In this document: piece by piece, positions 1 through 9,726 of the stretch | Layout: every line of letters starts with the position of its first letter | Position numbering within the stretch: position 1 is the first letter of the stretch | Source of the DNA: an uncultured archaeon | GTDB lineage: Archaea > Asgardarchaeota > Lokiarchaeia > Sigyniarchaeales > Promethearchaeaceae | Length of the DNA stretch: 9,726 nt | Assembly: GCA_964426185.1 (NCBI GenBank) | Contig: CAYRPF010000094.1 | Coordinates: forward strand, 1 to 9,726 | Direction of reading: 5' to 3' | Notes under the pieces: generated by a model | Seen by the model: the letters and a program-made list of their open reading frames with translations, nothing else | Databases searched by the model: none | What the model was told of the DNA's origin: nothing | Position numbers and translations under genes: made by a program

Positions 1-2
1 AT

Positions 3-143
3 ATCGAGGTATATGTGCGGATTTATGACGAAGAAACCATTCCATTCTTTGATAAATATCATGTGAAAACCTTTTCAACTTCCTCAAATGCATTTAAAAA
101 ATTGAGATCCAAGGTGGCTGAGAATTCTGCCATCCGTGAATGA
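3..143 (+). CDS. 3' end of a gene entering from the left edge (partial); possibly the C-terminus of an RCK/TrkA-N-type NAD-binding domain protein
   Basis: Frame 3 is open from the edge to TGA at 141-143 (IEVYVRIYDEETIPFFDKYHVKTFSTSSNAFKKLRSKVAENSAIRE*) and converges on the HAD gene stop 4 nt away. The VYVRIYD...TFSTS pattern loosely resembles the end of RCK domains; the product call is weak. Confidence 0.5.
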   Translation: MEVYVRIYDEETIPFFDKYHVKTFSTSSNAFKKLRSKVAENSAIRE

Positions 144-147
144 TTGA

Positions 148-834
148 TCATCTGAACAAGAGATCCAAAGGGATTTCTTCAAATTTTTTTACCACCAAAT
201 CTGCTTGATTAAGTTTTTTAGCTGGGAAAGATGTAGTTATAGCAACCGTGAAGGCTCCACTCGCTTTACCAGCAGACACCCCCGTTACCGAATCTTCAAT
301 GACTATGCATTCGTTGATGGGTATCTTAAGTCTTTCTGCTGCCAGAAGGAATATTTCTGGATGAGGTTTTCCATTTTTGATGCCATCGGCACTGATGATT
401 TGGGAGAAATAATCGGATAAACCAGTTTCCTTTAAATTAAATTGAATTTTTGCCAGAATTCCCGAGGAAGCTACGATAATGGGGATATTATGTTGAATCA
501 GCTTGGTAATAAATTCCTTTACTCCGGGAGTGGGTTTTAATTTCCCATGTGCGCTTTCTTGGTAGATTCTTTCTTTCATGGCGGCGATTTTGGGTAAAAT
601 ATCTGGGGTATATTCCAGTGAGTGCAATTTAAAGAATGATTCGACTACTTCCTTGGTTGTTTTTCCTAGAATATGACTGTAGTCAGTTCCAATGTCGATG
701 TTATATTCCCTTTCAAACAAAATATTCCATGCACCACAGCTTAATGCCTCTGAATCCACCAACACGCCGTCGCAGTCGAAAATGACCCCTTTATACCGTT
801 GAGGATGAGTTCTTAAAATTTTTTCGTTAATCAA
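148..834 (-). CDS. HAD-superfamily phosphatase, subfamily IA (beta-phosphoglucomutase/CbbY/YqaB-like)
   Basis: Motif I FDCDGVLVDS (DxD), motif II ASS, motif III KPHP, motif IV EDSVTG; 228 aa; TTG start 7 nt after the stop of the upstream methyltransferase. Confidence 0.93.
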   Translation of the reverse strand: MINEKILRTHPQRYKGVIFDCDGVLVDSEALSCGAWNILFEREYNIDIGTDYSHILGKTTKEVVESFFKLHSLEYTPDILPKIAAMKERIYQESAHGKLKPTPGVKEFITKLIQHNIPIIVASSGILAKIQFNLKETGLSDYFSQIISADGIKNGKPHPEIFLLAAERLKIPINECIVIEDSVTGVSAGKASGAFTVAITTSFPAKKLNQADLVVKKFEEIPLDLLFR

Positions 835-841
835 ATCAGAA

Positions 842-1912
842 TCACAACTTTGAAAAGTTATTACGGGGTTTTAAAATTTGTTTCCATACTCGAATTTGGT
901 ATTTTTCATTCCAAGAATTTTGAATAAGTGTTTGTTTCAACCTGATCAGAGTTAAATCTGAGAGAACCAGTTTGGAAATTTCAGGGTATTCAGCGCGAGG
1001 GCTTCTAAAAAAATCCACCAAGGGGAAGGGGTATTGAATTCCCGATACTGATACTTGGTGCTGTTTTTTCAAATTATGATGCATGCTCGAAATCAAAAGT
1101 GAACTTGTTCCGCTGAAAAGGTCTAAAACCCGCGCGTTAGGCACGAAAGTCCATTTTTCTAAAAGAAAACCGAGTAAATCTAACGGTTTGGGATTCAAGA
1201 AACGTATCCAATCCGCTTTATGAAGATCCGATTTAATTTTTTCACTAATTATGCCAAGTGTGTTAAATAACTCCTCCCGGGCTTTAATTGAACTATCAAA
1301 ACTATCCAAAATGGAACCACTTTGTTTAAACAATGCATGAGTTTTAGACTCTTTTATCACTTTTTTTAGAGATTTCAAGTTTTTGGCATAAATTAAAATA
1401 TATGTATGACTGTGAGTAAAAATTGCATTATCTTTAACACCTTCAAACGATTTCCAGATATAAGTGCCGATAAAATTATTCTCTCCAAGTATTAAATCTA
1501 ACATTAATCGTAGATAGGGGTGTTCTTTGTCATCACAGCAAAGCAGGATCACCCCGCGTTCTGGATTGAGGAGTTTAGAGCTGAAAAACAAGCGATTATA
1601 CATCATTTTTAGCCATTGCAAATGGGTACAACCGTTATACCAAATGGAAGATTTAGAAGAAGGATAGTCGTTAATTATTGCGTCTTTTCGGCTGTTATAG
1701 GGGGGATCAATGAATATTAAATCATACGGTTCAAGATTATCTTTTTTTAATAGAAATCGCAGAACTTCTAAATTATCCCCAATAAATAGGGAAAAATCTG
1801 GAGATCCCATCCCAATATTTAAATCAGGCCGGGGAGCAAAGGAAAATCTAGATTGGTTGAATAAATGCTGCTTAATTTGGGGGAGCTCTGCTAAAAATTT
1901 CGACCATATCAA
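842..1912 (-). CDS. Beta-class N6-adenine/N4-cytosine DNA methyltransferase, Type III Mod-like, short (no TRD)
   Basis: GDNLEVL, IFIDPPYN (motif IV, DPPY at aa 69-72), HxxWLxMMxxRL, DDxE...LMLD..LGENNF, HTYILIYAK, PKP (aa 241-243), VLDLFSGTS (motif I-like, aa 262-270). Motif IV precedes motif I, the beta order. TTG start. Confidence 0.88.
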   Translation of the reverse strand: MIWSKFLAELPQIKQHLFNQSRFSFAPRPDLNIGMGSPDFSLFIGDNLEVLRFLLKKDNLEPYDLIFIDPPYNSRKDAIINDYPSSKSSIWYNGCTHLQWLKMMYNRLFFSSKLLNPERGVILLCCDDKEHPYLRLMLDLILGENNFIGTYIWKSFEGVKDNAIFTHSHTYILIYAKNLKSLKKVIKESKTHALFKQSGSILDSFDSSIKAREELFNTLGIISEKIKSDLHKADWIRFLNPKPLDLLGFLLEKWTFVPNARVLDLFSGTSSLLISSMHHNLKKQHQVSVSGIQYPFPLVDFFRSPRAEYPEISKLVLSDLTLIRLKQTLIQNSWNEKYQIRVWKQILKPRNNFSKL

Positions 1913-2041
1913 TTAAATTCAAATGATATAATTACTCCGATTTTTAAAATGTATGTAGAATTTTCTGAAGATCAATTTCCCGAATTTGTTGATTATATTT
2001 GAGAATTTTCAAAAAGAAGTAATTATTATTTTAATTGAATT
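1913..2041. promoter_or_regulatory. Divergent promoter region with a mirrored AGTAATTAT element 24 nt upstream of both start codons
   Basis: AGTAATTAT at 2018-2026 (+) and its reverse complement at 1928-1936. Each lies at -24..-16 from its start codon (ATG 2042; TTG 1912). Confidence 0.45.
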
Positions 2042-3268
2042 ATGGTAAAGGAATTATTCTACGAAGATACCTATTTACGGGAACATAAGGCAAAAATAAC
2101 CGCTTGTGAGAAAATAGCTGATAAATATGGGGTTTCACTGGATGAAACAATTTTTTACCCTGAGGGAGGGGGTGAACCAGGCGATCGTGGATGGTTTGAT
2201 AAAATCGAAGTTGTTGATACTATTAAAAAAGAAGGCGAAATTTATCATCTCACAAAAAAACCCTTAAATCCAGGAGATTCAGTTAGTATCAAATTGGATT
2301 GGGCTTTTCGCTACGATTTAATGCAATTTCACACCTCCCAACACCTACTATCCAGTGTAATTTACGATTTATACAAAGGGAACACACTATCCGTTCACGT
2401 AGGCACCAAAAATGCTCATATAGATGTGGATCTACCTTCTTTGAATTGGGAAATGGTTCGTGAGATTGAATTGAAGGCAAATACATTAATTTATCAGAAT
2501 TTATCCGTAAAAACATACTGGATTAAGGATCAAAAAGAACTGGACAAGATTCCATTTCGCAGGGCGGTAAAAAAAAAGGCGGAAAAAGGTGTCCGTGTAG
2601 TTGAAATCGAGGGATTTGATTATTCTGCTTGTGGGGGTATGCATTTAAAAAAATTGGGTGAGATTGGTATCCTGAAGATCGTAAAGTGGACCAATATTAA
2701 AGAAGGAACCCAGATCGAATTTCTCTTCGGAAAAAGGGCATTATTGGATTATGAACAGAAAACCGAAATCCTTCAAAGATTAACCAATGCCCTTACCTGC
2801 CATGATCTTGAACTAGAAGCTAAGGTGTTAGCTTTCAAGCAAAACAATCAAAAAATGGAAAAGCAGATAAAAATGCTGAATGCCGAGTTAATGGAGTATA
2901 AAATTCCTAAAATTCTTGAAAATGCCACAATCATAGATGGTGTAAGGATTATTACTGATAATTTTGAAGATAAAGACCCTAAAGACATGAAATTAATACT
3001 TAATAAATTCATGGATATTCCTAATATAATCTGTCTTTTCACTGATTTTTTTCCCGATTCGAGTAAAATTTTGGTGTTTTTCGCCCATTCTCTTGAAAAA
3101 GGGAAAGATAAACTTCATATGGGCAATGTTTTAAAAAAAGTTCTTCCTCTAATCAATGGAAAAGGTGGCGGAAAACCACAATATGCACAAGGTGGAGGAA
3201 AAGGGAAAATTCCCGATAATTTCCTCCCCGAAGCAGTTAAAATAGTAATTGATGAATTAAAGAAATGA
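2042..3268 (+). CDS. alaX: Free-standing alanyl-tRNA editing protein, large form (AlaX-L/AlaXp with C-Ala/DHHA1 domain)
   Basis: N-terminal LFYED and FYPEGGGEPGDRG; Zn-binding HTSQH (HxxxH) and CGGMH (CxxxH); coiled segment; C-terminal GKGGGKPQYAQGGG (DHHA1). No aminoacylation domain; 408 aa. Confidence 0.92.
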   Translation: MVKELFYEDTYLREHKAKITACEKIADKYGVSLDETIFYPEGGGEPGDRGWFDKIEVVDTIKKEGEIYHLTKKPLNPGDSVSIKLDWAFRYDLMQFHTSQHLLSSVIYDLYKGNTLSVHVGTKNAHIDVDLPSLNWEMVREIELKANTLIYQNLSVKTYWIKDQKELDKIPFRRAVKKKAEKGVRVVEIEGFDYSACGGMHLKKLGEIGILKIVKWTNIKEGTQIEFLFGKRALLDYEQKTEILQRLTNALTCHDLELEAKVLAFKQNNQKMEKQIKMLNAELMEYKIPKILENATIIDGVRIITDNFEDKDPKDMKLILNKFMDIPNIICLFTDFFPDSSKILVFFAHSLEKGKDKLHMGNVLKKVLPLINGKGGGKPQYAQGGGKGKIPDNFLPEAVKIVIDELKK

Positions 3269-3302
3269 AACATTGTAATTTTTTCGTTTCATGTAATTTT
3301 TT
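3265..3302 (+). terminator. Putative alaX terminator: short inverted repeat plus duplicated T-tract
   Basis: ATGAAAC (3265-3271) pairs with GTTTCAT (3286-3292). TGTAATTTTTT occurs twice (3274-3284, 3292-3302). Lies between convergent genes. Confidence 0.45.
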
Positions 3303-3330
3303 ACTTATAGTTATATTTGAAAACTTCACC

Positions 3331-3353
3331 AGAGCAAAAGAGAGCAAAAAAAA
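3331..3353 (-). terminator. Putative oligo-T terminator for the FHA-M50 gene
   Basis: The minus strand reads TTTTTTTTGCTCTCTTTTGCTCT immediately after the TAA stop (AGAGCAAAA twice on +, 3331-3339 and 3341-3349). Confidence 0.45.
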
Positions 3354-4748
3354 TTAACTAACCTCTGGAGAACCCGTAAGAACGAAAACACCGGCATATC
3401 CTATAAGAAATGCAGCGAGCATCGTAAAATACAACTTTTTGCGCCAACCTAATATATATTTTCCGTCCATTGCAAAACCATGGAATTCTTTAGGTATAAG
3501 GTTAAATCCACCCAACATAAAATTAATTCCCGCGCTCTGCAAAAAGGTTGTTTTCAATAGTGGGCTGGTTTGGGGGATAACAACTGCAATAATAAAGGTA
3601 ATTAGCCCTATTATTAGATTAACTGCAGGACCGGCCATTTTAATTGCTCCCATTTTGTCTTTATCATGCTGAGGATCTACGCCTACAGAGACAGCAGCTC
3701 CTGGTAAACCAATAGGAATTCCTATAAGTGCAGCTAATACCGTTAACTTAATTCCCCTCTTTACCAGCAGAAATTTGGAAGGGTATTGGAAATATTTGCC
3801 TGTGTAAAGATGCCCCAACTCATGGCAGATAAAGGTAATGCAGAATACCAAAGCGGTAGGAAGTGGTGTGATTAAAACGTCCCTCCATGGTAAGCCCACC
3901 CCATATTGAAAATATGTAATGAGGGAAAAAATACCGAGAAAATTCACGTAGGTATGGTAAATCATTACGAAGAGTAATCCGAATGCGATGAGAATATGCC
4001 AAATTTCTTTCATTTCCAACTTATACACTATAGAAAAATCTAATCCGAGGTCCTGCGCAACCTTGGGATCAAAACAATTCTTAGGTATGGGTACTTTCTC
4101 TTGCACTACAATGAAACTGGTGGAAGTATCGGTAAAATCATAACCCATCGATTGTATTTCTGAATCCGGCCCGACCGTGGGAGTAAAGGTGGGATCAAAG
4201 TATTCGCCCCCAGATGGTGATATATTGACTTCTTGTTTGGCTTTGGCGCGTTTTTGGTGTTTCGGAGGTTCTGATTTATTATCAAAGAGAAATGGCTGTT
4301 CCACCCCCTCTTCTGGGGAAATAGTTAGGTTTTTATCTTGGATTTGTTGAGGGGTTTTTTCTTCTTTTTGAAATATAATTTCTAATTGGACTAATTTTCC
4401 TTTTCTTTCAAGCGGAACGATGATTTTATCCCCTGGATTTAATAATTGTATTCCTGTCTGCTTCAAATTTAAATTTCCAAGGTACGTTCCATTTGATGAA
4501 TTGCGATCTTCGATATAATATTGTTTTTTTGTGGAATTATATTGAATACTGAACTGTTCTTTGATAATTTCACCTTGATTATCGGTCCGGACTGAAGATA
4601 ACGTGGAAAATTCTTGGGGTTTAATTGGTACAGTAGCACAATTGATTATTTCACGTTTACCAATGTGATTTATTCCTACTGGAGATAAAAGTATTTTCCC
4701 CTTGATTTCGGGGATTGACAAATATGCACTTTTCATTAACAAATACAA
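3354..4748 (-). CDS. FHA domain fused through a long polar linker to a site-2 (M50) intramembrane zinc metalloprotease
   Basis: N-terminal FHA-like pattern IGK...YYIEDRNSSNGTYL...LNPGDKI (aa ~28-109); linker aa ~128-240; membrane domain with HELGH (aa 309-313), AGPAVN (372-377) and FNLIP...MDG (415-429). The real start may be ATG at 4736 rather than TTG at 4748. Confidence 0.88.
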   Translation of the reverse strand: MYLLMKSAYLSIPEIKGKILLSPVGINHIGKREIINCATVPIKPQEFSTLSSVRTDNQGEIIKEQFSIQYNSTKKQYYIEDRNSSNGTYLGNLNLKQTGIQLLNPGDKIIVPLERKGKLVQLEIIFQKEEKTPQQIQDKNLTISPEEGVEQPFLFDNKSEPPKHQKRAKAKQEVNISPSGGEYFDPTFTPTVGPDSEIQSMGYDFTDTSTSFIVVQEKVPIPKNCFDPKVAQDLGLDFSIVYKLEMKEIWHILIAFGLLFVMIYHTYVNFLGIFSLITYFQYGVGLPWRDVLITPLPTALVFCITFICHELGHLYTGKYFQYPSKFLLVKRGIKLTVLAALIGIPIGLPGAAVSVGVDPQHDKDKMGAIKMAGPAVNLIIGLITFIIAVVIPQTSPLLKTTFLQSAGINFMLGGFNLIPKEFHGFAMDGKYILGWRKKLYFTMLAAFLIGYAGVFVLTGSPEVS

Positions 4749-4802
4749 TGAGGGTAAATCGTAAAAAAGTTAACTTTTATGAAAAAATTGATACCCATCA
4801 TT
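4747..4802. repeat. Nested inverted repeat with a perfect 14-bp palindrome core
   Basis: AAAAGTTAACTTTT (4765-4778) is a perfect palindrome. It is flanked by AATGAGGGTA (4747-4756) and TACCCATCATT (4792-4802), which pair with a single bulge. Confidence 0.6.
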
Positions 4803-4808
4803 TATTAA

Positions 4809-5825
4809 TTAAATAAAACGAGAAATTGCATTGCGTCTTCCAAATTTTTTAAAGAAAAAGTATCCACCAGCCAGAGCGCATATTTGAGCAAATGATTCAA
4901 CTGCTGATTGAGAAAAGCCGGGATTGAAGATTCCTAAAACGATAAAAACCAAATCCATTAAAATAAGAAAGTAGAGTATGTATTTTCCCTTCATTTTAAT
5001 CGGAATAAAATATAAATACATTCTCATTTCTCGATTCAAGCCCACCATATATAGTATATAGCTGATCATTCCCAACAAAGCAGCCCATTGAACGGAAAAA
5101 AGACTCAATTGAAATCCAAGAGCATTAGCTTGTGGTAAAATGGGTAAAAAGGAGAAAATTGCCTGGAAAAATAAACCCCCAACAATTCCGAATAATCCGC
5201 ATCCTATATATAGATAGAGAATAAATCGGGTTCCAAATTGATTTTCCAACATTCTCCCTGTCCCGTAAAGGATTATCATAGTAAATATTAAGGAAAAAAC
5301 GTTTGTGGTCGTAAACATTGAAGTAAAGAGAGTCCAAATCCAAAAATTTCCAAATAAGGTTGAGACATTTAGAAATAAAACAGCTGACGAAACTCTAAAC
5401 AATCCTAAGATTAGTCCAGCTAATGAAAATAATCCATTTAAACCCATCAACCAATAGGTTCCTTTAGAACGGTGTGAACCGCCAAATAGAGATGAAGAAA
5501 AGCTTCGAATTCTGCTAGAATCTCTATTCGGAGGAGGAGGCATAGAGCTCCGCTCTTGATTGCGAATATAATCCCGCATTTCTCTATCCAATTGGCTTTC
5601 ATCATTTGAATAATTTGTATCAGAAGATGATGTTGTTTCTTCGTAATGAGAAGATTGAGAAATATCAATATTTTGAGAAAAAGAAGATTTTTTTTCCATT
5701 GTAAAAGGGCAATTGTGATTTTCAGGAAGTCTATGCTTCTTACAGAATGTTCCGCCACAGTAACGACATTTAAATGGCAAATATTCTATTACTTCATCAC
5801 AATCGGGAACGTCACACTTAACCAT
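4809..5825 (-). CDS. AN1-type zinc finger fused to a rhomboid-fold membrane domain; predicted catalytically inactive pseudoprotease
   Basis: C4-x4-C9-x10-C20-x2-C23-x4-C28-x2-H31-x5-H37-x-C39 matches AN1. A Ser/Pro-rich linker is followed by about 6 TM helices with rhomboid landmarks WTLFTSMF, LYGTGRMLENQFG, YIGCGLFG and YFIPIKMKGKY. GxSG is replaced by VQWA and AHxxG by AQICA. Confidence 0.85.
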   Translation of the reverse strand: MVKCDVPDCDEVIEYLPFKCRYCGGTFCKKHRLPENHNCPFTMEKKSSFSQNIDISQSSHYEETTSSSDTNYSNDESQLDREMRDYIRNQERSSMPPPPNRDSSRIRSFSSSLFGGSHRSKGTYWLMGLNGLFSLAGLILGLFRVSSAVLFLNVSTLFGNFWIWTLFTSMFTTTNVFSLIFTMIILYGTGRMLENQFGTRFILYLYIGCGLFGIVGGLFFQAIFSFLPILPQANALGFQLSLFSVQWAALLGMISYILYMVGLNREMRMYLYFIPIKMKGKYILYFLILMDLVFIVLGIFNPGFSQSAVESFAQICALAGGYFFFKKFGRRNAISRFI

Positions 5826-5900
5826 TTCAAAAGTATATAATAAACCATCTTCTTTATTTGTATGTATTTAAAAAAATATGAAAATGACATTTACCACTTA

Positions 5901-7931
5901 TTAGTGAACAATTTCTTGAATAAGCTGATTTATTGTATATTTATCTGGAGTTAGCACTCCTCTGAACGATTCATATATTTTATTGAAAAAGAATTGTTTG
6001 GCACTCTTAGATGATGGCGCAATTATCTTTGAATCTATAAGATGCCGTAAATATACCCTAATTCGATCTTGTAAAGGTATTTCCACCTTAGAAAGATGTA
6101 ATTGTGAAGTTAACCACCACTGTCTTTGAGAATTTATCTTGAAATCGGGATCTACCATTAAATCATGTACACATTCTTCAAAATTGGGTAAAGGAAATAA
6201 AAATTCTCGGTATAAAAATTCATCAATTAAATTTGTGATCCAAATAAAATATGTGGGCTCCCCTCTTTTTTGCAGAATCTCAATAATTAACTCTTTGATC
6301 TTAGTTTTTTGTTTTTGATAAGAAGTTGTAGCAATTTTTTTTTTATAAATTGAGTAATAAGGTTGGGAATTAGAAGATAGTTTTTGAAACCGTAAAAAAT
6401 AATCTCCAATTGGGGATCCTTCATGATGCAGCATTGATTTTAGTGAAGCACGGGCAGGTAACTGAAAAAGAATCTGTTTTAACTCAAACCCGCTCTTAAG
6501 AATGGATAAAACTAAAGCATTCCGAATCTTGGTAGAAGTATTATGAAAAGTTAACACCATATATTTATCCGGTTTTAATACGCGATATAAAACGGAGAAA
6601 GCTTCCCGTAATAAACTCTGGTAGCGTTGTAGATTTTTATTCTGGTTGGAATTAATAACTATTTCATCGCAACTAATGCTTGAAAGATAGGAATTCATAT
6701 CATATCCCAACCAATTTGCCCATAATGCACTTAATTCACCGTATTGAATTGAGTCTCCATAAGGAGGGTCTGTAAATATGAAATCAACAGAATTTTCAGG
6801 TAAACTACACTTGGTGATCGATTGGGTCAATAAATAAACAGGAAAATCCTTAGAATTAAAAAATATGTCAAGATTGGGAGCGGGTTGAAAGGGAATTTGA
6901 CACATTGAATTTCGACTGTTTGATTCCTTTTTACCTCGAAGCACTTTTTGATATCTGAATTTGAAGCAATTCCATGCATTAACCTCAAAGAATTTATGAG
7001 GATTCCAAAAGAAATGATGAGTCCAAGAACCAACCTGTTTTTGCGTTAATTCTCGCCCACGACGTTTATCAATCACCCAAACCATCCGACTTGCTTGACT
7101 TATGGAACTAGAAAATGTAAAAAGCATCAAATCTCGAATAGAATTAAATTTTGAAGGCAGATTCATTATTTTTTCTCTCAACCAAGTTAAAAAAATCAGA
7201 GCTCGTGGGGAGAAAAGTTCCGACATCGCGTTGTTGTTTCGTAACGAATGCCTTAATTGGAGAAAAGGTGTCTTATTAGAATATTGAAGATGAAACTTAA
7301 GAAATCGAAGGTCATTTACAGAGAGATCTTGTTGAAAACGTTCATTTTGTGAGCAAATATTGAGATTTATTCGCTCAAAATCAGCATCTTCTGGCAGAAT
7401 TTTTACTGATCCGCAATTTGGACAAAATAAGCGAATTTCAAGAAGTTGATAAATTGAGTTTGTATCAGGAGAAAGAACTTGTTTTGATGATTGGGTGGAA
7501 TTATGCCATATCAAATGGGTAATTTCTGCATTTTCTTGGCAGTAAGGGCATGATTGATAATATAATTGTGAATATAATGAAGGTTTTCGAAAAACTTGGT
7601 TTTCTATCCATTGAAAACCCTCTTGATATAATGATATATCAGCAAATTTCCCAGTATTAGCGCAGATAAAAGAAGAAATTGGATTTATATCTATGCCTAC
7701 CGCTTTTCGATCATTGAACACAGCTTCTAATACTGTAACTCCCGATCCCATGAATGGATCTAATATAATATCTCCTGGAGCAGAATACTTTAGAATATAA
7801 TGCCGAATTATATTTGCTGGTTTCCGTGCCCAAAATTTATGCATCAAATACATTGGGGAATGAGTCTCGGGAAGAAGAACATAATCTAAGGAGATATTTC
7901 TAGGTATTTTGCTCATCTTCTTCTTTTTCAC
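5901..7931 (-). CDS. Adenine-specific DNA methyltransferase with Zn-ribbon insertion (COG1743-like), orphan within this window
   Basis: HKFWARKP, ILDPFMGSGVT (motif I), GIDINP (motif II), CPYC (aa 128-131) and CPNC (aa 170-173), IFTDPPYGD (motif IV, DPPY at aa 388-391), RVLKPDKYMVLTFHN. GTG start at 7931 or ATG at 7916. Confidence 0.88.
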   Translation of the reverse strand: MKKKKMSKIPRNISLDYVLLPETHSPMYLMHKFWARKPANIIRHYILKYSAPGDIILDPFMGSGVTVLEAVFNDRKAVGIDINPISSFICANTGKFADISLYQEGFQWIENQVFRKPSLYSQLYYQSCPYCQENAEITHLIWHNSTQSSKQVLSPDTNSIYQLLEIRLFCPNCGSVKILPEDADFERINLNICSQNERFQQDLSVNDLRFLKFHLQYSNKTPFLQLRHSLRNNNAMSELFSPRALIFLTWLREKIMNLPSKFNSIRDLMLFTFSSSISQASRMVWVIDKRRGRELTQKQVGSWTHHFFWNPHKFFEVNAWNCFKFRYQKVLRGKKESNSRNSMCQIPFQPAPNLDIFFNSKDFPVYLLTQSITKCSLPENSVDFIFTDPPYGDSIQYGELSALWANWLGYDMNSYLSSISCDEIVINSNQNKNLQRYQSLLREAFSVLYRVLKPDKYMVLTFHNTSTKIRNALVLSILKSGFELKQILFQLPARASLKSMLHHEGSPIGDYFLRFQKLSSNSQPYYSIYKKKIATTSYQKQKTKIKELIIEILQKRGEPTYFIWITNLIDEFLYREFLFPLPNFEECVHDLMVDPDFKINSQRQWWLTSQLHLSKVEIPLQDRIRVYLRHLIDSKIIAPSSKSAKQFFFNKIYESFRGVLTPDKYTINQLIQEIVH

Positions 7932-8023
7932 ACCGGAAAAATTCCATATATTTACTAGTAGATAAAAAACATAGTTCTTGAGGAATCAAAAAGTTTTTCA
8001 TTTAGGTTAGCTTAATTTAATAT

Positions 8024-8458
8024 ATGAGCAGCTCTACCGCGGCGCGGGAATTCAATAAGCAAATTGCCAGTGCTTTACAATCTATGGTTAAAGTTATTCT
8101 TGAGCATGAATATCCCATGCATTATTATACCGGAAGGTTGGTTGGAATTGATATGGGACATACTATTTGCTTAGAAAATGCCCGTAATGAAAAAAAACGT
8201 AAATTAGGAACAATTTTTATTCATGGTGATAAATGGGTTTCATTTACAATTGAAGGAGAACCCTTCCCGATGGAAGAATTGGCAGCACGATTACGAAAAG
8301 TCTTACCTGGAGAAGCCATTCGTATTAGTGACGATAATTCAATTAGTATTCTCGGTGGAAAGGTAGTTATCACGGAAAAGGGTGTGGAAGGTCGAGGTCC
8401 CACAGCTGAACGAATTCAAAAAGTATTTGATTCTTTTGTTAGTGAAAGGCACCATTGA
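8024..8458 (+). CDS. Sm-like archaeal RNA-binding protein with C-terminal extension (SmAP3/Lsm_C type)
   Basis: N-terminal helix, VKV, YTGRLVGID...ICLENA (Sm1-like), IFIHG (Sm2-like), then a ~65-aa C-terminal domain PF..EELAARL...VVITEKGVEGRGPTAERIQKVFDSF, as in SmAP3; 144 aa. Confidence 0.85.
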   Translation: MSSSTAAREFNKQIASALQSMVKVILEHEYPMHYYTGRLVGIDMGHTICLENARNEKKRKLGTIFIHGDKWVSFTIEGEPFPMEELAARLRKVLPGEAIRISDDNSISILGGKVVITEKGVEGRGPTAERIQKVFDSFVSERHH

Positions 8459-8478
8459 TGGACCCCACCATTGATGGA
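8450..8478 (+). repeat. Tandem 13-bp direct repeat that also folds as a hairpin, followed by a T-rich tract (probable terminator)
   Basis: CACCATTGATGGA at 8450-8462 and 8466-8478. In RNA, 8452-8461 pairs with 8468-8477 (10 bp with two G-U pairs, loop ACCCCA). TTATTTTATTTTATTT follows. Confidence 0.65.
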
Positions 8479-8581
8479 TTATTTTATTTTATTTACTCTT
8501 CTTTTATTCTATCTATCTATACTCTTTAAAAAACAAAAAATATTTAATTTCTCAAGGTAAAGATCATTGGGGAAAAAAGAT

Positions 8582-9726
8582 ATGGATACTGAAATTGTAA
8601 AGAAAAAACATCAAGAAATTTTCAATAGTAAACCCGAGATTATAGTTTTTGCTCCTGGACGAGTAAATTTGATTGGAGAACATACTGATTATTCCGAAGG
8701 CTTTGTCTTACCAATTGCGATTGATATGGGTATTACGGTAGCACTTTCAATAATTCCTGATTCTGAGGTTGTTGCGGTTTACTCTATTGATTACGATAAA
8801 AAGATCGTTGCGATGTATAGCGATTTTAATAGAAGTCAAGAAACATGGTTTAACTATCCAATGGGAGTTGCCAAGATCTTGAAAAATCAAGGCTATAATA
8901 TTGGCGGTCTTCGCATAACTTTTACAGGAAATATACCCCAAGGAGCTGGATTATCTTCATCGGCCGCTTTAGAAGCAGCTGTAGCTTTAGGTATTAAAAA
9001 TCTATTTAATTTAGATATTTCTAGAAAAGATCTCGCTAAAATTTGCCAAAAAGCGGAGCATGAAATTATTGGGGTTCAATGTGGCATAATGGATCAGTAT
9101 ATCTCACTTCTAGCGGAAAAGGATAAATATATGTTTCTGGATTGTCGTTCGTTAGATTACGAGATGATTCCTTGTGATTTTTCACCCTATCATTTGATTA
9201 TTACGAATTCTAATGTTCCACATAAATTATCTCAGTCAAAATATAACGAACGGGTTAGTGAATGCATGGAAGCGGTAAAAATAATGGCTAACGATGACTC
9301 CAAAAAAACTCTGCGGGACTTTACCATGGAAGAATTTGAAAAAATGAAAATCCACTTACCGCCCAACAATCAGAAGAGGGCACTGCATGTCATTTCAGAA
9401 AATGAACGCGTATTAAAAGCCAAGAAAGCGCTATCTTCTGGTGATTTAGAAGCATTCGGCACTCTGTTAATCGAATCTCATGCCAGTTTACGGGATAATT
9501 ATGAAGTAAGTTGTCCAGAATTAGATTGGCTGGTGGAATCAGCAATTACAATTAAAGGATGTGTTGGATCTCGTATGACAGGTGCTGGTTTTGGGGGATG
9601 TACGATAGGTCTGTTTTCGGATTCTGCATTAATTGAATATAAAAAAAAACTGCAGGATTATGAAACAAAATTTGGTTATCGTGCCGTTATATATGAATCA
9701 TCTCCTCAACAAGGAGCACGAAAGAT
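8582..9726 (+). CDS. galK: Galactokinase (GHMP kinase), nearly complete, truncated by the window edge
   Basis: ATG at 8582 gives MDTEIVKKKHQEIF...APGRVNLIGEHTDY (galactokinase signature). IPQGAGLSSSAA (GHMP ATP loop), CGIMDQ and SRMTGAGFGGC are all in the same frame. 381 full codons with no stop before the edge, so the ORF track missed it. Confidence 0.96.
   Translation, partial: MDTEIVKKKHQEIFNSKPEIIVFAPGRVNLIGEHTDYSEGFVLPIAIDMGITVALSIIPDSEVVAVYSIDYDKKIVAMYSDFNRSQETWFNYPMGVAKILKNQGYNIGGLRITFTGNIPQGAGLSSSAALEAAVALGIKNLFNLDISRKDLAKICQKAEHEIIGVQCGIMDQYISLLAEKDKYMFLDCRSLDYEMIPCDFSPYHLIITNSNVPHKLSQSKYNERVSECMEAVKIMANDDSKKTLRDFTMEEFEKMKIHLPPNNQKRALHVISENERVLKAKKALSSGDLEAFGTLLIESHASLRDNYEVSCPELDWLVESAITIKGCVGSRMTGAGFGGCTIGLFSDSALIEYKKKLQDYETKFGYRAVIYESSPQQGARK

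Follow-up and report, generated by a model that had tools for sequence, protein, structure and literature searches.

Introduction

Among rhomboid pseudoproteases that assist other proteolytic machines, the well-studied ones, the iRhoms and Derlins, are eukaryotic. Regulators of site-2 proteases (S2P) are frequently encoded beside the protease, as in spoIVFA-spoIVFB, and SpoIVFA/BofA keep SpoIVFB inactive in Bacillus. Haloarchaeal AN1-rhomboids are active proteases, as described for RhoII (HVO_0727) of Haloferax volcanii (PMC4343526). iRhom2 is paired with ADAM17 (PMC12615303). The rhomboid YqgP of Bacillus subtilis serves the metalloprotease FtsH as an adaptor in membrane-protein quality control (PMC7231995). 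The AN1 finger of Cuz1 is required for proteasome binding, and its LDFLP motif is dispensable for binding of the proteasome and Cdc48 (PMC5035049).

Here, a constrained family of predicted dead rhomboids is described from Asgard archaea, which carries an AN1 finger of eukaryotic type and is linked genetically with a site-2 protease. A literature search, with most subscription journals outside its coverage, returned no paper on a dead, S2P-paired form of the AN1-rhomboids. The two genes are read as a membrane module conserved within a single Asgard order (Promethearchaeota, Loki-type), in which the pseudo-rhomboid, with its AN1 finger, would assist the protease as a non-catalytic partner. This reading is given a probability of roughly 60%.

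Architecture of the two genes

The window is the whole analysed stretch of 9,726 nt (contig CAYRPF010000094.1, assembly GCA_964426185.1). Two co-oriented genes are located on its minus strand. Each encodes a soluble N-terminal domain, a polar linker and a membrane core: AN1, linker and rhomboid fold in one protein, FHA, linker and M50 core in the other. This layout, with its gap of 60-72 nt, had been proposed by the sequence-only reading and was confirmed.

The AN1-finger rhomboid pseudoprotease gene (4809..5825, minus strand) is an open reading frame of 338 aa. Its product was matched by Pfam zf-AN1 (51.7 bits, residues 4-41) and Rhomboid (37 bits, cut-off 22.6) and was modelled by AlphaFold (AF2) with a pLDDT of 84.4. 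All top fold matches obtained with Foldseek were GlpG (TM 0.58-0.70 by target), and the core was aligned with the canonical rhomboid of the same genome at an hhalign probability of 95%. Single-sequence phmmer against the PDB returned AN1 domains only and no rhomboid match, and the family profile reached GlpG across TM1-TM3 only (E ~1e-3). An NCBIfam scan of both proteins of the pair gave zero matches. Among 31 relatives, zf-AN1 was found in all, and Pfam Rhomboid at E<=1e-3 in just 11; the family is thus divergent.

The AN1 zinc finger (residues 4-39; 5709..5816) has the ligand pattern C-x2-4-C-x9-12-C-x1-2-C-x4-C-x2-H-x5-H-x-C and the surface motifs YLPF (5772-5783) and HRLPENH. Its Cys/His ligands are invariant and L16, P17 and F18 almost invariant in the 31 relatives. 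It is also the only Pfam AN1 match in the 92%-complete window genome. The polar linker (5475..5708) is mostly disordered (pLDDT <50 at residues 45-71 and 110-116), with one confidently modelled, conserved helix at about residues 72-94 (ESQLDREMRDYIRNQERSSMPPPP, 5529-5600), in which a QER-type motif is kept.

The six-helix rhomboid-fold core (4812..5474) was compared with rhomboids by hhalign and by a joint alignment with active haloarchaeal and Asgard enzymes, and has no catalytic dyad. The GxSG serine position in TM4 is occupied by Trp247 (5070-5096) and the TM6 histidine position (AHxxG) by Gln314 (4863-4892). In TM2, T173, S178 and T182 (5277-5312) stand at the H/H/N positions of H..HxxxN. 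The structural ExxxG after TM2 (5232-5246) is retained, E194 and G198 being invariant in the 31 sequences. A conserved hairpin, NREM..FIPIKMKGKY (4980-5036), was modelled with strands at residues 266-279. The rhomboid had earlier been predicted to be dead, which is borne out: judged by the residues at these positions, it cannot be a serine protease.

The FHA-linked M50 gene (3354..4748, minus strand) encodes 464 aa from a TTG at 4748 or 460 aa from an ATG at 4736. The product was matched by Peptidase_M50 (33.6 bits, Pfam cut-off 27.2). Its AF2 model (pLDDT 80.6) matched FHA domains and the S2P of M. jannaschii (mjS2P, 3b4r; E 4.3e-4, Foldseek). The divergent FHA domain (residues 1-125; 4362..4736) includes IGKRE (4650-4664), IIKEQFSI (4545-4568) and SSNGT (4485-4499). 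It is followed by a disordered Pro/Ser/Thr/Lys-rich linker (4092..4361; pLDDT <50 at residues 143-204) and by a juxtamembrane segment, FIVVQEKVPIPKNCFDP (4065-4115), that is kept in all 39 M50 partners.

The M50 membrane core (3357..4091) contains HELGH (residues 305-309; 3810-3824) and NLIPKEFHGFAMDG (3462-3503). HELGH and NLIP..MDG (412-425) were aligned with the zinc ligands of 3b4r, and H305, E306, H309, N412, P415, D424 and G425 are invariant in 39/39 M50 relatives. The active-site motifs are intact, so that the activity predicted for this protein is supported at motif level.

The intergenic spacer (4749..4808, minus strand) measures 60 nt from the TTG and 72 nt from the ATG at 4736. It is rich in A and T and contains two T6 runs and one ATAAAAG stretch. 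A promoter and terminator scan of 3200-6100 gave nothing above chance, using a bacterial-type consensus not made for archaeal promoters.

Comparison with described systems

The same architecture is found in the RhoII-type proteins: in both types the AN1 finger, with LPF/Y and HRLPENH, stands at the N-terminus and a six-helix rhomboid core comes after it. Identity to the window protein is 25-29% across residues 1-330. The haloarchaeal proteins retain H..HxxxN, GASGA and AHLxG, whereas the Lokiarchaeal proteins have lost all these residues. Moreover, no M50 gene lies within 3 kb of the haloarchaeal AN1-rhomboid genes, whereas the Lokiarchaeal genes adjoin one. Because the dyad is absent, the window protein was not classed as a RhoII-type protease. 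The Lokiarchaeal form may descend from a RhoII-type AN1-rhomboid or may have arisen by independent fusion.

With iRhom2-ADAM17 and with Derlin/Der1-Hrd1-Cdc48 the pseudo-rhomboid shares a dyad-less rhomboid fold that is under constraint and tied to another machine. In this case, however, the partner is an M50 protease of the intramembrane type, and the association is known from genomes alone. In the model, the protein has a short L1 and six core helices, without the iRhom homology domain or a seventh helix. Derlin-1, Der1 and iRhom were among the fold matches but weaker than GlpG (iRhom, E 0.3-0.7). The parallels drawn earlier with iRhom/ADAM17 and Dsc2 hold as analogies only; in its fold, the protein resembles GlpG more than it does Derlin or iRhom. 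The chain stops about 10 residues past TM6, a p97-binding tail appears to be lacking, and no Derlin Pfam family was matched. A specific relationship with Derlin or TMEM115 was set aside, since DUF1751/TMEM115 scored just below the cut-off and GlpG was the better fold match.

As in other site-2 proteases (3b4r; SpoIVFB with SpoIVFA/BofA; RseP), HExxH and NxxPxxxxDG lie in membrane helices of an mjS2P-like core. The N-terminal cytosolic module is AN1 or FHA here, not PDZ or CBS, and the neighbour is a rhomboid-fold protein. A prokaryotic case of a rhomboid-fold protein working for a membrane metalloprotease is already known in YqgP, but YqgP is catalytically active and its partner FtsH is an AAA+ protease, not M50.

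Conservation of the gene pair

The sequence-only reading had adjacency in a single genome to build on. For the gene-neighbourhood check, 59 informative Promethearchaeota loci were compared, related genomes being non-independent samples. The pair was adjacent and co-oriented in 56 of them, including those of Promethearchaeum syntrophicum MK-D1 and Lokiarchaeum ossiferum, and adjacency was found in about 48 of the 55 genomes of families f1 and f3. The pair is thus a conserved unit well beyond one genome. Spacers in the FHA subclade measure 42-90 nt, with 43 nt in MK-D1 and 65 nt in L. ossiferum; the exception is one of 466 nt (G001), in which a separate promoter would fit. In one 2020 RNA-seq run, the MK-D1 locus was covered by a 9-kb Logan contig spanning everything, which neither demonstrates a single transcript nor excludes DNA carry-over.

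The two genes might be neighbours by inherited synteny only, the M50 protein being an ordinary site-2 protease and the pseudo-rhomboid having an unrelated role. An Lsm-like gene and a P-loop NTPase gene are each retained in 48 of 62 loci, so part of the adjacency may indeed be inherited in this way. The pair is also unlinked in one genome (G005), and in a same-genus MAG of 87% completeness (G002) no partner was found. Second pseudo-rhomboid copies lie without an M50 neighbour (L176; G051, G052). AN1-M50 proteins without any pseudo-rhomboid occur in other Asgard lineages, from which it follows that the protease is generally independent of the pseudo-rhomboid.

Against inherited synteny, the pair is the most persistent unit (56/59 versus 48/62 for the next-best neighbours), with co-orientation and short spacers, and it outlasts the turnover of its surroundings. 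Two loci (L121 and L146) have kept the pair with different flanks. The order is Lsm, methyltransferase, Rho, M50 in the FHA subclade and M50, Rho, putative P-loop NTPase, Lsm in family f3, a change that amounts to more than a simple block inversion.

A further point against it comes from the AN1 fingers. LPF and HRLPExH were present in 37/37 pseudo-rhomboid fingers and 16/16 haloarchaeal AN1-rhomboids. Stand-alone Asgard AN1-M50 fingers had LPF in 11/13 and HRLPExH in 13/13 cases, and in family f4, which belongs to the same order and has AN1-M50 without a pseudo-rhomboid, HRLPENH was retained in 3/3. In M50 fingers beside a pseudo-rhomboid, neither motif was found (0/52). The M50 finger is thus degenerate only where a pseudo-rhomboid occurs, and in AN1/AN1 pairs the canonical surface, as read from these motifs, is kept only on the pseudo-rhomboid finger. 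The asymmetry can be explained by a single ancestral event, which was counted against coupling. On balance, mere inherited synteny is considered unlikely.

Possible role of the pseudo-rhomboid

From the occurrence of the two genes together across a whole archaeal order, we infer that they probably form a protease-plus-adaptor pair that is coupled physically or functionally. The membrane core of the pseudo-rhomboid would serve to hold transmembrane clients or present them, or else to gate the M50 protease, and its cytosolic AN1 finger would link the pair to a soluble factor. Complex prediction was run with the cores only (residues 118-338 with 212-460) and gave scores of 0.00 and 0.00, which speak neither for nor against binding.

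For the ligand of the finger, the nearest solved AN1 domains may be instructive. They include that of yeast Cuz1 (5ij4), the best solved-domain match in a single-sequence search, in which 'IEYLPF' was aligned with 'LDFLPF' of Cuz1. A hydrophobic xYLPF patch of the finger stands at the place of LDFLPF in Cuz1, a member of the Cuz1/AIRAP/AIRAP-L/ZFAND1 subfamily, but the first two residues are unlike (IEYLP or IGYLP here versus LDFLP), and a UBL domain is absent here. If Cuz1, AIRAP and ZFAND1 are taken as a guide, the ligand may be machinery of the proteasome/Cdc48 type. The earlier suggestion that the finger routes products to degradation is plausible in the light of Cuz1/ZFAND biology.

Should the partnership be functional, it would provide a prokaryotic model of a pseudoprotease working with an active protease, and a first handle on AN1-finger ligands in archaea. 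Since the module occurs in MK-D1 and L. ossiferum, both of which are in culture, it is testable at the bench.

A more specific proposal is archaeal membrane-protein quality control, in which AN1 would recruit archaeal Cdc48, the proteasome or both and the S2P would clip the client engaged by the rhomboid. It is regarded as speculative and rather improbable. If true, the closest relatives of eukaryotes in culture would possess a prokaryotic equivalent, and perhaps a precursor, of the way in which Derlin and p97 work in eukaryotic ERAD.

The pseudo-rhomboid could instead be a brake on the M50 protease, or its substrate, comparable to SpoIVFA/BofA with SpoIVFB. The genomic coupling fits this equally, regulators of S2P being often encoded next to the protease, and the conserved hairpin could be an interaction or cleavage element. 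Sequence does not distinguish an inhibitor from a presenter of clients. The strict conservation of the AN1 finger, however, suggests recruitment of a soluble factor, which would suit an adaptor better than a plug, and a brake or substrate is held to be improbable.

The FHA domain of the protease

AN1-M50 fusions, a proposed search target, were found and are commoner than FHA-M50. The arrangement AN1-M50 followed by AN1-pseudorhomboid is the common form and probably ancestral. In the subclade of the window, which includes MK-D1 and L. ossiferum, the degenerate M50 finger was swapped for a divergent FHA domain and the gene order reversed. The FHA domain is read as a late, lineage-restricted substitute for the AN1 finger. 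This swap may serve as a natural experiment on exchanging the cytosolic input of a protease.

The fused domain was recognized by Pfam (26.3 bits, cut-off 20.7). Its profile matched Rad53 FHA1 and ArnA, and Foldseek matched many FHA structures. It shares 44% identity with the FHA of a Zn-ribbon-FHA paralogue encoded on another contig of the same genome (C46), whose gene adjoins that of a vWA protein, and the swapped-in domain appears from sequence relatedness to belong with such ArnA-like paralogues. Sulfolobus ArnA (5a8i) is among both its sequence and its fold matches. Unlike ArnA-type Zn-ribbon-FHA proteins, this FHA forms part of a membrane protease and no longer has the canonical His and Ser.

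The sequence-only reading had suggested that this FHA docks on phosphothreonines of the Ser/Thr-rich pseudo-rhomboid linker, so that phosphorylation would gate the pair. An FHA fold is indeed present, the linker is Ser/Thr-rich, and MPPPP followed by S/T/N in the linker is confined to most members of the FHA subclade. In the window, however, the residue after PPPP is Asn. The linker motif SQSSHYEETTSSSDT falls where the model has low confidence and is unconserved even among same-genus sequences, and in most of the order the protease carries AN1, not FHA. The phosphate-binding signature is also divergent: the near-invariant His is replaced by Gln61 (8/8 sequences), the phosphate-binding Ser by Ile/Val (Rad53 'SNKHF' aligned with 'IKEQF') and GR by GK in 7/8 fused domains. 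NG alone is retained, whereas GR and SEHF are both intact in the ArnA-like paralogue. Because the FHA is late, its signature lost and the linker motif unconserved, docking is unsupported and thought very unlikely. A search for FHA-rhomboid fusions, likewise proposed beforehand, gave none among the 150 best family matches.

Loss of catalytic residues across the family

Among relatives of the pseudo-rhomboid, the GxSG serine site is W, N or G, rarely S, and the TM6 histidine site is Q, D, E, S or N, never His. No alternative conserved Ser/His pair was found among the invariant columns of the pseudo-rhomboid alignment. That the rhomboid-like protein is still a protease, acting through non-canonical residues, is scarcely credible: a minority of the family keep Ser at the TM4 position (e.g. 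LASGA in P0002, P0010 and L176), but these members carry Asp or Glu at the His position, the TM2 His/Asn are missing from every family member, and the Ser site of the window protein is Trp. In the roughly 75 best cluster representatives the TM6 His and the TM2 H/H/N are absent throughout. Past these, there is an abrupt step to fully active enzymes, and by this pattern of residues the pseudo-rhomboids are a discrete, constrained family.

Organization of the two genes and predicted structures

The window comprises the entire contig C94 (9,726 nt) of a 92%-complete MAG of 3.26 Mb. The minus strand of the contig carries two ORFs arranged head to tail. The upstream ORF (4809..5825, -) encodes a 338-aa AN1-rhomboid protein, to which Pfam assigns zf-AN1 at residues 4-41 with 51.7 bits and Rhomboid with 37 bits against a cut-off of 22.6. 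The downstream ORF, also on the minus strand, encodes an FHA-M50 protein (Pfam FHA 26.3 bits, Peptidase_M50 33.6 bits). It spans 3354..4748 if translation starts at a TTG and 3354..4736 (460 aa) if it starts at an ATG, leaving a spacer of 60 nt and 72 nt, respectively. AlphaFold models based on family alignments were confident in the folded parts (pLDDT 84.4 for the AN1-rhomboid and 80.6 for FHA-M50), and in both a disordered linker lay between soluble head and membrane core. The sequence-only reading had assigned this head, linker and membrane core to each protein; its description is correct, since ORFs, Pfam domains, spacer and AlphaFold linkers all match. A hairpin followed by a T-rich run at 4697-4714 (-), within the 5'-terminal part of the M50 ORF, was the sole terminator-like site in the region, which is below chance expectation for the bacterial-type scan used.

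Catalytic residues of the rhomboid and the M50 protease

A canonical rhomboid on contig C21 of the same genome carries HxxxN, GSSGA and AHIFG. The AN1-rhomboid family profile was aligned to it with hhalign at 95% probability, which placed a conserved Trp at the serine position; the substitutions in the window protein are T173/S178/T182, Trp247 and Gln314. Loki family members were also aligned jointly with haloarchaeal AN1-rhomboids and canonical Asgard rhomboids. H..HxxxN, GASGA and AHLxG were retained by the latter two groups and gone from every Loki member. When 1.84 billion cluster representatives were searched exhaustively with a profile, 72 proteins reached E<=1e-30. The ~75 best representatives all lacked the His and the TM2 residues, and beyond them the matches shifted abruptly to HHN, ASGA, AHLxG enzymes. 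The fold nevertheless remains that of a rhomboid: top Foldseek matches were all GlpG, with Derlin-1, Der1 and iRhom lower. The proposal of a catalytically dead rhomboid is thus confirmed by replaced residues in the window and in all aligned Loki members.

For the M50 protein, HELGH and NLIP..MDG fall on the zinc ligands of the M. jannaschii S2P structure 3b4r in the alignment and are invariant across 39 relatives; the FHA-M50 model matched FHA domains and also 3b4r in Foldseek. These intact motifs support the predicted activity of the site-2 protease.

A subset of pseudo-rhomboids keeps a Ser at TM4 (LASGA or LASGG), namely L176:2983-3840 (+) and cluster representatives P0002, P0010, P0012, P0013 and P0035. 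Here Asp or Glu replaces the His, and the TM2 His/Asn are absent; locus L176 is a second pseudo-rhomboid copy without an M50 neighbour. AN1-M50s from other Asgard lineages (loci L095-L100, in families f9 and f31) match the M50 profile but contain no literal HExxH string, and may represent inactive or variant forms of site-2 protease.

Conservation and distribution of the pair

In 61 related genomes, a rhomboid homologue was present in 60 and an M50 homologue in 58; ORF classification of fetched loci placed the two genes adjoining and co-oriented. Scanning the GTDB species genomes by pattern yielded 63 Promethearchaeota loci, which were then classified. The M50 partner was adjacent in 56/63, and in 4/63 a contig edge falls where it is expected. 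Three loci are real exceptions: genome G002 (an 87%-complete MAG of the window's genus), in which no M50 partner was found and a convergent, unrelated ORF comes after the rhomboid; genome G005, with the genes on separate contigs; and the second paralogue L176. The pair, initially noted in one genome, is therefore syntenic beyond it.

Two layouts were distinguished. AN1-M50 followed by AN1-pseudorhomboid prevails in most of the order and in genera g2 and g3 of the window's family; AN1-pseudorhomboid followed by FHA-M50 is found in four genera of that family. The named Promethearchaeum syntrophicum MK-D1 and Candidatus Lokiarchaeum ossiferum share the window's layout. The search for AN1-M50 fusions was thus positive in most of the order: non-FHA M50 partners open with a textbook AN1 ligand pattern, which Pfam recognises in 21/31.

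In a sample of 301 genomes drawn from the whole phylum, families f1 and f3, both in the order to which the window belongs, were the only ones with full-length AN1-pseudorhomboids. AN1-M50 without such a neighbour occurs in other Asgard lineages and in family f4 of this order, and rhomboids there have GxSG. Non-Asgard AN1-rhomboids (Halobacteria, Nanohaloarchaeota and one Thermoplasmatota MAG) differ from the Loki family in that the dyad is intact and an M50 neighbour absent. The component families are known, as is the AN1-rhomboid architecture in its active form, published for H. volcanii RhoII (PMC4343526). A dead, order-wide AN1-rhomboid family tied to a site-2 protease, with its FHA variant, was not found in the searchable literature.

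Inherited synteny contributes to the adjacency, because two other neighbours, one Lsm-like and one encoding a P-loop NTPase (the latter assigned without Pfam scan), are also positionally conserved, each in 48/62 loci. The pair persists through flank changes. In both layouts the rhomboid lies on the Lsm side while both genes of the pair are flipped, so the layout change was not a simple block inversion.

AN1 fingers, FHA domain and proposed mechanism

The LPF-type patch and HRLPExH were each present in 37/37 pseudo-rhomboid fingers and 16/16 haloarchaeal AN1-rhomboids. Stand-alone Asgard AN1-M50s kept them in 11/13 and 13/13, respectively, and in family f4 of the same order HRLPENH was kept in 3/3. 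M50 partners adjoining a pseudo-rhomboid had neither (0/52 each); the protease finger beside a pseudo-rhomboid thus retains zinc ligands only. In one subclade, FHA takes the place of this finger altogether, and the sole Pfam AN1 match of the window genome is that of the pseudo-rhomboid. Judged from these motifs, the asymmetry is suggestive of a shared machine in which the AN1 function was handed to the pseudo-rhomboid, and is graded so because it may stem from a single ancestral event.

In the reading we commit to, M50 would be the catalytic arm of the pair and the pseudo-rhomboid its non-catalytic partner, presenting clients or gating the protease, with the AN1 finger tethering a cytosolic factor. 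Yeast Cuz1 is among the nearest solved relatives of this finger, and IEYLPF aligns with the Cuz1 LDFLPF patch. Proteasome binding requires the Cuz1 finger, and the Cuz1 subfamily works with Cdc48/p97 (PMC5035049); Cdc48 and 20S proteasomes are present in archaea (PMC13328587). Precedents for a rhomboid-fold protein serving a metalloprotease are YqgP-FtsH (PMC7231995) and iRhom2-ADAM17 (PMC12615303). These parallels, like the one with Cuz1, are analogies.

Phospho-dependent docking of the FHA domain on the rhomboid linker, as originally suggested, was not supported. The M50-fused FHA profile matches Rad53 FHA1 and ArnA. In the alignment, 'IKEQF' stands opposite Rad53 'SNKHF': the near-invariant FHA His is replaced by Gln (8/8) and the Ser by Ile or Val. 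The Arg of GR is Lys in 7/8, and NG is the sole signature element kept. The proposed linker motif is not conserved within the same genus, which argues against docking as well.

The closest paralogues of the M50-fused FHA are proteins of the source genome (G000) with Zn-ribbon, Pro-rich linker and FHA, one adjoining a vWA protein (contig C46, L196:1439-2245 (-), 2355-3299 (-); contig C97, L197:1398-2111 (-)). The paralogue with the vWA neighbour is 44% identical to the M50-fused FHA and retains GR and SEHF; its Ser precedes the His by two residues instead of three. This paralogue likely marks the source family. Such Zn-ribbon-FHA and vWA neighbours resemble the Sulfolobus ArnA/ArnB pair.

Flanking genes and spacers

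The window carries two N6/N4 DNA methyltransferase genes (5901-7931 (-) and 842-1912 (-)). In 6/6 loci surveyed from the FHA subclade, MK-D1 and L. ossiferum among them, the larger (cluster c8) was directly upstream of the pair. The Lsm-like gene, at 8024-8458 (+), codes for a protein that carries an Lsm_C domain; where conserved, its homologue lies 1-3 kb from the pair on the rhomboid side despite rearrangements. The gene at 2042-3268 (+), convergent with the M50 gene, encodes an alanyl-tRNA editing protein of the AlaX type that has a DHHA1 domain; its position beside the pair is not conserved in other genera.

Genome G001, of the window's genus, has a spacer of 466 nt with 23% G+C (L034:1029-1494); it has no evident ORF, with stops in all three forward frames. 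Other FHA-subclade spacers measure 42-90 nt. In one f3 genus (L122, L126, L135 and L148, ~2950-3010; also L129), none of the codons ATG, GTG and TTG precedes the finger in the AN1-pseudorhomboid frame. The frame starts directly after a stop, with CTG-ACx-TAT-TGx in the first four loci and AAA-GTA-ACT in L129, which suggests a non-canonical start codon. The M50-rhomboid spacer of this genus is 200-300 nt long, and in the same five loci a conserved short element, GTAAAAATTATGAAGGATGATAATTT, recurs in it at ~2880-2910; this element might be translated into 7-11-aa micropeptides of the MKDDNFK type.

Follow-up and report, generated by a model that had tools for sequence, protein, structure and literature searches.

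Results

Gene and protein organization

The window, that is the whole stretch of 9,726 nucleotides analysed here, carries on its minus strand a gene for a protein in which a zinc finger precedes a rhomboid-like membrane domain, followed directly downstream by a gene for an M50 (site-2) protease. The features of the two genes, all on the minus strand, are as follows.

4809–5825, minus: whole gene for an AN1 zinc finger, a linker and a rhomboid-fold pseudoprotease (338 amino acids; from the ORF, its translation, Pfam and orthologues)
5703–5816, minus: AN1 zinc finger, residues 4–41 (Pfam zf-AN1, 8/8 Zn ligands)
5526–5603, minus: cytosolic linker helix REMRDYIRNQER followed by MPPPP, residues about 75–100 (predicted helix 75–94, conserved motif)
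4812–5474, minus: six-helix rhomboid-fold membrane domain, residues 118–338 (pLDDT, GlpG/iRhom1 match, Pfam Rhomboid)
5280–5294, minus: TM2 segment at the place of HxxxN, reading S178...T182 (column mapping against canonical rhomboids; GlpG H150/N154)
5244–5246, minus: E194, equivalent of the structural Glu E166 of GlpG (kept in 120/121 relatives)
5082–5093, minus: TM4 VQWA in place of GxSG, with W247 at the nucleophile position (column mapping; W247 codon 5085–5087)
4884–4886, minus: Q314 at the position of the TM6 catalytic His (column mapping)
4737–4808, minus: A/T-rich spacer of 72 nt between the pseudoprotease and M50 genes, with two T6 runs (from sequence)
3354–4748, minus: FHA-M50 (site-2 protease) gene, the likely functional partner (Pfam FHA and Peptidase_M50; start ATG 4736)
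3810–3824, minus: M50 catalytic HELGH (HExxH)
3465–3467, minus: Asp of the M50 DG motif (N..P..DG)

The pseudoprotease ORF is unbroken, opens with ATG, and has the MVKC start common to its orthologues, which range from 69 down to 26% identity. An alignment of homologous proteins served to place the start of the M50 protein at ATG 4736. The T-runs of the 72-nt spacer could terminate transcription between the two genes; the spacer of such pairs measures 50–180 nt.

The N-terminal domain is an AN1 finger (PF01428, 9.5e-14, 51.7 bits for a cut-off of 27.9) with the pattern C-x(2-4)-C...C-x2-C...C-x2-H-x5-H-x-C, in which all eight Zn ligands are present (C4, C9, C20, C23, C28, H31, H37 and C39) and are invariant or nearly so across 110 relatives. 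It is the sole AN1 match in this genome and is 71% identical to the AN1 fingers of active AN1-rhomboids. The closest solved fingers by sequence are those of Cuz1 (E 9.8e-6) and ZFAND1 (E 8.4e-5), and the finger superposes on the Cuz1 AN1 with an rmsd of 1.2 A over 38 residues. The linker contains a conserved, basic, cytosolic helix whose motif is kept throughout the clade of the window protein; the sister clade with D or E at column 314 (the D/E clade) has the version KKYLKRQE. The membrane domain matches Pfam Rhomboid (PF01694) over residues 163–324 (4.8e-9, 37 bits for a cut-off of 22.6), as do 59 of the 110 relatives. Its AlphaFold2 model has a pLDDT above 90 and superposes on GlpG with a Z of 17.4 (rmsd 3.1 A, 167 residues) and on iRhom1 with a Z of 17.0. 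The tail beyond TM6, about 12 residues long, is not conserved in the family. NCBIfam holds no family that matches the pseudoprotease or either form of the M50 protein.

Loss of the catalytic residues

Catalytic positions were mapped by HMM and profile column alignment rather than read by eye. In a one-HMM alignment, 17 canonical Asgard rhomboids carry H and N at the columns of S178 and T182, GASG at V245–A248 and H at Q314, and the family profile aligned to Escherichia coli GlpG pairs S178 with H150, T182 with N154, E194 with E166 and Q314 with H254. The window protein has S178 (codon 5292–5294) and T182 (5280–5282) at the oxyanion columns, W247 and Q314 at the dyad, and T173 in loop 1; its only histidines are at positions 31, 37, 60 and 118. 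It thus possesses none of the three features that define MEROPS family S54 (the GxSG Ser, the TM6 His and the TM2 HxxxN), and on these residues it should be unable to cut.

The same columns vary across the family. The HxxxN columns hold F or S and M, L or T, and the nucleophile column holds W, N, T, S, G or M. Column 314 is Q in the clade of the window protein, D or E in the sister clade, and D, Q, E, S, N, T and others family-wide; in the 121-row alignment it is His in one of the two canonical active proteins. The family preserves residues of structural importance, namely E194 and G198 of the TM2–TM3 Glu/Gly motif, G252, P275 and the small-residue motif of TM6. Gly accounts for at least 90% of columns 198 and 317, and the window protein itself has A317 and G321 as its GxxxG-type motif. 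The public label "rhomboid family intramembrane serine protease", which many members bear, is wrong for this family of dead AN1-rhomboids.

A preliminary description of this DNA, made from the letters alone, had proposed most of this. The intact ORF with rhomboid landmarks, the residues and codons named for W247, Q314, T173, S178, T182 and S244, the lack of any His after residue 118 and the eight preserved Zn ligands all proved correct, and the superposition on GlpG that it called for bears out the rhomboid fold.

Family, origin and selection

The catalytic set is missing in 119 of 121 relatives, the remaining two being canonical active AN1-rhomboids, and the HxxxN motif is gone in every member of the dead family. 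Searched with a family profile, 1.84 billion representatives yielded about 70 clusters belonging to the family, all dyad-less; every match down to about E 1e-25 lacks the dyad and the full-length ones carry an AN1 finger, while matches below that level are canonical rhomboids with HN, GASG and H. In a tree, one branch with a support of 93 separates 118 dead proteins from 20 canonical rhomboids. Among 201 Asgard genomes, full-length members occur only in the order of the window (44 of 44). The cultured Promethearchaeum syntrophicum and Lokiarchaeum ossiferum are among the hosts of the family. A presence across all Asgard archaea was considered and rejected: the profile matches in other families are AN1-M50 proteins or canonical rhomboids. 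The genome of the window also encodes a separate canonical rhomboid with the full catalytic set.

Compared with the Harpocratesius orthologue, dN/dS is 0.18 overall, 0.15 in the membrane domain, 0.50 in the linker and 0.05 in the AN1 finger, where constraint on the protein is strongest. Family-wide loss of the dyad, a single clade and a dN/dS well below 1 together indicate that the dead AN1-rhomboid is kept by selection, and the opposite outcome, neutral decay of a copy whose orthologues retain GxSG and His, is contradicted by the 119 dead relatives out of 121 and the low dN/dS. These observations strongly support the view that the product of this gene is a genuine rhomboid pseudoprotease, the member of a discrete and conserved family that we found only in one order of Lokiarchaeia. 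The family would descend from an active AN1-rhomboid, with HxxxN, Ser and His lost at its base, and the AN1 finger and the six-helix fold would both have been retained under purifying selection since.

We found no description of this family in the literature; a passing mention in Kinch & Grishin (2013) or Lemberg & Freeman (2007) is possible. A paper on derlins and Asgard archaea (PMC13328587) does not describe it, and our searches returned nothing joining rhomboid, AN1 and Asgard, or site-2 protease, rhomboid and Asgard. Publications on rhomboids and Lokiarchaeota appear, by title and abstract, to be unrelated.

The adjoining site-2 protease

The main copy of the pseudoprotease gene adjoins an intact M50 gene on the same strand at 32 of 33 assessable loci. 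In the clade of the window protein the order is rhomboid-like then FHA-M50, the protease lying directly downstream at six of seven assessable loci, the window included. Elsewhere the order is AN1-M50 then rhomboid-like: the protease lies directly upstream at all 26 loci that could be assessed in the sister family, in which both genes of the pair encode AN1 fingers, and also at three further loci (L008, L079 and L081). The pair thus stays adjacent and co-oriented despite differences from clade to clade in gene order and flanking genes. The M50 protein of the window is related to MjS2P (3b4r), and HExxH and N..P..DG are invariant in 38 of 38 homologues. The preliminary description had not considered this neighbour.

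Several observations limit what the adjacency can mean. A wider syntenic block extends across the order (AdoMet synthetase, cobW/HypB-like, Lsm_C, galactokinase and methyltransferase genes), so that some of the adjacency may stem from a gene order passed down by descent rather than from selection to keep the two genes coupled. AN1-M50 genes occur at 20 loci in other Asgard families with no rhomboid-like neighbour, which indicates that the protease does not need such a partner. Extra paralogues of the sister family (L059–L062) have no M50 neighbour, and in a genome of the same genus one copy (L037) lacks an M50 gene over a distance of 874 nt. A mirror-tree analysis of 22 loci revealed no excess correlation between the rhomboid-like and M50 proteins (r = 0.61) over the HypB-like control (r = 0.66 between M50 and HypB-like). 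In the same data, the rate of evolution of the membrane domain was roughly double that of its neighbours (mean distance 0.95 versus 0.41 and 0.36). Co-folding of the two membrane domains, residues 115–338 and M50 residues 205–464, each with its own alignment, gave a score of 0.00, which speaks neither for nor against binding.

Discussion

In this work we characterized a family of rhomboid-fold proteins that have lost the whole catalytic set and kept an AN1 finger. Judged by the conserved adjacency, the strongest candidate for a partner is the adjoining site-2 protease, and the pseudoprotease is probably an adaptor or regulator of that enzyme, a partnership that we infer from the position of the genes. 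In the model that we favour, to which we give somewhat less than an even chance, the conserved pseudoprotease works with the adjoining protease as a client receptor, a gate or a regulator. The rhomboid fold would bind or destabilise transmembrane segments, the coupling to the M50 protein could be physical or functional, and the cytosolic N-terminal domains, AN1 on the pseudoprotease and FHA or AN1 on the protease, would serve as input or recruitment modules, the AN1 finger through a putative ligand. One specific version, in which the FHA domain docks on a phospho-Thr of the Ser/Thr-rich linker or on the invariant T123, was discarded: T123 is equally invariant where the M50 protein has an AN1 finger in place of FHA.

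The preliminary description had proposed something else, a derlin- or iRhom-like protein passing membrane clients to Cdc48, PAN or the proteasome. The dead AN1-rhomboid of that proposal stands; the ERAD adaptor found no support in any test run. It is nevertheless an alternative to be weighed, in which the dead fold would make the membrane thinner and take hold of misfolded membrane proteins, with the AN1 finger bringing in Cdc48, PAN or the 20S proteasome. The family does have a rhomboid fold without catalysis, like derlins, and its AN1 finger, the most constrained part of the protein and the only one of the genome, is closest to those of Cuz1 and ZFAND1, which associate with Cdc48/p97 and the proteasome; in addition, the conserved basic helix of the linker could serve as a docking site. 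However, no derlin-specific signal was detected. Pfam DER1 (PF04511) does not match the window protein at E values up to 10, nor any of the 110 relatives at E 0.01 or better; the family profile scores Derlin-1 at E 1.6 and GlpG at 2.9e-5, and the membrane domain superposes less well on Derlin-1 (Z 12.7) and Der1 (Z 10) than on GlpG (Z 17). The WR motif of derlin loop 1 reads W164-T165 here, the Arg column being Thr in 88 of 121 proteins. The SHP box for Cdc48/p97 is present in Dfm1 and Derlin-1/2, but the short tail after TM6 contains no FxGxGQR-like motif, and the Ala-Ala core that marks a VIM is missing from the linker helix. No gene for Cdc48, PAN or the proteasome adjoins the pair at any locus read. 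We therefore hold this dislocation adaptor to be unlikely, and we are equally doubtful of the ERAD-like extraction route, independent of the site-2 protease or additional to it, that it would constitute. The occurrence in one order only among 201 Asgard genomes runs contrary to an ancestry of eukaryotic derlins, and our evidence argues against direct descent of derlins from the family. A match to TMEM115/DUF1751 (PF08551; 21.6 bits for a cut-off of 22, with 10 of 110 relatives matching) was rejected as a eukaryotic link, as ordinary bacterial rhomboid clusters match likewise.

About as improbable as the derlin-like adaptor is a stand-alone membrane chaperone, holdase or decoy, which would bind transmembrane clients, perhaps those of the canonical rhomboid, and shield, sort or sequester them, with no hand-over to the site-2 protease. 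The active rhomboid encoded elsewhere in the genome, the paralogues without an M50 neighbour and the mirror-tree result all agree with it, and a membrane domain evolving at about twice the rate of its neighbours is expected of a binder whose clients change. It leaves unexplained, however, why the pair stays adjacent and co-oriented through rearrangements at 32 of 33 assessable loci, and why the sister family has an AN1 finger on either protein of the pair. A bolder combination, which we consider quite unlikely, is a two-part machine for intramembrane proteolysis invented by Lokiarchaeia, in which the dead rhomboid is the client receptor or gate of the site-2 protease and the AN1 finger docks clients, once cleaved or extracted, to Cdc48, PAN or the proteasome. 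If true, it would represent the iRhom–ADAM17 logic arisen independently, together with a prokaryotic ERAD-like route for the degradation of membrane proteins.

That the protein is still an enzyme, acting by proteolysis or another hydrolysis through S244 or, in the sister clade, through a Ser or Thr with the TM6 Asp, is very improbable. Some sister-clade members do have LASG, a Ser in the nucleophile column and a TM6 Asp or Glu, and the old His position is usually polar. However, columns 244, 247 and 314 are all variable and offer no residue that could act family-wide, HxxxN is lost in all members, and the window protein has a Trp at the nucleophile site with no His in its membrane domain beyond residue 118. 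S244 itself was rejected as an alternative nucleophile, its column being mostly Gly (G in 69 proteins, S in 37). Finally, a recently inactivated gene in neutral drift, which could account for the fast linker and for a membrane domain faster than its neighbours, deserves almost no credence given unbroken reading frames across more than 100 lineages, some as distant as 26% identity, the dN/dS of the membrane domain and AN1 finger, the invariant structural residues and the confident structure prediction.

The family provides a clean, conserved case of a prokaryotic pseudoprotease in the archaeal phylum nearest to eukaryotes, with cultured hosts and an obvious candidate partner enzyme, and thus a simple system for asking what the rhomboid fold does without catalysis. 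It also allows a test of whether AN1 fingers served the protein-degradation machinery before eukaryotes. Since the evidence is against direct derlin ancestry, its value is for the study of mechanism and convergence rather than of eukaryogenesis.

Comparison with known systems

To our knowledge, work on rhomboid pseudoproteases (derlins, iRhoms and UBAC2/Dsc2) has been confined almost entirely to eukaryotes, in which these proteins pass membrane clients on to other enzymes; chaperone roles, like the stand-alone one considered above, are known for Drosophila iRhom and yeast Dfm1. The derlins Der1, Dfm1 and Derlin-1 share with the present family the six-helix fold, the absence of catalytic residues and the TM6 small-residue motif, which makes a role with membrane clients plausible. 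The family has no significant sequence match to them and lacks the WR Arg and an SHP box, and we found no link to an E3 ligase or to Cdc48. Cuz1 and ZFAND1 provide the best AN1 match, but they are soluble proteins with Ubl domains; the likeness is at the level of the domain only, about 40 residues, and does not imply a shared partner. Cuz1 (Ynl155w) has been placed in an ERAD subnetwork (PMC2691004).

The same architecture is found in the active archaeal AN1-rhomboids, reported for Haloferax volcanii RhoII (PMC4343526) and present among our sequences (P0117 and P0121), which likewise have an N-terminal AN1 and a six-helix core and are the likely ancestral form. They keep HxxxN, GxSG and the TM6 His, whereas the dead family has lost all three and has a longer linker with a basic helix and the association with an M50 gene.

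The iRhoms (RHBDF1/2) are non-catalytic rhomboid folds too, and in structure the window protein is as near to iRhom1 as to GlpG. In iRhoms, a large iRhom homology domain separates TM1 from TM2, the helices number seven, and a Pro precedes the dead Ser (GPxG). The window protein, in contrast, has a loop 1 of about 30 residues, six helices in the model and the motif VQWA, and its cytosolic domain is different; the iRhom-like character suggested by the preliminary description is thus unsupported, and the family looks to have originated within one Asgard order, independently of iRhoms. If the link to the site-2 protease holds, both systems would follow one principle, a dead rhomboid in the service of a metalloprotease; the partner of iRhoms is ADAM17, an ADAM sheddase, and the putative partner here is an intramembrane M50 protease. 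A prokaryotic parallel is Bacillus subtilis YqgP, an active rhomboid that is an adaptor of the FtsH protease and whose adaptor role is separable from catalysis (PMC7231995). In YqgP, a cytosolic N-terminal domain and a membrane core present clients to a second, metal-dependent membrane protease; YqgP is catalytic and its partner an AAA+ enzyme, whereas the present family is non-catalytic and its candidate partner is an ATP-independent site-2 protease.

Catalytic positions and fold of the pseudoprotease

The gene at 4809–5825 very probably encodes a selected, non-catalytic membrane protein of rhomboid fold with a cytosolic AN1 finger joined to the membrane domain by a linker. The G+C content of the window is 34%.

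Features of the window
842–1912, minus strand: N6_N4 DNA-methylase-family gene, 356 aa, flanking the pseudoprotease and protease pair
2042–3268, plus strand: AlaX-like protein (tRNA_SAD + DHHA1)
3354–4748, minus strand: FHA-M50, a site-2 protease (S2P) gene with an N-terminal FHA domain, 72 nt downstream of the pseudoprotease on the same strand
4809–5825, minus strand: pseudoprotease, intact ORF of 338 aa
5526–5603, minus strand: basic linker helix and MPPPP of the pseudoprotease, conserved
5901–7931, minus strand: N6_N4 DNA-methylase-family gene, 676 aa, flanking the pair
8024–8458, plus strand: Lsm_C-domain protein
8567–9724, plus strand: galactokinase-like GHMP kinase

The ORF, Pfam matches, column mapping and an AlphaFold2 model confirm the dead rhomboid with an AN1 finger reported in the preliminary description. 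Pfam finds zf-AN1 at residues 4–41 (9.5e-14) and Rhomboid at residues 163–324 (4.8e-9, above the curated cut-off); DUF1751 scores slightly below its own cut-off, and DER1 gives no match. That description places all its residues and codons correctly, among them W247 (codon 5085–5087), Q314 (codon 4884–4886), and S178 and T182 where HxxxN is expected. The only histidines of the protein are at 31, 37, 60 and 118. In a one-HMM alignment the columns of S178/T182, V245–A248 and Q314 hold H/N, GASG and H in 17 canonical Asgard rhomboids, and in a family-profile alignment H150, N154 and H254 of Escherichia coli GlpG fall in the columns of S178, T182 and Q314, with E166 at E194; together these alignments support the assignment of the catalytic positions. 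The model (mean pLDDT 86, above 90 throughout the membrane domain) superposes on GlpG with Z 17.4 (rmsd 3.1 Å, 167 residues) and on iRhom1 with Z 17.0, compared with 12.7 for Derlin-1 and about 10 for Der1, which upholds the rhomboid fold and places the derlins lower.

The linker is predicted to form a helix at residues 75–94, whose sequence, REMRDYIRNQER followed by MPPPP, is kept across the clade of the window. Its counterpart in the other clade described below is KKYLKRQE, and it is not present in active AN1-rhomboids or in paralogues of about 290 aa. It does not contain the Ala-Ala core of the VCP-interacting motif.

Family and distribution

The nearest relatives are from Asgard archaea of Lokiarchaeia, with, for example, 69% identity in a Candidatus Harpocratesius MAG, 45% in Lokiarchaeum ossiferum and 42% in Promethearchaeum syntrophicum. 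No HxxxN, Ser-His pair or TM6 His is present in 119 of 121 aligned proteins, the two exceptions (P0117 and P0121, 267 aa) being ordinary active AN1-rhomboids; in this alignment little or no variation is seen at the AN1 ligands, E194, G198, G252 and P275. When the membrane-domain profile was run against 1.84 billion representative proteins, 62 clusters matched at E 1e-30 or better. All matches down to about 1e-25 lack the dyad, and carry AN1 when full length, and weaker ones are canonical HN/GASG/H rhomboids without AN1, so that the family is sharply bounded. A branch with support 93 in a FastTree tree parts 118 dead proteins from 20 canonical rhomboids. The dead proteins form two clades: in one (44 rows, among them that of the window) the former His position holds Q, S or N, and in the other (74 rows, support 99) it holds D or E. 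Over the AN1 finger the pseudoprotease shares 71% identity with active AN1-rhomboids, a resemblance that points to descent of the family from such an enzyme. Its finger is the sole AN1 domain of the genome, which also encodes, separately, a canonical rhomboid that has HxxxN, GSSG and AHIFG.

Among 201 Asgard genomes from 27 families, full-length strong matches were confined to the order of the window (families f1 and f2, 44 of 44 genomes), a restriction that holds for the genomes searched, some NCBI metagenome-bin labels reading Heimdall- or Hermodarchaeota. The weaker matches examined in other families were AN1-M50 proteins (S2Ps with an N-terminal AN1) in 20 of 20 loci and canonical rhomboids without AN1 in 16 loci.

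Association with a site-2 protease gene

FHA-M50, whose solved relative is MjS2P, has intact HELGH and N..P..DG motifs, invariant in 38 homologues; the FHA clade has a 4-residue insertion in the latter (KEF.GFA.DG). The order methyltransferase, pseudoprotease, FHA-M50 recurs in Harpocratesius, L. ossiferum, P. syntrophicum and two other metagenomic lineages. In the sister family the order is reversed: AN1-M50 precedes the AN1-pseudoprotease and a cobW/HypB-like gene in all 26 loci with sufficient flank, and AN1-M50 likewise precedes the pseudoprotease in L008, L079 and L081. The M50 partner carries FHA in the clade of the window, and AN1 in the sister family and 20 loci of other Asgard families, which indicates that one cytosolic domain replaced the other while the protease core stayed conserved. 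Pseudoprotease and M50 thus stay adjacent and co-oriented despite the reversed order, the AN1-to-FHA swap and changed flanking genes. On this basis the likeliest role, which we propose tentatively, is that the pseudoprotease would bind clients as an adaptor, gate or regulator of the adjacent S2P, the N-terminal domains (its own AN1, and FHA or AN1 on the protease) serving as inputs to the pair.

Several observations count against over-reading this adjacency. The wider block (AdoMet synthetase, cobW/HypB, Lsm_C, galactokinase, methyltransferase) is broadly syntenic too, and a mirror-tree test detected no extra co-evolution (r = 0.61 for pseudoprotease–M50 vs 0.66 for M50–HypB). Extra AN1-pseudorhomboid paralogues (about 288–307 aa; L059–L062) lie without an M50 neighbour in sister-family genomes that hold 2–6 matches apiece. 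One genome of the same genus carries a copy at 50% identity (L037, G089:C156) with neither FHA-M50 nor a same-strand open frame in the 874 nt downstream, an arrangement that may reflect rearrangement or misassembly; upstream is a 473-aa ORF that is not a methyltransferase. Conversely, AN1-M50 (about 285–340 aa, with a conserved juxtamembrane motif RGTTDG..TWYRQE..IP.NAFDP) is widespread across other Asgard families (L039–L058), where it stands alone, with no rhomboid-like neighbour within 3.5 kb. A stand-alone role of the pseudoprotease, as a chaperone or decoy, is considered improbable, about as likely as the ERAD-like role discussed below.

Other features of these loci are as follows. Both methylase genes hold the same positions in the Harpocratesius contig, and in the clade of the window all six loci have the 676-aa gene ahead of the pseudoprotease. 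The Lsm_C, GHMP kinase and AlaX-like genes form with the pair a block syntenic across the order, in orientations that vary between clades. The gene downstream of the pseudoprotease in L010–L038 (sister family) encodes a conserved GTPase of about 218 aa, cobW/HypB-like; this metal-chaperone-type protein beside two zinc-dependent proteins may be a coincidence. In one lineage (L079:2972-4909) two dead AN1-rhomboids (321 and 302 aa) lie in tandem directly 3' of AN1-M50.

Alternative roles

The preliminary description proposed a derlin-like adaptor passing clients to Cdc48, PAN or the proteasome, as in ERAD. Nothing specific was found in its favour, and we consider it improbable: DER1 matches none of 110 family members, Derlin-1 reaches only E 1.6 against the family profile, the Arg of the WR motif is lost in the family, and neither an SHP box in the protein nor a linked Cdc48 or proteasome gene was found; the phyletic range is also narrow. 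Residual enzymatic activity is much less probable still. The LASG Ser is retained in some members of the D/E clade and is Thr or Trp in others, and no substitute catalytic residue is conserved across the dead family. Neutral decay of the gene is ruled out for practical purposes by a dN/dS of 0.18 against the Harpocratesius orthologue (AN1 0.05, linker 0.50, membrane domain 0.15; rough values, as dS is about 1.3), which agrees with purifying selection. The rate of evolution of the membrane domain is about double that of either the M50 or the HypB-like neighbour.

Comparison with known systems

Our literature search found no paper on the dead AN1-rhomboid family of Asgard archaea, or on pairing of a dead AN1-rhomboid with an S2P. 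Its elements have precedents: haloarchaeal AN1-rhomboid fusions are represented by RhoII (PMC4343526), rhomboid pseudoproteases are a known kind of protein (PMC12615303), and YqgP, with FtsH, is a known prokaryotic rhomboid that acts as an adaptor for another membrane protease (PMC7231995).
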